Source: a virus (Duplodnaviria > Caudoviricetes). From it: DNA of 64,000 nt. Positions 1 through 64,000 of the stretch are shown one piece after another. A program made the translations under genes and the position numbers. The notes under the pieces are model-generated. The model made no database searches. It saw only the letters and a program-made list of their open reading frames with translations, and had not been told where the DNA came from. Each line of letters opens with the position of its first letter. Within the stretch, counting starts at the first letter, position 1. The stretch is from IMG/VR virus record IMGVR_UViG_3300028591_000189, positions 7,880 to 71,879 of that record. The stretch is one strand, 5' to 3'.

Positions 1-392
1 TTACCGTTCAACACTCCCTTTAGTGTTGATAAAATGTGCAGTCGCCCCTCTTTCAGGACATATTCAAGGGGTGCAAAAAAACCAACGAGATAGGCGCATA
101 CATGATTCTATCCATGCCTGGGGCAGTAATGTATGAGTGGGTTCGATTCCCTGCGTTGGATTTACCATTTCTACTCCATTTGTTTTTCCCCTTTCGACCA
201 AAGAACGCCTGGGGAGTTCCGCTTGAACGAAGGCCAGCGGGAAAGCGGTTTTTAACCAGTACGCTAGGATAAGACCTAGAGCGGTGCCTGTGTGCCATCG
301 AAAAAGCCATGACAGGGCGCACACATTTCCTTTTGTTCCAACCATTATTGCAAAGCAAGCCGGACGCTTTAGTTCCGGCACTTTTTATATCT

Positions 393-857
393 ATGAGAGT
401 AAGAATTAAGTATCATGACAAAGATTTGCCTAGACTGAAACAGGCACATGAGGGAGAATGGTTCGATATGTTTGCCGCCGAAAACTGTCAGATTCGGTAT
501 GGCGAAACACATATGATAAACCTTGGAGTTTCAATCGAACTGCCGGACGGGTACGAAGCAATCATAGCCCCTCGCTCTTCAACACATAAGCATTTTGGGA
601 TTATGTGCGTGAACGGTATTGGGATTATCGACAATGCTTACAAAGGCGACAATGATGTTTGGCATTTCCCGGCAATCGGCTGTAAAGGCTTCTATGATGC
701 GCTTGGATTGTTACATGCCGAAACTGCAATCATCCACAAGGGGGATAGAATCTGTCAGATGCGGATTCAAAGATGCCAGCCGGAGATTGAATTTGACGAG
801 GTTGACTTCTTGGGGAACGCAGACAGGAACGGATTAGGGAGTACGGGCAAAAGATGA
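393..857 (+). CDS. dut: Trimeric dUTPase
   Basis: Motifs APRSS, GIIDNAYKGD, GDRICQ, DRNGLGSTG; start chosen at ATG 393 (MRVRIKY). Confidence 0.93.
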   Translation: MRVRIKYHDKDLPRLKQAHEGEWFDMFAAENCQIRYGETHMINLGVSIELPDGYEAIIAPRSSTHKHFGIMCVNGIGIIDNAYKGDNDVWHFPAIGCKGFYDALGLLHAETAIIHKGDRICQMRIQRCQPEIEFDEVDFLGNADRNGLGSTGKR

Positions 858-1045
858 ACGTTCCGTGTAAAGGTTGTGTGAAAAGACACGCAACGTGCCA
901 CGCAGAGTGCCATGAATACAAAGCATACAGGGCGGACGTGGAAGAAGTAAAGAAGGCCCGTGATGTAGACAGAACCTATTACAGTGCCGAAAGCGAGAGG
1001 AAAAGTGCTTGCAGAAGGCGCAGAGAATGTTTTAGACCTACATAA
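854..1045 (+). CDS. Small Cys/His-rich hypothetical protein
   Basis: ATGA overlap with dut stop; PCKGC...CHAEC motif common in Clostridia phages. Confidence 0.7.
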   Translation: MNVPCKGCVKRHATCHAECHEYKAYRADVEEVKKARDVDRTYYSAESERKSACRRRRECFRPT

Positions 1046-1137
1046 TGGTGGATATTTGCCAACATTTGCATCTTGTGTATTGACAACCCTTTTAAATAGG
1101 AAGTTTCTCCGCTAAAATTGTAGCGTAGGACAACGAA

Positions 1138-1335
1138 ATGAAAGACGTAATTTGCCCTGTGTGCAAGGCGCACGGTCATGTCAAGTTGCTATTGAGAGTA
1201 TCCGATGATACGACAGGCATCTTGTATCCGAAATGCCGTGGTTGCCGCAACGTAGTGAAGATAGTAATAAGAGCCAAAAGTGAGCCGAAAACCGATGGTT
1301 CACTTTTTGTATACCGAAAGAATCTACGAAAGTAG
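1138..1335 (+). CDS. Com-like zinc-finger regulator
   Basis: 65 aa with CPVC...YPKCRGC, directly upstream of portal. Confidence 0.6.
   Translation: MKDVICPVCKAHGHVKLLLRVSDDTTGILYPKCRGCRNVVKIVIRAKSEPKTDGSLFVYRKNLRK
1270..1307 (+). promoter_or_regulatory. AGAGCC-N-TGAGCCG motif plus hairpin, copy 1 (others at 3580, 18158, 38475)
   Basis: AGAGCCaaaagTGAGCCG followed by complementary ggttcactttt. Confidence 0.55.
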
Positions 1336-1349
1336 ACGATGGAGCCGAT

Positions 1350-2930
1350 ATGTCTATTGCTAATGCAGACCTTGGTAGACTGATTCTCTATACAGACTAC
1401 GAAGAAATCAACGAACAGAATATTGAGGGAGTTATTTCACTTGCGTGGACACAGCATCAGGAAAATGTGCGGCGTATAAATTGGCTTATTAACTACGAAA
1501 AGGGCAACCAGCCTATCAATGAGCGTATTAAGACTATTCGTGCAGACCATAACACGAAGGTCTGTGTGAACAAAGCGTCACAGATCGTAGACTTCCACAC
1601 CGGGTATCTGTTATCCAACCCTATTACCTATGTGCAGAGAGCAAGGGTAGAGGACGGCAAAACAGAAGCAGACGGCAAGGCAGACGATACCAAAGTTGCA
1701 CTCTTTAACAAGATGTGCATTGAACAGGGCATGGCGGCTAAGAACATCGAACTTGCTATCAACCTGTTCACATGCGGCGTTGCTTACAAGATGGCTCTTC
1801 CTATGAGGGCTAAAAAGAAGCGTGGCAGGCAGAAACCTTTCTCTTCTTTTGAGATTGCGATTCCGGCCCCGGCAACGACCTTTGTTGTGTACTCCAACGA
1901 TGCTTACAGAGAGCGTATGTTGGGCTGCACATACAGCATCTTATCCGATGGGACTATCAGACTGACAGCGTATACAGAAAATCTCTGCTACACACTGAAA
2001 GCTGACAAGGTATCAAGCCTTCCTTCTATGCCGACACACTTTACGATGGTCGGAACAGTTTCCCCTAACGCCCTTGGCTATATTCCAATCGTGGAGTACA
2101 CGCTAAAGGATAGGGCGGCGGTCTTTGAGAAGGTTATTCCTATCATGGATGCGTTGAACATCCTGGATTCTGACCGTGTAAATGATGTTACTCAGCATGT
2201 CCAGTCGCTTCTTTGGATGCACAACTGCATCGTGGATAAAGACCAGAAGCAGAAAATCAAAGATGGTGACGGACTTATCGTTACGAAAAGCGCCGGGGAC
2301 GGACACGAAGCAAAGATTACCTATCTGACACAGACATTGAATCAGTCTGAACAGCAGACCTTTGTTGACCATCTGATAGCGGAGTTACAGGAAATCACTT
2401 CCACGCCTAACTGGAATGAGAGCAGGGGCGGCTCAACAACGGGTGCTATGCAGCTTTCCAACGGCTGGCAATGCGCGGAACTGTATGCCGGACAGGTAGA
2501 ACAGCGTTGGGATGCTTCTGAACAGGAATTTATCAAGGTCTGTATTGAGTGCATCAAGGCAGACAACAGAGAGGAAGTCAAGGCAGTAAAGGAACTCGAA
2601 CTTGCGGATTTGGAAGTAAGGTTCTGCCGGAAAAAGACTTACGATCTTGTGTCTAAGGTCAATGCACTTGTATCCCTTATCAACGTTGGCGTTGATGGTC
2701 TTACCGCATTTAATACTGTTTCCTTGTTTACAGACAGTCAGCAGGCATGGCTTGATTCTGCACCTACGATTAACCGCTTACAGGCGGCAATCGGAAAGAC
2801 GCAGACAACGAATGACTGGAACGCAAACAAGGACGAAAACGGCAACGGCGGTTCAGAGAATGACGAGAGGGATAAGACAGAGGAAAGCGTACAGCCCTCT
2901 AAGGTTACGGGAGTTGATGTTTCCTCATGA
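1350..2930 (+). CDS. Portal protein (SPP1 gp6-like)
   Basis: 526 aa; NKASQIVDFHTGYLLSNPITY, FEKVIPIMDALN, acidic C-terminal tail; first gene of head module. Confidence 0.92.
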   Translation: MSIANADLGRLILYTDYEEINEQNIEGVISLAWTQHQENVRRINWLINYEKGNQPINERIKTIRADHNTKVCVNKASQIVDFHTGYLLSNPITYVQRARVEDGKTEADGKADDTKVALFNKMCIEQGMAAKNIELAINLFTCGVAYKMALPMRAKKKRGRQKPFSSFEIAIPAPATTFVVYSNDAYRERMLGCTYSILSDGTIRLTAYTENLCYTLKADKVSSLPSMPTHFTMVGTVSPNALGYIPIVEYTLKDRAAVFEKVIPIMDALNILDSDRVNDVTQHVQSLLWMHNCIVDKDQKQKIKDGDGLIVTKSAGDGHEAKITYLTQTLNQSEQQTFVDHLIAELQEITSTPNWNESRGGSTTGAMQLSNGWQCAELYAGQVEQRWDASEQEFIKVCIECIKADNREEVKAVKELELADLEVRFCRKKTYDLVSKVNALVSLINVGVDGLTAFNTVSLFTDSQQAWLDSAPTINRLQAAIGKTQTTNDWNANKDENGNGGSENDERDKTEESVQPSKVTGVDVSS

Positions 2931-3580
2931 TTAACACCGTTAAATGGTTTGATGAAATGGCAATCTTGCAGGCCGATAAAGACAGGCGTGTAGATACCGC
3001 TGACAGGTTCGGAGAAGCGTTGCTGTCTTTCTTCCAACAGCAACTTATAGACCTTCGGCGGGGCTATTTCCTCAACGAAAAATCACACGATGATTACATA
3101 GACGACCTGTATGCTATGTATCTTGCCTTTATTCCGGCAATTTACAGATATGAACGCATGGCAACCGACAAAGCTATGAGGTTTGCGGAAGGCGTACAGG
3201 AAACCACGGAAAAGGCCATCTTAGAGAACAAAGATGAAAACTTCCGTGACATGGTAATTATCGGCGGTCGTGTCAAGGATATACCCGAAGATGTGCTTGA
3301 TAAACTCGGTGAAACGAGAGCGCACAATGACGGAGTGTATGAAGCAACGTGGATATGGAATTTCTATAACCACATGGAGTTAGCCAAATCGCAGATTACA
3401 CACACTTGGCAGACTATGGAAGATGAAAGAGTAAGACTGACACATGCCGAAGCAGACTTGCAGACAGTACCTATTAACGTACCGTTTACAGTCGGCGGGT
3501 ATCAGATGATGTTTCCGGGTGATGATTCCTTGGGAGCGCCACTGAAAGAAATCATAGGATGCAGATGTGTCGAATTATAA
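2927..3580 (+). CDS. Head morphogenesis / minor capsid protein (Mu F / SPP1 gp7-like)
   Basis: TWQTMEDERVRLTH...PFTVGG..MMFPGD...EIIGCRC C-terminal signature. Confidence 0.88.
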   Translation: MINTVKWFDEMAILQADKDRRVDTADRFGEALLSFFQQQLIDLRRGYFLNEKSHDDYIDDLYAMYLAFIPAIYRYERMATDKAMRFAEGVQETTEKAILENKDENFRDMVIIGGRVKDIPEDVLDKLGETRAHNDGVYEATWIWNFYNHMELAKSQITHTWQTMEDERVRLTHAEADLQTVPINVPFTVGGYQMMFPGDDSLGAPLKEIIGCRCVEL

Positions 3581-3740
3581 GAGCCTTTGAGCCGGATGGA
3601 AAGGGACATTCGTGTTGCCTTTCTATTCGGCTTTTTGTGTATTCGGGGCCACGTCCGACTTAGGCAATCGTGCAGAGAAGCACTAAATAAACGCAAATTC
3701 AGATGGTCAGAGAAGACCTTAATCGCAAGGAGAACAATCT

Positions 3741-4331
3741 ATGGCAGATGAAGCAAAAGTAACCACCACCGAAGAACTCACAGTAGACCAGCTTAAAGAG
3801 CAGCTTGCACAGGCAAAAGCGGAGAACGCAAAACTCGGCGCAGAAGCGGCGAAGCAGAAGAACCGCATTGATGAACTTTGCTCCAACGAAGGAAAGCTGA
3901 AAAAGGCTCTCCGGGAACGGCAGACAGCAGAGGAACAGGAAGCTGCCGCAAAACAGGAGAAAGAGGAAGCTGAAAAGCTGAGAGTTTCCAACCTGGAAAG
4001 GGAACTCGGAATCATGAAGGCAACCAACCGCTACATGAAACTCGGTTTTGGCGACCAGTCAGAGCAGATGGCAACGCTGGAATACGACCGTGATATGGAT
4101 GCGTGGGCAGATGCCGCAGACAAGCACCTTGTAGCTTATAAGGCACAGCTTGAAGAAGCTATCCGTGCGGAGTATGCCGCAAAGATGCCGACACCTTCCA
4201 GCGGCAATTCTTCTACCGTGGATTACTCAAAACTCATTGCAGATGCGCAGGCATCCGGCGACACACTTACAGTCGCAAAGTACATCCGTGAACAGGCGGA
4301 AGCCAACGGATTCAAAATCCATGAACACTAA
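3741..4331 (+). CDS. Capsid scaffold protein
   Basis: Coiled-coil, E/K/A-rich, immediately upstream of major capsid gene. Confidence 0.8.
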   Translation: MADEAKVTTTEELTVDQLKEQLAQAKAENAKLGAEAAKQKNRIDELCSNEGKLKKALRERQTAEEQEAAAKQEKEEAEKLRVSNLERELGIMKATNRYMKLGFGDQSEQMATLEYDRDMDAWADAADKHLVAYKAQLEEAIRAEYAAKMPTPSSGNSSTVDYSKLIADAQASGDTLTVAKYIREQAEANGFKIHEH

Positions 4332-4356
4332 GTTTTCACACTAAAGGAGAACCACT

Positions 4357-5319
4357 ATGGCAACAGCTACTTCTTTTGCAGTACCTAACTATTCCGGGAT
4401 GCTCTTTGTTAAGGGCAATGACCGTACACCTTTCAGCACTCTTATCGGTGCAAATCCCCTGGTAACTAACCACGTAGAGTTTTCTTGTGGTCAGTTCTGG
4501 CAGGCAAAGACAGGCACACAGCCCGCAATCTCTGAGACTGCTTCCCTGACTGCTCCTGTGGCTACTGTCACGACCCGTGAACAGAAGACCAACGTTACTC
4601 AGATTTTCCAGTATTCCGTAGACGTTTCCTACGGCAAGATGAGCAACATGGGTACTCTGTCCGGCATCAACGTTGCTAACCAGGCCGCTAACCCGCAGGC
4701 TGAACTTGACTTCCAGGTAGCCGCTACTATGGCACAGGCCGCCGCTGACATTGAGTACACCTTCCTTAACGGCGTGTACAACAAGGCCGCTACCGATGCA
4801 CAGGTCAACAAAACTAAGGGCCTGCTTGCCGCAATCGAAACCAACGAAGTTTCCGGCACCACAGGCACAGGCAACGACCAGGTCGTTTCTAGTCTGACAT
4901 GGGATCTGGTGACAGAAGCACTTGCTAAGATTCACAAGCAGGGCGGAGTTATCTCCAACTATGTACTTGGTGTTGATTCCACCGCTATGATCCAGCTTAA
5001 CAAAAACGCAATCGACAACAAAATGACCATCGTCCCGGCATCCCGTGAAATCAACGGCCTTGCGCTGAACACAATCGTAACCCCTCTTGGAACCGTTGCA
5101 CTGGTACTGATGGATACACTTCCGGCTGGCACAGCAGTTATCTTCAACCCTGCTATGATGCACCCCGTTTATCAGCCTGTACCGGGCAAGGGCAACTTCT
5201 TCCTGGAGCCTCTTGCAAAGGTCGGCGCTTCTGAGAAGTATCAGATTTTCGGTCAGCTTGGTCTGGACTTCGGTATGGAATACCTGTCCGCAAAGATCAC
5301 TGGCATCCTTACCGCCTAA
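4357..5319 (+). CDS. Major capsid protein (HK97 fold, DUF5309/SU10-like)
   Basis: 320 aa, strong SD aaggag, biased codon use, TNVTQIF..SVDVS motif, position after scaffold. Confidence 0.85.
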   Translation: MATATSFAVPNYSGMLFVKGNDRTPFSTLIGANPLVTNHVEFSCGQFWQAKTGTQPAISETASLTAPVATVTTREQKTNVTQIFQYSVDVSYGKMSNMGTLSGINVANQAANPQAELDFQVAATMAQAAADIEYTFLNGVYNKAATDAQVNKTKGLLAAIETNEVSGTTGTGNDQVVSSLTWDLVTEALAKIHKQGGVISNYVLGVDSTAMIQLNKNAIDNKMTIVPASREINGLALNTIVTPLGTVALVLMDTLPAGTAVIFNPAMMHPVYQPVPGKGNFFLEPLAKVGASEKYQIFGQLGLDFGMEYLSAKITGILTA

Positions 5320-5336
5320 CTTAAAGGAGAAACGGC

Positions 5337-5675
5337 ATGACCTATGACTACGATAAGGCCGCTGAAATAATCGGTGATGATTCCCTAACCGAAAACGAGG
5401 TCATGTCCCTTGTGAACAGAGCCGAACGAAGGACGCTTAACTACTACTTTTGGTCAGAAGATGAGCGCCCTTCTGACGAGCAGAAAGAAGCATTTCTGAC
5501 AACGCACGAATACGACATTTATGAGATTGCTTCTACTCTCGGTAATTCCATAGCAAGGGGCGGCTTGGTTTCACATACAGAGTTAGGGATTACTGATAAC
5601 TGGGGGAAATCGGGGAGCCAGTCAGTAGATGAAATTCTCGGTTTCCTCATTGGACGGAAAACGTATGTGGTGTAA
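5337..5675 (+). CDS. Head-tail connector (adaptor)
   Basis: Size and position after capsid; SHTELGITDNW motif. Confidence 0.65.
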   Translation: MTYDYDKAAEIIGDDSLTENEVMSLVNRAERRTLNYYFWSEDERPSDEQKEAFLTTHEYDIYEIASTLGNSIARGGLVSHTELGITDNWGKSGSQSVDEILGFLIGRKTYVV

Positions 5676-5678
5676 CGC

Positions 5679-6095
5679 ATGGCAAAGACTAAATATCTGA
5701 ATTTAAAGAACCTTCCGTTTCTTGAACAGGATTTTTGGTATGCCAGGATGAAGGGTCACGAACCCGAAGTTGACAGTGAGGGAAATCTTACTGGCGACGA
5801 TGTACTCACATATGAAAATCCAGTCCACGCTAAAGCAAGAATCGGTTTCACGCAGTATTACGATGCGGACACGGCGTTCACAAAAGGAGTTGTCCATAAC
5901 AGGGCAATTTCCTCGGTGACAAAGTTTCCCATTGATGAATACACAGTCCTTTGGATTGACGTGGAACCCGTTATCAAACAGGACGGAAGTACAGACACGG
6001 AGCCGGATTATTACTGCGTGGCGTATAGACAGGACATTCACAGAAATGTTTGGGCTATAAGAAAGCGTGAAGGATATGAAGGCAATCAAAGTTAA
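5679..6095 (+). CDS. Head closure / neck protein
   Basis: IDEYTVLWID.EP...PDYY motif typical of Clostridia phage neck genes; synteny. Confidence 0.6.
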   Translation: MAKTKYLNLKNLPFLEQDFWYARMKGHEPEVDSEGNLTGDDVLTYENPVHAKARIGFTQYYDADTAFTKGVVHNRAISSVTKFPIDEYTVLWIDVEPVIKQDGSTDTEPDYYCVAYRQDIHRNVWAIRKREGYEGNQS

Positions 6096-6588
6096 TGTCC
6101 TAGACCCTACATCTATTGATGCGGCAGTCAAGGCATTAGAGGACTATAAGAAAAAACTCGAACAACTGCCGGACAAGGTTGCACAGAGAGCGCAAAAAGA
6201 AGGTTTAGAGAGGATGATAAGCGGACTACCGCCTATATCGGATCAGAACGAGCCAGCGCTTTATGGCACAGGGCAGTACGGCAACGTCTACACGATTGAA
6301 GCGGGTGGATGCTTACCATATGTAGAGTTTGGCACGGGCGTTGTCGGACAGGGCGGCGGTTATCCCGAACCCGTATATCTGACCAATGTGGGATGGCAAT
6401 ACGCAAGCGGCCCTCACGTATTTACTACTAAAAAAGGCCGTAAAGGTTGGTTTTGGTTCAGCAATGCGAGAGGACACTTCCTGTTCACGGAAGGTATTGC
6501 CCCAGGTGGGTTTATGGCAAGCACTGTGCGTTATCTGAAAGACAGAATCCCGGAAATAGCAAAAGAGGAATTGAACAGCAATGGTTAA
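6076..6588 (+). CDS. Tail completion protein (HK97 gp10-like)
   Basis: YVEFGTG signature, GW.Y, FM..T C-terminus. Confidence 0.8.
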   Translation: MKAIKVNVLDPTSIDAAVKALEDYKKKLEQLPDKVAQRAQKEGLERMISGLPPISDQNEPALYGTGQYGNVYTIEAGGCLPYVEFGTGVVGQGGGYPEPVYLTNVGWQYASGPHVFTTKKGRKGWFWFSNARGHFLFTEGIAPGGFMASTVRYLKDRIPEIAKEELNSNG

Positions 6589-6962
6589 AGACAGAGTTAA
6601 CCAATACTATACTGAATTGCTTACCTACATGCAGACAGCAACGGACGAATATCCGGCCTATGACATGAGGGGCGGTATGAAGTACACAAATACCCCGGCG
6701 CATTTCCCGTGGATGTATCTGCATCAGATAGACGGTAGCGGCACGGCCTATACACTATCCAACGGCGAAGATGCAATCAACCTTGGCTTCCAGTTGGATA
6801 TATACGAAAAGGTCAGCTTGGGTGCCTGCCGCAACATGGCTAACAAGGCCCGTATGGTTCGTAGACAACGGCTTCCGTGTAACCTACTTCAACCCTATTG
6901 ATAACGTCAACGACAGAAGTATCAATCGTTTCTCCATGAGAGTTACGAAGTTTGAAACATAA
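6581..6962 (+). CDS. Tail terminator protein, split by an apparent frameshift near 6854
   Basis: Frame 1 (6581-6901) reads P.FPWMYL...FQLDIY; the natural-looking C-terminus WFVDNGFRVTYFNPIDNVNDRSINRF continues in another frame to 6962. Confidence 0.65.
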
Positions 6963-6974
6963 GGAGCATGTATC

Positions 6975-7412
6975 ATGGCAAAACTTACTAATGTAACCTA
7001 CCTGAAGCGCAAGGCTAACGGCGGTTCTGCTTTTGAGAAGGTATGCGACATTTCCTCTTATCCCACACTGTTTGGTGCGCCGGAAACCATTGAGGTTACA
7101 ACGCTTTCCAACAAGAGGAAGAAGAGTTTTATCAACGGCCTGTTTGACGGCGACACTATGGAGTTTGGCTGGTTCTACGATAAGACAACCTTTGACACTC
7201 TGCTTACCTACGAAACAGCAGACCGGGCAGCTACTTCCGCAACTCTGTCCACTTATCAGCTTTGGTTCGGTGAGAACGGCGAAGATGGTATTTTTGAGTG
7301 GCAGGGCCGCATGACAGTCGGTATCCCCGGCGGTGAGCCTAACAACGCTAGACAGGCTAATCTGTATATCAGCGACGAAGGCGCAGAGGAACTTCACGTA
7401 GCTACTGCTTAA
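6975..7412 (+). CDS. Major tail (tube) protein
   Basis: P.LFGAPETIEVTTL...GLFD...MEF motif; followed by a terminator. Confidence 0.88.
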   Translation: MAKLTNVTYLKRKANGGSAFEKVCDISSYPTLFGAPETIEVTTLSNKRKKSFINGLFDGDTMEFGWFYDKTTFDTLLTYETADRAATSATLSTYQLWFGENGEDGIFEWQGRMTVGIPGGEPNNARQANLYISDEGAEELHVATA

Positions 7413-7420
7413 CGAAGTTA

Positions 7421-7457
7421 ATACGGGGATGGAGCATATCTGTCCCCGTATTTTTTA
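7421..7457 (+). terminator. Rho-independent terminator
   Basis: atacggggat...gtccccgtat stem followed by T-run. Confidence 0.8.
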
Positions 7458-7498
7458 AAAAACAAGGACAATTTTTTAGCAGAAAGGACAGCTAACGA

Positions 7499-7831
7499 AT
7501 GAACACAACAAAGAAACTTAGACTGAAATCCAGCACTGGCGACAAGGTTTACGAAATCGACCAGTTAGAGTTTATCAACATCATGTCTGACGTTGAGGAA
7601 GAGGGCGTAAACGTTATCGGACTTATCACAGGCGAAGCCCCTACGATCAAGGCAATCCGGGTTCTGCTGGCTTGCATGATTGGAACCGACCCTAAGACCG
7701 CAGGCCGTATGCTTGCCGAACACATGCTTCTCGGTGGCGAAATGACAGACGTTACCGATGCTTTCAATGTAGCGGGTGAAGAAGCGGGTTTTGGGGAAAC
7801 CGCAGAGGTAGCGAAGACCGAAGCGGAGTAA
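7499..7831 (+). CDS. Tail assembly chaperone G
   Basis: Between tail tube and TMP; contains in-frame slippery heptamer G GGT TTT at 7786-7792. Confidence 0.85.
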   Translation: MNTTKKLRLKSSTGDKVYEIDQLEFINIMSDVEEEGVNVIGLITGEAPTIKAIRVLLACMIGTDPKTAGRMLAEHMLLGGEMTDVTDAFNVAGEEAGFGETAEVAKTEAE

Positions 7832-8217
7832 TACCGAAAACAAAGGACGAAAAGAAATACTCGTCCTATACAGAAATGATTATGGACTATTGGTTGCCGA
7901 AGGCAATCATGTACGGAATACCCGAAGAACGGTTTTGGCACATGAACCCTCGGAAGCTGGAGCCATATGATAAAGCGTATGAACTTAGGCAGACCGACTG
8001 GAAACGGAAAGTAGAAATCGAAGCATGGGCGCATGGCATGTACGTCCATCGTGCGATAGGTTGCGTATTCAGTAAGCCTGCACAACCGTTTCCGCAAAAG
8101 CCGGAATCTCTGTTTGAAGAAACAAGGGAAACGGAACTTACGGACGGACAGAAGTTTTACGCATACATGCTGAAACACAATGCCGCAAGAAGAAAAAGGG
8201 CAAAATCAGGGGGATAG
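7786..8217 (+). CDS. Tail assembly chaperone T segment (reached by -1 frameshift, giving G-T fusion)
   Basis: The -1 frame from 7786 is stop-free and in frame with ORF 7876-8217. Confidence 0.82.
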   Translation, partial: GFWGNRRGSEDRSGVIPKTKDEKKYSSYTEMIMDYWLPKAIMYGIPEERFWHMNPRKLEPYDKAYELRQTDWKRKVEIEAWAHGMYVHRAIGCVFSKPAQPFPQKPESLFEETRETELTDGQKFYAYMLKHNAARRKRAKSGG

Positions 8218-8282
8218 GTCGCCGGAGCCGATAAGCGTTAAGTCCTTGGCGCTTCCCCCTGTTTGCATATATGAGGTAAGAA

Positions 8283-11200
8283 ATGGCAGATGGAAATACC
8301 TTAGATAAACTTGTTATAGAACTGGAAGCGAAAGCGGCTAGTGGTACTGACAACATAACCAAACTCACAAGGGCGTTAACCTCTCTCAGCGGCGCAACAA
8401 AGAGTATTGATTCCGAAAAACTGTCTGCCATGACGGGAGTTGTCGGTAAGTTTGGCGAAAGTGCCAAAGTTGCCGATGGCGCACTCCCTAAACTGGCAAG
8501 CGGCCTTGGTAATTTAGCAAGGTCAACAAAGAATCTCGACACGGGCAAGCTGACTGACTTCATTGACAAACTCAAAGAGCTTGACGGTTTAGAGATAAAC
8601 ACAAAAGGCATTGGAGAGTTAGCCAACGGACTGTCCAAAATTGCCAATATCGACTTCGGCAAGGTGGATGTTGAAAAGCTGAAAGAAGTTACTTCCGTTT
8701 TAGGAACACTTGGCGACAGCTTAAAAAATCTGCCGGAAAACTCCCGTATCAATATCAAGATCGGTGACGGACTTACTAAACCGAATGTAGACGCACAGCA
8801 GATGGCAGGGCAAGCAGGGCCACAACAGGGCGGCGGCATAAGCGGACTTGCCAATAACGTACTGCAAAGCATAAACAGCATGAACGCCGCAGTTGGTGCA
8901 AGCACAGGCGTATGGGGCAAACTTGCCACTATCAGCAAAATTGCACTTGGCGGCATTGGCAAAGGTATCAAAGCGGCACTTCCCTATATTGCTAAAGGCG
9001 CAAAGGCGCTTGGAAGCCTTCTTCTCAGTGCTGGAAAAGCCGGACTTTCTGCACTTGGCAAAGGGCTTGCTAATATCGGCAAGTCTATCAACCCTATCAA
9101 TGCGGTAGGAAATGCACTTGACGGACTTAGAAGTAAACTCGGCATGGTCGCAAGGCTTGGCGTGTTTATGCTTCTGAGAAAAGCGTTTACGGCCTTAATC
9201 ACGAACGCAAAACAGGGCATTGACAACCTTGCTATGTATTCAGATGCAATGGGGACTAGATTCAATTCCTCTATGTCAACGCTTGTATCTGATTTCAAGT
9301 GGGCTGGAAATGCGCTTGCGACTGCCTTTGAACCAATTCTGAACGTTGCTATTCCTATCATTGATGCGCTGATTACTCGACTTGTGGCGGCAATGACAGC
9401 GTTTGCTAACTTTATAGCTGCGCTGACAGGTGCTTCTACATTCACCCGTGCAATCAAGATCAATGAGAACTACGCAAAGTCGCTTAATAAGGGCGCTGGT
9501 GCGGCAGGCAACGCAGGCAAGGCGGCAAAGAAAGCGGCAAAGGATACAAAGTCCTATACGACTGCTATTGATGAGTTGAACATCTTAGAGCCTAACAAGG
9601 GTTCGGGAACAGGCGGTTCAGGCGGTGGCGGCGGCGGTGGAGCCGGAGCAGGCGGATTAGACCCTACTTCCATGTTTGAAACCGTGGAAACAACGGTAAA
9701 AGCGCAGAATTGGGCGAAAATGATCAAGGATGCGTGGGAGAAGGCAGACTTCACTCAGATAGGCGCAATCTTCGGTCAGAAACTTAAAGATGCGCTTGAC
9801 TACGCACATGATGTTTTCTATCCGAAACTGATTGACTTTGCCGGACGACTTGGTAAATCCCTTGCGACCCTGTTCAACGGGTTCATTGAAGTTGATGGAT
9901 TAGGCCACTCAATCGGAAGGTCTATTGCAGATGCCTTAAATATTGCCGCAGAGTTTGTTGGTTCGTTTGCGTGGAACTTTCATTTTGATTCCCTTGGGAA
10001 TTTCCTCATGGACGCTATTGAGGGTGCGCTTGACGGCATAGACTGGAATAAAATCCGCAAAGCGGTCAACGGCCTTGCACTTGGACTTACAGACTTTGTA
10101 AATTCGGTATTTAACCGAAAAGATACATGGGGCAAAATCGGTGACGGTATCGGTGAAGCACTGAACACTGGCATCAATGCGGCCTACATCATTCTGAATC
10201 AGACCGACTTTACTAAGATTGGTGAGGACATTGCGACCACTCTTAATAATGCTTTCGCTAAGATTGATTGGGGCAAACTCGGACAGGATTTGATTGGCGG
10301 TGTAAACGCACTGTTAAGAGCACTGAACGGGTTCTTAGATACATTCGACTTTAAGACATTCGGCAAAGGTATCGGTGAAGGCATAAAGAAGGGTATAGCA
10401 TCCTTCGATTGGGCTACCCTCGGAGCAGGCGCAGGCAATCTCTTTAAGGGCCTTGTAGATGGACTTGCTGGACTTATTGAAGGTGTGGACTTCTTTGAAA
10501 CCGCACGAAACATTGTCCACGGCGTGTTTACTGCGCTTGGAAACGCTGACTGGGTAGGCATTATGAAGTCTGTTGTCGGACTTGTTGGAACGGTCATTAA
10601 GGCAATCGCAGAGTTGTTTGTTGGTGTTCTTGCTGGCATCGGTGATGCAATCGGAGACTTCTGCAAGGGAGTATGGGAAGGCATCAAGGCGTGGTGGAAG
10701 AATCCGCCCGTCACAAACAAGAATGACAACCTTAAAGCATCCATGAAGACCGCCCTTGGTTTCGATGGTAACGAGAAGTTCAACTTTGACGTAGGTATCA
10801 AACTCGTTAAAGATGGATGGAATACCGTCAAGAACTGGTTAGACGGATTCACAGGCGGAAATTTCTCTAAGGGTGTTGGTATTTTCCGTGATGGCTGGTC
10901 TAAGGTAGGCGACTGGATCAAGAACAACTTTATGGGCGGTGATGTTAATAAGAGCATCGGCTTGTCTAAAGTTTGGTCTAGCGTTGCAAACTGGATTAGC
11001 AGTAACTTCATGGGCGGCGGTGTAAGCAAGAATGTCGGCCTGTCAAAGACTTGGGATAACGTTGCGGCGTGGGTTAAGAACCACATGGGCGGTGCGGTTA
11101 GTAAGTCCGTTACCATCAATGCGGTTGTAACTGGCCTGACACAGAAGTTAAAGAACTTCCTTGGCTTGTATCGTGGCGGCTACTTTAGCGGCGGCGCATT

Positions 11201-11738
11201 AAAGAGTATCCCTTCTTATGCGAATGGTGGCCCTGTTAATGTTCGTGGCGCACAGCTTTTCATGGCAAGGGAGACTGGCAACCCGGAAATGGTTGGACAG
11301 ATAGGCTCACATCCGGCAGTCCTCAACAACGGTCAGATAACAGACCTTGTTGCCCGTGGCGTTGCGGCGGCTGTATCGCAGTCGTTCGGACAGGTCGCAG
11401 TTGCGCTGTATAAAGCCTTTAGCGAAATGCAGTTTGTAGCGGCTCCGACAACATCTTCATTTGACGGTGCGTACCTTAACATGGGTTACAATCCTTCCTA
11501 TGATTTTGGCATGGCATATGAAACAGCGGTCAGTGACATGCAGGCAACACAGGCGGCGAACATGAAGGCCGCTATGCTTGCGGCAATGACAGAGTTCTTC
11601 GCCACCTACGATAACGGTTCTGATGATATTGTGGATGCTATCAACAATAAGGAAGTATCCTTTAGCCTTACTGACAGGGAAATCGCACAGGCTAACCGCA
11701 GGGGCGCTAGGAAACTTGGCGCAGTCATTATGGCCTAA
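8283..11738 (+). CDS. Tape measure protein
   Basis: 1151 aa, A/G/L-rich helical repeats, Gly-rich linker, ~25-aa W-containing repeats near C-terminus, ARE.GNPEMVG motif. Confidence 0.95.
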   Translation: MADGNTLDKLVIELEAKAASGTDNITKLTRALTSLSGATKSIDSEKLSAMTGVVGKFGESAKVADGALPKLASGLGNLARSTKNLDTGKLTDFIDKLKELDGLEINTKGIGELANGLSKIANIDFGKVDVEKLKEVTSVLGTLGDSLKNLPENSRINIKIGDGLTKPNVDAQQMAGQAGPQQGGGISGLANNVLQSINSMNAAVGASTGVWGKLATISKIALGGIGKGIKAALPYIAKGAKALGSLLLSAGKAGLSALGKGLANIGKSINPINAVGNALDGLRSKLGMVARLGVFMLLRKAFTALITNAKQGIDNLAMYSDAMGTRFNSSMSTLVSDFKWAGNALATAFEPILNVAIPIIDALITRLVAAMTAFANFIAALTGASTFTRAIKINENYAKSLNKGAGAAGNAGKAAKKAAKDTKSYTTAIDELNILEPNKGSGTGGSGGGGGGGAGAGGLDPTSMFETVETTVKAQNWAKMIKDAWEKADFTQIGAIFGQKLKDALDYAHDVFYPKLIDFAGRLGKSLATLFNGFIEVDGLGHSIGRSIADALNIAAEFVGSFAWNFHFDSLGNFLMDAIEGALDGIDWNKIRKAVNGLALGLTDFVNSVFNRKDTWGKIGDGIGEALNTGINAAYIILNQTDFTKIGEDIATTLNNAFAKIDWGKLGQDLIGGVNALLRALNGFLDTFDFKTFGKGIGEGIKKGIASFDWATLGAGAGNLFKGLVDGLAGLIEGVDFFETARNIVHGVFTALGNADWVGIMKSVVGLVGTVIKAIAELFVGVLAGIGDAIGDFCKGVWEGIKAWWKNPPVTNKNDNLKASMKTALGFDGNEKFNFDVGIKLVKDGWNTVKNWLDGFTGGNFSKGVGIFRDGWSKVGDWIKNNFMGGDVNKSIGLSKVWSSVANWISSNFMGGGVSKNVGLSKTWDNVAAWVKNHMGGAVSKSVTINAVVTGLTQKLKNFLGLYRGGYFSGGALKSIPSYANGGPVNVRGAQLFMARETGNPEMVGQIGSHPAVLNNGQITDLVARGVAAAVSQSFGQVAVALYKAFSEMQFVAAPTTSSFDGAYLNMGYNPSYDFGMAYETAVSDMQATQAANMKAAMLAAMTEFFATYDNGSDDIVDAINNKEVSFSLTDREIAQANRRGARKLGAVIMA

Positions 11739-11750
11739 GAGGTAAGAGTT

Positions 11751-12131
11751 ATGGCAACACTTACGATAAACGGACAGCCGCTTCCTTCTCCCTACAAAGA
11801 TGTGGAGTTCATTGTCGAAACGATGGTGAACTCCGGCAGAAATGCCAACGGCACAGTAGTTGGAGAGGTAGTCGGCAGAGATAACTATAAGGTCAACAAC
11901 TTAGAGTGGAGAGGACTTGATGCTTCTGAGGTATCAAGAATCCTCACACTCTTACAGAACTTCTACATTACAGCAAAGATACCTGACCCGGTTACAAATG
12001 GTTGGAAGACCATAGCCATGTATCCGGGCAACAGGACAGCAAAACCGCTTACAGGGTGGGTTGACGAAGATGGAAAACCTACCCGTTACGAATATCTGAA
12101 AGTCAACATCATCGACTGCGGGGTTATCTAA
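11751..12131 (+). CDS. Distal tail-like protein
   Basis: Directly after TMP; RNANG.VVG...MYPGNR motif. Confidence 0.65.
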   Translation: MATLTINGQPLPSPYKDVEFIVETMVNSGRNANGTVVGEVVGRDNYKVNNLEWRGLDASEVSRILTLLQNFYITAKIPDPVTNGWKTIAMYPGNRTAKPLTGWVDEDGKPTRYEYLKVNIIDCGVI

Positions 12132-12134
12132 GAT

Positions 12135-14042
12135 ATGTATAATGCAGGGACAGCTTACAAAAACGAAATGGCAAAACCTATAAGGGGACAGAGTTTTGTG
12201 TTTTGTGATGTAACGCTGTCCAATTTCTTAGCTAAACAGTCTGCTAACATTGCGGTCAGTGGCAATACAAAGACTATTACCTTCACGGAAGACTGCGGAA
12301 ATATATACGGCATAACAATCACGTTTGCTTCGGCTCCGTCAAGCGTCACGGTCAATGGCAAGTCCTATACGGCGACGGCTAAAGTGGAAATCCCGGATGA
12401 AATATTCGGAAGTACCATTACCATTGCTGCCGACAAGGACATAAAGAGCATTGACTATGGCACGAAGGTATTGTCTTTTACCAATACCGAAACATCATCT
12501 ACACGGTGGCGGCAGGAAGTGTCCCCTATTTCAGTCGAATTGCCGGAGCAGACGTATCAGATAGATATTTGCGACTATGAAGGAACGTATGACTGGTCAG
12601 ATACCGATTCACTGATTTACGGATTCCAGGAGAAACAGGTCGTCAAGTTTTCCTACGGACGTATGTGCTTGGGAAACATTGTGCGTATACCGGGCGGCGA
12701 ATACTGGTTGAGTGCGTGGGCCAAAACAAGCAACACGCTTACTCTTAAAGCACAGACAAAGATTGCATACATGGAAGATGATTTTGTGGAAGGCATCAAT
12801 GAAGTGCTGACAGGGCAAGCTGCGGCGGCTAAAGTCGTTTCCTACTACAATGACCGTGAATCTACACGAAGCGGACAGACCGTGACCGTGGATGCTTCCG
12901 AAATCGCAGATGTAACACTTGCTAATCCGCTCCCCGACCTTCCTTGTAATCAGGTCTTACAGATGATTGCTAACGCTTGCAGGGCGGCAATCTATGAGGA
13001 CAGAGAAGGACGGATCGTATTCAGACGGGCCAAAGCGGAAGCTGACGATTACCGCATTGGCGACATGAACGTGATGGAAGACCCCGGCCTTTACAGAATA
13101 GAGGACGTTGACACGGTTGACGTTACCACTACCGCACAAGTCCCGTCACAGTTTCCGGCATCAGTCGGCAAGGTTGATATATCCATTACGGGTACGGACG
13201 TGCTTGTGACCTTGGATAGTCAGATAGATGCGACTAAGGAAGTAAAGCTGTCCATGCCGGATGCCACATTGGTTGCGGTATACAGCGGTTCTGTTGTGGT
13301 CAACTGTGCATCAACGGGACAGCTTGGCATTATCGGTTATCCATTAACGTCACAGACCGCAACATACAGGGGGCAGACAACGTCAAGCGGCGGTACGACT
13401 AAGACTATTTCCAACATCTTAGTGCCTTACTCGGATGCCTACATGGAATGGTTGGAAGAGTACCTTTCAAATGATGTTGAGTATGACGTTACGTATCGTG
13501 GCGACCCTGCTATTGACCCTCTTGACCTTATCCACGTATGGGACGATGAAGATGATTTGATCCGTGTTACCGTGCTGGAACTCGGCACGTCCACGGGCAT
13601 GAATCTTGATAACCTCGTGGCAGGCCGGAGAATCGCAGTAGGCAATACCTACACGAACACTGTCATTTATGAATCGGCAAAAGACCCCGATTCTGCGATA
13701 GCGGAACTTGCGGCGAACGCACTGACTTTTCAGACACCTTATGAATTATCGGCAGACGGGACGTATGCGACCTTCGATGTAAGGCTTTATTCAAACGGCG
13801 TTGATATATCACGTTGCTATCCACCTAGATGCTTTACATGGTATCGTAAGACGGACACAAAGGAGCGAACCTACATCGGAAGCGGATACACGAAAGTTTG
13901 CTACAAACGTGACCAGGGATATACAGGAACCATCATCGGCGTATTCCAGTCCGTAGTCGAATACAGAGTGACCACACGTAACAGAGTACCCGTAGTAATC
14001 AGAAGCGGTAAACAGGTAACAGCGCAGATAGCAGAGGACTAA
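12135..14042 (+). CDS. Tail tip / baseplate hub protein
   Basis: 635 aa; CNQVLQMIANA...EDREGRI and YRGDPAIDPLD motifs. Confidence 0.7.
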   Translation: MYNAGTAYKNEMAKPIRGQSFVFCDVTLSNFLAKQSANIAVSGNTKTITFTEDCGNIYGITITFASAPSSVTVNGKSYTATAKVEIPDEIFGSTITIAADKDIKSIDYGTKVLSFTNTETSSTRWRQEVSPISVELPEQTYQIDICDYEGTYDWSDTDSLIYGFQEKQVVKFSYGRMCLGNIVRIPGGEYWLSAWAKTSNTLTLKAQTKIAYMEDDFVEGINEVLTGQAAAAKVVSYYNDRESTRSGQTVTVDASEIADVTLANPLPDLPCNQVLQMIANACRAAIYEDREGRIVFRRAKAEADDYRIGDMNVMEDPGLYRIEDVDTVDVTTTAQVPSQFPASVGKVDISITGTDVLVTLDSQIDATKEVKLSMPDATLVAVYSGSVVVNCASTGQLGIIGYPLTSQTATYRGQTTSSGGTTKTISNILVPYSDAYMEWLEEYLSNDVEYDVTYRGDPAIDPLDLIHVWDDEDDLIRVTVLELGTSTGMNLDNLVAGRRIAVGNTYTNTVIYESAKDPDSAIAELAANALTFQTPYELSADGTYATFDVRLYSNGVDISRCYPPRCFTWYRKTDTKERTYIGSGYTKVCYKRDQGYTGTIIGVFQSVVEYRVTTRNRVPVVIRSGKQVTAQIAED

Positions 14043-14046
14043 AGAT

Positions 14047-14412
14047 ATGGACAATATTGCTATAAACGAATTTCCACAGCACGCCTTTTTTGGTGAAAGT
14101 GACAACGTTGTAATATCCGGGGCCGAAGAGGAAGCGCTTGTCCCGTTCGACACGATGAAGGAAGCTATTGCCAACTCAATCAGCGGTGACATACAGGGTG
14201 GTGCGCCCCCGGTAGCAATGACACCGTCCGACCTTGACCATGAGGTAAGTAAGGTATGGCTGTATGGTGGCACAACGACAACCGGGTATGAGAACGGATA
14301 CATCTATTACTGGATTGGTTCTGCGTGGGCGCAGGGCAACTACTACGGACAGGTCGTTGAGTACGCTACACAGGCGGAAGTAAACAGTATCCTTAACATC
14401 CTGGGGGACTAA
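14047..14412 (+). CDS. Small tail/fibre-associated protein
   Basis: Y.GY.Y.W.G.AW motif and ATQAEV..I..I ending shared with ORFs 18444 and 18648. Confidence 0.5.
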   Translation: MDNIAINEFPQHAFFGESDNVVISGAEEEALVPFDTMKEAIANSISGDIQGGAPPVAMTPSDLDHEVSKVWLYGGTTTTGYENGYIYYWIGSAWAQGNYYGQVVEYATQAEVNSILNILGD

Positions 14413-14415
14413 GAC

Positions 14416-15768
14416 ATGAAATTAGAGTGCGAAACTTCTTTTTATAATGACGAAAAACTGGATGACGACCTTACTCATGCACAGGAAACGGCAGATGAAG
14501 CTAAAGAGATAGCAGAACAGGCGGCGGGTACTGCCACTAACTACTTATACAACTCCATCGAAAAGGGCCTTGTGGTATCACGTACAAAGGTCGCAACGGA
14601 TACACAGGTAGAAGAACTTACAACTCCTAACTCCCGTGTTGTTTCGGACGGTTTTGACATTTACAAGGACGGGACTACACGGGTGGCCCACTTTGGCGAA
14701 ACGACTGTTATAGGCGAAGAAGGAAAAGCCAAACTCATTGTTGACAGTGATTCGTTGGAACTTGTAACCGCAAGTACGGCCCCGGCCTTCAAAGTTGAGA
14801 ATGGCATTGAGGGTACAGGTAGTAATGCCGAAAAGTGGGTTGATGTCACAGAGGGTTATCTGAACGAGGACGGAACGCTTAACAAAACGGCCCTTGCCAG
14901 TATTCTTGATACAATGGTCAGCGGCAGGACACTGACTTCTGCACCTGGCGACTACGTTATTACGGTAGATGATGCGGAACTGACCGTGGAGTTATTTGGA
15001 AGCGGCATGATGCCTGGTGGCGACTACACTGATATGCTCAGTCAGTTTGAAGTGTACGCTTTCAACCACACACTTATAAATGGTGTGCTTACCGCAACTG
15101 CAATCAGTGAATCCGAACCGTCTGACTGGTACGACTTTATTGACAACTTTGTGCTTCTTTTCCCGGAAGGCACAAAGAATTATCAGCTTTACATGACTTT
15201 CACGCTGACCTATAAAATCTCTGATGTGCAAATGACCCTTGGCACACGAAATGCGCAAGCAGGCATAGGTGCGAGGTCTGTATCCATCGGCGGCAACAAT
15301 ATCGCAAGCGGTACTGGTTCGGTGGCGATCGGCAAAGACTTGGAAGCAGTCGATGATTATTCATTGATTATCGGTGAAAACAACGTTGACATTGAAGACC
15401 CCTACACTGGAATACATATGCCTACGGCTTTTGCAATCGGGGCCAACGGGACAACGCCTTTTGCGGTTCTGAAAAATGGCATCATGGTCATGTCTGCGGT
15501 CAACAGCGGCAAATCTCCACAACAGCAGTTTGCGACTAATACGGCAACGGACGTGAGGATTGACTTTGAACATGAGTATCCGAATACACCGTTCATCTTC
15601 CTTACATTGAATGAGGACAACGTACCGCAGAGCGCTGTATCAGACTACGGTAGCACACAGATATATTTAAAGATTGCAGACACAACCGGGTTTACCGCAA
15701 CGGTGGTAAACGGTGGAACGAAAGCGCACACGTTTAGTTTCAGTTGGTTCGCTATCAGCATTATGTAA
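14416..15768 (+). CDS. Tail fibre / receptor-binding protein
   Basis: YadA-head-like SVSIG..N.ASG.GSVAIG repeats; C-terminal lectin-like beta domain ending FSWFAI. Confidence 0.7.
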   Translation: MKLECETSFYNDEKLDDDLTHAQETADEAKEIAEQAAGTATNYLYNSIEKGLVVSRTKVATDTQVEELTTPNSRVVSDGFDIYKDGTTRVAHFGETTVIGEEGKAKLIVDSDSLELVTASTAPAFKVENGIEGTGSNAEKWVDVTEGYLNEDGTLNKTALASILDTMVSGRTLTSAPGDYVITVDDAELTVELFGSGMMPGGDYTDMLSQFEVYAFNHTLINGVLTATAISESEPSDWYDFIDNFVLLFPEGTKNYQLYMTFTLTYKISDVQMTLGTRNAQAGIGARSVSIGGNNIASGTGSVAIGKDLEAVDDYSLIIGENNVDIEDPYTGIHMPTAFAIGANGTTPFAVLKNGIMVMSAVNSGKSPQQQFATNTATDVRIDFEHEYPNTPFIFLTLNEDNVPQSAVSDYGSTQIYLKIADTTGFTATVVNGGTKAHTFSFSWFAISIM

Positions 15769-15781
15769 GGGGGACAGACCT

Positions 15782-16231
15782 ATGGACACGATGAATTTTA
15801 CACAGGCCATTGTTACCATTGTTTCGGCACTTATCGGCGGCGGACTTCTGACATTTATCGGAGACAGGCTCAAACGCAAAGACCAGAAGGAAGATAAAAA
15901 CGATGAAGTCACGAAGAAACTTGACAACATGGAAAAGTCCTTTACGGAGCAGATACAAGGCGTTAAAGCCGATTTAAAGGTTTTGTCGGACAGTCAGGCG
16001 GAAAAGAGTGCGATTGATGCAAGGAGAGATATACTGCGGTTCAATGACGAACTCTTGAATAACGTTGACCACTCACATGAAATGTTCTTGCAGATTATGG
16101 ACGACATTGCGACATATGACAAATACTGTGCTGACCATGATGAATTTGTGAATGGGCGAACGGTGCAGTCGGCATCCAATATCAAACGGACATACGAAAG
16201 GCTTTTCGACAGTCACAAAATCACTTCTTAA
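15782..16231 (+). CDS. Membrane protein of lysis module (holin-associated)
   Basis: N-terminal TM helix then coiled coil; RRDILRFNDEL...NG motif common upstream of Clostridia phage holins. Confidence 0.6.
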   Translation: MDTMNFTQAIVTIVSALIGGGLLTFIGDRLKRKDQKEDKNDEVTKKLDNMEKSFTEQIQGVKADLKVLSDSQAEKSAIDARRDILRFNDELLNNVDHSHEMFLQIMDDIATYDKYCADHDEFVNGRTVQSASNIKRTYERLFDSHKITS

Positions 16232-16249
16232 TGTAAAAGGAGAAATGTT

Positions 16250-16468
16250 ATGAAAATGAGAAACGATGTATACGACATTCTTAAAGAAATTGCTCTTACA
16301 TGGCTCCCGGCAGTTGCTACGGCCTATGCGGTAATCGGCAAGATTTGGGGCCTGCCGTTCGTTACAGAAATCCCGGCAACGATCATGGCAGTTGATACCC
16401 TCATGGGCGCAATCCTTCACCTTTCTGCAAAGGAATACAGCAAGGAGAATCATAATGGCAACGTTTAA
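16250..16468 (+). CDS. Holin
   Basis: 72 aa, two TM helices, YD.LK.IA...LPA.AT.Y motif. Confidence 0.85.
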   Translation: MKMRNDVYDILKEIALTWLPAVATAYAVIGKIWGLPFVTEIPATIMAVDTLMGAILHLSAKEYSKENHNGNV

Positions 16469-18134
16469 GGGCATTGTCATTAACGGTTTTGATTTTGCAT
16501 CTTATCAAGCTGGATTTGACTTTACCGATTGCGAAGGCGACTTTGCTATCACAAAAGCAACGCAAGGCACTTGGTATGTCAATCCGGCTTTTGAACAGTT
16601 ATATGATGGTGCAAAACAGGCCGGACTTTTACTTGGCATTTACCATTATGCAGAGGGCGGCGACCCGGAAGCGGAAGCAGAGTTCTTTGTGCAGACTTGC
16701 GGCGAGAGGATTTATGGTGCGGTTCTTTTTGTTGATTGGGAAGGACAGGCAAATCCCACATTCGACACGGGAGAAGATGTTGAATGGTGTCGTAGGTTCG
16801 TAGGTAAAGTTGCTGAACTTGTTGGGGCAACCTGTATACCTTACATGAGCAAAGGCGTTGCGGCTAAGTACGATTGGTCGTCTGTCTGCTCTGTTTCGTG
16901 GATTGCACAGTACAAAGCAAAGGCACCGACTAAGTTTACAAAAGAGCCTTGGACAGATGAAAAATCCTTCGGCACGATGGAATGTGTTATCTATCAGTAT
17001 TCTTCCAAAGGCCAGTACGGTGGAAAGACAGTTGATATAAACGGGGCAACGCTGACTAAAGAAATGTGGTCGGAAATGGCAGTCCAGAAGGGAGCCATTG
17101 AAGATGCCAAAGAAGAAGCACTAGAGCCTACTAAGACCTATATCACCGTAACGATCAACCCTCAGAAGGCAATGGAAAACCTTGCGATGGCGGAGTGCGG
17201 ATATTGCGAAAAGGCAACGAATAAAGACATTTACCGCAAAGTCAAAAATGCCGGATACAACAACTGGACTAAGTACGGAAACGAACTTCACAAACTTTTA
17301 CCGTCCGTGTGTGACGAACATGCGCCTTGGTGTGATGCTTTCTATGACTGGCTGTGCATGAAACTCTTTGGAACAGCAACGGCAAAGTCCCTTCTGAACG
17401 GCAACTTTGACGACTACACTATTGCATCCGCTAATATGTACATCAAGCATAAAGCATGGGTGTACGGCGACTTTGAGTTAGGCGACCAGGTATTTTTTAG
17501 CCATGATGATACTCAGGTATCTCAGACCTACCACACGGGAATGTTCCTTCGGTATGAAGACGAACGTACTGTGACGGTGGAAGGAAATACATCAACGGCA
17601 AGAGGGGTGGTCGCTAATGGCGGTGCGGTGTGTGTTAAGGATTACAACCGCAGAAAGAATCAGATCGTTGGCGCAGGCCGCCCGAACTGGAAACTCTGCG
17701 GAACACTGACACATGACTTCTTGGCCCCTATGGAGTTGGTTGAGGGCATGACTGGTAGCGCAGTAAGAGTATGGCAGATGATTGTGGGAGCAACCGTAGA
17801 CGGGGCATTTGGGCCTAAGACGGGGCTTAAAACAATCGAATGGAAAGATGCTCACGGACTGGAAAAGACCGCCCTTGTAGACCTTACAACGTGGTCTAAG
17901 GCACTTTCCGATTACGTTGTTACTTATGGTATGCCGGACATTGAAGCAGGCAGCTATGGACGGTCTGTTAAGTTTTTACAGGCGGTCATTGGAGCAAAGA
18001 CAGACAGTGTATTTGGCATCAACACAACCCGCAGGCTGACCGCATGGCAGAGAGAACATGGATTAACCGCCGATGGATATGCAAGCACGGGGACTTGGAA
18101 CAAGGTCTTTGAAGTGCTTGCACAAAACGAATAA
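16455..18134 (+). CDS. Multidomain endolysin (GH25 muramidase + CHAP-like + two PG-binding domains)
   Basis: GFDFASYQ/KATQG/YHYA/DWE (GH25); PWCDAF...HTG...VEGNT (CHAP); two V..WQ..VGA..DG.FG repeats. Confidence 0.92.
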   Translation: MATFKGIVINGFDFASYQAGFDFTDCEGDFAITKATQGTWYVNPAFEQLYDGAKQAGLLLGIYHYAEGGDPEAEAEFFVQTCGERIYGAVLFVDWEGQANPTFDTGEDVEWCRRFVGKVAELVGATCIPYMSKGVAAKYDWSSVCSVSWIAQYKAKAPTKFTKEPWTDEKSFGTMECVIYQYSSKGQYGGKTVDINGATLTKEMWSEMAVQKGAIEDAKEEALEPTKTYITVTINPQKAMENLAMAECGYCEKATNKDIYRKVKNAGYNNWTKYGNELHKLLPSVCDEHAPWCDAFYDWLCMKLFGTATAKSLLNGNFDDYTIASANMYIKHKAWVYGDFELGDQVFFSHDDTQVSQTYHTGMFLRYEDERTVTVEGNTSTARGVVANGGAVCVKDYNRRKNQIVGAGRPNWKLCGTLTHDFLAPMELVEGMTGSAVRVWQMIVGATVDGAFGPKTGLKTIEWKDAHGLEKTALVDLTTWSKALSDYVVTYGMPDIEAGSYGRSVKFLQAVIGAKTDSVFGINTTRRLTAWQREHGLTADGYASTGTWNKVFEVLAQNE

Positions 18135-18213
18135 CTACGATAGAATAGTATCAATTAAGAGCCATGAGCCGATAGTGTTGATACTATTGGCTCTTTTTTT
18201 GTGAGGTATCAGA

Positions 18214-18441
18214 ATGGTAAGTTATATTGACCGTAAATATGACACAACTTTATTCACGGGCGGAAGCCTTGTGAACAGCTACATCTATTCCTTCACGGGC
18301 CTGTCAACAGACACAAAGCCCACACGCACTTACAAAAACACTCAGATTCAGAATGGTTCGCAGTTCTTGGAAATGGATACTGGCAAGGTGTACATGTATA
18401 ACGAAACGGGACACACATGGGTTGAGTTTGGGGGTAACTGA
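18214..18441 (+). CDS. Small phage protein (GLSTDTKP...MDTGKVY family)
   Basis: SD gaggt; motif common in Clostridia phage structural accessory blocks. Confidence 0.6.
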   Translation: MVSYIDRKYDTTLFTGGSLVNSYIYSFTGLSTDTKPTRTYKNTQIQNGSQFLEMDTGKVYMYNETGHTWVEFGGN

Positions 18442-18443
18442 TT

Positions 18444-18641
18444 ATGTTTGATCCTATTACATTTGCGGCGGCAGTCAAAGCGGCTGGCAAGCCAACTGAT
18501 GCACAGGTGGCAAAGTATTTTGAAGACCATCCCGAAGCGGTCATACCTGATGGGAGCGTGACTGCAAACAAACTTTCATCTACTGCATATGCGACACAGG
18601 CCGAAGTTGACAGCATCATTGATATTATTGAGGGGGGGTGA
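18444..18641 (+). CDS. Small fibre-module protein
   Basis: DAQVA.Y...HPEA...DGSVT..KLS motif, repeated inside ORF 18648. Confidence 0.55.
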   Translation: MFDPITFAAAVKAAGKPTDAQVAKYFEDHPEAVIPDGSVTANKLSSTAYATQAEVDSIIDIIEGG

Positions 18642-18647
18642 ATAAGG

Positions 18648-20741
18648 ATGCCGGATAGAGTTATAAGCGTACCCCAGTTGACACAGATCGCAACAAAAAT
18701 AAAGAATAAGTTTGATAAAGTAAATGGCCGTTTAGCCTACTATCCGCTTGCGGTAAATGTGACAGATGGAAGTTATGTAGTCGGTTCAACAGGCGGCATT
18801 GGTACCAACGCAAATCTGTCATACGCAGAGGTTTCTGTTATTGCTTTCCGTGGGAAAGGCATCACGATTCAGTCCTATTTGTGGGAGGGCGCCGGATTTG
18901 CTTTTCTTGATGTGAACGGAGCATACATTTACGGCGAATCCGCAAACACAAAGGGCATTACTCCCGATGCCGGAGTGCTTACAAAGGTGGAAACAAGCGT
19001 ACCTTACAACGCTTACAGTCTGAGGGTGACACTCCATCAGCAGACATATGCCGCCAATGCCAACAGATATTTCTTCACGATTGGAGAAAACAAAGCAACG
19101 AAAGTTGTTTTTATCGGTGACAGTTACGGAACGGGATTCAACACTGGCGGTACCACAACAGGATGGATTCCCGGAACAGCGGCGGCACTTGGACTTAAAT
19201 CTTCTGACTTTGAAAGTCATGCAAAAGGCGGTGCGGGTTTCCGGCATCCGGCAAATATTACGCCTTACGAAACGTTTACAGACCTTTTAAATCTTTCAAC
19301 ACTTGCGAAAGCAGATGTCGGAAAGATTGTGGTCTGCGGCGGATACAACGAACAGCTTTACACGGTCAGTCAGCTTCTTGAAGCATTTGGAACATTTGCG
19401 GCAAAGGCAAGAGAAATGTATCCATTTGCCGAAATCTGCATTGGTATGATTGGTCATTCCGGCAAGGCAAGCGAACAGGAAATCCTTATGAACACAGTCA
19501 GACAGGGATATATGCAGATGGCGAACAGGGCCGGAGTGAGGTATCTGTCTAATGTGGAATACGTTCTGACGGACGATAATGTTTCCTCTGATGACATCCA
19601 TCCAGACCAGACTGGAGCAACAGCCCTTGGAACAGCAATCGGAAATGCAGTAAAGACAGGCGGCGTAAGTGCTATCAATGTTGCGGCTCAGAGTAGCGGA
19701 AGCGGCGGCGCTGTTGTTGTGACCAATGCAAGTGATATGACAGACACGACCCTGATATATCTGTATGAAGGAAGCGAGACAGGATATACAGCCGGACATT
19801 TTTATTACTACAACGGTACGGCATGGGTTGATGGCGGTCTGTATTATGTCGGCAGGGATGGAACCAACGGACAGGATGGACAAGACGGCGTTGACGGGGC
19901 AGACGGACAGGATGGACAAGACGGTTTTAGCCCCGTTGCTACTGTGGAAGCAACATCAACTGGCGTAAGAATTTCTATTACCGACAAAAATGGGACTACA
20001 TCCGCAACAGTTCAGAACGGAACAGCAACGGACGCACAAGTGGCGGCGTGGCTCGACAATCATCCTGAAGCAACCACAACGGTAGAGGACGGTTCAATCA
20101 CAGACGCAAAACTTTCAGCAAGTCTGAAAGAAACCATCGAAAGTGGTGGTTCTGACGGATTCGACCTTATCGTTGATAGCAACGGCAACGGAATTTTGGC
20201 AAAGGCTTACTATCTCTACAACGAGGGCGATGAGTATGCAGGCAGAACTGGTGGATGGGAGCTGAGAAGCACATTTAGGGGATCAACGGATTATGGTTCT
20301 TATTCGGAGGAATCCGACCATTTGCATCTCGGCCTTGACAATGCTCCTGCATCTGCTGTTTGCGGTTTGCTCATGACCACTGTCAACAAATTTAAATTTA
20401 AGGCAGGGGATGTAATTAAGATTCGTGCTGTTGCACGAAAAGGTTCATCTGGAAACGCGTCTGCAAGAATTTACCTGTCACCTACTGCCAATCAGACAAA
20501 CACTGGCATAAATAAGAATACTGCTACATGGCGCACGAATACTCTGACTAGCGCTTACGAAAGCTATAAAATATATCAAGAAGCGTCCAACGCAAAAACA
20601 ACTCAGCAGAATCTTGAGTTTACTGTGGCATCCGATATTGAAGCGTATCTGTGCTTCGAATCCTTATGCACCTATGAGTCCAGCTTAACAAAAATGGAAA
20701 CGTATTGGGATGTATACGAAGTAAAGGTGGTGAGAGAGTAA
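18648..20741 (+). CDS. SGNH/GDSL hydrolase with collagen-like linker (putative virion-associated esterase)
   Basis: FIGDSY, GGYNE, DDIHP catalytic blocks; G-X-Y repeats GRDGTNGQDGQDGVDGADGQDGQDG. Confidence 0.8.
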   Translation: MPDRVISVPQLTQIATKIKNKFDKVNGRLAYYPLAVNVTDGSYVVGSTGGIGTNANLSYAEVSVIAFRGKGITIQSYLWEGAGFAFLDVNGAYIYGESANTKGITPDAGVLTKVETSVPYNAYSLRVTLHQQTYAANANRYFFTIGENKATKVVFIGDSYGTGFNTGGTTTGWIPGTAAALGLKSSDFESHAKGGAGFRHPANITPYETFTDLLNLSTLAKADVGKIVVCGGYNEQLYTVSQLLEAFGTFAAKAREMYPFAEICIGMIGHSGKASEQEILMNTVRQGYMQMANRAGVRYLSNVEYVLTDDNVSSDDIHPDQTGATALGTAIGNAVKTGGVSAINVAAQSSGSGGAVVVTNASDMTDTTLIYLYEGSETGYTAGHFYYYNGTAWVDGGLYYVGRDGTNGQDGQDGVDGADGQDGQDGFSPVATVEATSTGVRISITDKNGTTSATVQNGTATDAQVAAWLDNHPEATTTVEDGSITDAKLSASLKETIESGGSDGFDLIVDSNGNGILAKAYYLYNEGDEYAGRTGGWELRSTFRGSTDYGSYSEESDHLHLGLDNAPASAVCGLLMTTVNKFKFKAGDVIKIRAVARKGSSGNASARIYLSPTANQTNTGINKNTATWRTNTLTSAYESYKIYQEASNAKTTQQNLEFTVASDIEAYLCFESLCTYESSLTKMETYWDVYEVKVVRE

Positions 20742-21886
20742 TGGCCGAAATGAAAACATTCTACGGAGCAGACCTTTGCGATAATGGTGGACGGACCTTG
20801 ATTGCCGACCTTGACGGAGTGGTAAAAGGTGCTGACATCGAAGATATCTCCGCTAACTACACATGGGTACAGGGTGCGGCGCAAGGCATCTATGATTCGT
20901 CCACAACTTCTGCCAGAAATCAGCGATTAATTGTTGCTGACAGCGGGTATATCGAAGGTAAGTGCCGTATCAGTGTAGACAGCACAAAAATTCTGTACTG
21001 CATTGCGCTCTATAATAAATACGGTGACTGGCTTGGATGCGTTAAGGTCGATGGGACACTTGATACAACTGCACAGTCACAAGCCGTGGAAGTAACCGAT
21101 TTTTACAGAGGGACAGATTATATAGTCCCCGAAGGTAAAAAGGTCAAGATTTCAATTAAGAAATTAGACAACTCCCAAATCTCCACGGACTATGCTCAGT
21201 ATATTACCATTCATTCATCCAAGTCTGCTCCAATGGACTATCTCAATCCAGTGGTAGCTTTTAATGCTCCTGCTCTTGACATGATTGGAAAGAAAATCGT
21301 GTTTTTGGGTGATTCTTTACTTGAGCAGAATAGTGCGTGGGCCACGAGAATCGCAAAGAAATACAACATGGATTATATTGTCCGTGGCGTAGGTCAGCAG
21401 AGGTGGTGGGTAAACTCCAACTTTGCCTCCGGCGGCGTATATCAGGTAAAGACCCTTATCGCAGGAAGTTTTGTTCCCGACTATATTGTGCTTGAATACG
21501 GAACAAATGATATATGGGTTAGCTCCGGTACCATCGGACAGTATTCTGATGCCGCTTCGGATACAGCGCAGAATACGGTGTCCGCAATGCGCTATTGCAT
21601 AGAGACATTACAAGCAACATATCCGTCCGCAAAGATTCTTGTTATACTCCCATGCTTGCGTACCAATTCCGGTAAAGAGCCGACAGCGCAGGCAACATAC
21701 AGAACCATTGCAAATCAAGTCCTTGATGATTACTCTATCAAGAGGATCGATATGTACAAGGAATCAGGAATTGTGTTTGCAATGATGCAGGGAGACGGTG
21801 TGCACATCAACGTTGCTGTAGACGGCGTTAAAATCGCAATTAACAAATACTCGTCTACGGTAGAAAAAGCACTTTTGTCACTATAA
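20741..21886 (+). CDS. SGNH/GDSL hydrolase with N-terminal beta domain
   Basis: FLGDSL, YGTND, DGVH blocks. Confidence 0.8.
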   Translation: MAEMKTFYGADLCDNGGRTLIADLDGVVKGADIEDISANYTWVQGAAQGIYDSSTTSARNQRLIVADSGYIEGKCRISVDSTKILYCIALYNKYGDWLGCVKVDGTLDTTAQSQAVEVTDFYRGTDYIVPEGKKVKISIKKLDNSQISTDYAQYITIHSSKSAPMDYLNPVVAFNAPALDMIGKKIVFLGDSLLEQNSAWATRIAKKYNMDYIVRGVGQQRWWVNSNFASGGVYQVKTLIAGSFVPDYIVLEYGTNDIWVSSGTIGQYSDAASDTAQNTVSAMRYCIETLQATYPSAKILVILPCLRTNSGKEPTAQATYRTIANQVLDDYSIKRIDMYKESGIVFAMMQGDGVHINVAVDGVKIAINKYSSTVEKALLSL

Positions 21887-22177
21887 CGCATAAAATATCT
21901 GATTGGTAAAGAGCGAGGTGATGCCTATGTACCCTGACGGAAATCCGACAATAATGTAGGCATCGGTGCGGCCTTCGTATGACAGTTAAATGTCCAGATT
22001 CGCAAGAGGAAACAGCCGTAAGTATAATAATGTATTAAAGGCATATTTACCGTGGCTAATTCACAACATTTAAACCGCATTTTATGACTTGTGCTTGTAT
22101 CTCTTTGTCTACTATGGTAGACCGAAAATACCTAGAAATAGGGAATCAGTTTATCATAGTAGAAAGGAGATAAATGA

Positions 22178-23183
22178 ATGACAGCATTTGTTGATGGCTT
22201 TGTTGCAGAGTTGGGGCCACGGTTCAGTGCAGAGGATACACGTTTTATCCGTGACAAGTTGTACGCATTTACGCTTAACTTTGAAGTACGTCCGATTCAG
22301 ACCGCAATAGTCAGCGTGGATTATCAGCTTCCGATGGAATACAAGATGTTCATGGTGTCTAAAAAGCAAGACGGGCGCATGAACCAGCGGAGCGCAAGGC
22401 AGTACCAAATGTGCTTAGAGGACATGCTTACCACTATCAAGCTGCCTGTCCAGTGCATCAAGACAGAACACGTCAGGGCGTACCTTTTCAACAGAGATAT
22501 AAACCGCAATACAGGTAAGCCACTATCACCGTACACAAGGAACGCAAAGAAGAGCATGATCCGTTCGTTCTTTACGTGGTTAAAGGAAAATGGATACATC
22601 AGTGAAAATCCTACTGCGGTCATAAAGACAGAGAAGACCACTTCGGTTGAGCCTAGAGAGCCGCTTACAGATGAAGAAGTCGAACTGCTCAAACTGACCG
22701 TAACTAACCTTCGTGACAGGGCCTTAGTGGAAATCATGCTTGCGACTGGTGTGCGTGTAGAGGAACTTTGTCTGCATCAAAAAATCGGACGTAGACTTCA
22801 CAGTGCGGTCAATCCGTATCTTAGGCAAGGGTAGCAAGTGGCGGACGGTCTATTACAGCAAGTCGGCGGCGGTGCATTTAAAGCGGTATCTTGATTCACG
22901 CAATGATGATTCTCCATACCTTATAGTGACACGCAGAGGGGCGCATCAGCTTACCACGGGAACTGTAAGGTTGGTGCTTCGTGACGCTGGCAAGGCCGCA
23001 GGGGTCAATCACTTGCATCCACACAGGCTCAGACATACATTTGCAAGCGACTTAGAGAAAAGTGGCTGTCCGATTGAAGTGATACAGGAGTTGTTAGGAC
23101 ACAGCAATCTCAGCACGACACGGACTTATGTCAAGGTCGATGCTGATAACATTAAAGCGACTTACGAAAGGTATATGAAGTGA
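22178..23183 (+). pseudogene. Xer-like tyrosine recombinase split by a +1 frameshift (extra T at 22767-22769), or a sequencing error
   Basis: ATGVRVEEL in ORF 22178-22834; GKGSKWR and HPHRLRHT...LGHSNLSTTRTY in ORF 22803-23183; removing one T gives continuous ELVCIKKSDVDF. Confidence 0.8.
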
Positions 23184-24208
23184 CAGATATACTTGAATTT
23201 ATTTTAAAGAATCAGATTACTTATAACACATGGGAAAGTTTGCAGACAGAGGTTACTTCTGCCCTTAAACACCACGAAGAACTTATCCGAAGCATGGCTC
23301 AGTACGTGCTTGATGGTAAGGCAGGCGGCGGAGACGAACGCAAGAACGTGTTGGGCGTATACTATGATGAAGTCCAGGATTATGTTACATGGGTTTGCAG
23401 AATGGCAGATGATGTATGGGCTGGAAAGTGGGGCAACGGTGATGAAGCGAGAGAGCAGAGGTTCATTGATGCCGGATACTCCGCAGAGGACTATAAGATG
23501 GTAAAGGCCCGTGTCAATGCCACTAAAGACGAACACACCAATATTTCTATTCCCGATGGCTTAAAGCCTACTAAGGACATGGGCGGCAAAAGGTATCTGC
23601 TTTCTAATGTGCCTACAAAGAAAGGTGTTATCACATGGAAGGGCTACCCGCAGGGGGCGCAGGGAGAGAACCCTTATGTATTCACTGGCTCCGGGTGTGG
23701 TTTCATGAGTTTCTATTCTGCCATATCTACCATCAAGGGATACAACATGACACCGCTTGAATACGCCAACAAGAACCTGAAAGCGGTTGGTGGAACCAAA
23801 TGTCCTATATCTACCGCAATAGGTCAGCGGTTGCTTGAAAGGGAAGGAATCAAATACAAACGGGTTAAATCCTTCACCACGGACGGACTTGCTAAAATCC
23901 TTCGTGAGCATCTTTCAAAGGGTTGCCCTGCGGTTGTGGCTCTTACAAGGTGCAACAGGGCTGGCGTGAACCACAAAGGGAGATACGCAAACTCAGAACA
24001 CTATGCGCTTCTGATCGGTGTAACTGCTGATGGGAAGAAAGCATACCTTATGGACAGCAGTAGAGATACGGCAAGAGGCCCTAGGTACGTTGACCTTTGG
24101 GATATTTGCGACCACATTCCTACTGCGAGAGAAAAGGAAGACTTGCATCCTGAAGGACTTTGGAATGGATGGGTAAACTGCGGCGGAGTGGTTCTGATTG
24201 ATATGTGA
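23180..24208 (+). CDS. Second cell-wall hydrolase-like protein (Cpl-7/CW_7-type repeat + C39-like cysteine peptidase)
   Basis: V..GKWGNG..R...AGY...V...VN; GSGCG..S and HY.LLIG motifs. Confidence 0.7.
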   Translation: MTDILEFILKNQITYNTWESLQTEVTSALKHHEELIRSMAQYVLDGKAGGGDERKNVLGVYYDEVQDYVTWVCRMADDVWAGKWGNGDEAREQRFIDAGYSAEDYKMVKARVNATKDEHTNISIPDGLKPTKDMGGKRYLLSNVPTKKGVITWKGYPQGAQGENPYVFTGSGCGFMSFYSAISTIKGYNMTPLEYANKNLKAVGGTKCPISTAIGQRLLEREGIKYKRVKSFTTDGLAKILREHLSKGCPAVVALTRCNRAGVNHKGRYANSEHYALLIGVTADGKKAYLMDSSRDTARGPRYVDLWDICDHIPTAREKEDLHPEGLWNGWVNCGGVVLIDM

Positions 24209-24242
24209 GCATAACACAATTCTAGATATGCGTTTTGCACGA

Positions 24243-24270
24243 AACGGGGGTGAAAAAAGCCCCCGTTTTT
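24243..24270 (+). terminator. Rho-independent terminator
   Basis: aacggggg tgaaaaaag cccccgtt ttt. Confidence 0.75.
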
Positions 24271-24575
24271 GGTTTAAGGTGGGTTGAGATTGGTTCAAGA
24301 AATGGGTTAAGGCTTACAATATACACTCACTATACAATGCACTGATTTTTTGGCTTAAAACCTAGATTCTTAGCAAAGTCCAAGATAAATTAACGCAAAA
24401 GAAGAACCACGGGAAATCAATGTTTTCCGTGGTTTTCTGTATTCTTAGATGAAGTTAAATGAAGATGATTTGAGATAAACCTATTCTTTCTCGCCACTTA
24501 ATCTATACACGGAAATCAATCTGCTCTATACCAACTTCTTACAAGCGGATTCATCGTGTATAGAAATATAAAAAC

Positions 24576-25652
24576 TCAATCTGCTCTATACAGTGGCAGT
24601 TTGTTTATCTCTTTTACCAGTTCCGAAACAGGGATACGGGTATAAACATCTTCGGTTATATCATTCTGAGCATGGCCCAGGATTGCTTTACGGCGGTTAA
24701 GTGGCACTCCGGCAAGTTCCATCATCGTACCGCAAGTAACTCTGGTATCATGTGGCTTATGTTCCATTCCCAACAAGTCCATAAGCCGCCGCCACGGGGT
24801 AGAGTAGAACGCAGTAAATGTGTATGCTCTGCCCCGTGTGTCGTGAATCAGATATTTATAACGTGCATCAATGTGTGACTTCATAAGTGGTATGATCGAA
24901 TCATGCAGAGGAATGACACGGTTTCTCCCTGCATCGGTTTTCATGCCGCCCGTCATGTATCGTTCTTCATAATGGATGTTCTTAATCTCAATATGGCAAA
25001 GTTCAGATGCACGAAGGCCAGTGTAAACCATAACCAGTATGAACCATGCTTCATCTTGCCTTTCCCACAACAGTTTCAATTCATCTTCCGTGAACGGTGT
25101 ATGTGCTTCTTCCTCATTGACTGTGTATTCTGCCGTGATAAGTCTGCTGTAATCCTTTTCCACCAACTCATATTTCAGAGCGTAATCATACATACCGTGA
25201 AGGACAGCTTTCATAAATCCGATTGTGGACTTTGAAAGGTGCGCTCTACGTTTGAAGCAAGCATCATAGTCAGCGGTCTTTAGAAACTGGAACGGTCTTT
25301 CGTGCAACTCTGAGAACTGCTTATAGGCAACGCCCCAGTTCTTCTGCAACGCCATTGATGGTTTCTTATTCATTCCCATACGGTAGTTGAACCACTTATC
25401 ATACATTTCTTCAAATGTAATCAGTTTGGAACTATACTCTGCGAGGGCTGGCTTGCCACGGTTATAATCAGCAAGGAAGGCCAGTGCTTCTGAACGTTTA
25501 GCAAAGTATCCTAGATACCTGTATTTGGCTCTGTAAACGATTTTTCCGTCCTTCTCGACCTTTTGCATACCCGTTGATATTCGTACTCCGTATGGCTTCC
25601 TACGGCGCTTTCCAAGGTACACTACGCCGCCGTATCCATTTGGCAATCTCAT
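24576..25652 (-). CDS. int: Phage integrase (tyrosine recombinase with N-terminal arm-binding domain)
   Basis: MRLPNGYG.V..L...RRKPY N-terminus; TGLRASE, HDTRVT, LGH...T..VY catalytic residues. Confidence 0.93.
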   Translation of the reverse strand: MRLPNGYGGVVYLGKRRRKPYGVRISTGMQKVEKDGKIVYRAKYRYLGYFAKRSEALAFLADYNRGKPALAEYSSKLITFEEMYDKWFNYRMGMNKKPSMALQKNWGVAYKQFSELHERPFQFLKTADYDACFKRRAHLSKSTIGFMKAVLHGMYDYALKYELVEKDYSRLITAEYTVNEEEAHTPFTEDELKLLWERQDEAWFILVMVYTGLRASELCHIEIKNIHYEERYMTGGMKTDAGRNRVIPLHDSIIPLMKSHIDARYKYLIHDTRGRAYTFTAFYSTPWRRLMDLLGMEHKPHDTRVTCGTMMELAGVPLNRRKAILGHAQNDITEDVYTRIPVSELVKEINKLPLYRAD

Positions 25653-25709
25653 GTCTTATTCTCCTTTCATAAATTAGTAAGAGCCGCCCTGCTAAGAACG
25701 GCCCTCTGC

Positions 25710-26363
25710 TTAAAATCTTCTCCTTACTTCAAACACTTTTCCGACAATCTCAACTGGCATGGTTTCGACTTCTTCTTTGGTATAGTGCTTGCTCTCATAC
25801 TCCGGGTTGATAGGAACAAGGGTAATGCCTTCATCGGTTATCTCAACACGCTTGCAAGTGGCATCTTCGCCATTGATCCGAACGATGCAAATGTCCTTGT
25901 TTTCGGCAAAACTCTGTTTCCGCACAACGACAATATCACCGTTCTTAATCTCCGGGTACATGGAATTACCTTTGATTGTGAGCGCAAACATGTCGTTCTG
26001 TTCCGCTACCCTCTTAGGAATATCCACGTACCCTATGATGTTGTCCTCTGCATGAATCGGCACTCCGGCAGCTACCCTTCCGACCAGCGGTATAGAAGCG
26101 GATTTGCTGTCCTTGTGAGTAGTGGTTTCTTTATCGGTAATGAGGGCCATCAATTCACCGCTACTCATCATCATAGCTTTTGCCAACTTTTCAATCGTAT
26201 CCACGGACGGGATAACATCTTTATCTGCCTTATACCGTTTGCCACGTTTGAGCATGTATATGTATGCACGAGATACACCAACCCTATTAGCAAATTCGGT
26301 GGAAGACATACCGTGTTCGTCACAGTATTTTGTGATTATTGCACCAATATCCATTGTGTTCAC
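25710..26363 (-). CDS. CI/LexA-like repressor (HTH_XRE + S24 peptidase)
   Basis: N-terminal HTH; IPLVGRVAAG, KGNSM (Ser), ATCKR (Lys). Confidence 0.93.
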   Translation of the reverse strand: MNTMDIGAIITKYCDEHGMSSTEFANRVGVSRAYIYMLKRGKRYKADKDVIPSVDTIEKLAKAMMMSSGELMALITDKETTTHKDSKSASIPLVGRVAAGVPIHAEDNIIGYVDIPKRVAEQNDMFALTIKGNSMYPEIKNGDIVVVRKQSFAENKDICIVRINGEDATCKRVEITDEGITLVPINPEYESKHYTKEEVETMPVEIVGKVFEVRRRF

Positions 26364-26443
26364 TCCTTTCCTGATGTATTTTTTATGTTTACTACATTAT
26401 ACATCTGTTAAAAAAATATGTCTATATCAGTTGACATAAACTG

Positions 26444-26472
26444 TTGACAATGAACGTCTACTATGGTAGACT
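26444..26472 (+). promoter_or_regulatory. Sigma70-type promoter (cro direction) overlapped by a TCTAC-N4-GTAGA operator
   Basis: TTGACA-17-TAGACT; palindrome TCTACtatgGTAGA at 26457-26470. Confidence 0.75.
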
Positions 26473-26526
26473 TTAACCAACGTTGATAACAACTCTCGTT
26501 TAATTATAGAAAGAAGGTGAGAAAAT

Positions 26527-26772
26527 TTGGCAAGAAACGAGAATACTAAAATCACGGTAATAGAACAGAAGCGGACGGAACTCCATATGTCACAGGTACA
26601 GCTTGCGGAGTACACAGGACTTAGCAGAATGACCATTCTCGACTTAGAGAACCGCCACAACACCAACCCCCAGGCTACTACCCTCATGGCGCTGTCAAAG
26701 GTGCTGAAAGTCCCGTTTGAGGTCTTATATGAGGATTGCTGTCAGAACGGCGGCGAAGATACTGAAAGTTGA
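26527..26772 (+). CDS. Cro-like HTH regulator
   Basis: MSQVQLAEYTGLSRMTILDLE HTH; divergent from CI. Confidence 0.85.
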   Translation: MARNENTKITVIEQKRTELHMSQVQLAEYTGLSRMTILDLENRHNTNPQATTLMALSKVLKVPFEVLYEDCCQNGGEDTES

Positions 26773-26917
26773 CCCTCTTACTCTCCGGGAACTCATAAAG
26801 GCACATGAGATACCGATAGGCAGATGTTACAAAAAAGCCGGAGCAAGTAGGTATACTTTTGTGCTTTATGAACAGGAAGTGAGGAAATTTGCAAAGGAAA
26901 TGGGGTTGGAACAATGA
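26729..26917 (+). CDS. Excisionase-like HTH protein
   Basis: AVRTAAKILKVDPLTLRELIK MerR/Xis-like winged helix after cro. Confidence 0.6.
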   Translation: MRIAVRTAAKILKVDPLTLRELIKAHEIPIGRCYKKAGASRYTFVLYEQEVRKFAKEMGLEQ

Positions 26918-27090
26918 AGGAAAGGGTGTTACGGATTGACGAAACAGGGACTTATCTTGACGAAGAGGAAGTCCCCGTCATGACCGACATTAACGGAGTG
27001 GAAATCTATGAGGGCGAACCGTACTGGAACATTGCCGGGGAAATCTACTCTAAGGAAACTATTGACGATATGAAAGAGTTTGCATAGCTT

Positions 27091-27789
27091 ATGGAACACG
27101 AAAAAATTTGCGGTATTTATATGCTGACGTGTGGCTTTTATGGCAACACATATATCGGACAAAGCAGAGATATTCTCCGCAGATACAACGAACACAAAAG
27201 TGGTCACAGCGGCAACCCATATGTTGAAGCAGACAGGGAAATGTTTGGCAAAGACAATCTGACTATTTCAATATTAGAAGAGTGCGACCCTGATATGCTG
27301 GATGAACGGGAGCGGTTTTGGATTAAAGAACTTAACCCGGATCATAACAGATGTATGGGCGGCAAGGGTAGTTTGGGCCACGCTGTATCTGATACGGCAA
27401 GGAAGCTAATGTCGGAAGGCGCTAAAAAGCAATGGCAGTCTTATTCCGATGAAGAAAGAGCAAGGGTTTTATCGAACTTAAAACCGCCTTCATTCGGACA
27501 CACCGTTTCGCAAGAAACACGTCAGAAAATCAGCGCTTCAAAGATTGGCACAAAGCGCTCTGAATCATCTATTAAAAAGATGAAAGAAACAATTCGTATC
27601 AGTAAAGAGAACGGGTATATCCGTGACAATGCCGGACACAGAAAAAAGGTTATGTGCGTAGACACTGGCCTTGTGTTTGAAAGCGTAAAAGCTGCTGGAG
27701 AATATTACGGTATTGCTCCGACAAATGTTTCGTCAGTTCTTAAAGGGCGCTACAACACAACACATGGGCACAGTTTCAGATATTGTTAG
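27091..27789 (+). CDS. GIY-YIG homing endonuclease with NUMOD3/NUMOD1-type DNA-binding repeats
   Basis: CGIYML...YIGQS..I.RRY.EH; H.VS.ETRQKIS; KKVMCVDTGLVFESVKAA. Confidence 0.9.
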   Translation: MEHEKICGIYMLTCGFYGNTYIGQSRDILRRYNEHKSGHSGNPYVEADREMFGKDNLTISILEECDPDMLDERERFWIKELNPDHNRCMGGKGSLGHAVSDTARKLMSEGAKKQWQSYSDEERARVLSNLKPPSFGHTVSQETRQKISASKIGTKRSESSIKKMKETIRISKENGYIRDNAGHRKKVMCVDTGLVFESVKAAGEYYGIAPTNVSSVLKGRYNTTHGHSFRYC

Positions 27790-27798
27790 GAGAAAACG

Positions 27799-28614
27799 AT
27801 GGCAAGTAAAGATTTTTTAGTTGCGGTTCATGACGGGCTGAAAAACAGCATGGCGGCACAGTCCGAAGCAATCCCGGCAGACCTCAACAAACAGAGGTTC
27901 ATTCAGAACTGCATGACGGTATTACAGGAATCGAAAACGGACTTCTCACGGTGCGACCCCCGTTCTGTCCAGAGGACACTCTTAAAGGGTGCGTTCCTTG
28001 GACTGGACTTCTTTAGGGGAGAGTGCTATGCAATCCCGTTTGGCAACCAGTGTACGTTTCTGACTGACTACAAAGGCGAAATCAAGCTGTGTAAGAAGTA
28101 CGCCATGAACCCCATCAAAGACATTTATGCAAAGGTGGTTCGTGAGGGTGACGAGTTTGAGGAAGTTATTGTAGATGGCAGACAGAGTATCAACTTCCGG
28201 CCTAAACCGTTCAATGACGGTGAGATTATCGGTGCATTTGCGGTCTGCATGTATAAGGACGGTTCGATGCTGTACGACACAATGAGCAAGGCACAGATCG
28301 AAGAGACAAGGCACTCTTTCAGTAAGGCCAGCAATTCTAAGGCGTGGAAGGACAGCTACGGGGAAATGTGCAAAAAGACCGTTCTGCGTAGGCTGTGTAA
28401 ACTTATCGACCTGGATTTTGGCAGTATGGAACGTGCAGATGCCTTTGAGGAAGGCGGCGACAACAAAGTGACTGACAGGAAGCACATTGAGAAGGCCGCT
28501 GACGTTTACGCAGATGAACCCGTTGACGTAGAAGCAACCGAAGTGGAAGAACCTAACTGGTTCGATGCAACAGATGATGAAATCACAGCACAGGCAAATG
28601 AGGTATTCAAATGA
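27799..28614 (+). CDS. recT: RecT-family single-strand annealing protein
   Basis: LGLD....ECYAIPFG, YKGEIKL, EMCKKTVLRRLCK. Confidence 0.9.
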   Translation: MASKDFLVAVHDGLKNSMAAQSEAIPADLNKQRFIQNCMTVLQESKTDFSRCDPRSVQRTLLKGAFLGLDFFRGECYAIPFGNQCTFLTDYKGEIKLCKKYAMNPIKDIYAKVVREGDEFEEVIVDGRQSINFRPKPFNDGEIIGAFAVCMYKDGSMLYDTMSKAQIEETRHSFSKASNSKAWKDSYGEMCKKTVLRRLCKLIDLDFGSMERADAFEEGGDNKVTDRKHIEKAADVYADEPVDVEATEVEEPNWFDATDDEITAQANEVFK

Positions 28615-28856
28615 GAATTGAAAAAACAGTAACAGTAACCGTAAAGACCACTGACGGAGAAGTGTTGGAGAACGGCAACATTATCCTGTATACCACAAAG
28701 AGCAACCCGCACGCTACACTGGCAATCTATGTGGGGCTGGACGAGAAGGGCATGATTTGTCTGACCGACTATCTGACAGGCGAAGAGTACAAGAAGGCCC
28801 CTAACTCCATTGACGAGTGCCGCATTTTCGTTACTGATGCTTGCAAGGTAGGCTGA
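28611..28856 (+). CDS. Hypothetical protein
   Basis: ATGA-coupled ORF between recT and exonuclease. Confidence 0.6.
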   Translation: MRIEKTVTVTVKTTDGEVLENGNIILYTTKSNPHATLAIYVGLDEKGMICLTDYLTGEEYKKAPNSIDECRIFVTDACKVG

Positions 28857-28858
28857 GT

Positions 28859-29683
28859 ATGATCCTGACGGCAGAGAACTATTACACAATGGAAGCGGAC
28901 ATGGCATACGTGTCCGTTTCTCAGTACAAAAACTTTTACGGGACAACTCAGAAACCAGGATGCGAAGAGTGTGCCTTGGCTATTATCCGTGGCGAGTATG
29001 AACCGCCTGTAACGGATGCGCTCTTAATCGGCTCTTATGTTGATGCGTACTTCGACCATTCACTGGATAAGTTTATTGCCGAACACCCTGACGTTATCTC
29101 AACAAGGGGTGCGACAAAGGGCCAGTTGAAATCTCAGTATCAGCAGGCCGACGCCATGATTCGGCGGTGCGAACGTGACGAACTGTTCATGAAGTACATG
29201 AGGGGCGACACGCAAGTTATCATGACCGGGGAAATCGGCGGCGTACCTGTGAAAATCAAGATTGACAGCACGGACGGTCACAGAATCACGGACTTAAAGA
29301 CATGCCGTAGTCTGAATCAGACCTATTACGCTGCGGATGTTGGTGAGAGAATCAACTTCATTGAAGCGTTCGGATACGACACACAGGGTGCAGTCTATCA
29401 AGAAATCTATTATCAGAACACGGGCAAGCGGCTTCCGTTCTATATTGCGGCGGTCAGTAAGGATAAGACAGAGGGTATTCCCCATCCGAGAATTGCCGTG
29501 ATTCAGATACCCGATGTTATCCTTAATGAACGACTGATTGAGTTTGAGCGCAGAGTGCCGATGATTCAGATGTTGAAGAACGGTGAAGCAGAGCCTACAA
29601 GATGCGGTGTATGCGACTATTGTGCTGACACAGAAGTTTTGGAACGTCCTATTTCTTCGGACGAACTGTTATCTATGGTATGA
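28859..29683 (+). CDS. PD-(D/E)XK exonuclease (DUF3799 / RecE-like)
   Basis: LT.ENYY, SVSQYK.F, KIKID...ITDLKT, GYD.QGAVYQ. Confidence 0.85.
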   Translation: MILTAENYYTMEADMAYVSVSQYKNFYGTTQKPGCEECALAIIRGEYEPPVTDALLIGSYVDAYFDHSLDKFIAEHPDVISTRGATKGQLKSQYQQADAMIRRCERDELFMKYMRGDTQVIMTGEIGGVPVKIKIDSTDGHRITDLKTCRSLNQTYYAADVGERINFIEAFGYDTQGAVYQEIYYQNTGKRLPFYIAAVSKDKTEGIPHPRIAVIQIPDVILNERLIEFERRVPMIQMLKNGEAEPTRCGVCDYCADTEVLERPISSDELLSMV

Positions 29684-30054
29684 AGGATTCGATAATCATT
29701 AACATGCGGTACAGCGACTATGACTGTCTGACTGGTCAACCTAATGTGGAACGGCATCATGTTCTCATGGGGCAGATGCGGTCAAAGGCAGATGAAGATG
29801 GTCTTTGGATACCGCTGACGAAACAGCATCATACCGAAGGTTCTAAACCACAAGCGGGCGTAAGATGCGACATACATCATTGTGAACTTTTACGGACAAT
29901 GAGCCAAATGCTGGCACAGACCGCATGGGAGAAGGACTACATTCTGAACATCATCAAGAACGCAGACGAGGACATTTACGGGGAACGTGTTGACGAACTC
30001 TGCGTTATGGCAAGGGAAGCATTTACCAGGAGATACGGAAGGAGTTTCTTATAA
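29680..30054 (+). CDS. HNH-like/His-Cys hypothetical protein
   Basis: VERHHV...GLWIPL...HH, ends YGRSFL. Confidence 0.55.
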   Translation: MKDSIIINMRYSDYDCLTGQPNVERHHVLMGQMRSKADEDGLWIPLTKQHHTEGSKPQAGVRCDIHHCELLRTMSQMLAQTAWEKDYILNIIKNADEDIYGERVDELCVMAREAFTRRYGRSFL

Positions 30055-30584
30055 TTGGTATTTAAAAATGGGACAAGGGTAAAAATCAAAAGATGTACGA
30101 CATTCACGCAGTCTTACAGGAAGTATGTCGGAGAAGTCGGCACGATCATTACGTGTTCTACGCTGATTGAGGAAGTCTACGGCGTAAGACTTAGTAATGG
30201 CAAGATTGTAGGTTGCATCGGTTGTGACCTGATTCGTTACTTTTAAGGGGGAGTTATGACAGCAGTTGTAGGATTCATTTGCTTCATGGTCGGCGGCGCT
30301 TGCGGAGTGTTCTGTACGGCACTAGCGGTGGCGGCAAAGAACAGGGACAGAATGTTTGAGGACAGGGATTAAGTCTGTCAAAAATATCTACTAAAGTAGA
30401 TTATAAAAATCGGCCCGTTGTAGGCAGTAGATAGTAGAGGGAAAAATATATCCCAACTTTTTTCAAAAGCCGTTATAAAAATCGTCCACTTATGGGCGTA
30501 GGAAAGTAGGAACAAAATAATTTTAAAAACATTTGCTCAAAACGTGGGTAAATGTCCTGTGTGTTATGAAAGGAGAAAAAACAC

Positions 30585-31070
30585 ATGAAACGCTATGAAC
30601 TTATGAACCATACTTTTGTCGAACTGAAATCCGTGGGGTATGCACTCATGGAGAGCCGCAAGACAACGGAAATGCTTTACGGCGATGATGCGAAGCCCGA
30701 AATCATGGAAGCGGTTGACTTTGCGATTGATTGCATCGTCCGGCAGGTCTACATCGAAGAACTGACTGCGGCTAAGACTGACGAGGAAAAGGAAGCCGTT
30801 GTACTGGAAATCCCCGGCGACTTCGTTGTTTGCAAGCCCATTGGCAAGCCAAAGGACAGGAAGGCTCTTTTCTTCGGTGGTTACGACAATGGCGAAGCTA
30901 TCATCCGTGAAGATGGCAAGGACGTTCTGGTATTCGACTATCTCAGCAAGGCAGAGGAAGTTGCCGAAACCCTGGGCGAAGGGTGGAGAGCAGTTGATGT
31001 GTGCGAGGATGCAAACAAGGCCACTCACAGGCTTCTTGATGTGATTATGGAAGCACAGGACGAAGAATAA
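30585..31070 (+). CDS. Hypothetical protein
   Basis: SD aaggag; 161 aa ORF. Confidence 0.7.
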   Translation: MKRYELMNHTFVELKSVGYALMESRKTTEMLYGDDAKPEIMEAVDFAIDCIVRQVYIEELTAAKTDEEKEAVVLEIPGDFVVCKPIGKPKDRKALFFGGYDNGEAIIREDGKDVLVFDYLSKAEEVAETLGEGWRAVDVCEDANKATHRLLDVIMEAQDEE

Positions 31071-31151
31071 TCAGTTAACAGGGCCGTGCGGAAACTTCTC
31101 TATGGGGTTTCCCACGGCTACTATATAGGCTTTAAACGAAAGGAGTTTAAT

Positions 31152-31538
31152 ATGTCAAAGGTGATTATTAAGGGAATTAAAGAGGATGGCAAGATTGATG
31201 CCGAGTGCAAGAGTACGGCAGTCCTTGTGACTGAACTGATCGAAAGGCTTCCTAAGATGTGCGAAGTCGACATTCGTAAGGAACTTGAAGAAATCAGGCT
31301 GAGCGCCGAACGTGATACCCGTATCCGACAGACATACGCTCATATCCTCAAAGAGCATAAGGCAGAGAAGAAAGCTGCGGCAGATACGATTGTCAAAGAT
31401 GCGGTTGCCGTAATCAAGCGTTGTGCAGAGGAACATAAAGACATGGATGCTGTCATGACCATCTGTAAGCTGTGCAAGGCTATTGCCGGGGACGAATTTG
31501 AGGTCAAGGCCGTGGCAGAAGGTGGAGAGGAAGAATGA
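31152..31538 (+). CDS. Hypothetical protein
   Basis: SD aaggag upstream of ATG 31152. Confidence 0.7.
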   Translation: MSKVIIKGIKEDGKIDAECKSTAVLVTELIERLPKMCEVDIRKELEEIRLSAERDTRIRQTYAHILKEHKAEKKAAADTIVKDAVAVIKRCAEEHKDMDAVMTICKLCKAIAGDEFEVKAVAEGGEEE

Positions 31539-32506
31539 CACAGATGGAACATTTTCTCTGCTTGCTTTGGGGTTGCCTTATCGGTCACTTTATTGTCTAT
31601 GGTTGGTGTAGGTTTTGGGACTTCATAACTAGGAAACGTGTTGAAATTCCAGATATTAAGTACGATGTTACCGACAATCCTATTCTGCAATTAAAGAGCC
31701 GATTAGGACAGGCGTATGTTGCAACCTATGATCGTACCGCAAAGAAGTTGCTCCATCGGCTTTTAGAGTACGTGAAATGGATTGACAACTGGCATAAGGA
31801 ACAGGTTCTCCTTGTGGAAAATGACCGCAACGGTTATAAGCGAAAGGCCGAACGGTTACAGGCAGAGTTTGAAGCTGAGTGTTCCAAAAATGCAGAGTTG
31901 GAGAAGCAGCTTAAAAGCATAGGCGAGAAGTATGTATTCTGTTACAACATGCTTCAAAAGGAAATGCTTAGTGACTGGAAGCCGATTGAACGGGCAGAGA
32001 ATGTAAGAGAAGCGTTGTGTACACCGCAAGAGTGGCGGAACATCTACGACAAAAAGCCTATACCAGTCGGCTATTCTGGAACTGCTAATACCGCAACCGA
32101 AGCAACCGAGTTGGCAGAACACCTAATGAATATGACCAGCCAACCGATTGTCATGGATTCAGAAACCCTCAACGACACGCAAATCAAAAACGAAGAGTTT
32201 ATCAAACAGTTGCATGACTGGTTGGGACTTGAAGCAAGCAAGGCGGTGGAACTTCCTAATGCCGATAAAGAACGTTTGAGCGCTGATGAACTTAGGCGAA
32301 AGTACGCATGGTTTTTGGCATTATACAAGAATCCAAACAATGAACCGTTAAAGCGTTTCAAGGTCAGAGTTATCGGCACTTACAACAACGACAGGGACAG
32401 CTTGCTTACAGACTGGATACTTCCGGCAACAAGCATAAATGAAATCCGCAACGTGCTTGGCGAAGATGGGATAAGGGTTCTTGGCGGAGAAGAATTGCCC
32501 ATCTGA
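31535..32506 (+). CDS. Hypothetical protein with N-terminal TM helix and coiled coil
   Basis: LCLLWGCLIGHFIVYGW; 323 aa. Confidence 0.65.
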   Translation: MTQMEHFLCLLWGCLIGHFIVYGWCRFWDFITRKRVEIPDIKYDVTDNPILQLKSRLGQAYVATYDRTAKKLLHRLLEYVKWIDNWHKEQVLLVENDRNGYKRKAERLQAEFEAECSKNAELEKQLKSIGEKYVFCYNMLQKEMLSDWKPIERAENVREALCTPQEWRNIYDKKPIPVGYSGTANTATEATELAEHLMNMTSQPIVMDSETLNDTQIKNEEFIKQLHDWLGLEASKAVELPNADKERLSADELRRKYAWFLALYKNPNNEPLKRFKVRVIGTYNNDRDSLLTDWILPATSINEIRNVLGEDGIRVLGGEELPI

Positions 32507-32768
32507 GAGTAAAAAACATACCCCGAAAGTATGTTTACATTAGTAGAAAAATCTGTATAATAAAGTAGAGGGAAAGAGAGAGGAAACACAAATTGGGTTA
32601 CTTTGTCTTTCTCTCTTTTTTTTACTTTTAACTGCATAGAAAAAGGACTAGCTTACTGCGAATAAGCCAGTCCGATGGAAAGATGAACCACGACTTCATC
32701 AGTCCGTATACATAAAGTATAGCATCTTTCTATCTCTGTGTCCACGCACGAAAGGAAGATGTTTTTTT

Positions 32769-33215
32769 ATGGCAAAATCCAGGTCACACAACGACAGCAA
32801 CGGCGAAGCATTTGAGAGCATGGGGACAATCTTTATCAACCCCTACACTGAGGAAAAGCAGAAAGAATCATTTACCAAAATCTATGAGAGTATGCTTTTG
32901 AATCCCGTTTTCCAAAGTCTGAATTTAAGACAGCGTTTTCTCTATGTGATATGCAAGGCACAGTATTATGGCAAGCGCAAGCCGGAACGTGATTTTAAGG
33001 ACATTGAAGAATATCAAGGCAAAGACCTGTTCTATCTGAATTGGGGAACCGTTCAGCGTTATGGGATTTACAAGCCGACCATGCACAGCGGATTTTATAA
33101 AGATATGAAGGCCCTTATTGATGCCGGACTGATCGAACGTGTTACTAGCGGTAAGAATCAGCGGACTAAGAGTGTGTACCGTTACTCTAGCAAGTGGCGC
33201 ACCTTAGAAGTATAG
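32769..33215 (+). CDS. Winged-helix DNA-binding protein (Rep-like)
   Basis: F..L....R.LY..C and L...GLIER...G.....VY pattern; followed by four palindromic boxes. Confidence 0.55.
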   Translation: MAKSRSHNDSNGEAFESMGTIFINPYTEEKQKESFTKIYESMLLNPVFQSLNLRQRFLYVICKAQYYGKRKPERDFKDIEEYQGKDLFYLNWGTVQRYGIYKPTMHSGFYKDMKALIDAGLIERVTSGKNQRTKSVYRYSSKWRTLEV

Positions 33216-33239
33216 AGGGTATGGTATATTCTATATATC

Positions 33240-33381
33240 TGTGTCTTATTTAACACATAGCAAGCCCGAAAATCTGTCAAGTAGTGTGTCAATATTAACA
33301 CATGGCAAATCCCAAAAACCGAACCATTGATGCCTTATGTGTGTCAATATTAACACACGCATATGTGTCTTATTTAACACA
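33240..33381. repeat. Four 18-bp palindromic boxes TGTGT-N8-ACACA (iteron/operator cluster)
   Basis: 33240-33257 and 33364-33381 tgtgtcttatttaacaca; 33285-33302 and 33340-33357 tgtgtcaatattaacaca. Confidence 0.9.
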
Positions 33382-33517
33382 CGCAAAATAATTCTACTTC
33401 CCTAAAAATTCCCCATAAATTAAGTCTATTGTGGTTGACATACTATCTTAATGGTGCTATCCTATTATCGTAGTCAGTCAACTGCAATAGATGAAATTTG
33501 AAAGGAGAGTAGAACAC

Positions 33518-33793
33518 ATGACTAAGGAACTGGCAGAAAAGAAGTGCTATGAACTGATCCACGAAGCACTTCGTATCGCAAGGGAAGTTGACCCTGACGT
33601 GCATAGAATCTCATGCTTCATCATTGACGATGGGCCGGAAGCAAGCATCTATACCAACGTAAGAGCAATGAAGAAGGGCGAAGGCGTTGACGAAGATGGT
33701 TTCGACAACCTTGTTAACGTGCTTGAATACAGCAAGTTTGACTACGGCGAGTATGCGTTCGTCACAACGGGTGATAAGGGGGAACAGGCATGA
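33518..33793 (+). CDS. Hypothetical protein
   Basis: SD aaggag; promoter TTGACA-17-TATCCT upstream near 33435. Confidence 0.7.
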   Translation: MTKELAEKKCYELIHEALRIAREVDPDVHRISCFIIDDGPEASIYTNVRAMKKGEGVDEDGFDNLVNVLEYSKFDYGEYAFVTTGDKGEQA

Positions 33794-33982
33794 CAGTAAT
33801 TGATGTTCTTGCGGTACTGCCCATGGAAACGAAGGTCTGCATCAAAGATGAAAGCGGAGCCATCCTGTATGAAGGCGGCATCGAAGATATGCGGATTGAC
33901 GAACTTGTGGAACGCCGTGTAGCTGGGGTTGACCTGGTTTTTATGCTTACGGTTTCTACATGAGTAGACGGATGATGTAAAT

Positions 33983-34846
33983 ATGGTAGAAAAGGAGAGA
34001 TACTTGGAACAGCATCATAATCGCATTAAATGTGAAGCATGGAATGATTCTATGCAGAACTGGAAAAAGTACCCGATTCAGAAGGCACAGCTTATTATTG
34101 CAGACGTGCCGTATAACGTGGGTACTAATTTTTACGGCAGTAATCCTGTATGGTACAACGGCGGCGACAATAAGAACGGGGAAAGCAAGCTGGCAGGCAA
34201 GGCGGCATTTGCTTCGGACTTTAATTTCAACCTGTATGAGTATTTCCACTTCTGTTCACAGCTTATGAAAAAAGAGCCTAAGAAGGGCGGCGCAAGGGGG
34301 CGTTCATCTGATGCTCCCTGCATGATCGTTTTTTGTAGCTTCCAGCAACAGGAAACACTTATCAAGGCGGCGGCAAAACACGGATTCATTCATTACATAC
34401 CGCTGACGTTCATCAAGAAGTCTAGCCCACAGGCGTTAAAGGCAAACATGAGGATTGTCGGGGCAACGGAGAGGGCGCTTCTGTTTTATAGAGGTTATCT
34501 GCCTAAGTTCAGGAACGGCGCTATCTATGATGAAAGCGGAAGGGCGGTTCGTGGAACAGGTCACATGGTACTTGACTGGATGGAGTATGAGCGTGACGGT
34601 AAAGACGTTCCTAAGATTCATCCTACGCAGAAACCCGTCAAGTTGTTAAAGCGACTTATAGAAGTCTGTACCGACCCTGGGGACGTTGTTATTGACCCTT
34701 GTTTTGGCTCCGGCAGTACGGGTAGAGCCTGTATCGAAACGGGGCGCAACTTTTATGGGTTCGAGATCAATAAAGAGTTTTACAGACGGGCAACAGAGGA
34801 AATGCTTATTGTGCCGGAGTACGTACAACAGGAATTGGCTCTTTAA
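33983..34846 (+). CDS. Orphan N6A/N4C DNA methyltransferase
   Basis: IADVPYN (motif IV variant), HPTQKPV, DPCFGSGST (SAM binding), GFEI. Confidence 0.92.
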   Translation: MVEKERYLEQHHNRIKCEAWNDSMQNWKKYPIQKAQLIIADVPYNVGTNFYGSNPVWYNGGDNKNGESKLAGKAAFASDFNFNLYEYFHFCSQLMKKEPKKGGARGRSSDAPCMIVFCSFQQQETLIKAAAKHGFIHYIPLTFIKKSSPQALKANMRIVGATERALLFYRGYLPKFRNGAIYDESGRAVRGTGHMVLDWMEYERDGKDVPKIHPTQKPVKLLKRLIEVCTDPGDVVIDPCFGSGSTGRACIETGRNFYGFEINKEFYRRATEEMLIVPEYVQQELAL

Positions 34847-34981
34847 TTATGCCCTGACAGTCTACTAATGTAGAATCACACGTCTACAACGGCCCATATA
34901 AGCCTATACAGACGTTTTTATTCATCAGCCGCATAAATTACCACGCAAACAGCAAACAGCCTTAAAACGGCCTTAAAGGGG

Positions 34982-35389
34982 GTGAGAGAGGTTTTTCAAT
35001 TTAAAATAGAAGGCAAGTTTCACAAGAACAGGCGGACAATGCCGGATTTGAACGACTTGCTTTCAGCATCTAAACGGCATCCGATGGCAGGCAATAAAAT
35101 GAAACGTGACTTTGCCACGGTTGCCAACGCATGTATAAGACAGGCAAGGCGGCGAACACCGTTAAGGACACCTGTCTATATCGTTTACCGATTCTATGAA
35201 GCAGATAAGCGAAGGGACAAATCCAATGTTGCCAGTTTCGCCATCAAAGTCATAGAGGATAGCTTGCAAGAGGTCGGTCTGCTTCCTAATGACGGATGGG
35301 CCGAAGTGGAAAACTGGACATGCAGATTCGGAATTGATAAGGACAATCCGAGAATCGAAGTGACCGTTTACGAACAAGGAGAGTATTAA
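34982..35389 (+). CDS. rusA: RusA-like Holliday junction resolvase
   Basis: RRDKSN...K.IEDSL...GLLPND...NPRIEV. Confidence 0.85.
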   Translation: MREVFQFKIEGKFHKNRRTMPDLNDLLSASKRHPMAGNKMKRDFATVANACIRQARRRTPLRTPVYIVYRFYEADKRRDKSNVASFAIKVIEDSLQEVGLLPNDGWAEVENWTCRFGIDKDNPRIEVTVYEQGEY

Positions 35390-35390
35390 C

Positions 35391-35663
35391 ATGGCATCAA
35401 TCAGAGTTAACGAGGACTGGAAGATTGACATTGACGATGCTGGCAATCACATTCCGCAGAGGAAGAAGGTCAATCAGAAAACAGGCGAAGAGTATTACGT
35501 TGGCAACGGATTCTTTTCCAGTGTCGAGGGTGCGCTTAAAGAAATCGTGAGCATCGGAACAAGGGAGAAGGTTCTGTCAGCAGAAGAAGAAGTATCTATC
35601 CGTGACTACATCAGCATCATGCGTGAAGAGAGAAAGGCGCTTGAAGCTGCGCTGAGAGCATGA
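35391..35663 (+). CDS. Hypothetical protein
   Basis: Coupled ORF, 90 aa. Confidence 0.65.
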   Translation: MASIRVNEDWKIDIDDAGNHIPQRKKVNQKTGEEYYVGNGFFSSVEGALKEIVSIGTREKVLSAEEEVSIRDYISIMREERKALEAALRA

Positions 35664-36256
35664 GAAGGCCGATGGTACGGAAGTCTTTGTTCCCTAACGA
35701 ACGTGAAATCAAAGCGTTCCTGGATGGCACAAAGACAACGTACACGACCCCTGTTATGCCGCATGGGATACCGACAGATTACAGTCAGGGCAACGGACTT
35801 TGGATTTACATGTCGGAGAACGGAACCTTTATAAAAGATTTGTCGGTAGCCCCGTTTTGGCAGAGGTTAGATCATTACAACTATTTATACGGGCCGTACA
35901 GAGTTGGCGAAACGTATTACTGCCGGGAACAATATTCGTATGATAAAGATGGGAACGTTGTTTACAGAGTGGGATACAAAGGCAAGGTCAAGTACAAGTT
36001 TGGCTGGGATGGCGTTGGCGCTATGGGCGCTGACAAGGCACGTATCTTCCTAAATGTCAAGGAAGTACGGCTCCGTAGACTGCATGACATGACGGTGGAA
36101 GATTCGCTTAAAGACGGGGTAAAGCCTAATCCGAAAGCCAAAAATCCGCTGTCAACGTACATGAGGATATGGGACGAGGAACAGAAAATCAAGTGGAAAG
36201 AAAATCCGTGGGTATGGGTACTCACGGTGGAGAGAGCAAATGGAGAGAAAATTTGA
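35660..36256 (+). CDS. ASCH/PUA-like domain protein
   Basis: AFLDGTKT.., PYRVGE..Y.RE, RIFL.V..VR.RRL.DMT, W..NPWVWV. Confidence 0.7.
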   Translation: MRRPMVRKSLFPNEREIKAFLDGTKTTYTTPVMPHGIPTDYSQGNGLWIYMSENGTFIKDLSVAPFWQRLDHYNYLYGPYRVGETYYCREQYSYDKDGNVVYRVGYKGKVKYKFGWDGVGAMGADKARIFLNVKEVRLRRLHDMTVEDSLKDGVKPNPKAKNPLSTYMRIWDEEQKIKWKENPWVWVLTVERANGEKI

Positions 36257-36842
36257 ATGTGACGATGGAGCATTTCTTCGTGTGACTGTATGTGCGGTAT
36301 ACAACGAAGAAGGCGTCTATGACTATGATGTTTCATATGTAGACCACGACACAGGGGAAAACATAATCATTCCTGTTATTGAGGAACAGCTTGCACCCAT
36401 AGAGGAAGTAGTGAACTGTGAACCCAACATCGACTGGCAGGCAACTTACAACGAATACTCCGAGAAGGCGCAGAGAACGATTGCCAGCCTTAGTAAGCGG
36501 ATAACCGAACTGAACGCCCTTCTTAAAGATGCGCAGTCTAAGGCGGACGGTCTTAATTCTGCACTCAAAGAACAGGATAGTGCGTATGCGGATGTTGTAA
36601 GCAAGAACGCCGCACTTACGAAGAATAACCGTGAACTTGAAGAAAGCCTGTCCACCAAAAAGGGAGAAGTCAAGCACTGGCGTGGAATGTATATTCACAT
36701 GAAAGAAAGGTGCAACGAATACAAGAGGGCCGCTGACAATCTGATGGTGGAACGTGACCGGGCAGACGATGAACTTGCGCTCACAAGAATCATGAACACG
36801 GCGCTTGCAGAGAAGATTGAGAGGATGCAGAACAATGGCTAA
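36240..36842 (+). CDS. Coiled-coil hypothetical protein
   Basis: Heptad-rich C-terminal half. Confidence 0.6.
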   Translation: MERKFECDDGAFLRVTVCAVYNEEGVYDYDVSYVDHDTGENIIIPVIEEQLAPIEEVVNCEPNIDWQATYNEYSEKAQRTIASLSKRITELNALLKDAQSKADGLNSALKEQDSAYADVVSKNAALTKNNRELEESLSTKKGEVKHWRGMYIHMKERCNEYKRAADNLMVERDRADDELALTRIMNTALAEKIERMQNNG

Positions 36843-37290
36843 GAATTATGAAGTGGGGGAGAAATACTATCTGCCCGTGAAGGTTGATGAAGTTGTCAAT
36901 ACCAACTATGGCGTAAAGATAAGTTTTGAAGATGGTGCTGGCGAAGATACCACACGTATCTGTGATATGCCTGACGTTTTGTTGACCGCTAGCGAAATTG
37001 CGGCGAAAGTCCGTTACAGAAGAAACGTTGAGCAGGAAAACCGCTTTGAAGAACTGGAAAGGGAGAACCAGGAACTTAAAGAAGAGAACGGCAAGCTGAC
37101 CGCAAAGGTTGACGCACTGGAAGCCGAGTTGAACAACGCAAAGGCCCTTAATGAATTTGCCGTTAAAACCGAACAGAACAGGGAGAAACTTATCGCAGAA
37201 CAGCGAGAACTCATGAAGAAGTACAGCATGGTTATTGACGTTCTTATTGACAAGATCGTGGCACTCAGAAAGGGGGAAGGTAATGGCTAA
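36835..37290 (+). CDS. Coiled-coil protein, paralog 1 (MAKNYEVGEKYYLPV)
   Basis: N-terminus similar to next gene. Confidence 0.7.
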   Translation: MAKNYEVGEKYYLPVKVDEVVNTNYGVKISFEDGAGEDTTRICDMPDVLLTASEIAAKVRYRRNVEQENRFEELERENQELKEENGKLTAKVDALEAELNNAKALNEFAVKTEQNREKLIAEQRELMKKYSMVIDVLIDKIVALRKGEGNG

Positions 37291-38386
37291 AGAATATAAA
37301 GTGGGTGAGAAGTATTATCTGCCAGTGACGGTTAAAGAAATCGACATCGATTATATGTATCCTATTACCTTAGAGTTTGTTGACTGTGAAAGCTGTGATA
37401 CAACTGATTCAGTACGTATTACTGACGAACCTGACCTGTTGCTGACCGCAGATGAAGTTGCAGGATCGCTTAAGACCAAAGCAGATGTTATGGAAGTGGT
37501 CAGCGATTCGCTCCAGGAAGAGAACGAGAAACTCAAAACAAAAGTCGAAAGGCTGACAACGTGGTACGAGGAAGCGAACAGGACAGCATCAGAAGCTACG
37601 GAAGCCAACGATGAACTCAAAGCGAAGATTAAGGAACTCAGAACTCGTAATACCGAGTTGGAGGCCCTTCTGAAAGAAGTTACAGCGACAAGAGACGAGG
37701 CAATTCGGCAGAATAATGTACTTTTGGCAGAGATTAAAAAGCTGAAATACGAATGCAACGAGTTGAAAGATGCCGTTGATAAAAGGATTATTGATGTTCA
37801 GAATCTTACGGCAGAGAGAGATAATCTGAAAGCCGACCTTACAACGCAGAAGGAAGTTAACGAAGAACTCAAAACGAAGATTGCCGACCTGAGAAACCGT
37901 GTAGGCGAACAGTTAGCACAGATTCAAGACCTCAATGCGGAAGTCCATTTCCACAAAGAGTTTGGCGAAGGGCTTGATAAACAGCAGAAGGAATTACAGG
38001 CGCGGTATGATGAACTTGATTCTGTCAACAAGGAACAGGCAGAGAAGATTCGCAAGCTGGATGCAGGGCGTGACACATGGGAGCGCAACGCAAAGGCATG
38101 GAAAATGACCGCAGACGGAATGTCTAAGAGGGCAGAAGAACTCCAGGCTGAGAACGAAAAGCTGAACAACAGGAATAAATACCTGGAATCGGAGAAGAAC
38201 CGCAAGCCCATCGTCCATGTACTTACTAATGATGGACACGTTTATGCGTTTACATCAAGCGGTAAGGTATCCGTGAAATACCATACGGAACTCAACATCC
38301 TTATGATTGAGGACGGTGAAAAGACTATTGCCGGATTCTCCCGTGGTGATAAGCCCGGAAACCTGTCTGCATGGTGGATGGGATAA
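37283..38386 (+). CDS. Coiled-coil protein, paralog 2 (MAKEYKVGEKYYLPV)
   Basis: Shared N-domain, long coiled coil. Confidence 0.7.
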   Translation: MAKEYKVGEKYYLPVTVKEIDIDYMYPITLEFVDCESCDTTDSVRITDEPDLLLTADEVAGSLKTKADVMEVVSDSLQEENEKLKTKVERLTTWYEEANRTASEATEANDELKAKIKELRTRNTELEALLKEVTATRDEAIRQNNVLLAEIKKLKYECNELKDAVDKRIIDVQNLTAERDNLKADLTTQKEVNEELKTKIADLRNRVGEQLAQIQDLNAEVHFHKEFGEGLDKQQKELQARYDELDSVNKEQAEKIRKLDAGRDTWERNAKAWKMTADGMSKRAEELQAENEKLNNRNKYLESEKNRKPIVHVLTNDGHVYAFTSSGKVSVKYHTELNILMIEDGEKTIAGFSRGDKPGNLSAWWMG

Positions 38387-38746
38387 GTTGGCATATATCC
38401 AACATTTCTACCTTAGTAAACGCTTGCTATATACGACAGTAGATGTTAAAATAACATAGTAGTTCGGATAAGTAAGAGCCATTGAGCCGGATAATCTGTG
38501 TGGGGATACCATGCAGCTTACTCCGGCTCTTAGCAAAAAAACGTATAACGTAAAAGAACCGCCTGTGCGGGAACACAGAACGGTTCGGCAGGAAATGTTG
38601 GTAAGGAACATAACCTACATGGATTAGTGTACCATCATTCCCTCATTACGGTCAACGGGAAAGGTGGTATTTTTTATGTCTTAGCTAAATGGGTCTTAAT
38701 CATATCGTAACTGACAATTCTGTATTCAATTCATAAGGTGATAAAA

Positions 38747-39595
38747 ATGAGCGTATTAAAGTTAATTGCATCTGATAGTTTTCTCTGCATCAACAAATGT
38801 ATCGCAAAGGCTTTTGGCCTGGATGCGGCGGTCATGATCGCTGAACTTGCGACATGCTACAACTATTGGGAATCACAGGACGGTCTTACTGAGGACGGTA
38901 TGTTTTATGAAACCGTTGAGAGAATGGAAGAAAATACCACTCTGACTAAATATCAGCAGTTAAAGGCTATTGCCGTTCTTGAAGATGCTGGGGTTATCCG
39001 CACCGAGAGAAGGGGCCTTCCGGCAAAGAGATACTTTGCTATCAATGAAGAAAAACTGCTTGAAGTAGTTGACAACAAGAAGTCAAAAAACTGGACAACT
39101 GGAAGTGAAAAAACTGAACAACAAGAGAGTGAGTTTTTTGACGTAAATAAGAATAGAGAAGAAGAAAAAAGAGAGATTAAGAATAGAACTATAAGAGAAA
39201 GTGGTTCGTCTGCGCCGACCACTACCGCCGAAAAAAAGCCTAAGAGAAAAACTTCGCCTTCTGTAACCGATGATAAAGCAACCGAAATGATGGAGCCTAT
39301 GAATATCTCTGAACCACTTAGGGAAAAGGTTCTTGAATGGTTACAATACAAGCGTGAAATCGGCAACACTTACAAGGAAACAGGCTTTAAGTCCCTTCTG
39401 AAACAGGTAGAAAAGGCTGAACAGAAGCATGGTGCATCAGCGGTTATGAATCAGATTGACCTTGCTATGTCAAGATCGTGGCAAGGTATGTACTTAGATA
39501 AAATCGTTTCCAGCAACAATAACAACACCGCAAAGAAGGATAGCTTCTCTAGCGGTGTAGATATGCTCATGAGTGAGGGGTGGTATAATGACTAA
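38747..39595 (+). CDS. Phage replication initiator (wHTH + DnaD-like)
   Basis: F..T...MEE.TTLT.YQQ..AI..L; internal AT-rich direct repeats 39085-39099/39108-39122; W.QYK.E...Y..TG, WQG.Y. Confidence 0.8.
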   Translation: MSVLKLIASDSFLCINKCIAKAFGLDAAVMIAELATCYNYWESQDGLTEDGMFYETVERMEENTTLTKYQQLKAIAVLEDAGVIRTERRGLPAKRYFAINEEKLLEVVDNKKSKNWTTGSEKTEQQESEFFDVNKNREEEKREIKNRTIRESGSSAPTTTAEKKPKRKTSPSVTDDKATEMMEPMNISEPLREKVLEWLQYKREIGNTYKETGFKSLLKQVEKAEQKHGASAVMNQIDLAMSRSWQGMYLDKIVSSNNNNTAKKDSFSSGVDMLMSEGWYND

Positions 39596-40226
39596 AGAAG
39601 AAACAACAAAAGTCGTATTTTACATTAAGGGTGCGTATCCCGGCTATTATCTCAAAGTAAATGCAGATGCGTTCAAGCATCAGATTATGGTGTGGCATGA
39701 TATTCTTAAAAACGAACCTTTTGACCGTGTTATGGCAGGGGTAAAGAGTGCTATCTGCGCCGGAACGAACGGTTTTCCGCCTTCGCTTGATATGGTTATC
39801 GAATACATGCACAGGGCAGAGAACCCTGGAAACCGTTCTGGAATTGATGCTTGGCGGTTAGTGTGCAGGGCAATCAACTCTCCCCGCGACCAAATGAAAG
39901 CTGCGTTCGCTACTCTGCCGGAAACGATTCAGCATGTCTTAGGTTCGCCGGATACTCTGCTTGCATGGGGCAACGTGGATACGGAACACTTTGAAACCGT
40001 GATCCAGTCGAACTTCCTTCGGTCATATGAAGCACAGGTTCGCCGTGAACACATTGAACACAAGATACCTGAGAACCTTCGTATCTCGCTTGACGGGCCG
40101 GAGCCGCCTAAGATCGAAGGCCCTAAGTCCGTTGAGTATGACGATGCTTTTGATTCAACCGAAGTCGAAATGCCTAAGTCCGTATCTGACAGGCTGGCGG
40201 CACTTCGGAAGAAACTTGGACAGTAA
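39588..40226 (+). CDS. Helicase loader/inhibitor (G39P-like)
   Basis: MTKEE...I..AYP...W...L....FPPS; directly after initiator. Confidence 0.75.
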   Translation: MTKEETTKVVFYIKGAYPGYYLKVNADAFKHQIMVWHDILKNEPFDRVMAGVKSAICAGTNGFPPSLDMVIEYMHRAENPGNRSGIDAWRLVCRAINSPRDQMKAAFATLPETIQHVLGSPDTLLAWGNVDTEHFETVIQSNFLRSYEAQVRREHIEHKIPENLRISLDGPEPPKIEGPKSVEYDDAFDSTEVEMPKSVSDRLAALRKKLGQ

Positions 40227-40265
40227 ATTTTATTCGAGATTTTAGGAAAATTTTGTCTAATATGG

Positions 40266-40294
40266 TTGACACGCACAGTGAATTGTAGTAGACT
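40266..40294 (+). promoter_or_regulatory. Promoter for the RAMP locus
   Basis: TTGACA-17-TAGACT; TCTACtaaaGTAGA operator 50 bp downstream (40344-40357). Confidence 0.7.
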
Positions 40295-40371
40295 AAAGAA
40301 GTCGAAGGGCAAGGGGGTACGGCCTAGGACAGTACCCCATAATTCTACTAAAGTAGACGGAAGGAAGGAGA

Positions 40372-40836
40372 ATGGTAAACAACATCGCTTACGAATGGAA
40401 GTTGCCTAGTCTGTACAAAGGCGTAAGCGCAGAGAAGTGCGCAAAGGAAATCGGTGACGTAACTACTCCTAAACAGGTTGTAGATATTGCCCGTGACGAA
40501 AGCACAGAACTTCACAAGTGCTTTGAATGGGACGATGATATTGCCGCCGAGAAGTACAGAGAGGTACAGGCGAAAGAAGTTCTGCGGAGCATTGTTATCA
40601 AGCACGTAGAAGCGCCTAAGAATGAGGGAGAGGAAGAACAGATAACGCACTTCCGGGTGTTTGAGAACGCACCTGAGAAGAATACGTACAAGTCGGTACA
40701 ACTGATCGTTCAGAATCCCGATGAACACGCAAAGCTGATTGCACAGGCCCGTAGAGAATTGGAAGCCTTTAAGAAACGCTATGAGAACATCATGGAACTT
40801 GCGAAGGTCATAGCGGCAATCGAAGAATTTATCTGA
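40372..40836 (+). CDS. Conserved phage protein (ELHKCFEWDD.IAAEKYR motif); candidate accessory protein of the RAMP system
   Basis: SD ggaagga; first gene of locus, directly upstream of array A. Confidence 0.7.
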   Translation: MVNNIAYEWKLPSLYKGVSAEKCAKEIGDVTTPKQVVDIARDESTELHKCFEWDDDIAAEKYREVQAKEVLRSIVIKHVEAPKNEGEEEQITHFRVFENAPEKNTYKSVQLIVQNPDEHAKLIAQARRELEAFKKRYENIMELAKVIAAIEEFI

Positions 40837-40843
40837 ATCAACA

Positions 40844-41433
40844 CGGTACAGACTGTTGAATAGGTGGCAGTAAGCCACATAATTACATAATTACAGTACG
40901 ACACAGTAAATGAGAGAATATTACATTAAACGACACAACAACAAATTACTACCATCTGTTCAGCAGTCCGTACCGATAACACTGACTGTCTAATAGGTGA
41001 AATAAGTCACCTACATAGACCATACGGCATTAAACCAAATTAGACTGCATTACAAAACAGCGGCTAAGAAAAAATTAGAATAAACTACAACAGATTTATT
41101 TCATCTGTTAGGCAGTCAGTAAACATTGACCATCTACCAGGTGGCAGTAGCCACCAAACACCGTTTATCACATGACACAAAATCATAGGTAACAACAAAC
41201 GAGTAAAACAGAAGAAATCACACTACATAACAACATAGTTACTACCATCTGATAGGTGGTCAATGAACAAAGTAACAATCGGTTGTCTTATAGGTGGCAG
41301 AAGTCACCGAAAAGATAATAAAAAACGTTTAAACAGAATCGGTCAACACCTGTAATGACAGTAGAAAAAATTAAACGACAATTAACCAAAGAACAACACA
41401 GGACAGACTACTACCATCTGTAAGGCAACCGAT
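40844..41433 (+). ncRNA. Array A: four stem-flanked units each holding an ANA-NN pentamer tract (putative guide RNAs)
   Basis: Units 40844-40975, 40981-41120, 41125-41264, 41278-41433; conserved arms AGGTGGCAGTA / TACTACCATCT with covarying outer stems; no plus-strand ORF. Confidence 0.8.
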
Positions 41434-41474
41434 AAAATAAATAATTCCACAAAAGAAAAGGAGAAAGAAAAACC

Positions 41475-42116
41475 ATGGCAAAGAAAGACGAAATCATTGA
41501 AATCAAGAAAGTTGACCCTAAGACCGCCATCTTCCACATTGAAGGAACCAGCGCCATCATCTGTAACAAGATGGACAATGTTACAAAGCGTGACCTGACC
41601 GATGAACGCAAGGACAAGGCAAAGGAAGTCAAGAAGCCTAACAAGTGGGAAAAGATCATTACCTCTATCCACTGGAACAACGGCGACCCGGAAACTTTCA
41701 CAGAGGAATCTCTGAAAGAGCAGCTTGCAAACAACGCCCCATGCTTCACAACCTTTGGTTTCAAGAAGGCCATGTGTGATGCGGTTGTCCGTTTCGGCAT
41801 CGACAAGTATTCCACTAAGTTCAAGGCGGCGGTCAGCATGAACAGCAAGAACGGACTTATCCCGTTCAAGTTCTCCGATTACAGATGCAGGGAAGAACTC
41901 ATGTCCCCTAAGAGGGGCGCTCCGATTCTGGTCTACATCAACGAGTTCGGCGGCTGGGAAGCAGATGTAAGCATTACCTACATCGACAGCGTTTACTCCC
42001 TGGAACAGATCGTGAACATCATCAACCTTACAGGCATCGGAATCGGCATCGGCTCCGGCAGAAACGCAGAGTTCGGCAGATTCAAGGTGACTGGCGTAAC
42101 AAAGGTTGGCGAATAA
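41475..42116 (+). CDS. Cas7/RAMP-like protein 1
   Basis: beta1 IFHIEGTSAII, helix TFGFKKAMCDA, FGGWEADVSI, Gly-rich loop GIGIGIGSGR...FGRF. Confidence 0.75.
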   Translation: MAKKDEIIEIKKVDPKTAIFHIEGTSAIICNKMDNVTKRDLTDERKDKAKEVKKPNKWEKIITSIHWNNGDPETFTEESLKEQLANNAPCFTTFGFKKAMCDAVVRFGIDKYSTKFKAAVSMNSKNGLIPFKFSDYRCREELMSPKRGAPILVYINEFGGWEADVSITYIDSVYSLEQIVNIINLTGIGIGIGSGRNAEFGRFKVTGVTKVGE

Positions 42117-42254
42117 GATACATTCGTAACGTCAATTTTTCTACCATAGTAGACAGGGGGTGATAAACGGCAACATCTATAACAGGAGAACCAACTTACA
42201 GCAACGAGAAGAAAAGGTTCGGCTCCGTAGGGTGTTGGTAACAATACGAACTGT

Positions 42255-44210
42255 TACAGAATAGCATAGAATTGATGTGGAAAGGGGTGAGCAAAGGCTA
42301 AGAGAAACGGTGCCCAGGAAAAGCAAAGATTGGCAACGGCAATGTGAAGTTTTGCTAGGGCAAAGCGAAGTATGACAGGGCAATGGCAAAGAAGCGCTAC
42401 GAAAGGCCATGGTTAAGCTAAGAAAAGCAGAGCCACGGAAATGTTTAGTGAGCCAGTGTGAGGGCGATGCGCAGAGCAGTGCTAAGTGGCAAAGGATTAG
42501 TTCTGATGCGTAAGGTGCTGGCATAGCCTAGAAGCGTACAACACTGTTATGGATTAGCTTGGATTAGTTACGGACTAGCCCTGACTAGTTAAGTTAAGGC
42601 TCTGATATGAACTGTGCAGGAAATGTGAAGAACAGCATGGGCATAGGAATGAAACGTGAAGGCTAAGTCCTGATAGCTTCGGAAATGATACGCCAAGTCT
42701 TGGCACTGGTTCGCCATGAAAAGGAAATGCAAAGTTTCGTTGCGGAAAAGGTTAGCCATGAACGGCAAAGGCACTGACTAGATAGGCTACGCATTGGAAT
42801 TGAACAGAACCGTCCCGCAAGGGAAAAGCATGGAGAACAACAGTAATGGCTTAGTTTTGTTCCGGCTGTAAAGGCGGTGATTTGAATAGCGTAGGCAGGG
42901 GCTTGAATAGCGTTGGTTATGACAAGAAGCGTAGTGGCTGAGTTCTGCGTGGTGACGAAATGCTGTGGAAAAGCACTGTGCCGGAAGAGCAAAGAATCGT
43001 ACTGTGCCGGAAAAGTATAGCACGGTTTCGGAATAGCAAAGCATAGCCGGACAGAGCAATGGTAATGACTAGAGATGTGACGTAGTGCAGTGGAATTGCA
43101 AAGTTGAGCGAAGAACCGTTGAGGAAATGCAAAGACGGGAAAAGCTATGGCGTTGCTGGGAAAAGATTGGCAAGGGTGTTGTGAGGACAGGATATGCTAT
43201 GGCATTGTTCAGCCGAGTTTCGGTGTCGAAGTGATGCGACCTGTAAAGGCGTTGATTTGACATGATTTGTTTTGGCATTGCAAAGTTCAGATTCGCAAAG
43301 GAAAAGCAGGGAAAAGTTTGCACTGTAAAGGCAGAGCAAGGAGAGGTTTTGCGAAGGCAGAGGAACGCTGTGTATCGGCATTGGGCGGCTAGATAGCGTA
43401 AAGGCATGGTCAAGCGGTGAAACGCAAAGGCGAAGCAATGATCGTGAAGAAACGATAGCTTGGTAAAGGCATCGTGGAACGGTGTTTAGGCTAGGAAAGG
43501 TATTGTTCTGTCAAGGCAAAGCCAAACGATGTAATGGCAGAGAGTAGCAAGGCGGCGGCATTGATAGTGCGGTAATGATAGCGCTGATATGGAGTTGCAT
43601 AGAATAGTCCGCAATGGAGTAGCTAAGTTCAGAAGCGTAGGGCTTCGGCAAAGTAAAGGCTGTGATGCTTCGGAAGTGAATTGCGAAGAAATGGCGAAGT
43701 AAACCGGGGCCGTGTTCAGGAATGGCTCAGAGTTGATTCGCAAAGGCATAGACCAGTCATGAGTTGCTAAGGCATTGAGTAGATAAGCAATGGCAAAGCG
43801 AAGCATTGACATGTTAAGGCGTTGCGAAGATATGCTCCGCAAAGGAATCGTGATGCTCAGTTGAGGAAAAGAAAAGAGCCGTGCGCAAGGGAAATGCAAA
43901 GCAAAGTGACGTTGCGGAGTAGTTTTGTATCGGTGGTGCTATCAGATGCGAAGTGATGGAATGGTGATGCCAGGAGAAGAACAGAGGGGGTGATGGAAAC
44001 GAGTGGAAGAGTAAAGGCATAGAAGCGAGCAGTCATGGAAATGAGTAGAACAGTTTAGTCGTGGAAATGAATGAGTAGAAGCGGTCAGCTACGGAAAAGC
44101 TAAGATTGGTATAGGAATCGTAAAGTTCAGTAGCGGAAATGTTCAGTACGGTCATGGAAAGGAATGGAAAGGCCCTGAACGGCAAAGGCGGCGAATGGCC
44201 CCGTGCTGAT
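42255..44210 (+). repeat. Array B: ~1.95 kb non-coding tract of G-terminated pentamers punctuated by GG-ending hexamers
   Basis: e.g. 43731: agttg attcg caaagg catag accag tcatg agttg ctaagg cattg agtag ataag caatgg; no plus-strand ORF of 60 aa or more. Confidence 0.85.
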
Positions 44211-44282
44211 TACACAAGCAAAGGCAACTGTTAACCAGTGGTTCCAAAAATATTTTTTCAAGAAAGAAAGGAAAGAAAAACA

Positions 44283-45023
44283 ATGGCACTTGATATTTTT
44301 AGCAAAAACGCAATCGACAGAAGAATCAAAATCTCCTTCCTGGAGCCTGCACTTGGCACGGCCCCTAATGACAAAGAGGTTTACAGCAACTATATCGCAA
44401 GCAAGGCCCCGGACGCACAGGGAATCGAAGAAGAGATTGCCGCCATCGGTGTAGATGGTGTGGCAGAGCAGGGCATGACAGTATTCCCCCGTATCAACTT
44501 CGACAAAGAGCGCCCCGGTTTCTGGCCTTATCAGATTCGTGGATTCTTCAAGTCAGCACAGCAGGCACTCAACGATATGGTTCCGAACAAGGAAGAGCGT
44601 AAGAAGAAGGGTTCCGGCTACCTGTCCACATACAAGCGCAAGATCGACACGCTGGTTTTTGTCAAGACCATCGGCGCAAGATGGACAAAGTACAAGACTG
44701 CCGGAACGGATAAGCAGCTTATTGAGATTCACCTTCCCGAAGGTGGCGAGATCACAGCCTGTGAACGCCCTCTGAGAGCACAGACCATGCAGGGCGAACG
44801 TGTTGCACTGGCGAAGAGCGAAGCGGTTCCCGAAGGCTCCTGGATGGAGTTTGATGTAAGGATTATCGATCCCAACCTGGAAGATTACCTTGGCGAGTGG
44901 CTCGAATTTGGAGCCTACAACGGCCTTGGACAGTGGCGCAACTCCGGCAAGGGCACATTCGTTTACTGGATGTACGATATGGACGGCAACCTTGTCAAGA
45001 CCAATGCCGAAGATGAAGAATGA
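44283..45023 (+). CDS. Cas7/Csm3-type RAMP-like protein 2
   Basis: beta1 IKISFLEPALGT, PYQIRGFFKSA, SEAVPEGSWMEFDV, Gly-rich loop GLGQWRNSGKGTF. Confidence 0.78.
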   Translation: MALDIFSKNAIDRRIKISFLEPALGTAPNDKEVYSNYIASKAPDAQGIEEEIAAIGVDGVAEQGMTVFPRINFDKERPGFWPYQIRGFFKSAQQALNDMVPNKEERKKKGSGYLSTYKRKIDTLVFVKTIGARWTKYKTAGTDKQLIEIHLPEGGEITACERPLRAQTMQGERVALAKSEAVPEGSWMEFDVRIIDPNLEDYLGEWLEFGAYNGLGQWRNSGKGTFVYWMYDMDGNLVKTNAEDEE

Positions 45024-45041
45024 GAAAGAAGGTGACAGGAT

Positions 45042-45449
45042 ATGTCAATGAACTGTTTCACGGGCATCGGCAACTTAGTTGCTGACCCGGAAGTAAGGTA
45101 CACAAATGACGGTCTGTGTATCGCAAGCTACCGTATAGCAATCAGCAGGGACTTTAGCAAGGACAACGAAAGCGACTTCCTTAATTGCAAGGCTTTCGGC
45201 AAGTCCGGCGAGTTTGCAGAGAAGTATCTGCGGAAGGGCATGAAAATCGGCATCAAGGGACGGGTTCAGACGGGAAGCTACACGAACAAGGAAGGCAACA
45301 AGGTCTACACTACCGACATTATTGTAGAGAACCATTACTTCTGCGAGAGGGCAGAAAGCGGCGGCAATCGTGGCGGCGGTCACGAGAAGTCCGCAGACGA
45401 CTTCATGAACATCCCGGACGGGATTGACGAAGAACTTCCGTTTACCTAA
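45042..45449 (+). CDS. ssb: Single-stranded DNA-binding protein
   Basis: GNLVADPEVRYT, GRVQTGSY.NKEG, C-terminal DEELPF. Confidence 0.96.
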   Translation: MSMNCFTGIGNLVADPEVRYTNDGLCIASYRIAISRDFSKDNESDFLNCKAFGKSGEFAEKYLRKGMKIGIKGRVQTGSYTNKEGNKVYTTDIIVENHYFCERAESGGNRGGGHEKSADDFMNIPDGIDEELPFT

Positions 45450-45491
45450 GTAGTCTACTAAGGCAGAAGGAAAACGATAGGAGAGTAGAAA

Positions 45492-45866
45492 ATGAAGAAG
45501 GCAATCAGAAGAACAATCGAAACAGTTTTGATTCTGTACGTGATGATGTGGGTTCTCTGCATCGAAACGGCAACATGGGAAATGTACGTTGTGGCTTTTG
45601 GTTGCCTTCTTGGTTTATTAGCGTTTGGACGCAGGGAGCAGAGAATGACACAGAATGAACAGGTGCTTGACTACATGCAGAAGTACGGTTCGATCACGGC
45701 CTTAGATGCCATGAGGGACTTAGGGTGCATGAGGTTAGCAAGCCGGATCAGTGACTTAAAGAAAAACGGTCACAGGATTATCACAACTAAGAAGTCAGTT
45801 GTGCGCCGGGACGGAACTAAGGCATATATCGCAGAGTACAGGCTGGGGGCGGCAGATGGAACGTGA
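45492..45866 (+). CDS. Membrane segment plus HTH domain (possibly two genes; HTH part starting MTQNEQV)
   Basis: Two hydrophobic stretches, then GSITALDAMRDLGCMRLASRISDLK. Confidence 0.55.
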   Translation: MKKAIRRTIETVLILYVMMWVLCIETATWEMYVVAFGCLLGLLAFGRREQRMTQNEQVLDYMQKYGSITALDAMRDLGCMRLASRISDLKKNGHRIITTKKSVVRRDGTKAYIAEYRLGAADGT

Positions 45867-46039
45867 GTTTATGGTGGTCTGCCATATCAACAAAGATGGA
45901 CAGTCGGCGTTCACAAGGTTCTTCGTAAGACATATAGGAGCAGTCACACGGGAGACAATCGTAGGCTGGGAAGATGTGTGTAAGGAAGTAGGCGGATATG
46001 ACAATGCCGTAGTCCTACATTGGCAGGAGTTATACACAA

Positions 46040-46444
46040 ATGGAACTGGTCATATGGAAGCAGATAAGGACGGGTGAGTACGAAAGTCCGCAAGGGTTTA
46101 AAGCCTACAATGTCCCGGAAGGATGGGAACTGATTTACGAGACTGACGAAGGACAGGAAATCACGATTCATGAAACATTCAAGGAAGCAAGGAAAAAGGC
46201 ACAGAGCATAAAGGGATTCGATATACCGAAGCATCCGAAAGGCCAGTATGGTCAATGGATAAAAGAGCCGATAGCGTACTGCCCATATCATCATTGTTTC
46301 CTATCTCATACGGATGCGAAGAATCATGAATGTCTGCGAAAAGGCTGCACTTGGCTAGTCAGAATATCCAGCCCACATTGGGACAGAAGGGACGAAGTAA
46401 AGAGGAACAAGAAAAAGAGGAAATCAAATGTCGGTATTAAGTGA
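46040..46444 (+). CDS. Hypothetical Cys/His protein
   Basis: YCPYHHCFL...H.CL.KGC motif. Confidence 0.55.
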   Translation: MELVIWKQIRTGEYESPQGFKAYNVPEGWELIYETDEGQEITIHETFKEARKKAQSIKGFDIPKHPKGQYGQWIKEPIAYCPYHHCFLSHTDAKNHECLRKGCTWLVRISSPHWDRRDEVKRNKKKRKSNVGIK

Positions 46445-46695
46445 AAACATCCTCAAATGCAAGGCAGACGGCATGAGTGATGAAGAAATCATCGAAGCGT
46501 GCGGATGCACAAAGGCGTTTTTGGAACTTGTCACAGGCAAGCGGAAGAAAATCTCAAATCATGCGGTGTGGGATGAAAAACGGTGTAAGGAATGGCGAGT
46601 AGTAACCGGGCAAATCCTTCGGTTGTTTGCGGCAGGGGTGCCGATGCCTGAATACTACAAGGAAGTGAGAAGAATGAACTTAGAAAGGGGAACAT

Positions 46696-47259
46696 ATGAA
46701 AACTGTAAGTAAGAAACTGATCCTGTTACTGATGGTAATGATTTTTGCGGTGATGCCCACACAGGCGGCAGTAAGCGTCCCGGCCTGCGTAAAGACTAAA
46801 GCAACGCAGCTTATGAGGGAGAGCGGCATGGACGTTGCGTTCGTTGTCAAAATCGGAAGTGACCGCAAAGGCACTGGATACATGTTTTACCGCAACGCTA
46901 AAGGAAAGGTTGTTTGCGACAGGAAAGGTACGGTGATTTTGGGAAAGAACACTCCGTACAAGAAGTCATACACGTATCGGTTTTATAGGAATTTCAACTT
47001 TGAGTACAACACAAAAGTGATGAAGTGGAAGGTCGGTAGAACGCAGTACGAACAGGATTGGCCCATTAACGTAGAGTGTGACCAGGTTGCAGAGTACGGA
47101 TTTTTGGTTCACGGATATGTGAGATACAAGGCTCCTGGTAAGGCGTGGACAACCTGTAAAGGTGCAAGCCGGAATACCGATGGTCTGGCAATGTGTAAGG
47201 AATTTGCAAGGTATTTAAGATCGTGTGCTGATGATGGTTGCCCGGTTGCTTTCATGTAA
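46696..47259 (+). CDS. Secreted protein (signal peptide), possibly YkuD-fold
   Basis: MKTVSKKLILLLMVMIFAVMPTQA signal; LGKNTP, FLVHG motifs. Confidence 0.55.
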   Translation: MKTVSKKLILLLMVMIFAVMPTQAAVSVPACVKTKATQLMRESGMDVAFVVKIGSDRKGTGYMFYRNAKGKVVCDRKGTVILGKNTPYKKSYTYRFYRNFNFEYNTKVMKWKVGRTQYEQDWPINVECDQVAEYGFLVHGYVRYKAPGKAWTTCKGASRNTDGLAMCKEFARYLRSCADDGCPVAFM

Positions 47260-47271
47260 GGGGGTGAGAGA

Positions 47272-50200
47272 TTGGAAAGTTTGATTCTTCCGGCAATCGT
47301 GATGTGTTTGGGAAGTGCGGTACTTGGCTTTATCTTAGGCCACAACAAAGGCTTTTCGGACGGATTTGATTATGCTGTACAGAACAGCAAGGAAGTCGGC
47401 AACGAAATCGCAAAGAACATGGTGAAAGAGGGGTCGTTGCGGATTTACAAGATAGAGAAGGACGGGACATTCAATCCAGTTGAAGAAAAGCCGGATTCAG
47501 TTGAGGAAAAGGTTTAACGGTTTAATAAGCGGCGGGGCTGGCAACGGCCCTGCTGATATGGAGAAAGAAATGGAACTGATTAGCAAATATGATGCACTTG
47601 CAAGTATCAGCAAGATGTTCACTCCGCTTCCGTCACAACAGGATTTGAAAGAGGACTGCTTAGAGATTCTCGACAATCTTCCTATAATTGAGAAGTCAGG
47701 GGAAATCACATATGAGCAGTTTCGTGAATACTGTGAGAAGCGGTGCTTGGTAGTTGTTACGTCAGAGTTTTACGAGTATGTGCGGAACTTCGGAAAATCA
47801 AAGTCAAAGCATGATGAATTTGAAAAGGCGTTGGTCGATATGTTTGCTCCGATCATGGAGTGCGAAATCAATCATCCTAAGTACGAAGAAACGGTTGCAG
47901 ACATTATCAAAGACGTAATGAGAGCCTATGATGAACTGCATCCGGCAGAGAGGAAGGACAATGGCTATGGAATACGAAATCATCCATAAAGAAATCAAGG
48001 ATGCAGACGGTATCACCTGTTACATCAAGACAGGTGAAATCGTGCGGTGTAAATACTGCATACACAGACCGTGGGACAATGGTGGATATTGGCCTAGTGT
48101 TGAATCTCCTGATAGGGTATGCCCGTTTCTTTGCAACGATGATGATTACAATGATAGATTGCCACCGAGTGATGATTTTTACTGCAAATACGGGGAAAGG
48201 AAAGACAATGGCTAGGTTCGTAGAGTATGAAGATGTGCTTGCGTTGTGGGACAAATACCATTACATGATTGGCACAAGAGCGACAGAGTTTGACAGAGAG
48301 TTGAGGAACTTACAGACGATAGATGTTAGATGTTGCGCCGATTGCAGGCACTTCCAAAAAGATGATTCTCGTATTGGACACGGAGCGTGCGACTGGTACA
48401 GAACTGAAAAACTTTCGATTGATTGTTGTAGCGAGTGGGGAGTAAAGGACAATGGCTGAGTATCATGTAGGATGCGGACTGGCTGGTATCTATGCCGGGA
48501 CGTTCCACAAAAACGGAGATTGGCGTGATAAGTCAGATGTGACAGATGAAGCAATCAATTCGGTCATTCAACACATGTATTTCCAGTTGGACGAAGGTGA
48601 AACGTCAATGGCCTATGCGGTCAAGATGAATGACGGCAAGTATGTCCGGCTGAAAATCGAAGTATCAGATCATTGTCCTGAGTGGGCAAAGGAACAGTTA
48701 GGAGAGAACAATGAAAGTTAAATTTTACCCGAATGATATTGAGAGTGACGTTATCGAAGTGCCGGATGATATTACGGAAGATGAACTCAACGACATGGCT
48801 TGCGATTGGGTTGCAGATAATGTTTGTGGATTTTGGAAGGAAGTGAAACCGTGGGAAACGGAGTAGATGATTGCATTAGCAGGCAGGCGGCAATCTACAT
48901 AGCAAGTGGTTACTGCCATCCTGCAAACGTGGCAAAGGAACTGGCAGAGTTGCCATCGGTACAGCCGAAGCGTGGAAAATGGATATGGAACGGAGACACA
49001 CTTGACTGGGAACGCTTGCATTATTGCTCAGAATGTAAGAAATATGCGCTTAGAGATACAGATGGCAAGTACGAAGTGCTAAGTGACTTTTGCCCTAATT
49101 GCGGTACAGATATGAGAGGTAGCAAAGATGGCACTGATTGACAGAGAAAGCCTTAAAGCCAACATTATCAAAATGCTTGGCATCAGCGGAGAGGAATACT
49201 TGCTTCCGGCCGAGAGGGCCATATGGAATGTGATAAATGAAGAGCCGCCAGTACAGACTGAACCGCTTACAGACTATGAACAGCGAATTTTCCTTGCGGC
49301 AATGGGAAAAGAGAGAACGGTATGTAAAAAGTTAACGGACGAGTGGGACGGTATGAAGTTAGATGTGCCGTGTCCAGTAAATCTTCTGCGGTTATGTGCC
49401 GAGGTTGAAAGAAAGGTAAAGGCGGCGTTATGGACGAACTGATCCGAAAGAAAGATGCGTTAGATGCGCTGATGGCAGAGAGAAAGCATCTGCTAGACAA
49501 AGGACAGAAGGGAGCAGAACACGTACTCACACATCATGGATACAACGTGATTGATGAACTTCCGCCAGTACAGTCAGATGTTCCCGACACAAATGTCGGG
49601 GACATGATAAGCAGGCAGGCGGCAACAACGATTCCAGTAATGCCGAAAGAGCATAGACATTATCAGACAAACAATCTTGATGATGCTTATGAACAAGGTT
49701 GGGCAGACTTACAGGAGTGCATAGAAAATCTGCCGCCGATTCAGCCGAAGTGCGGACATTGGATGAAAGAACCTACCGAAGAGCCGGAGTATTGCAAATG
49801 CTCTGAATGTGGATATGTAAATCTGATTGTTGAAGTTTTTTCATTTGATGGATACCACTATTGTCCAAACTGCGGCGCAAAGATGGAGAGGAACGAAGAT
49901 GGCACTGATTGACCAACAGGAAGCCGCAAAGTTGATACGGCAGAACAAAGACACACATGAGGACTGTCAGGGCGCTATCCATTACAACATAGGATGCGAA
50001 CACTCTGCGCAGATCGTGGAGCAGATGAAGACAGAGAAATGCAAGTGGATTAGATATGATTATCGAACTATATGCCCTAAATATCATGACATAGATAATC
50101 CATATTGGAGAATCCCTGAAAAAACAGAATGTTTAAAATATTGCCCCTATTGCGGTAAAAAAATCGAGGTAGAGAAATGAGGACTATAACATACACTTAT

Positions 50201-52646
50201 GACGAAACAAAACCAACGAACAGAGATTATATGATTGCTGTTCTCGCAGATGCTATTGATGATGATGGAGCATCATATGAAGCGGTGGCTGAATACAACA
50301 TAGACTGTCCTTATGCAGGATATGAAGATTGTTACAATGACCATTTCAACAATGAGTATGGAACGCCCGCATACAAAAAAGGGTGTGTTCAGTGCAAACT
50401 TGCATGGCTTGCAAGGGCGTATGACACATATCCGTCAGATGATGGCAAGTGGGAACTGGATGAAGAAGGGGAAGCAGAATGAAGTACATAGCAATATTCG
50501 ATTTGCCGGAAGGATACAAAATGGGATGTGCTTGCGGCAAGATGATAAATCCAGAGGGCAAAGAGGTATATCAGCCGGAAGATTTTGAAGATGTTTATGC
50601 ACAGATCGAGCCGCTTTCCGAAAAGAAAGCAGAGGTGTTTGAAAAATTTAACACTGTAACAAGAATCCTGCAAGACTTAGGCGTTGGCTGTGCTTACGAT
50701 ATGCCGAGTTTTTGGTGCAATGACAGGAAGGATTATAAGGTAATTCCAACAAAGTATCATCAAGGGTATATGAAAGCACTGGAAGATGTTGAGAAAGAAG
50801 TCAGAGAACGGTTCGGCTTTTCTGACAGAGAAAACGTGATTGATACGCCAATGTGGACGGAAGGCGAAACAGAATGGAAATAGCACTGGTAGGCAAAGGC
50901 AAGCAGACAGACACACAGAATAAGTGCTTAGAGTGCGTGGTGTTCTACAATTCGGCAAAGCAGAACGTACCATGCAACGGTGCTTTCCCGGAACACTGTG
51001 AGTACAACGACACAGAGGAAGAAGAGGAAGGAAATGGACAGTGAAGCAAAGGCGTTTTACGACAGCGTCCCACCCGGCAGATGTAAGGGTTGCCCGTATG
51101 CAGATGTGGTAAGAGCGCAAGGGAATTTTATGTTCCTTGGATGCAGACACAAGCCGTACAGAGGAAAGTGGGTGGCAGAAATCAAGAGTTGTCCGAAGAA
51201 AGGAGAGGAAGAGAATGGACAAGGAAACGGCATTACAGGCATGGAAGCAGATGCGAAGTGAAATTGATCCTGACAACTGGCTATTTGTTGGAACGATAAA
51301 CCCGGAAATGGTTGACCGGGCAATCGAAGCGCTTGAAGCGGTGATAAAGGAAGAGGAACAGCATGGACAAGGAAGAAATCATTGAAAGGTTGAAAAATAT
51401 TGCAAGCCACGCAGTACACACTACTGGTGAAGAACCGTTCATTATGGGTCTTGATGATGGCATAGCGGTGCATGAAGCAATCGAATTATTAACGAACTGT
51501 CCGGAAATTCCGGATAGTTGGATACCGTGTAGTAGGAAAATGCCGGAAGAGCATGAATGGATTGGAACAAAGAAATTTGGGACAACAATTTCAGACGAGG
51601 TTTATGTTACCTTTGAAAGTCCCAAAGGCGAGAGATTCACAAAGCATCTTAGCTTTCAAAATGGCAAGGTGCCCAACTTTGAGCAAAGAACAATAGATGC
51701 CTTTTACAAAGGTTCTGTACCGATTGCATGGAAGCCGAAGCCGAAGCCGTGGGAAGGAGAAGCAGATGGGCAGACTGATTGATACAGATACGGCATACGA
51801 AGCGCTGACGGAATACTACAACCATCATACGGATGTTCAGCACCAGGCATTAGAGGAAGCGTTAAACATGGTTGAAACGGCAGATGCTATTCCTGTACCG
51901 TGGATTAAGGCACAGATGAAAGAGTTAGAATCGGCTGGCTATATGGCGGAAATCGGTGCTTTGGGGATTAAGGCAATACTTATTCAATGGGAGAAGAAAC
52001 AGAAAGGTTGACTGATATGCCCGGAATCACAATACAGGAGTGTTTCAGAAATAATCTCTGCATTGACTGTGATAACACAAAATGCGGTCATTGCGGAAAG
52101 CTGATTGCAGACTGCCCTAAATACAGTTGCGACAGGCCAAAGGAAAATTTTGAGGATTGCAAAACCTGTGCTTTCCTCAAAGACTTTCAGCAGAGAATGA
52201 GAGAGGGTTTCAAGAAAATGGAGAGGAATAATGGGCTTTAAGTACGAAGAAGACCGTTTATTTATTGTCTGCCCACGGGACAATGTTGAGATCATGTTCA
52301 ATGGGACGATATGCGGAACAGATGCGGAAGTCAGGGTACAGCTAAAGGCTAGAGAGTTATATCATGCGTGGTGCTTTAACGGAACGTTTCATGTCTATAA
52401 CAACTATGTGCGACTGGTGCTGACAGCGGAGCAGCTTGACCTGTATTTCAAGAAACCATTTGTAGGGATACCGAAGGATTAGAAAGGAGAGAACACATGA
52501 GATTATGCGACTTAGATGCGTTGTATGAAAAGATGGAAGAAGAAAAGACAGAACTTGAAGTGAGCGAGGAATTTGTCAAAGGCTTTACTTACGCTATGGG
52601 AATGGTCAAAAAGATGCCGGACATTAGCGGCAAGGGGTTAGTGCCG
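47272..52646 (+). other. Cluster of ~20 short, overlapping hypothetical ORFs built from shared modules
   Basis: Recurring LI.R..A N-termini, QPK.G.W..C..C..FCP.CGA.M Zn ribbons, CKYC/CADC motifs; ATGA/ATGGCTAG-type overlaps. Confidence 0.75.
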
Positions 52647-52958
52647 AAGGTTGACTGTCAGATGTGAGGGAGATATATGGACGAAGAAATTAGGATATTT
52701 GCAAACGGCAAACGTGATGATGGGGCAATCGGTTATAAACTCAATGAGTTATACCGGGAAATTGAATTGTTCCACAACGGAACGAAAATCGGAGAAGCAG
52801 AGAATTAGAGGTTCGTTGTATGCGTGGTGATTATCGTTGTTGGTGGTCGGATAAGTGATAGCGGTCTGTTTAACCACCCTGTAAGGCTCTACAAGCGGTT
52901 TTACCGTCTACTATGGTAGAATGTTCGAGGGAATAAGAAAGCGCCTTAAAACGGAAAA

Positions 52959-53282
52959 ATGAGGGCAAATATGGAAAGACTGACAATAGACGTGGGTGCA
53001 ATCGTACAGCACTTTAAAAGAAATGAATGGCTTAATAACGCTTCGGAAGCAGATAAGGCAGAAAATCCTTACATGTATCTGTACAGGATTGAGAATGTCG
53101 CTTATTGGGCAGACAACGTCAGGGGCAACGGGCTTATGATCGTTTACCGGGCATTATACGGGAACGGAGAAGTATCTGTAAGAACGCTGGAAGAGTTTCT
53201 TTGCAAGGTTGATGTGAAGGACTGCGGACAGGGATACAGGTTCGTAAGATATGAAGACAAGGTTGAATTGTCTGAGTTTTAA
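52959..53282 (+). CDS. DUF1653-like protein
   Basis: VQHFKR...MIVYRALYG...VR...EF...RF. Confidence 0.7.
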   Translation: MRANMERLTIDVGAIVQHFKRNEWLNNASEADKAENPYMYLYRIENVAYWADNVRGNGLMIVYRALYGNGEVSVRTLEEFLCKVDVKDCGQGYRFVRYEDKVELSEF

Positions 53283-53300
53283 AACTGAATAACGGAAATA

Positions 53301-53342
53301 AAAAAGCCCCCGGATACTCTAGCAGTGAGTACCGGGGGTTTC
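53301..53342. terminator. Bidirectional terminator between convergent transcription units
   Basis: aaaaagcccccgg...accgggggtttt. Confidence 0.8.
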
Positions 53343-53371
53343 TCGATTAAAGGAGAGAAAAAACACACATA

Positions 53372-53869
53372 TCATTCTACCATAGTAGAATCCCGAAGGT
53401 CAATAAGGCGCTCTCCGAAAGCGTGAACGTCAATGTTTGTTCTGAGTGATTTGTTAAATGCAACAAGGTTGTCAATGAAAGAAGGTTCGCTGACCATGTC
53501 GAAAAGGTACTGCATCAATTCCAGACGGGCCAGCGCACGATCTGATTCAGATACCTTTGTGATGCCGTGGTACTTCTTGTATCTGAAAACAGAGTAAGCG
53601 GAAAGCCTGTCTATTTCCTTCTCTGTCAGAACTCCGGCGAACTGGCTGCGGAACTGCCTTTCGCTCATGCCGCCGCCGGGTAAAAGTTCATAATCCATCT
53701 GATACTTCTTGGAAAGCGTATGGGAAAACTCAATGTATCCCCATGCTTCTCTGCCAATTTCGGGGACGTACATACGCTGATTGAAGTTTACAATGTTGGT
53801 TACGTGCGCCCCAGGTGGAAACGTGCCTATGCCGATGGGCCGCATGATGGAATAGTATCTATTGCTCAT
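53372..53869 (-). CDS. Protein with DarA_C-like N-terminal domain
   Basis: YYS.MRP.GIGTFP...AWGYIEF...L...DYEL. Confidence 0.5.
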   Translation of the reverse strand: MSNRYYSIMRPIGIGTFPPGAHVTNIVNFNQRMYVPEIGREAWGYIEFSHTLSKKYQMDYELLPGGGMSERQFRSQFAGVLTEKEIDRLSAYSVFRYKKYHGITKVSESDRALARLELMQYLFDMVSEPSFIDNLVAFNKSLRTNIDVHAFGERLIDLRDSTMVE

Positions 53870-54105
53870 GATCGTTCTCCTTTCAAAACAAAATGCACTG
53901 ATTGACTTCGGCTTCCGTCAATACGACTTCTTTGCCACAGTCCCATGTGTGGTTGCCCTTGGGGATTAAAAGGAACGTGGTTGCCTTATCCTCTAAGACC
54001 TTATCCACGATGTAGCACGTACCGTCCTTGGCTTTAAGGCAGTCAAACCTCATGACCTGGACTTTCGCACCGTTCTCTTTCATAGCGTACATATCTTTTC
54101 TCCTT

Positions 54106-54675
54106 TCATACCAGTGCCACGGACTTATCAATAGCATCGTCCATGCGCTTATCACACGTTGCAAGATACCGCTGTGTGATTGCCACGGAACTATGCTGTA
54201 AGAACCGCCGTGTCAGTTCAATGTCGTAGCCGCTATTCTCATATACCCGGCTGGCAGAGAACTTGCGGAAGGAATGAGTGCTGATGTTTTCGTATCCGAG
54301 AACCTTACAGGCGGATGCGATAACACGCTGTAAACGCCTTTCGCTGATAGGGAAGATAACTTCGTCCCTTGCGATATTATGCTCTTCTGCATAATTATTC
54401 ACAAAGTTGTATACACAATCCGGCACTTTGAAGATTCTGACCTTATCGGTCTTGTCCTCTGTCAGATTCAGCCGCCACTTGCCACCGTCCTTAACAATGT
54501 CCGACAACTTCATCTGAATAATATCTCCGATTCTCATACCCGTGTTGGCCTGTACCATAAGGCAGGCGGCAACATCGGGATGCTTGTGGAGCGTCCGGCC
54601 CTGTCCATCACGGATAAGCTGGATCAATGCTGTGTACTGCTCAATGGTCAGTACCGATGTTCTTTTGTTTGCCAT
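54106..54675 (-). CDS. Third tyrosine recombinase (catalytic domain only)
   Basis: NTGMRIGD, EDKTDK, THSFRK, LQHSS..ITQRY. Confidence 0.88.
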   Translation of the reverse strand: MANKRTSVLTIEQYTALIQLIRDGQGRTLHKHPDVAACLMVQANTGMRIGDIIQMKLSDIVKDGGKWRLNLTEDKTDKVRIFKVPDCVYNFVNNYAEEHNIARDEVIFPISERRLQRVIASACKVLGYENISTHSFRKFSASRVYENSGYDIELTRRFLQHSSVAITQRYLATCDKRMDDAIDKSVALV

Positions 54676-54676
54676 A

Positions 54677-55138
54677 TCAATTCTCCTTTGCTTTCCATAC
54701 CTTCTCAACGTCAATGCGTGCGATCTTTTCTCCGTCCCTGCAAACATCAATCCACGATTCTGTCACATAAAAGGTCTGTTCCCAAATAGAGAACTGCCGG
54801 AGTGCTTCATCATAGCTGTGTGCAGCACTGGATGTGAACAGGTTGGGGAATGTTTTACTGTTACGTTTGCCGCAGGGCCAGTACATATACTGCCCTTTCA
54901 GATTCACTCCCTCATACTTCTTGTCTGCCTTGGTATAATCGCAGAGCGCTTTCCATTCGTCGGCGGTGATAACTCCCGCATGGTGGAGAGCCGTGATATA
55001 CACCGTAACGATCTGCCGCTGGCTACTGTTTCCGGCAACTTTGTGTTCCGTGAAATAGTCGTGATAGTTGTCAATGTTCATGCGCATAACTGCATCAAGT
55101 TTGGCATATGCTGTCAGCAGGATTTTATTGTCGTCCAT
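54677..55138 (-). CDS. Hypothetical protein
   Basis: SD aaggag upstream of MDDNK. Confidence 0.6.
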   Translation of the reverse strand: MDDNKILLTAYAKLDAVMRMNIDNYHDYFTEHKVAGNSSQRQIVTVYITALHHAGVITADEWKALCDYTKADKKYEGVNLKGQYMYWPCGKRNSKTFPNLFTSSAAHSYDEALRQFSIWEQTFYVTESWIDVCRDGEKIARIDVEKVWKAKEN

Positions 55139-55151
55139 CTTTATACTCCTT

Positions 55152-55565
55152 TCACATAATGGTTCTCGCTTTAAGAGCAGAGAATGTGATGTACTCCTGG
55201 TGTTCAATGTACGTTTCTTCTGCGTTAGCTGTGTAAACATCAATGCAGAATGTGTTAGGGTATGCCCTCATGATGTTCAGAACGTTCATAGCACTTTCAC
55301 TCTTGTAAACGGGGCGGCGCTGACATTCTGCGGCAACATCAACTCCACAAGGGAGAATAGCGTACATGGTTTTCTTTGCATCAGGGTTCCACCTGGGATT
55401 GTTAATGATTCTGTAATTGCCTTCCATTCCGCCCGGAATACACCTTTCAAGGGCCTTTCGGTTGTTGCTTTCGGCTTCGTTCGTCCAGTGATAAACAAGC
55501 GCCCTGGGTAAACCTTCCGGCCACATGGCGTATGATTCTGACTTCTGCAAAATGTATTTGTGCAT
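55152..55565 (-). CDS. Hypothetical protein
   Basis: SD aaggag upstream of MHKYIL; similar N-terminus to ORF 55567-55755. Confidence 0.55.
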   Translation of the reverse strand: MHKYILQKSESYAMWPEGLPRALVYHWTNEAESNNRKALERCIPGGMEGNYRIINNPRWNPDAKKTMYAILPCGVDVAAECQRRPVYKSESAMNVLNIMRAYPNTFCIDVYTANAEETYIEHQEYITFSALKARTIM

Positions 55566-55928
55566 GTTATTCTCCTTTGTACCTGTCAACGATCTGATAG
55601 TTGTGTTCCTTGCCTGCCGGGATTTCTTCTTCCAGGGCTTTTCTATCATTAGAGAGCATAATGCCCTTCCATCTGTAAGTGTGTACGGGAACGGGGCGCC
55701 CCGGCCCTGTAAAGTATGTGTACGGTTCTTTGTACTCTAAAATGTATCTGTACATTACTGTTCTCCTTTCCTGTCAATCCATTCCTTTAATTCATCCTGT
55801 GTCCAGAAGGCCGGGGATTCTTCGTTGCCTTTTTCACCGTACCATCCGCAGCGGCCCTTCCGAAGTATCCAACCTTTGTATTCTGTCTTAATCCACATGT
55901 CGCTTCTCCTTTGTTTTACGTCAATATA

Positions 55929-55957
55929 AGTCTATCACGGTATACTTATAATGTCAA
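55929..55957 (-). promoter_or_regulatory. Leftward sigma70-type promoter
   Basis: TTGACA-17-TAGACT on minus strand. Confidence 0.7.
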
Positions 55958-56006
55958 CTAGAGTAAACAAAAAGGACAAGGATTTTTAGTCCCTGTCCCT
56001 TTTGAA

Positions 56007-57152
56007 TCAATATGTCGTGCCGTCCACGCCTTTGTAAATCCATTCTCCGCTAAAGAGTTTCTTCTTGTTGTGGCTTACATAGTTGGCAATTCCGACACAA
56101 TTCTGAGTGCTGATGTATCCGCCCTGCAATCTGATAGGGAAGTCTGTGTTAGGGCCTACAAAGAGAAGGTCGCCTTTGCCAATCAGCTTTTCAGCACCTT
56201 TCCGGCCCAACATGACCACGGAGCCTGTGTAATTGGTAGTCTGTAAGCAGACCTTTGTAGGGATGTTCTGCTTAATAAGACCTGTAACCACGCTTGCAAC
56301 GGGATACTGCGTGGCTAAAATCATGTGTATCCCTGCGGCTCTTGACAACTGTGCAATCTTTACAATGTCAGCTTCGATTGCCTTCTTGTCCTTGCCGCTC
56401 ATAAGCTGCGAAAGTTCATCAACGATCAGCACGATACGGGGAAGAGTTTTCCGGGCAGTCTTGTTGTATTCGTCAATGTCCCTTGCTCCGGCCCTTGCGA
56501 AAATGGAATACCTTCTCTGCATTTCATCATTCAGCCAGTGAAGTTTCTCAATGGCTTCCTGTTCATCGTTGACCACTTCAACGCCCTTGCAGATTGCATA
56601 AGGGGCAAACTCAACACGTTTAGGGTCAACAAGAATCAGATTTAATTCATCGGGATTCTTCTGCATCAGCATTGCAACAATGCAAGTATTAAGGAATACC
56701 GACTTGCCGCTTCCAGTGCATCCGGCGACCAGCATGTGCTGAGCCTTATCAAGTGCTGTACCAACAACGTTACGGTTCATATCCAGTCCCACGGGGATGT
56801 TGATGTGTTCGTTCCGGGGGAGTTTACCGATCAGGTCGCCAGCAAGTACAGAATCGGAAGCGTTAGGAACGTCAATGTTAACGATTCCGGCTTCCATTGT
56901 CATTGTCGTGCGTTCGTCACCTACTGCAAACTGGAACTGCTTTTCCAGTCTTGCCAGCTTGTTAGCCGCCTGGAAGGAAGGCCGGAAGCTGATTCTCTGA
57001 ATAGTAGGATTGTAAAGAACGTTAAAGTCCGTATAGCTTATGCCGTTTGCGCTCAATACAGACTTGACTGCATTGACGTTGTTATTGTTTGCCGCCACAT
57101 GAAAATTGCTGTGACGGTCTAAATGCTCAATACGGGGGAATGTGTATGCCAT
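56007..57152 (-). CDS. FtsK/SpoIIIE-family DNA translocase motor (no TM region, no gamma domain evident)
   Basis: HMLVAGCTGSGKS, LVDPKRVEF, LIVDEL, RAAGIHMILATQYP, GAEKLIGKGDLL. Confidence 0.92.
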   Translation of the reverse strand: MAYTFPRIEHLDRHSNFHVAANNNNVNAVKSVLSANGISYTDFNVLYNPTIQRISFRPSFQAANKLARLEKQFQFAVGDERTTMTMEAGIVNIDVPNASDSVLAGDLIGKLPRNEHINIPVGLDMNRNVVGTALDKAQHMLVAGCTGSGKSVFLNTCIVAMLMQKNPDELNLILVDPKRVEFAPYAICKGVEVVNDEQEAIEKLHWLNDEMQRRYSIFARAGARDIDEYNKTARKTLPRIVLIVDELSQLMSGKDKKAIEADIVKIAQLSRAAGIHMILATQYPVASVVTGLIKQNIPTKVCLQTTNYTGSVVMLGRKGAEKLIGKGDLLFVGPNTDFPIRLQGGYISTQNCVGIANYVSHNKKKLFSGEWIYKGVDGTTY

Positions 57153-57929
57153 TGTTTCTCTCCTTTCCACTGTCCCATGCTTTAGATGTTGGGGATGCAG
57201 CTTTACAGGGCCGAAGCCCTGCTATCAGCGTTCAGTATTTTTCCCTGTATACTATCTTCCCGTCGTATTTATTGGTCAATGATTCTCTGGCAATAACAAA
57301 ATCGTTACGCTCATATCCGCCATAATAGCGGTAGTTCTTGGTAACAACGAACCGTTCTCTTTTTACACGCTCAATAAATGCTTTTGTCATGGTCTTATTC
57401 TCCTTTCAGTTATATTTTGCAATCTCAAAGTCATACACCTTGCCACAATGCCTGAAACTGCGGCGGCCCTTGCTGTCAAAGTGAACCGGGCTTGTGTACT
57501 CATGACCGTCAAAAAGGACTGTTATATCTTCCGTGCCGCTTGCGTATATGGTAAGGTGCAGGAAGATTATGTCGTGTTCCGTGTCGTTGTTGTTAAGATT
57601 GTAAAATGTGACTTTCATCTTTTATCCTCCTTTACTCAATGGTTAATGGTTTAAGTCAGGCCAGGGGCCGGGACCGCTGACCTCAATTCAATCATTAACT
57701 TTTTTAGGGCCGCGCTTTTTGGGGCGTGGTATGTAGTGCGCGGCGGCTTCCCTTGCTATGTACAATGACACGGGATAGTTTATTCTGATCCACCAGGAAA
57801 GATACTCAAAAGCGGAAATGCCTTCGGCTTTCGCCAGTCTCCGGATTTTGGTTTTATTTACACCGCCGCGTTCGTCAATGGCAGCTATTACATGACGGGT
57901 TTTAATTCGCATCACCTCCTTTAATAATA

Positions 57930-57958
57930 AGTCTACCACAGTAAACATTTACAGTCAA
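57930..57958 (-). promoter_or_regulatory. Leftward promoter overlapped by a near-consensus operator
   Basis: TTGACT-17-TAGACT; TCTACcacaGTAAA at 57932-57945. Confidence 0.65.
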
Positions 57959-59085
57959 TCAAAATAGATATATGCTATTCCCGGTCCGGCGTCACTTCAT
58001 TCCTAATGAATCCATATGCTCAATAGCTTTTTTGGCTGCTCTTGCATTTAAAAGAATGTTTTCACAGTCCTCAATCAAATGCTCAAGATCGTCCGCACTA
58101 CTGAACCGTCTGAAACATTCCATTGAATCATTAGCGCGCTTCATATACTTTTCAAGCACCTCGCGCCATCCCATAATTGTTATTTCTCGGCGTGTTCCTG
58201 TTAAAATTTGCATTGTTTTCTCCTTCCTCAATCAATATAAATATGCTCTTTCCTTTTTGCCATTAGGGAACCGCAGGTTGATATAGTCGCCACAAGGGGT
58301 ATTTCCCATGTGGTCGTCCAAGGCTCTTTCCGGCCTGTAATAGATTTTAAATGCGTGCTCTTTATACCCGAATGAGATATACGCTTTTTCGCTGTCTCTG
58401 CCATTAAAATATACACGGAAATTGTTGATAACTCTGCCATCCTCCGCTTTACTCAATCTGTCAATCATTGTTTTCTCCTTTCATATAAGTGCTTGTGTTA
58501 ACAACTAATGACTTAGTTACGGGCGGGAACTTGCGCTCCTGCCCTAAACTAGATCATTACTTATTTTATTTACTGTGCCTTGTAAAGAACACCGGCGTCG
58601 CACGCGGCTTTTAACTCGTCGAGAACTTTAACCAGGAACCTGCAAGCGGCCCGGCGTCCGTATACCGTTTTGGTGCTATCAGAGCAGGAACCGAAACGAT
58701 CACAAGTGTATACAGCTATTGTCTCAGTGCTCAGCGCGTCGAGGTCAATCTCAATGTGATATAACCGGGCTTGCGGCGTGTAGACTTCCATATAACCAGC
58801 GGCAATATCAAAAGTCATTTTAACGTCCTTTTTGAAGGCGTAGCCGATATACTTTTTTACAGCGGCTTTTAAAGTGCTTGCATCATCGTGGTTAAAGCAC
58901 GCGGAAATATACTCTGAAACGGAGCCGCGGCGCACAATTCCGGGGGCGCTATAATTGGCGTCAATAGTGATATAATTGTAAGCGTTACTCATGGGAAAAA
59001 CCTCCTTGTGAATTGTTTTTATAACTAATGACATAGGCACGGCCAGGAACCGGAGCTCCTGGCCTAAACTAAATCATTACTCACT

Positions 59086-60267
59086 TTATTCTGCTTTTTT
59101 GTAAACGGTATCATCCCCCAGGCTCAATGCCCAAACTTTTGTATCATAGACACATCTGCGGGGCTTCCTGGTTATAGCACGCGCGTCGCCGCACTTCGTT
59201 GTTACCTTGTCCGCGGTGATCTTTGTGACGGTAAACTCCTTCTTTTCGTAGTTGTCGCCGGTCCATACTTTAGCGGTGAAAACGTCGCCAACCTTAAAAG
59301 GGTGCTGCGGCTCCTGGTCCTCAATCTTTACCGCATTAACGATCTTGACGATCTCGGCATAAGAGGCTTTAAGCCGGAACCCGTTGCCGGCGTCGTATAC
59401 AAAGTTTTTCGGGCCGGTGCTCAATACGGTAACAACGCCTTTCCAGTGCTTGTTAAGCTCTACCACATAACCGGGTTTGATATTGTCGCGGTTAAATACC
59501 ACTTCGCCGCGCATTTCCCTGTAATATGTGTACTTGCTCATAGCCTGGTCAATGATCTCCCCGGCGTCCTCAATCCATTTGTTTACTTCTTCGGCGCTGT
59601 ATTCGTTGCCGCCGTACCCCTTCGGAGCTTTCCCGGCGTCAATGGCCTCCAGGATTTTGTTATAATGCTCCAGGTTTTTTTGCTGTGCTCTGATTGTTTT
59701 CTCGGCCTCGTCCATGCGGCGCTGGCAGAAGTCCGGGGTTTCCTTTTTAACTGCGTTCCTTGCAGCCTCCGCCCGGTCTGCATAATAACCAGCCTTCCAG
59801 AACTCATCAAAGCCCTTTTCCCATGCGGCCCACATCCGCTCCCGCTGACGGGTAAACGCGCGGCCCGCGCTTGTGTTGATATTCGGCTGTGTAAAGAAGG
59901 CAATATCGCCGTGCATAGAATCAATGGGGGCTTGGAGGCGCTTGCCTTCATTCTCGGCCTTCTCTGCTTTTGCTTCGTAGCGTTCCGCGCGGGCTTCGGC
60001 TCTCTCGGCCTTGCGTTCCATCTGTTCTGCAAATGTCAATGTCTCGCCAACCTTGCCCGCGTTTTCAAGGCCCAGGGCCTTGGCGATCTGTTCAGCCCTG
60101 TAAAGGTTCGGGAACTTTGCACGGCTTACCCATGCGCCGGCATAGCGGGAGAACAAAAAATTGCTTTTGATCTGCTGCTTGTCTGCATCCGGTAAGCTCA
60201 TATAATCGGCCTTATCAAAGTGCATTTCAAGTTTCTGTGTCTCCTTGTTAATGATGTAATAACTCAT
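59086..60267 (-). CDS. DUF3560-like (polyvalent-protein-associated) protein
   Basis: TLTFAEQMERKAERAEARAERY...QP...GRAF.RQR...YY..RAE. Confidence 0.6.
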   Translation of the reverse strand: MSYYIINKETQKLEMHFDKADYMSLPDADKQQIKSNFLFSRYAGAWVSRAKFPNLYRAEQIAKALGLENAGKVGETLTFAEQMERKAERAEARAERYEAKAEKAENEGKRLQAPIDSMHGDIAFFTQPNINTSAGRAFTRQRERMWAAWEKGFDEFWKAGYYADRAEAARNAVKKETPDFCQRRMDEAEKTIRAQQKNLEHYNKILEAIDAGKAPKGYGGNEYSAEEVNKWIEDAGEIIDQAMSKYTYYREMRGEVVFNRDNIKPGYVVELNKHWKGVVTVLSTGPKNFVYDAGNGFRLKASYAEIVKIVNAVKIEDQEPQHPFKVGDVFTAKVWTGDNYEKKEFTVTKITADKVTTKCGDARAITRKPRRCVYDTKVWALSLGDDTVYKKAE

Positions 60268-60378
60268 TGTAAAACCTCCTTGTGTTTTTGGGTTTTTGTT
60301 CCGGGCCTAATCAATAGGCGATTGCGGGCGCTGATTCTGAATCATGCCCGGCCATAATGCCGGGGGCGCTCGCTTATA

Positions 60379-60834
60379 TTAGTTTTCTGCGGTCAACCGG
60401 TCAATGATGCGTCTATAGTGCTCCGCGATCACGCGGTTCCTTTTTGCCTCGTCGCAATCGGCGCCAAAATTATATATTGCGCGTTCTTCCCAATATTCGG
60501 CGCTCTCCTTCTGTTCTTTGAAGTGCTCAACCATACCAGCAACCGGAACCCCGTGCACAATCTCAATTTTTGCATGTGCTGAGTTGTGCTCGCGGGCGCG
60601 GATGTTTTTGTCATGGTCATTTGTGCACGCCCACAAGGGCCAAAATGCGCAACTTCTTGTTTTGCACATGGCCCCGTTGCGGTTTAATCCCTTTAAGCTG
60701 CAATCGGAACCGGACCAGGACGGATCACCGGGGGCATGGGCGATAAAATAAAGTCCGTTGTCGTGCTTGAAATAGGCGCCGCTGACCTTTACAACGTCGC
60801 CGGCCTTCAATTCAATGCCGTTAACATCTAACAT
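60379..60834 (-). CDS. Hypothetical early protein
   Basis: SD aaggaggt; D.NG.ELK.GDVV.V motif. Confidence 0.65.
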   Translation of the reverse strand: MLDVNGIELKAGDVVKVSGAYFKHDNGLYFIAHAPGDPSWSGSDCSLKGLNRNGAMCKTRSCAFWPLWACTNDHDKNIRAREHNSAHAKIEIVHGVPVAGMVEHFKEQKESAEYWEERAIYNFGADCDEAKRNRVIAEHYRRIIDRLTAEN

Positions 60835-61465
60835 TTTTGTTTACCTCCTTATATTGGCTTTTAATGCTTTTTAAAACCCCGGCGCTATTGTCCGGAGCTT
60901 TAAAAGGAATTAAAAAGGGGCCACAAATCTGCGGCCCCTGGTCAATATCATGCGTTCATGCGTTCATAAAAAGATCGTTTTTTAACTCCATAAGCGGCGG
61001 CGGCTTCGGTTAGTGGTACTTCGTCAACCTTCGGTCCGTTCGGGGTGTTTTCGGCGGTCAGCACGAAGAAGGCGCCCGGCTGGTCAGTGTTGTCAATGAT
61101 ATATTGCATATGGTTTAAAAAGTCGTTTTCATTGTCAGCGGTTGACCATACTGTGATATTGTTTCCGCGCCGCGTGAAAATGCGGTAGAGTTTCATGCTT
61201 TACCACCTCCACAATTTAAACCTTCGTAAAAGTTGCGGCGGGCATTGTCCTTCATGGCTTCCACGATCAGCGCAACGGTGCAGGGCTCCCATACCTTTAA
61301 CTGTTTTCGGGCTTCCGTTTTTGTAAAGCCGAAATACCATGATAGCGCCTTTATGGCTTCGTTTTTTGTGTACATGTTTACCTCCTTTAAATTGCTTTTA
61401 ATAGGCTATAAGCGCCCAGGAACCGCGGGCGGGCTCCTGGACTATATAACACATTAAAAACTCAA

Positions 61466-61774
61466 TTAAGCGCGGGCGGGCTCTACTTGATCCGGGGTAA
61501 AAAGGCGGGCGGTAATGAAGCCATACTCGCGATCCGGAAGGATTGTCACTTCCTGGCCGTTTTCATCCGTTGTTTTGCGCTCTTCGTTATGCTTCCATAA
61601 CCTTGTAATGATTTTCGCGTGTTCACCTTTTTTCACGCGGTAGCCCTTTTTGTTCCATCTTTTAAGGGTGTAAAGCGGAAGCGCGCCGGTGGTAACAAGG
61701 TACTCCACGCACTGATCCTCGGTAAATACTTCGTTTGTAATTGCCTCAATTACTACGATTTGCAGATTAGTCAT
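61466..61774 (-). CDS. ArdC-like ssDNA-binding domain protein
   Basis: T.KRW.K.GYRVKKGEHA.I.T.LWK...F...LF..DQV. Confidence 0.65.
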   Translation of the reverse strand: MTNLQIVVIEAITNEVFTEDQCVEYLVTTGALPLYTLKRWNKKGYRVKKGEHAKIITRLWKHNEERKTTDENGQEVTILPDREYGFITARLFTPDQVEPARA

Positions 61775-62208
61775 ATTATTAACCTCCTTGTTATTTGTGG
61801 GCTTTATTGCTTTACTAACCACCGGCGCCGGGGCTCCGATAGCTAACAAGGGAATAAAGCAGGGGCCAGGATAAAACCCGGCCCCGCGTCAAAAGATCAC
61901 GAACTTCTCAAAGTGTGCAGAAAATAATCTCGCCGGTGTCCGCTGCTGTTACGTTTACAACTTCCGGATCAGTGAAAAGAAGTTGCAAAACATCGGTTGT
62001 GTATTCGGCGCGGGTTCCGTTCTTAAATTCTGCTATAATGGGGCGCCGGGTTGTCAATTTCAGTAAATAGTCGCGGTCAATGTACATATTAAAAACCTCC
62101 TTTTTATTACTTTACTAATAGCCAGGGCCGGAGCCGTGGCTATTAACAAGGAAATAAACCGGAGCCGGGGCAGGAACCATAAAAGGAACCCGCCCCGCGG
62201 TTAAAACG

Positions 62209-62622
62209 TCAGCAAAAAACACCGTCAAATGTGCGGGCGCCGTTCATAACCAGGTCGACCAGGCGCGCACGGTCAATAGTACCGGTCAACTTCTGCAAAA
62301 CAGAAAACAGTTTTTTGTTCTGCGGTTCGCCGGCGTTTTCTTTATAGTATCCGGAAGTGCTCTGCATGAATTTGCTTTCCGGATCTGTATTCCACTTCTG
62401 CACAACGGCGACGGGGATCTGTCTTCCGGTCTGTCTGTATTTGCACTCCGGATCATATTCTGCGTCATAACGAAGGGTGATTGTTACCAGGGTGTGATCG
62501 TCAATATTTACGGTGCACACAAGCTCCTTTTCGCTCCAAATAAGGGCGTGCTGAATGTCAAGCGTGAATCCGTTTTTGCATCCCGCGTTCCATTTCTTAA
62601 TCTGTTCACGTGTGAGTTTCAT
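62209..62622 (-). CDS. Hypothetical early protein
   Basis: SD aaggaggt; 137 aa. Confidence 0.65.
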   Translation of the reverse strand: MKLTREQIKKWNAGCKNGFTLDIQHALIWSEKELVCTVNIDDHTLVTITLRYDAEYDPECKYRQTGRQIPVAVVQKWNTDPESKFMQSTSGYYKENAGEPQNKKLFSVLQKLTGTIDRARLVDLVMNGARTFDGVFC

Positions 62623-63635
62623 GTGTTTAACCTCCTTGTATTTGTGGGTTTATTATTAACTCTGTAAAGCCCCGGAGCAGCGCCCCGAAACTTTAAACAG
62701 TCAATAATAAGCGGCCCCCGAAGGAGCCGCCCTAAATTCAATAAATAAAAGTTGCTGTATAGTGCCCGCGCGCTTCGGCGGTCAATCCGGCGCGGGTGGC
62801 ACGTTTCCGAAGGTCTTCAACGGCGTTCCATGTTTCAGTAGTGGGATACGGGCCGAAGTAGTCGTGTTTTATAACCAGCACGTCACGGTTATTAGTCAAT
62901 TTAGACTGTTTTACTTCGTACCCGGCGCGGATCAATGCGCGCTTTAAATTTTTAAGTGTCATTTTTTTAACCTCCATGATTATTTGATTTTAGTTAGCGC
63001 GCGTTAGCTTCTAACCAGCGCATGCCACTAATGAAAACCCGTTTCCGGGAGTTGCACCCGGAGCCATTGCCGGCTTCTATCATAACGGGGGTTTCGGCTT
63101 TTTTTCACACGGGGCCGGGGCCGCGGTTTTTTACGGTTTTATCATAACCGCCGCGCTTTATTTATCCGATAGTTGCGCGGTACTGTTCCGGCTAACGGTT
63201 TTTAGCTGACCGTTTGCATAACTGAAAAGTGGCCCGGAAAAATCCGGGGCAATTCATAGCCCGTTTTAAACCGTCACGGGATAGACATGTGAACGTTGCA
63301 TATCGGAGGAACGCGGGCCGCGTTCTAATCATTGAAAAGTGTTAGAACGGATCACTTTATATTTATTTGCAACGGCGTCATTGTTTACTCTTTTTTTGTG
63401 TGCTGGTCACGTTGCAACCCTTAATTCATTAGAAAAAACTCTTTATTGCACAACCCCCGTTTTATAGTGCCGGGGGCCACATATGAAATAAGAATACGTT
63501 TTACGGAATATTATTTTTGCATTAGTCTGATCCGAAGACTTTACACATTCCCGCGGCGCGTTCGCGTTACGGCTGGAGGGGCGGCTCCAGGGTCGCCGGG
63601 TCTGTTCTCCCGTTCCGATGTTTTATTGTAACTTT

Positions 63636-63664
63636 AGTATAATGCTAGCATCATACGTTGTAAA
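63636..63664 (-). promoter_or_regulatory. Candidate leftward early promoter
   Basis: TTTACA-17-TATACT on minus strand; ctagcatcata/tatgatgctag inverted repeat overlaps it. Confidence 0.55.
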
Positions 63665-64000
63665 TATGTAATGTTTAACAAAATATGATGCTAGTATACG
63701 GGCAAAAACTAGCAAAGTTGACGATAGCAAACGCTAACTGTAAACCGGAGTAGTAGAAAACGGCAAAAATTGACATATAAGCGGGGCGGGGGGTATTATG
63801 GTATTAAAGTGCGATAAACAAATAAAAACGCTTAAAAAGGGCAAAAATAGCGGTTACAGGGGCCGCGGGTGTAAACGGGGGCGGGCGTATGACACTATAC
63901 AAAGCGAATAAAACCCCTAAAATTAACCAGGAACGCGAAAAAAGGAAGGAGCACACAATAATGGAAAATAAAGGAAGGAAGGCAAGCACAGCAGCACACA

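What the first reader, a model, noticed from the sequence alone, without database searches (positions are those of the whole stretch)
40266..45023. Phage locus pairing two Cas7/RAMP-like genes with 5-nt-periodic non-coding arrays: candidate non-CRISPR RNA-guided system
Seen: promoter > conserved small gene > array A > RAMP-like 1 > operator > array B > RAMP-like 2. Both proteins have the RAMP layout: an N-terminal beta strand, a conserved helix, and a C-terminal Gly-rich loop (GIGIGIGSGR..FGRF; GLGQWRNSGKGTF). No cas1/2/3/5/6/8 and no repeat-spacer array occur in the window. Established: Cas7-family RAMPs polymerise on guide RNA with a fixed per-subunit nucleotide step. Inference: the 5-nt period is the footprint of each subunit, with constant positions bound by protein and variable positions reading a target, for example a competing phage or self-regulation. 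I recall a recent report of phage RAMPs guided by GGY/NN pentamer RNAs ('VIPR'), which I cannot verify here. The constant motifs in this window differ (ANA/NN and a G-anchored pentamer), and two such systems sit in tandem.
Basis: partly seen in the sequence, partly recalled or inferred. Interest (0 to 1): 0.96.

Follow-up and report, generated by a model that had tools for sequence, protein, structure and literature searches.

The report
Two tandem VIPR-like phage guide systems
A 72-kb gut phage carries, side by side, two Cas7-like proteins, each with its own array of 5-nucleotide guide-RNA repeats; both resemble the VIPR systems described in 2026, and one guide matches a replication gene of rival gut phages.

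Summary
However, the kind of system is already described: VIPR, in 2026 preprints.

**Module 1 (gene0, array A, gene1).**
- It is conserved in 79 of 80 related phage loci.
- Array A holds four long RNA stems, each closing a loop of 10-17 A-H-A/NN pentamers.
- Read by VIPR's published rule (NN pairs, one target base skipped), nine units of unit 2's guide match 95 IMG/VR stretches. Skip 0 gives 1 hit and skip 2 gives 2. Three other guides give 0.
- In the 80 fetched sites the match extends to 12-16 of 17 units, and the skipped bases fall on codon wobble positions.
- The target is an Enc34/Gp2.5-type ssDNA-binding-protein gene of other phages.
- Twenty-one guides from other phages' arrays hit DNA polymerase, exonuclease and SSB genes of Ca. 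Heliusvirales gut phages, under the same rule only.

**Module 2 (array B, gene2).**
- Array B is about 400 NNNNG units in GG-closed blocks of 21 or 26 nt.
- A similar array lies next to 79 of 80 gene2 homologues.
- Its content is hypervariable. Its code and its targets remain unknown.

**Limits.** Transcription is essentially untested. I rate this a new variant of a known kind.

The parts
40266..40294 (+). Promoter-like site TTGACA-17-TAGACT upstream of module 1
   Evidence: One search gives 10 of 12 consensus matches. This is a consensus match only. No + strand terminator-like site lies between 40100 and 45600.
40344..40357 (.). Operator-like palindrome TCTACTAAAGTAGA in front of gene0
   Evidence: One search finds 16 copies in the window (up to 1 mismatch) against 1.27 expected by chance. 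None of 100 shuffles reaches 16.
40372..40836 (+). gene0: 154-aa accessory protein, in the position of a VIPR vap gene, of unknown fold and function
   Evidence: It matches phrog_15946 at E 1e-21. A homologue lies immediately upstream of the gene1 homologue in 78 of 80 IMG/VR loci and downstream in one. It shows no similarity to SUSP1 vap1.
40844..40975 (+). Array A unit 1: stem arms 40844-40873 and 40946-40975 enclosing A-N-A/NN tract 40893-40947
   Evidence: RNA fold energy is -39.8 kcal/mol, z -7.3. The whole unit is replaced in relative L179.
40981..41120 (+). Array A unit 2: stem arms 40981-41008 and 41093-41120; guide tract 41012-41096 (17 pentamers), whose NN positions match Enc34-type SSB genes of other phages
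   Evidence: Nine units with a 1-nt skip hit 95 IMG/VR stretches. In the 80 fetched sites the match extends to 12-16 of 17 units. The unit is 100% identical in L179.
41124..41265 (+). Array A unit 3: stem arms 41124-41149 and 41240-41265; tract 41170-41239
   Evidence: In L179 the stems are identical and the loop is replaced. No target was found.
41278..41433 (+). Array A unit 4: stem arms 41278-41305 and 41406-41433; tract 41358-41407
   Evidence: In L179 the stems are identical and the loop is replaced. No target was found.
41475..42116 (+). gene1: 213-aa Vipr-like RAMP with G-loop GIGIGSGR..FGRF
42140..42153 (.). Second operator-like palindrome, TCTACCATAGTAGA, at the head of array B
42117..44282 (+). 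Array B: about 400 NNNNG units in GG-closed 21/26-nt blocks (periodic core about 42270-44200), non-coding
   Evidence: There is no codon periodicity (lag 3 is 0.237, below the 0.271 expected). Only short ORFs occur. It has no similarity to L179's array, yet the same periodic statistics.
44283..45023 (+). gene2: 246-aa RAMP with G-loop GLGQWRNSGKGTF

Best explanation
The locus holds two VIPR-type systems in tandem. A VIPR system is a phage-encoded Cas7-like RAMP protein that polymerises on a pentamer-repeat guide RNA and binds double-stranded DNA of competitors.

**Module 1 (gene0, array A, gene1).**
- The + strand is transcribed.
- Each of the four long stems delimits one guide, and may be where it is processed.
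- One gene1 protomer holds each A-H-A trinucleotide. It exposes the next two bases.
- Those NN dinucleotides pair with a target in which every third base is skipped.
- Unit 2 is aimed at a conserved stretch of the Enc34/Gp2.5-type ssDNA-binding-protein gene of other phages. The closest named carriers of such genes are Ca. Heliusvirales-type gut Clostridia phages, in which the site matches only partly. The presumed effect is to silence their replication module.

**Module 2 (array B, gene2).**
- It is a second, more distant RAMP with a G-anchored array. It most likely works on the same principle.
- Its pairing code and its targets are not resolved.

**Shown here (computationally):** the folds, the conserved gene-array partnership, the strand of the RNA structure, hypervariable guide content in a fixed frame, and the 1-nt-skip matches to rival-phage genes.

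**Inferred, not shown:** transcription and processing, filament assembly, DNA binding, silencing, and everything mechanistic about module 2.
For: **Fold.**
- gene1 aligns to a profile of canonical Vipr proteins at 93% probability, E 3e-7.

**Partnership.**
- 79 of 80 gene1 loci carry gene0. All 48 distinct gene0-gene1 spacers are A-rich (37-49%). In all of them the lag-5 signal exceeds lag 6.
- Their tracts read A(0.89) H A(0.95) N N, with a median of 11 units.
- 79 of 80 gene2 loci have an adjacent G/A-rich array with the same 5/21/26 lags. The exception is a fragment that ends at the gene.

**Strand.** In 95 distinct stems, G-U pairs on the + strand number 319. There are 66 A-C mismatches, which would be the G-U pairs if the - strand were the RNA.

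**Guide-like turnover.** In L179, where gene1 is 91% identical, unit 2 is identical. Units 3 and 4 keep their stems but carry new loops. Array B has no similarity at all.

**Code and target.**
- IMG/VR exact scans of nine units of unit 2's guide give 95 stretches at skip 1, 1 at skip 0 and 2 at skip 2.
- Equivalent nine-unit patterns from units 1, 3 and 4 give 0, 0 and 0.
- In 57 distinct sites the match runs to 12-16 of 17 units. NN positions have entropy 0.15 bit and skip positions 1.15 bit. The skipped base is the codon wobble position.
- The target is PF10991, E 1e-73 to 1e-77.

**Family-level test.** Of 134 guides from other phages, 21 give 903 exact 8-unit hits at skip 1. Skip 0 gives 2 hits, skip 2 gives 5, and shuffles give 0-4. 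These hits fall in DNA polymerase, exonuclease and SSB genes of Heliusvirales phages.

**No self-targeting and no cas genes.**

**G-loop logic (inference).** SUSP1 Vipr residues D177 and W178 hold the two guanines and R179 the pyrimidine (paper). gene1 has S-G-R at those positions and no GG in its repeat. gene2 keeps Q-W-R and keeps a G anchor.
Against: **No direct RNA evidence.**
- The only RNA-library signal is one 534-nt contig from a sheep-gut metatranscriptome. It spans 43964-44497, from the end of array B into gene2.
- That signal could be contaminating DNA.

**Guides without targets.** Units 1, 3 and 4 found no target.

**Module 2 is weaker.**
- gene2 aligns to canonical Vipr only at the G-loop, at 14% probability.
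- None of 24 tested pairing rules gave more matches than shuffles, using 10,011 units from 67 arrays.
- A 2.2-kb array with a 5.2-nt mean period and a block grammar is unlike the roughly 100-nt vrRNAs that have been characterised.

**Array A also differs from canonical vrRNAs.**
- It has a closing stem, not a 3' pseudoknot tail.
- gene0 shows no similarity to SUSP1 vap1.

**Named phages match imperfectly.** In the three named Heliusvirales phages checked, unit 2's site matches only 26-28 of 34 positions.

**Circularity.** The local database for the family test was enriched for target phages by the unit 2 scan. It shows convergence on that phage group, not the whole target spectrum.
Confidence: 0.82

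Rival explanations
1. Module 2 is RAMP-based but does not follow the VIPR mechanism. Array B might give many 21/26-nt mini-guides with a different pairing code. It might form one very long ribonucleoprotein filament. Or it might act as a decoy or sponge RNA, or target RNA, not DNA.
For: - There is a block grammar, GG | MAWWG | NNNNG | MNNNG | (WNNNG) | YNANGG.
- The super-period of 21 or 26 nt is shared by the whole gene2 family.
- No rule of the VIPR type gave matches above shuffles.
- Sequence similarity to canonical Vipr is confined to the G-loop.
- Satellites are reported to use solo vrRNAs as redirecting decoys (paper abstract).
Against: - The RAMP fold, the G-loop W-R pair and the G anchor parallel canonical Vipr.
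- The VIPR paper lists NNNNG and YNNNG repeats, and 'staggered' arrays offset by 1 nt. Array B may simply be one of these.
- Hypervariable content in a fixed frame is what guides look like.
- The null target search used a small local database.
Confidence: 0.15
2. Array B acts as DNA, not RNA. It would be a protein-binding or structural tract of the replication module, phased with the double helix. Its 5.2-nt period is half of the 10.4-bp helical repeat, and 21 nt is two turns.
For: - The array sits between the replication initiator and helicase-loader genes and the SSB gene.
- The 5.19-nt period is coherent over 2.2 kb, with peaks at multiples of 5.2.
- There is no direct evidence of transcription.
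Against: - The array always travels with a Cas7-like RNA-binding protein. It lies upstream or downstream of that gene, always on its strand.
- Strand asymmetry is strong (64% purine, G anchor on the gene strand).
- The content turns over completely between close relatives while the frame stays. An origin or binding array would keep its sites.
- The sister module, array A, is shown to be an RNA-level structure with guide-target matches.
Confidence: 0.05
3. The match of unit 2 to SSB genes is a by-product of shared ancestry or of composition, not of guide-target pairing.
For: - Array A is A-rich, and the matching stretch encodes Asn-rich peptide.
- All 95 hits belong to one gene family, so they count as one event.
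Against: - Only every NN pair matches, while the interposed A-H-A trinucleotides have no counterpart in the target. Ordinary homology cannot produce that pattern.
- Skip 0 and skip 2 give 1 and 2 hits against 95.
- The extension beyond the scanned nine units is exact for 4-6 further units.
- Twenty-one independent guides from other phages hit other genes of the same phage group, under skip 1 only.
Confidence: 0.02

Closest known systems
VIPR systems, type II (Escherichia phage SUSP1, P. fulva prophage); bioRxiv 10.64898/2026.04.26.720920 and 10.64898/2026.04.26.720927
   Same: - Phage-encoded minimal locus: a RAMP plus a small accessory gene, flanked by non-coding arrays.
- Pentamer repeats with three constrained and two free positions, about 9-16 units per guide.
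- Target read as NNx, with the skipped base on codon wobble positions.
- Targets in competing mobile elements, and no self-targeting.
- gene1 shares the C-terminal strand-helix-G-loop with Vipr (hhalign 93%).
   Different: - The constant trinucleotide is A-H-A, not G-G-Y.
- The G-loop reads S-G-R where SUSP1 has the guanine-binding D-W-R.
- The guide lies in the loop of a 26-30-bp stem, not between a 5' hairpin and a 3' pseudoknot tail.
- The accessory protein is unrelated in sequence.
- The hosts are gut Clostridia.
- Nothing here is shown experimentally.
Non-canonical VIPR-like arrays found by a genomic language model (GAC/NN, CAC/NN, WGT/NN, TGH/NN; bioRxiv 10.64898/2026.10.21.760802)
   Same: - Five-nucleotide period with a fixed trinucleotide other than GGY.
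- About 10 repeats.
- A Vipr-like fold encoded nearby.
- TGH/NN is the reverse complement of DCA/NN, so it may be this very family read on the other strand. I could not check this because the figures are not held.
   Different: - That report gives motifs and folds only.
- Here the RNA strand is assigned from the G-U asymmetry.
- The closing stems are described.
- The 1-nt-skip code is tested.
- Natural targets are named.
VIPR types with NNNNG, YNNNG or NNNGG repeats and 'staggered' arrays (same VIPR preprint, methods and Fig. S18 legend)
   Same: - Array B is G-anchored, reading NNNNG with a YNNNGG closing unit.
- Its register shifts by 1 nt every 4-5 units. This fits the legend's '1 nt overlapping positions' between successive vrRNAs.
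   Different: - I could not see the figure or the type tables, so membership of gene2 in a published type is not verified.
- The array here is 2.2 kb with about 84 blocks, the longest in the 82 loci examined.
- Its code is untested.
Cas7/Csm3 backbone subunits of type III and type VII CRISPR-Cas effectors
   Same: - RRM core, thumb and glycine-rich loop.
   Different: - No CRISPR array, no Cas1 and no other cas genes.
- The step is 5 nt, not 6 nt.
- The guide is encoded as hard-wired tandem repeats, not acquired spacers.

Membership tests
VIPR (Vipr + vrRNA) | Sequence homology to canonical Vipr (the SUSP1 / X1U2U4 family) | tested here: inconclusive
   gene1 aligns at hhalign probability 93%, E 3e-7, but only over the C-terminal 58 residues. 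gene2 aligns at probability 14%, at the G-loop only. Whether either protein is among the paper's 2,664 PSI-BLAST hits could not be checked.
VIPR (Vipr + vrRNA) | Adjacent non-coding tandem pentamer array with fixed and hypervariable positions, conserved as a partner of the protein | tested here: met
   Array A. Array B. Content turns over between close relatives within a fixed frame.
VIPR (Vipr + vrRNA) | Repeat consensus GGY/NN (YNNGG) | tested here: not met
   Array A reads A-H-A/NN. Array B reads NNNNG with a YNNNGG closing unit. The paper itself admits 'related' consensus motifs (NNNGG, YNNNG, NNNNG). A second preprint admits other trinucleotides.
VIPR (Vipr + vrRNA) | Guide reads dsDNA by the 1-nt-skip rule (NNx), with the skipped base mostly on codon wobble positions | tested here: met
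   This holds for array A's family only, and by sequence matching only. Hits are 95 at skip 1 against 1 at skip 0 and 2 at skip 2. For array B, none of 24 rules was above shuffles, so that array is inconclusive.
VIPR (Vipr + vrRNA) | Each vrRNA has about 9-16 repeats followed by a conserved structured 3' tail | tested here: inconclusive
   The repeat number fits: 10-17 in the window, median 11 in relatives. In place of a 3' tail there is a stem whose two arms flank the tract. A short 5' hairpin, GGTGGC..GCCACC, resembles part of the SUSP1 tail. Array B has no tails at all.
VIPR (Vipr + vrRNA) | Minimal phage-borne locus with an accessory (vap) gene and no cas genes or CRISPR array | tested here: met
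   The genome is a 72-kb virus record. gene0 is conserved beside gene1. There is no Cas1 (the control search found Cas1 in 7 of 14 well-known genomes) and no spaced repeats. No dedicated accessory gene was recognised for gene2.
VIPR (Vipr + vrRNA) | vrRNAs are expressed, co-purify with the protein, and the complex silences matching DNA | not testable with these tools
   The only signal is a 534-nt contig in one RNA library over 43964-44497. It could be DNA carry-over.
CRISPR-Cas class 1 effector (Cas7 backbone) | Repeat-spacer array and adaptation or other cas genes in the locus | tested here: not met
   There are no regularly spaced 12-mers and no Cas1. The neighbours are replication genes.

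The most novel reading that the evidence does not exclude
Module 2 (array B and gene2) is more than another VIPR type. It would be a RAMP-RNA system with its own grammar: about 84 GG-closed blocks of 4-5 G-anchored pentamers, 21 or 26 nt each. One block may equal one turn of a five-subunit filament. It would read targets by a code other than NNx, or act as a giant multi-guide or decoy RNA. Together with module 1, it would show that the constant part of the repeat co-evolves freely with the G-loop, while phages stack several orthogonal guide systems.
Probability: 0.25. Interest if true: 0.85.

Novelty: new variant of a known kind. Interest (0 to 1): 0.7.

Why it matters
VIPR was described only in 2026 and has been characterised for GGY/NN guides in Proteobacteria phages.

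**What this locus adds.**
- A large family of gut Clostridia phages (at least 1758 protein clusters for gene1 and 6223 for gene2) uses the same gapped NNx code. It does so with a completely different sequestered trinucleotide (A-H-A), a changed G-loop and a different RNA scaffold.
- The code is therefore separable from the repeat chemistry. That bears on engineering orthogonal programmable DNA binders.
- It gives concrete, testable phage-against-phage interactions in the human and animal gut. Guides of this family converge on the polymerase, exonuclease and SSB genes of Ca. Heliusvirales phages.
- A 45-bp target site and a 70-75-nt guide are ready for a reporter assay.
- The 2.2-kb array B, with its 21/26-nt blocks, is an unexplained and widespread RNA-array architecture.

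Tried and rejected
- **Rfam.** A scan of 40000-45200 at E up to 1 found nothing, including no hammerhead ribozymes between units.
- **Pfam and PDB sequence searches.** Both proteins gave nothing useful.
- **gene1 in GenBank phages.** tblastn found no match in the collection.
- **Self-targets.** Guides of units 1-4 at skips 0-2, run against the phage's own genome and 160 related loci, gave only chance-level scores. The perfect matches at skip 3 are the arrays themselves.
- **IMG/VR exact scans.** Nine-unit patterns from units 1, 3 and 4 gave 0 hits each. They serve as controls but leave those guides without targets.
- **Array B targets.** 23-24 rule variants (word positions 1-4, 2-4, 1-3, 3-4, 2-3, 1-2; skips 0-3) were tried. 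They were run against the own genome, the VIPR loci and the target-phage loci, with the window's units and with 10,011 units from 67 arrays. None gave an excess over shuffles.
  - A transient z of 3.2 for positions 2-4 at skip 1 vanished when the windows were lengthened.
- **RNA evidence.** Six runs held only 5-11% of the sampled words. Most laid contigs come from relatives and cover the genes. Parts without cover say nothing.
- **PF10991 in the own genome.** The tool's search had no working control. I replaced it with tblastn, whose best hit was E 1.3.
- **Accessory gene for gene2.** Clustering of neighbouring ORFs gave no family with a recognisable function.
- **CRISPR reading.** Rejected.

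Full report
**1. What is there**

The window is part of a single 71,879-bp virus record. In its replication module all genes lie on the + strand, in this order:
- an initiator of the O type, 38738-39595
- a G39P-like helicase loader, 39573-40226
- a promoter-like site, 40266-40294
- an operator-like palindrome, 40344
- gene0, 40372-40836
- 638 nt of non-coding DNA (array A)
- gene1, 41475-42116
- a second copy of the palindrome, 42140
- 2,166 nt of non-coding DNA (array B)
- gene2, 44283-45023
- an OB-fold SSB, 45042-45449

The palindrome TCTAC-N4-GTAGA occurs 16 times in the window against 1.3 expected by chance.

**2. The periodicity is real**

Array B:
- It has a spectral peak at 5.19 nt with power 29.8. 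The maximum is 3.86 in 500 shuffles and 3.47 in 129 other windows of the genome.
- Autocorrelation peaks at lags 5, 10/11, 16, 21, 26, 31 and so on. This is the signature of runs of four or five 5-nt steps broken by one 6-nt step.
- Segmentation gives 419 units, 398 of them ending in G. Steps are 5 nt (302), 6 nt (92) and 4 nt (21).
- The 6-mers end in GG and close blocks of 21 nt (27 blocks) or 26 nt (25 blocks).
- The blocks have a grammar: GG | MAWWG | NNNNG | MNNNG | (WNNNG) | YNANGG.
- There is no codon periodicity, and no ORF of note on the + strand.

Array A:
- It consists of four units. Each has two complementary arms of 26-30 nt around a loop of 72-100 nt.
- Each loop holds an in-phase run of 10-17 pentamers reading A-N-A-N-N.
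- The tract score is 43.2 against 3.8 +/- 4.1 in shuffles, and 0 of 2000 shuffles reach it.

**3. The proteins are Cas7-like RAMPs**

- Neither protein has a Pfam family.
- AlphaFold models built from alignments of homologues have pLDDT 80.5 and 78.3.
- Foldseek ranks only Csm3 and Cas7 chains of type III and type VII effectors at the top, at E 7e-5 and 5e-8.
- In BFVD the best match of gene2 is already named 'Cas system-associated RAMP superfamily protein'.
- The two proteins resemble each other in sequence only at the C-terminal G-loop.

**4. What is already known**

- VIPR systems were reported in 2026. A phage RAMP called Vipr polymerises one protomer per repeat on a vrRNA of 9-16 YNNGG units. 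It sequesters GGY and presents NN. The NN pairs with dsDNA in which every third base is skipped, and this silences competing elements.
- The paper names alternative repeats (NNNGG, YNNNG, NNNNG) and 'staggered' arrays.
- A later preprint lists 21 clusters with other fixed trinucleotides (GAC, CAC, WGT, TGH) beside Vipr-like folds.

I located the SUSP1 locus (L001) and built a profile of canonical Vipr proteins (A3).
- gene1 aligns to that profile at 93% probability, E 3e-7, over the last 58 residues.
- gene2 aligns only at the G-loop, at 14% probability.

**5. The gene-array partnerships are conserved**

- In 80 IMG/VR loci with gene1 homologues (49-57% identity), 79 carry a gene0 homologue. 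None carries gene2.
- All 48 distinct gene0-gene1 spacers (271-1330 nt) are A-rich, with lag 5 above lag 6.
- Their tracts are very clean ACANN runs flanked by inverted repeats. Over 1,730 units the logo is A 0.89, H, A 0.95, N, N, with a median of 11 units per tract.
- In 80 loci with gene2 homologues, 79 have an adjacent G/A-rich array of 375-1700 nt with the same 5/21/26 lags. The exception is a fragment that ends at the gene.
- The hosts of gene1-carrying prophages are gut Clostridia: Faecalimonas, Blautia, other Lachnospiraceae and Oscillospiraceae.
- The tandem arrangement of both modules recurs in one ENA contig, L179.

**6. Array A is an RNA on the + strand**

- In 95 distinct stems from the window and its relatives, there are 319 G-U pairs if the + strand is the RNA. 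There are only 66 A-C mismatches, which would be the G-U pairs if the - strand were the RNA.
- The outer parts of the four stems in the window differ in sequence but stay complementary.
- Fold z-scores are -7.1 to -8.5 on the + strand and -3.6 to -6.3 on the - strand.

**7. Guide-like turnover**

Compared with L179, where gene1 is 91% identical:
- Unit 2 of array A is identical.
- Units 3 and 4 keep identical stems but carry unrelated loops.
- Unit 1 is replaced as a whole.
- Array B has no detectable similarity to L179's 1,471-nt array, although both have the same periodic statistics.
- Contigs of relatives in public runs also join the two arms of unit 1 across a different loop.

**8. The code and a natural target**

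I read unit 2's tract (41012-41096) by the published rule.
- Nine consecutive NN pairs with one wildcard between them (18 specified bases) have 95 exact matches in IMG/VR.
- The same nine pairs with no wildcard have 1 match. With two wildcards they have 2.
- Equivalent patterns from units 1, 3 and 4 have none.
- In the 80 fetched sites (57 distinct sequences) the match extends beyond the scanned part, to 12-16 of 17 units. Thirty-eight sites match 14 units, fourteen match 15 and one matches 16.
- Across distinct sites the NN positions have 0.15 bit of entropy and the skipped positions 1.15 bit.
- On the coding strand the skipped bases are the third codon positions of the peptide INFYAFNSNGNRG.
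- The gene is an Enc34/Gp2.5-type ssDNA-binding protein: PF10991 at E 1e-73 to 1e-77, and phrog_112.
- The phage itself has no such gene and no site above chance.
- The closest named carriers of such genes are Ca. Heliusvirales phages of Lachnospiraceae, Oscillospiraceae and Ruminococcus from human faeces.
- In three of those phages the site matches only 26-28 of 34 positions. One reason is a switch of the serine codon family (AGY to TCN). That switch changes no amino acid but breaks two guide positions (my reading of the codons).

**9. Family-level confirmation**

- I took 134 guide tracts from other phages' gene0-gene1 arrays. I scanned them (8 units, exact) against a 3.7-Mb local set.
- Skip 1 gave 903 hits from 21 guides. 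Skip 0 gave 2 hits and skip 2 gave 5. Shuffles of unit order gave 0-4.
- Their best sites in the three annotated phages lie in DNA polymerase (9 guides), exonuclease (3) and the SSB gene (3). Matches reach 23/24, 26/28 and 19/20.
- The local set had been enriched for these phages by the unit 2 scan. The result shows convergence on that phage group and the specificity of the rule, not the full range of targets.

**10. Module 2 stays open**

- By analogy, by its fold, and by its G-loop, gene2 with array B is most likely a VIPR-type system. Its G-loop reads Q-W-R where SUSP1 has D-W-R. In SUSP1, W178 stacks on the second guanine and R179 holds the pyrimidine.
- It may be one of the published NNNNG or 'staggered' kinds.
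- But none of 24 pairing rules gave matches above shuffles.
- No dedicated accessory gene was recognised.
- The 21/26-nt block grammar has no explanation that I can test.
- The idea that one block equals one five-subunit helical turn is my speculation only. So is the idea that the 5.2-nt mean period relates to the 10.4-bp DNA repeat.

**11. What is not shown**

- Transcription, processing, RNP assembly, DNA binding and silencing are all inferred.
- The only RNA-library signal is one 534-nt contig, 99% alike, from a sheep-gut metatranscriptome. It spans the end of array B and the start of gene2, and it may be DNA.

**12. Verdict**

- The kind (VIPR) is known from 2026 preprints, so the locus is not a new category.
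- It is a clear variant: an A-H-A/NN repeat, a changed G-loop and stem-enclosed guides. It reads targets by the same gapped code.
- The analysis yields specific, testable rival-phage targets.
- A widespread array architecture, array B, still has an unknown code.

Noticed in passing
window 1323-57945 (16 sites; e.g. 26457, 40344, 42140, 52907, 53376): The palindrome TCTAC-N4-GTAGA occurs 16 times (up to 1 mismatch) against 1.3 expected by chance. Copies lie in front of gene0 and at the head of array B. It is probably the operator of a phage regulator that also gates both guide modules.
   Followed up: partly
L280:3372-3422, L281:3372-3422, L282:3372-3422: In named Ca. Heliusvirales phages, the site for unit 2's guide is broken by a synonymous switch of the serine codon family (AGY to TCN). 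In two of them it is also broken by an Arg-to-Lys/Asn change. This could be an escape route from a guide whose skipped bases sit on wobble positions.
   Followed up: partly
L123:1851-2350 and 2353-2805: One gene2-type locus also has a distant gene0-like ORF (29% identity). Beside it lies a 500-nt tract that is 40% G with lag-5 autocorrelation of 0.38. This may be a third, GG-rich kind of array.
   Followed up: no
L118:4001-4612 and 6055-6351: Two gene2 homologues lie in one locus, each followed by its own G-anchored periodic array (4526-5125 and 6351-6875).
   Followed up: no
e.g. L101:5401-5675, L125:5176-5475, L138:5026-5250: Many gene2 loci have a second, weaker 5-nt-periodic stretch of balanced composition (about A 0.27, C 0.23, G 0.25, T 0.25). 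It lies about 100 nt after the main array and lacks the 21/26 lags. It may be a coding region or a different element.
   Followed up: no
window 40860-40880, 41141-41156, 41297-41312: The 5' arm of units 1, 3 and 4 can alternatively fold into a short hairpin, GGTGGC-AGWA-GYCACC. This resembles the GGTGG..GTAGCCAC part of the SUSP1 vrRNA tail (L001, around 29168-29150 on the - strand). It may be a handle or a switch.
   Followed up: partly
window 40372-40836: The protein atlas places gene0 next to virus-only clusters, one of them auto-named 'DUF4494 domain-containing protein' (score 0.97). No fold prediction was made for it.
   Followed up: no

What the first reader, a model, noticed from the sequence alone, without database searches (positions are those of the whole stretch)
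42255..44210. Array B: ~2 kb of G-anchored pentamers grouped into blocks closed by GG hexamers
The plus strand parses almost throughout as HNNNG units. About every 3-5 units a 6-mer ending GG occurs (caaagg, ctaagg, caatgg, ttaagg, ttgagg, ttgcgg), often followed by CA or AA (ggcaaag, ggcatag, ggaaatg). Unit sequences are heterogeneous, so this is not a simple tandem repeat. A phage keeping 2 kb of non-coding DNA next to a RAMP gene suggests a large library of non-contiguous guides, or one long scaffold. The grammar differs from array A (no stems, G-rich), which suggests each RAMP has its own guide code.
Basis: partly seen in the sequence, partly recalled or inferred. Interest (0 to 1): 0.88.

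Follow-up and report, generated by a model that had tools for sequence, protein, structure and literature searches.

The report
Phage VIPR guide-RNA array, 83 blocks
This 2-kb gene-free stretch of a gut phage is a very long array of about 83 short guide-RNA units written in five-base steps, which belongs to the Cas7-like gene beside it; it is a large member of the VIPR RNA-guided systems first described in 2026, not a new kind of system.

Summary
Window 42117-44282 has no ORF on the + strand. It has a phase-coherent 5.19-nt periodicity (power 36 against 2.5 +/- 0.4 in shuffles). It parses into 415 units, 95% ending in G, grouped into about 83 blocks of 4-6 pentamers, each closed by an xxxxGG hexamer.

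Both flanking genes fold as Cas7/Csm3-like RAMPs (Z about 12 for the 246-aa one). Homologs of the downstream 246-aa RAMP carry the same G-anchored 5.1-5.2-nt tract beside them on the same strand in 146 of 160 distant loci. Homologs of the upstream 213-aa RAMP never do (0 of 80).

Array content turns over by whole blocks. A 98.8%-identical relative differs by exactly three indels of 1, 2 and 2 complete blocks. Relatives whose RAMP gene is 72-83% identical share almost no array content.

This matches the VIPR systems (bioRxiv 2026), in their NNNNG-repeat, "staggered array" form. This scan has found VIPR loci before in at least 23 other genomes.

Not shown here are RNA expression, processing, the pairing code and any target. 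My gapped target searches were inconclusive.

Unusual features are the size of the array, guides of only 4-6 pentamers, and a second RAMP with a differently built array in the same operon.

The parts
40266..40294 (+). Sigma-70-like promoter (TTGACA-17-TAGACT) heading the rightward operon: 154-aa gene, array A, RAMP-1, array B, RAMP-2, SSB.
   Evidence: 10 of 12 consensus matches, and no + strand terminator up to 45600. Window 40211-40327 is 91% identical to the stretch just upstream of the array in L004-L006. This is a consensus match only; function is inferred.
41475..42116 (+). RAMP-1: a 213-aa Cas7/Csm3-like protein with a C-terminal G-rich loop (GIGIGIGSGRN). It is not the partner of array B.
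   Evidence: AF2 pLDDT 80. Foldseek top hits are Csm3 chains, E 3e-5. phrog_4652, no Pfam match. 0/80 homologous loci carry a G-anchored periodic tract.
42139..42163 (+). Conserved array leader holding a small palindrome (CTAC-N4-GTAG followed by ACAGG). A similar element lies at 40343-40360, after the promoter.
   Evidence: 94% identical over 42133-42167 between the window and L004-L006 although the arrays differ. The exact 25-mer retrieved L273 and L274. Its role (operator or processing signal) is not tested.
42218..44224 (+). Array B proper: about 83 blocks of 4-6 NNNNG pentamers, each closed by an xxxxGG hexamer (family consensus CAANGG, with the next unit starting A or C). These are the presumed vrRNA guide units of RAMP-2.
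   Evidence: Family-wide association. Block-wise turnover.
42340..42380 (+). Two whole blocks (21 + 20 nt) that are present here and absent from the 98.8%-identical array L273.
   Evidence: with block boundaries. The first of the two blocks is also shared with L004-L006 at 96%.
42915..42937 (+). A block shared at 100% with the otherwise unrelated array of L004-L006. The match runs exactly from one GG to the next GG.
   Evidence: (23/23 identical), read.
43721..43772 (+). Two whole blocks (26 + 26 nt) absent from L273.
43794..43819 (+). One whole block (26 nt) absent from L273.
44283..45023 (+). RAMP-2: a 246-aa Cas7-like (Vipr-like) protein and the presumed partner of array B. Its G-loop reads GIGQWRNSGKGRF, with W218, R219, N220 and G224 invariant. 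A conserved YIASKAPDA segment lies in the low-confidence stretch 31-63, which may be the thumb.
   Evidence: AF2 pLDDT 78. Foldseek E 2e-7 to type VII Cas7 and Csm3. VIA Z 12.4, 175 residues aligned. BFVD top hit is a Siphoviridae protein named 'Cas system-associated RAMP superfamily protein', 46% identical. More than 6000 homologs, none with a Pfam family. Conserved columns. Trimer model ipSAE 0.44 against 0.00 for the best control.

Best explanation
Array B is the guide-RNA (vrRNA) array of a VIPR-type system whose protein is the 246-aa Cas7-like RAMP encoded just downstream (44283-45023).

Inferred mechanism, by analogy with the published type II VIPR:
- The tract is transcribed rightward with the operon as an unstructured, G-rich, C-poor RNA.
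- RAMP-2 protomers bind one per pentamer and hold the anchoring G, probably through the Q-W-R G-loop.
- The extra G that closes each block shifts the register by one base and marks where one guide ends and the next begins (the 'staggered array' form).
- The array would therefore yield about 83 short filaments of 4-6 protomers. Their variable bases would read DNA of competing mobile elements and silence it.

Shown here: the grammar, the RAMP fold, the specific gene-array association across about 160 loci, and block-wise evolution.

Inferred: transcription, processing at GG, the pairing rule and the targets.
For: (1) Periodicity and block grammar are far beyond chance.

(2) RAMP-2 is Cas7-like over its whole length and is predicted to self-associate head to tail. 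ipSAE is 0.44 against a best control of 0.00. That mark was reached by 20 of 30 proteins solved as pairs and by 1 of 23 solved as single chains. The runs agree in at least 40% of contacts and partner pLDDT is at least 69. Likeness to solved Cas7 filaments may drive this result.

(3) A same-strand G-anchored tract of period 5.1-5.2 adjoins the gene in 74/80 IMG/VR loci and 72/80 genome loci at 40-50% protein identity, and in L001-L006. It is absent from 80 RAMP-1 loci.

(4) Anchor Gs change about ten times more rarely than the four N positions between homologous blocks: 1.5% against 10-14%.

(5) Window against L273: 98.8% identity, and the only indels are 41, 52 and 26 nt, that is 2, 2 and 1 whole blocks.

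(6) L004-L006 (RAMP-2 gene 83% identical) and L274 (72%) share the leader, but their arrays cannot be aligned with the window's. L004-L006 also share three block-sized pieces and the 3' end. In a second clade, block identity is bimodal.

(7) The VIPR papers describe lone phage RAMPs with pentamer-repeat vrRNAs, with one protomer per repeat. [quoted passage not shown]
Against: No target was found.
- Exhaustive gapped-code searches of 0.9-2.3 Mb of related phage DNA gave nothing above shuffled controls.
- Of five IMG/VR scans with guides from a relative's array, four found no target: one matched only copies of the array itself and three returned nothing. The fifth found a match that may be chance.

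Guides of 4-6 pentamers would carry only 8-12 specifying bases under the published two-bases-per-repeat rule. That seems too few for specific targeting.

The canonical GGY/NN consensus, the 9-16 repeats and the 3' tail of the type II vrRNA are absent.

I could not see the preprint's figures, so assignment to its 'staggered NNNNG' form rests on a legend and a methods sentence.

No RNA data could be obtained.
Confidence: 0.82

Rival explanations
1. One long unprocessed scaffold or decoy RNA. RAMP-2, or a competitor's Vipr, polymerises along the whole 2-kb transcript, and only the anchoring Gs matter. The extra G every 4-6 units relieves strain once per helical turn of the filament. The RNA carries no targeting information; it would act, for example, as a sponge or a structural ribonucleoprotein.
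For: The phase is coherent over 2 kb. Block length (4-7 units) is close to the 5-6 protomers per turn reported for Vipr filaments. No targets were found. [quoted passage not shown]
Against: Indels between near-identical arrays are exact whole blocks. Some blocks are kept at 96-100% next to unalignable neighbours, which uniform drift would not give. Blocks of 4, 5 and 6 units are mixed within one array, which argues against a fixed geometric need. In window against L273, substitutions in pentamers are not spread evenly over the four N positions: 10, 1, 2 and 4 of 276 each (my chi-square about 11.5, df 3). This hints at constraint on positions 2-4, but other clades do not repeat it.
Confidence: 0.1
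2. A double-stranded DNA element of the replication module, such as an origin, a protein-coating site or a phased-bending site. In this reading 5.2 bp is half a helical turn.
For: The tract lies among replication genes: an O-like initiator, a G39P-like loader and SSB. 5.19 x 2 = 10.4 bp, which matches the B-DNA repeat.
Against: The 5.19 average arises from discrete 5-mers plus one 6-mer per block, not from an even spacing. The signal is strictly strand-asymmetric (G 31%, C 15%) and always follows the strand of the RAMP gene. In other phages the gene-array pair sits beside integrases, repressors or a TnpB-like gene rather than replication genes. Array content is hypervariable.
Confidence: 0.04
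3. Protein-coding sequence read in an unusual way, or a degenerate simple tandem repeat with no function.
For: Gene callers place spurious minus-strand ORFs in such tracts (a 178-aa call in L001; minus-strand ORFs of 90-137 aa here).
Against: There is no 3-nt periodicity and there are 43-48 stops in each + frame under any code. Minus-strand ORFs follow from the scarcity of C on the + strand, and they are not conserved because the arrays do not align. The grammar is conserved in about 150 loci while the sequence is not.
Confidence: 0.01

Closest known systems
VIPR systems (Vipr protein + vrRNA), in the form with NNNNG repeats and 'staggered' vrRNA arrays. Sources: bioRxiv 10.64898/2026.04.26.720920 (methods and the fig. 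S18 legend); structures in 10.64898/2026.04.26.720927.
   Same: A lone phage-encoded Cas7-like RAMP outside any CRISPR-cas locus. An adjacent same-strand array of pentanucleotide repeats with a fixed G and variable bases. Guides abut with no spacer or hairpin, so that the end of one marks the start of the next. Content is hypervariable between related phages. A G-loop W-R pair is present, as in the SUSP1 Vipr (D177-W178-R179).
   Different: Only one G per pentamer is fixed (HNNNG) instead of GGY. Guides have 4-6 repeats instead of 9-16. There is no 3' tail or pseudoknot per guide. About 83 guides sit in one 2-kb array. No conserved accessory (vap) gene could be identified. The pairing rule and targets were not established here. 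I could not see the preprint's figures, so I cannot say which of its seven types this belongs to.
CRISPR arrays with class 1 Cas7 backbones (types I, III, IV and VII)
   Same: The same protein fold (Z about 12 to Csm3 and type VII Cas7). One protomer per fixed step of RNA. The array evolves by gain and loss of discrete units while a leader is conserved.
   Different: There are no repeat-spacer units, no Cas6-type hairpin, no cas1/cas2 or other cas genes, and no Rfam CRISPR-DR hit. The step is 5 nt rather than 6. The punctuation is a single extra G inside a weak CAANGG motif, not a 25-40-nt repeat.
TRAP binding sites in Bacillus trp leaders: (G/U)AG triplets with 2-3-nt spacers (from my own knowledge)
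   Same: A G recurring every 5-6 nt on one RNA strand, read by one protein subunit per repeat.
   Different: TRAP sites have 9-11 repeats read by a ring of unrelated fold. Here there is no NAG consensus: the position before the anchor G is A in only 42% of pentamers. The partner is a RAMP and the tract has about 415 units.

Membership tests
VIPR system | Lone RAMP homolog (RRM core, G-loop, thumb), about 20-25 kDa, not in a CRISPR-cas locus | tested here: met
   VIA Z 12.4 to Csm3 and Cas7 over residues 9-241. Foldseek E 2e-7. Conserved G-loop. No CRISPR-DR family in the window. Curated Cas models give only sub-threshold hits. The thumb is only inferred, from the low-confidence conserved stretch 31-63.
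VIPR system | Adjacent non-coding array of tandem pentanucleotide repeats on the gene's strand | tested here: met
   415 units, period 5.19 nt, power 36 against 2.5 in shuffles. The same holds in 146/160 homologous loci.
VIPR system | Repeat consensus GGY/NN (YNNGG), or one of the alternatives named in the paper (NNNGG, YNNNG, NNNNG) | tested here: met
   The canonical GGY is absent. The unit is HNNNG, with G at 94-96% and the other positions at 1.6-1.96 bits. This corresponds to the NNNNG alternative named in the paper's methods.
VIPR system | vrRNA of 9-16 repeats capped by a conserved 3' tail (type II architecture) | tested here: not met
   Blocks have 4-6 repeats and no tail, and no selected RNA structure. 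This fits the 'staggered array' alternative, in which guides abut with a 1-nt overlap, and not the type II form.
VIPR system | Located in a phage or provirus | tested here: met
   A 72-kb phage contig, with the locus inside the replication module. Relatives lie in IMG/VR contigs and in prophages of gut Clostridia MAGs.
VIPR system | Accessory vap gene next to vipr | tested here: inconclusive
   SSB and a winged-helix HTH_39 gene follow RAMP-2 here and in L001 and L005. Neighbours differ in distant loci: an IS605 OrfB/TnpB-type gene, an integrase, an AAA_24 protein, SSB and a repressor.
VIPR system | Vipr oligomerises along the vrRNA, one protomer per repeat | tested here: inconclusive
   A three-copy model gives ipSAE 0.44 against a best control of 0.00, with a head-to-tail interface. 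No RNA was in the model, and likeness to solved Cas7 filaments may drive the score.
VIPR system | Variable bases match DNA of competing mobile elements by a gapped (1-nt skip) rule | tested here: inconclusive
   Local searches with 9 position sets and skips of 0-4 gave nothing above controls. One 9-repeat guide of a relative (L011), read from positions 3-4 with a 1-nt skip, matches 15 IMG/VR contigs in frame, spelling GSTSSARKT; the one contig annotated (L260) places the motif in a major head protein gene. This is one independent hit, near chance expectation. Two further guides read by the same rule gave nothing, and no other guide converges on those contigs. The window's own blocks are too short for the collection scanner under a two-base rule.
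VIPR system | vrRNAs are expressed and co-purify with Vipr | not testable with these tools
CRISPR-Cas (class 1) | Repeat-spacer array plus cas operon (Cas5, Cas6, large subunit, adaptation genes) | tested here: not met
   No CRISPR repeat family. The neighbours are replication genes. Punctuation is one extra G.

The most novel reading that the evidence does not exclude
This single-G (HNNNG) family may use a recognition rule different from the published two-bases-plus-one-skip code. For example, it might read three or four bases per pentamer, so that guides of only 4-6 protomers (about one turn of filament) are specific enough. The extra G would then be a minimal one-base punctuation that replaces repeats, tails or ribozymes. 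With about 83 guides, the array would be among the densest natural guide libraries known, at roughly one guide per 25 nt.
Probability: 0.3. Interest if true: 0.7.

Novelty: new member of a known kind. Interest (0 to 1): 0.45.

Why it matters
VIPR is a months-old discovery, and nearly all experiments so far are on the type II GGY/NN form from E. coli and Pseudomonas phages.

This locus belongs to a very large family: more than 6000 protein clusters, common in phages and prophages of human and animal gut Clostridia. It is written in a sparser grammar, with one fixed G per pentamer and one extra G per guide.

It offers a natural series for working out how short a Vipr filament can be and still be specific. 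It also bears on how guides are delimited without hairpins or ribozymes, and on which rival elements gut phages silence.

The whole-block indels between near-identical arrays show that guides are gained and lost as units. That is the property that makes CRISPR arrays useful as records of conflict.

Practically, gene callers put false minus-strand ORFs into these tracts.

Tried and rejected
(1) Rfam at gathering threshold and tRNA/tmRNA scans of the window found nothing.

(2) BLAST of 41400-45500 against INPHARED phages matched only the SSB region.

(3) A half-helical-turn dsDNA reading of 5.2 bp was rejected. The average comes from a 5+5+5(+5)+6 block structure, and the signal is strand-specific.

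(4) Coding under alternative codes was rejected.

(5) Target search in local DNA (0.9-2.3 Mb of related loci plus the 72-kb genome).
- Codes tested: position sets 1-2, 2-3, 3-4, 1-3, 2-4, 1-2-3, 2-3-4, 1-4 and 1-2-3-4, with skips 0-4 and both polarities.
- Also tested: guides spanning a GG junction with 0, 1 or 3 extra bases.
- Also tested: per-locus convergence for the arrays of the window, L004 and L001.
- Nothing exceeded unit-shuffled controls. The only excess was other arrays matching at period 5.

(6) IMG/VR pattern scans with guides of relative L011.
- Four bases plus one skip found 11 hits, all of them arrays.
- Positions 2-3 plus one skip found 0 hits.
- Positions 3-4 plus one skip found 15 hits at one capsid-gene motif for one guide and 0 for two others.
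- No other guide converges on those contigs. I treat the capsid match as a lead, not a finding.

(7) Dinucleotides at unit positions 2-3 correlate best (r 0.77) with codon positions 1-2 of the phage's genes. Most of this comes from marginal base composition, so it does not settle the code.

(8) In window against L273, substitutions pile up at unit position 1 (10 of 17 in pentamers). This is not reproduced among single-difference block pairs of other clades (23, 19, 18, 25), so I do not use it to assign the code.

(10) A single-sequence locus search with RAMP-2 found nothing. The alignment-based search was needed.
Full report
**The observation**

Window 42117-44282 lies between a 213-aa gene (41475-42116) and a 246-aa gene (44283-45023). 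It holds no + strand ORF of 60 aa or more. Composition is A 704, G 680, T 453, C 331.

The periodogram has a sharp peak at 5.19-5.21 nt with a harmonic at 2.6 nt, and no 3-nt signal. G autocorrelation peaks at lags 5, 10/11, 15/16, 21 and 26. Maximum power is 36.0, against 2.5 +/- 0.4 (maximum 4.2) in 200 plain shuffles and 200 first-order Markov resamples. No other part of the window or of the 72-kb genome shows this.

A dynamic-programming parse gives 415 units: 303 pentamers, 94 hexamers, 17 tetramers and one heptamer. 394 of them end in G, and the gap from one G to the next almost never exceeds 5. Hexamers end in GG and recur every 4-6 units. This cuts the tract into about 83 blocks, mostly of 26, 21 or 31 nt.

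The non-integer period is therefore the average of 5+5+5(+5)+6, not an even spacing. Each + frame has 43-48 stops, and no single stop reassignment opens one. Seven 150-nt segments fold no better than shuffles (z -1.2 to +0.1).

**The neighbours**

The locus sits in the replication module of a siphophage-like genome. The genes are an O-like initiator, a G39P-like helicase loader, a 154-aa protein (phrog_15946), 'array A', the 213-aa protein (phrog_4652), array B, the 246-aa protein, SSB and an HTH_39 protein. The window is most of a 71.9-kb phage contig.

A sigma-70-like promoter lies at 40266-40294. No + strand terminator follows before 45600, so array B is probably transcribed with the operon. 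This is inferred.

Neither flanking protein matches a Pfam family, yet both families are large: more than 6000 and more than 1700 clusters. AlphaFold models built from alignments (pLDDT 78 and 80) match Cas7-type RAMPs.
- 246-aa protein: Foldseek E 2e-7 to type VII Cas7, Csm3, Cmr4 and Csf2; VIA Z 12.4 with 175 residues aligned at rmsd 4.8.
- 213-aa protein: Csm3 at E 3e-5.

In BFVD, the best match of the 246-aa protein is a Siphoviridae protein already named 'Cas system-associated RAMP superfamily protein' (46% identity). Both proteins end in a glycine-rich loop. In the 246-aa family, W218, R219, N220 and G224 are invariant and Q217 nearly so. Curated Cas models give only sub-threshold hits at that loop.

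A three-copy model gives a head-to-tail interface. ipSAE is 0.44, best of three controls 0.00. In calibration that mark was reached by 20 of 30 proteins solved as pairs and by 1 of 23 solved as single chains. The runs agree in at least 40% of contacts and partner pLDDT is at least 69. This supports self-association but does not show it, and likeness to solved Cas7 filaments may explain the pass.

**Which gene owns the array**

Close relatives carry the same kind of tract just upstream of the 246-aa homolog. It is 1.5 kb in L001 and 2.2 kb in L004-L006. L004-L006 have the promoter, the leader, array B and RAMP-2 but lack the 154-aa gene, array A and RAMP-1.

At 40-50% protein identity, 74 of 80 IMG/VR loci and 72 of 80 loci from prokaryote genomes have a G-anchored tract with period 5.08-5.23. 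The genome loci are mostly prophages in gut Clostridia MAGs. The tract is always on the gene's strand, usually just downstream of the gene and sometimes upstream, and 250-1650 nt long. The window's tract is the longest I saw.

None of 80 loci of the 213-aa family has such a tract. So the array goes with RAMP-2 and not with RAMP-1.

**The grammar across the family**

In 935 non-redundant blocks the unit composition is as follows:

| Unit position | Main bases | Information |
|---|---|---|
| 1 | C 46%, A 37%, G 4% | 1.63 bits |
| 2 | A 46% | 1.81 bits |
| 3 | near-uniform | 1.95 bits |
| 4 | near-uniform | 1.96 bits |
| 5 | G 96% | fixed anchor |

The closing hexamer has the consensus C-A-A-N-G-G (C 73%, A 55%, A 65%). 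The next unit starts with A or C followed by A. Other clades have longer blocks, of 6-7 units.

Between homologous blocks, anchors differ in 1.5% of cases against 10-14% for each of the four N positions.

**How arrays evolve**

A metagenome contig, L273, aligns with the window's array at 98.8% identity. The only indels are 41, 52 and 26 nt, corresponding to window 42340-42380, 43721-43772 and 43794-43819. These are exactly two, two and one complete GG-closed blocks.

L274 has RAMP-1 at 91% identity and the same leader, but a 1.5-kb array with no similarity to the window's.

L004-L006 (RAMP-2 gene 83% identical) share only these pieces with the window's array:
- the leader;
- three block-sized pieces, one of them 23/23 identical and running exactly from GG to GG (42915-42937);
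- the last 100 nt or so.

In a second clade (L011 and relatives), arrays are mosaics of shared and unshared blocks in conserved order. Best-match block identity is bimodal: either 90% or more, or at the level seen against unrelated arrays. Eleven arrays share one block and the block before it, then continue with different blocks straight after the GG.

Uniform drift of a scaffold in which only the Gs matter would not leave perfect blocks next to unrecognisable ones, and it would not delete whole blocks only.

**What is known**

Three 2026 preprints describe VIPR systems.

The discovery paper reports lone phage-encoded RAMPs (Vipr) with vrRNAs made of pentanucleotide repeats. In the type II form there are 9-16 YNNGG repeats and a 3' tail. 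The NN bases pair with double-stranded DNA while every third target base is skipped, and this silences competing phages and satellites (10.64898/2026.04.26.720920). Its methods name alternative NNNGG, YNNNG and NNNNG repeats. [quoted passage not shown]

The structure paper shows one protomer per repeat. The G-loop residues D177, W178 and R179 and the thumb hold the GGY motif. There are six protomers per turn without DNA and five with it (10.64898/2026.04.26.720927).

Array B fits the NNNNG, staggered form. One extra G per block shifts the register by one base and delimits guides. RAMP-2 keeps a W-R pair in its G-loop.

I could not see the figures, and I cannot say which of the seven types this family is. 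This scan has already reported VIPR loci in at least 23 other genomes, several of them called staggered arrays.

**What remains open**

I could not obtain RNA data.

I could not establish the pairing rule or any target.
- Exhaustive gapped searches of up to 2.3 Mb of related phage DNA gave nothing above shuffled controls.
- Five collection scans used guides of relative L011. A four-base rule found only other arrays. Positions 2-3 plus one skip found nothing.
- Positions 3-4 plus one skip found 15 contigs for one 9-unit guide. All 15 are in frame and spell G-S-T-S-S-A-R-K-T at one conserved motif, with free variation at the third codon base. The one contig that I annotated (L260) places the motif in a major head protein gene, phrog_1328.
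- That pattern looks exactly like a VIPR target. But it is one independent hit, where about one is expected by chance. Two other guides gave nothing, and no other guide converges on those contigs. I report it as a lead only.

The window's own blocks, at 4-6 units, would carry just 8-12 specifying bases under a two-base rule. This is the main reason to suspect that this family reads more bases per unit, or that guides act together. Statistics on the guides themselves did not settle the matter: neither the codon-like dinucleotide usage at positions 2-3 nor the excess of substitutions at position 1 in one pair of arrays.

**Verdict**

It is a member of a kind of system that has been known since 2026, and that this scan has met many times.

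It stands out within that kind for four reasons:
- the array is very long, with about 83 guides;
- the guides are very short;
- the punctuation is a single base;
- a second, differently built array (array A, with long stems and conserved sequence) and its own RAMP sit in the same operon.

Noticed in passing
window 40844-41433: Array A, upstream of RAMP-1, is built differently. It has four cassettes of 145-170 nt, each a 26-28-nt inverted repeat (82-86% complementary) enclosing 84-100 nt of A-rich sequence with only a weak 5-nt signal in A. Unlike array B, it aligns with relative L001 at 78%, about the same as the flanking genes.
   Followed up: partly
window 40343-40360 and 42139-42163: A small palindromic element (TTCTAC-N4-GTAGAC followed by GG) occurs once after the operon promoter and once as the conserved leader of array B. 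The same leader heads the unrelated arrays of L004-L006 and L274. It could be an operator or a processing signal.
   Followed up: partly
L011:5701-7250 (guide) and L258-L272 (matches), e.g. L260:2673-2698: A 9-pentamer block of a relative's array, read from unit positions 3-4 with one base skipped, matches 15 IMG/VR contigs in frame, spelling GSTSSARKT at one conserved motif with free third-codon-base variation. The one contig annotated (L260) places it in a major head protein gene (phrog_1328). It could be a real VIPR target or a chance hit.
   Followed up: partly
L011:3195-4367: An IS605 OrfB / Cas12f-like TnpB gene lies directly upstream of the RAMP-2 homolog in this 109-kb viral contig, and a tyrosine integrase follows the array.
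   Followed up: no
window 42177-43899, minus strand; L001:6008-6544: Because the + strand is poor in C, the minus strand of these arrays is poor in stop codons. It yields false ORFs of 90-178 aa, and a public gene call has accepted one of them.
   Followed up: yes
window 45042-45866: SSB and a winged-helix HTH_39 protein follow RAMP-2 here and in L001 and L005. The HTH_39 gene could be an accessory (vap-like) DNA-binding partner, but it is not conserved next to distant family members.
   Followed up: partly
L274:704-2199: This contig has RAMP-1 at 91% identity and the identical leader, but a completely different 1.5-kb array and a RAMP-2 only 72% identical. This suggests that the array-plus-RAMP-2 module is exchanged as a cassette behind a conserved leader.
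   Followed up: partly
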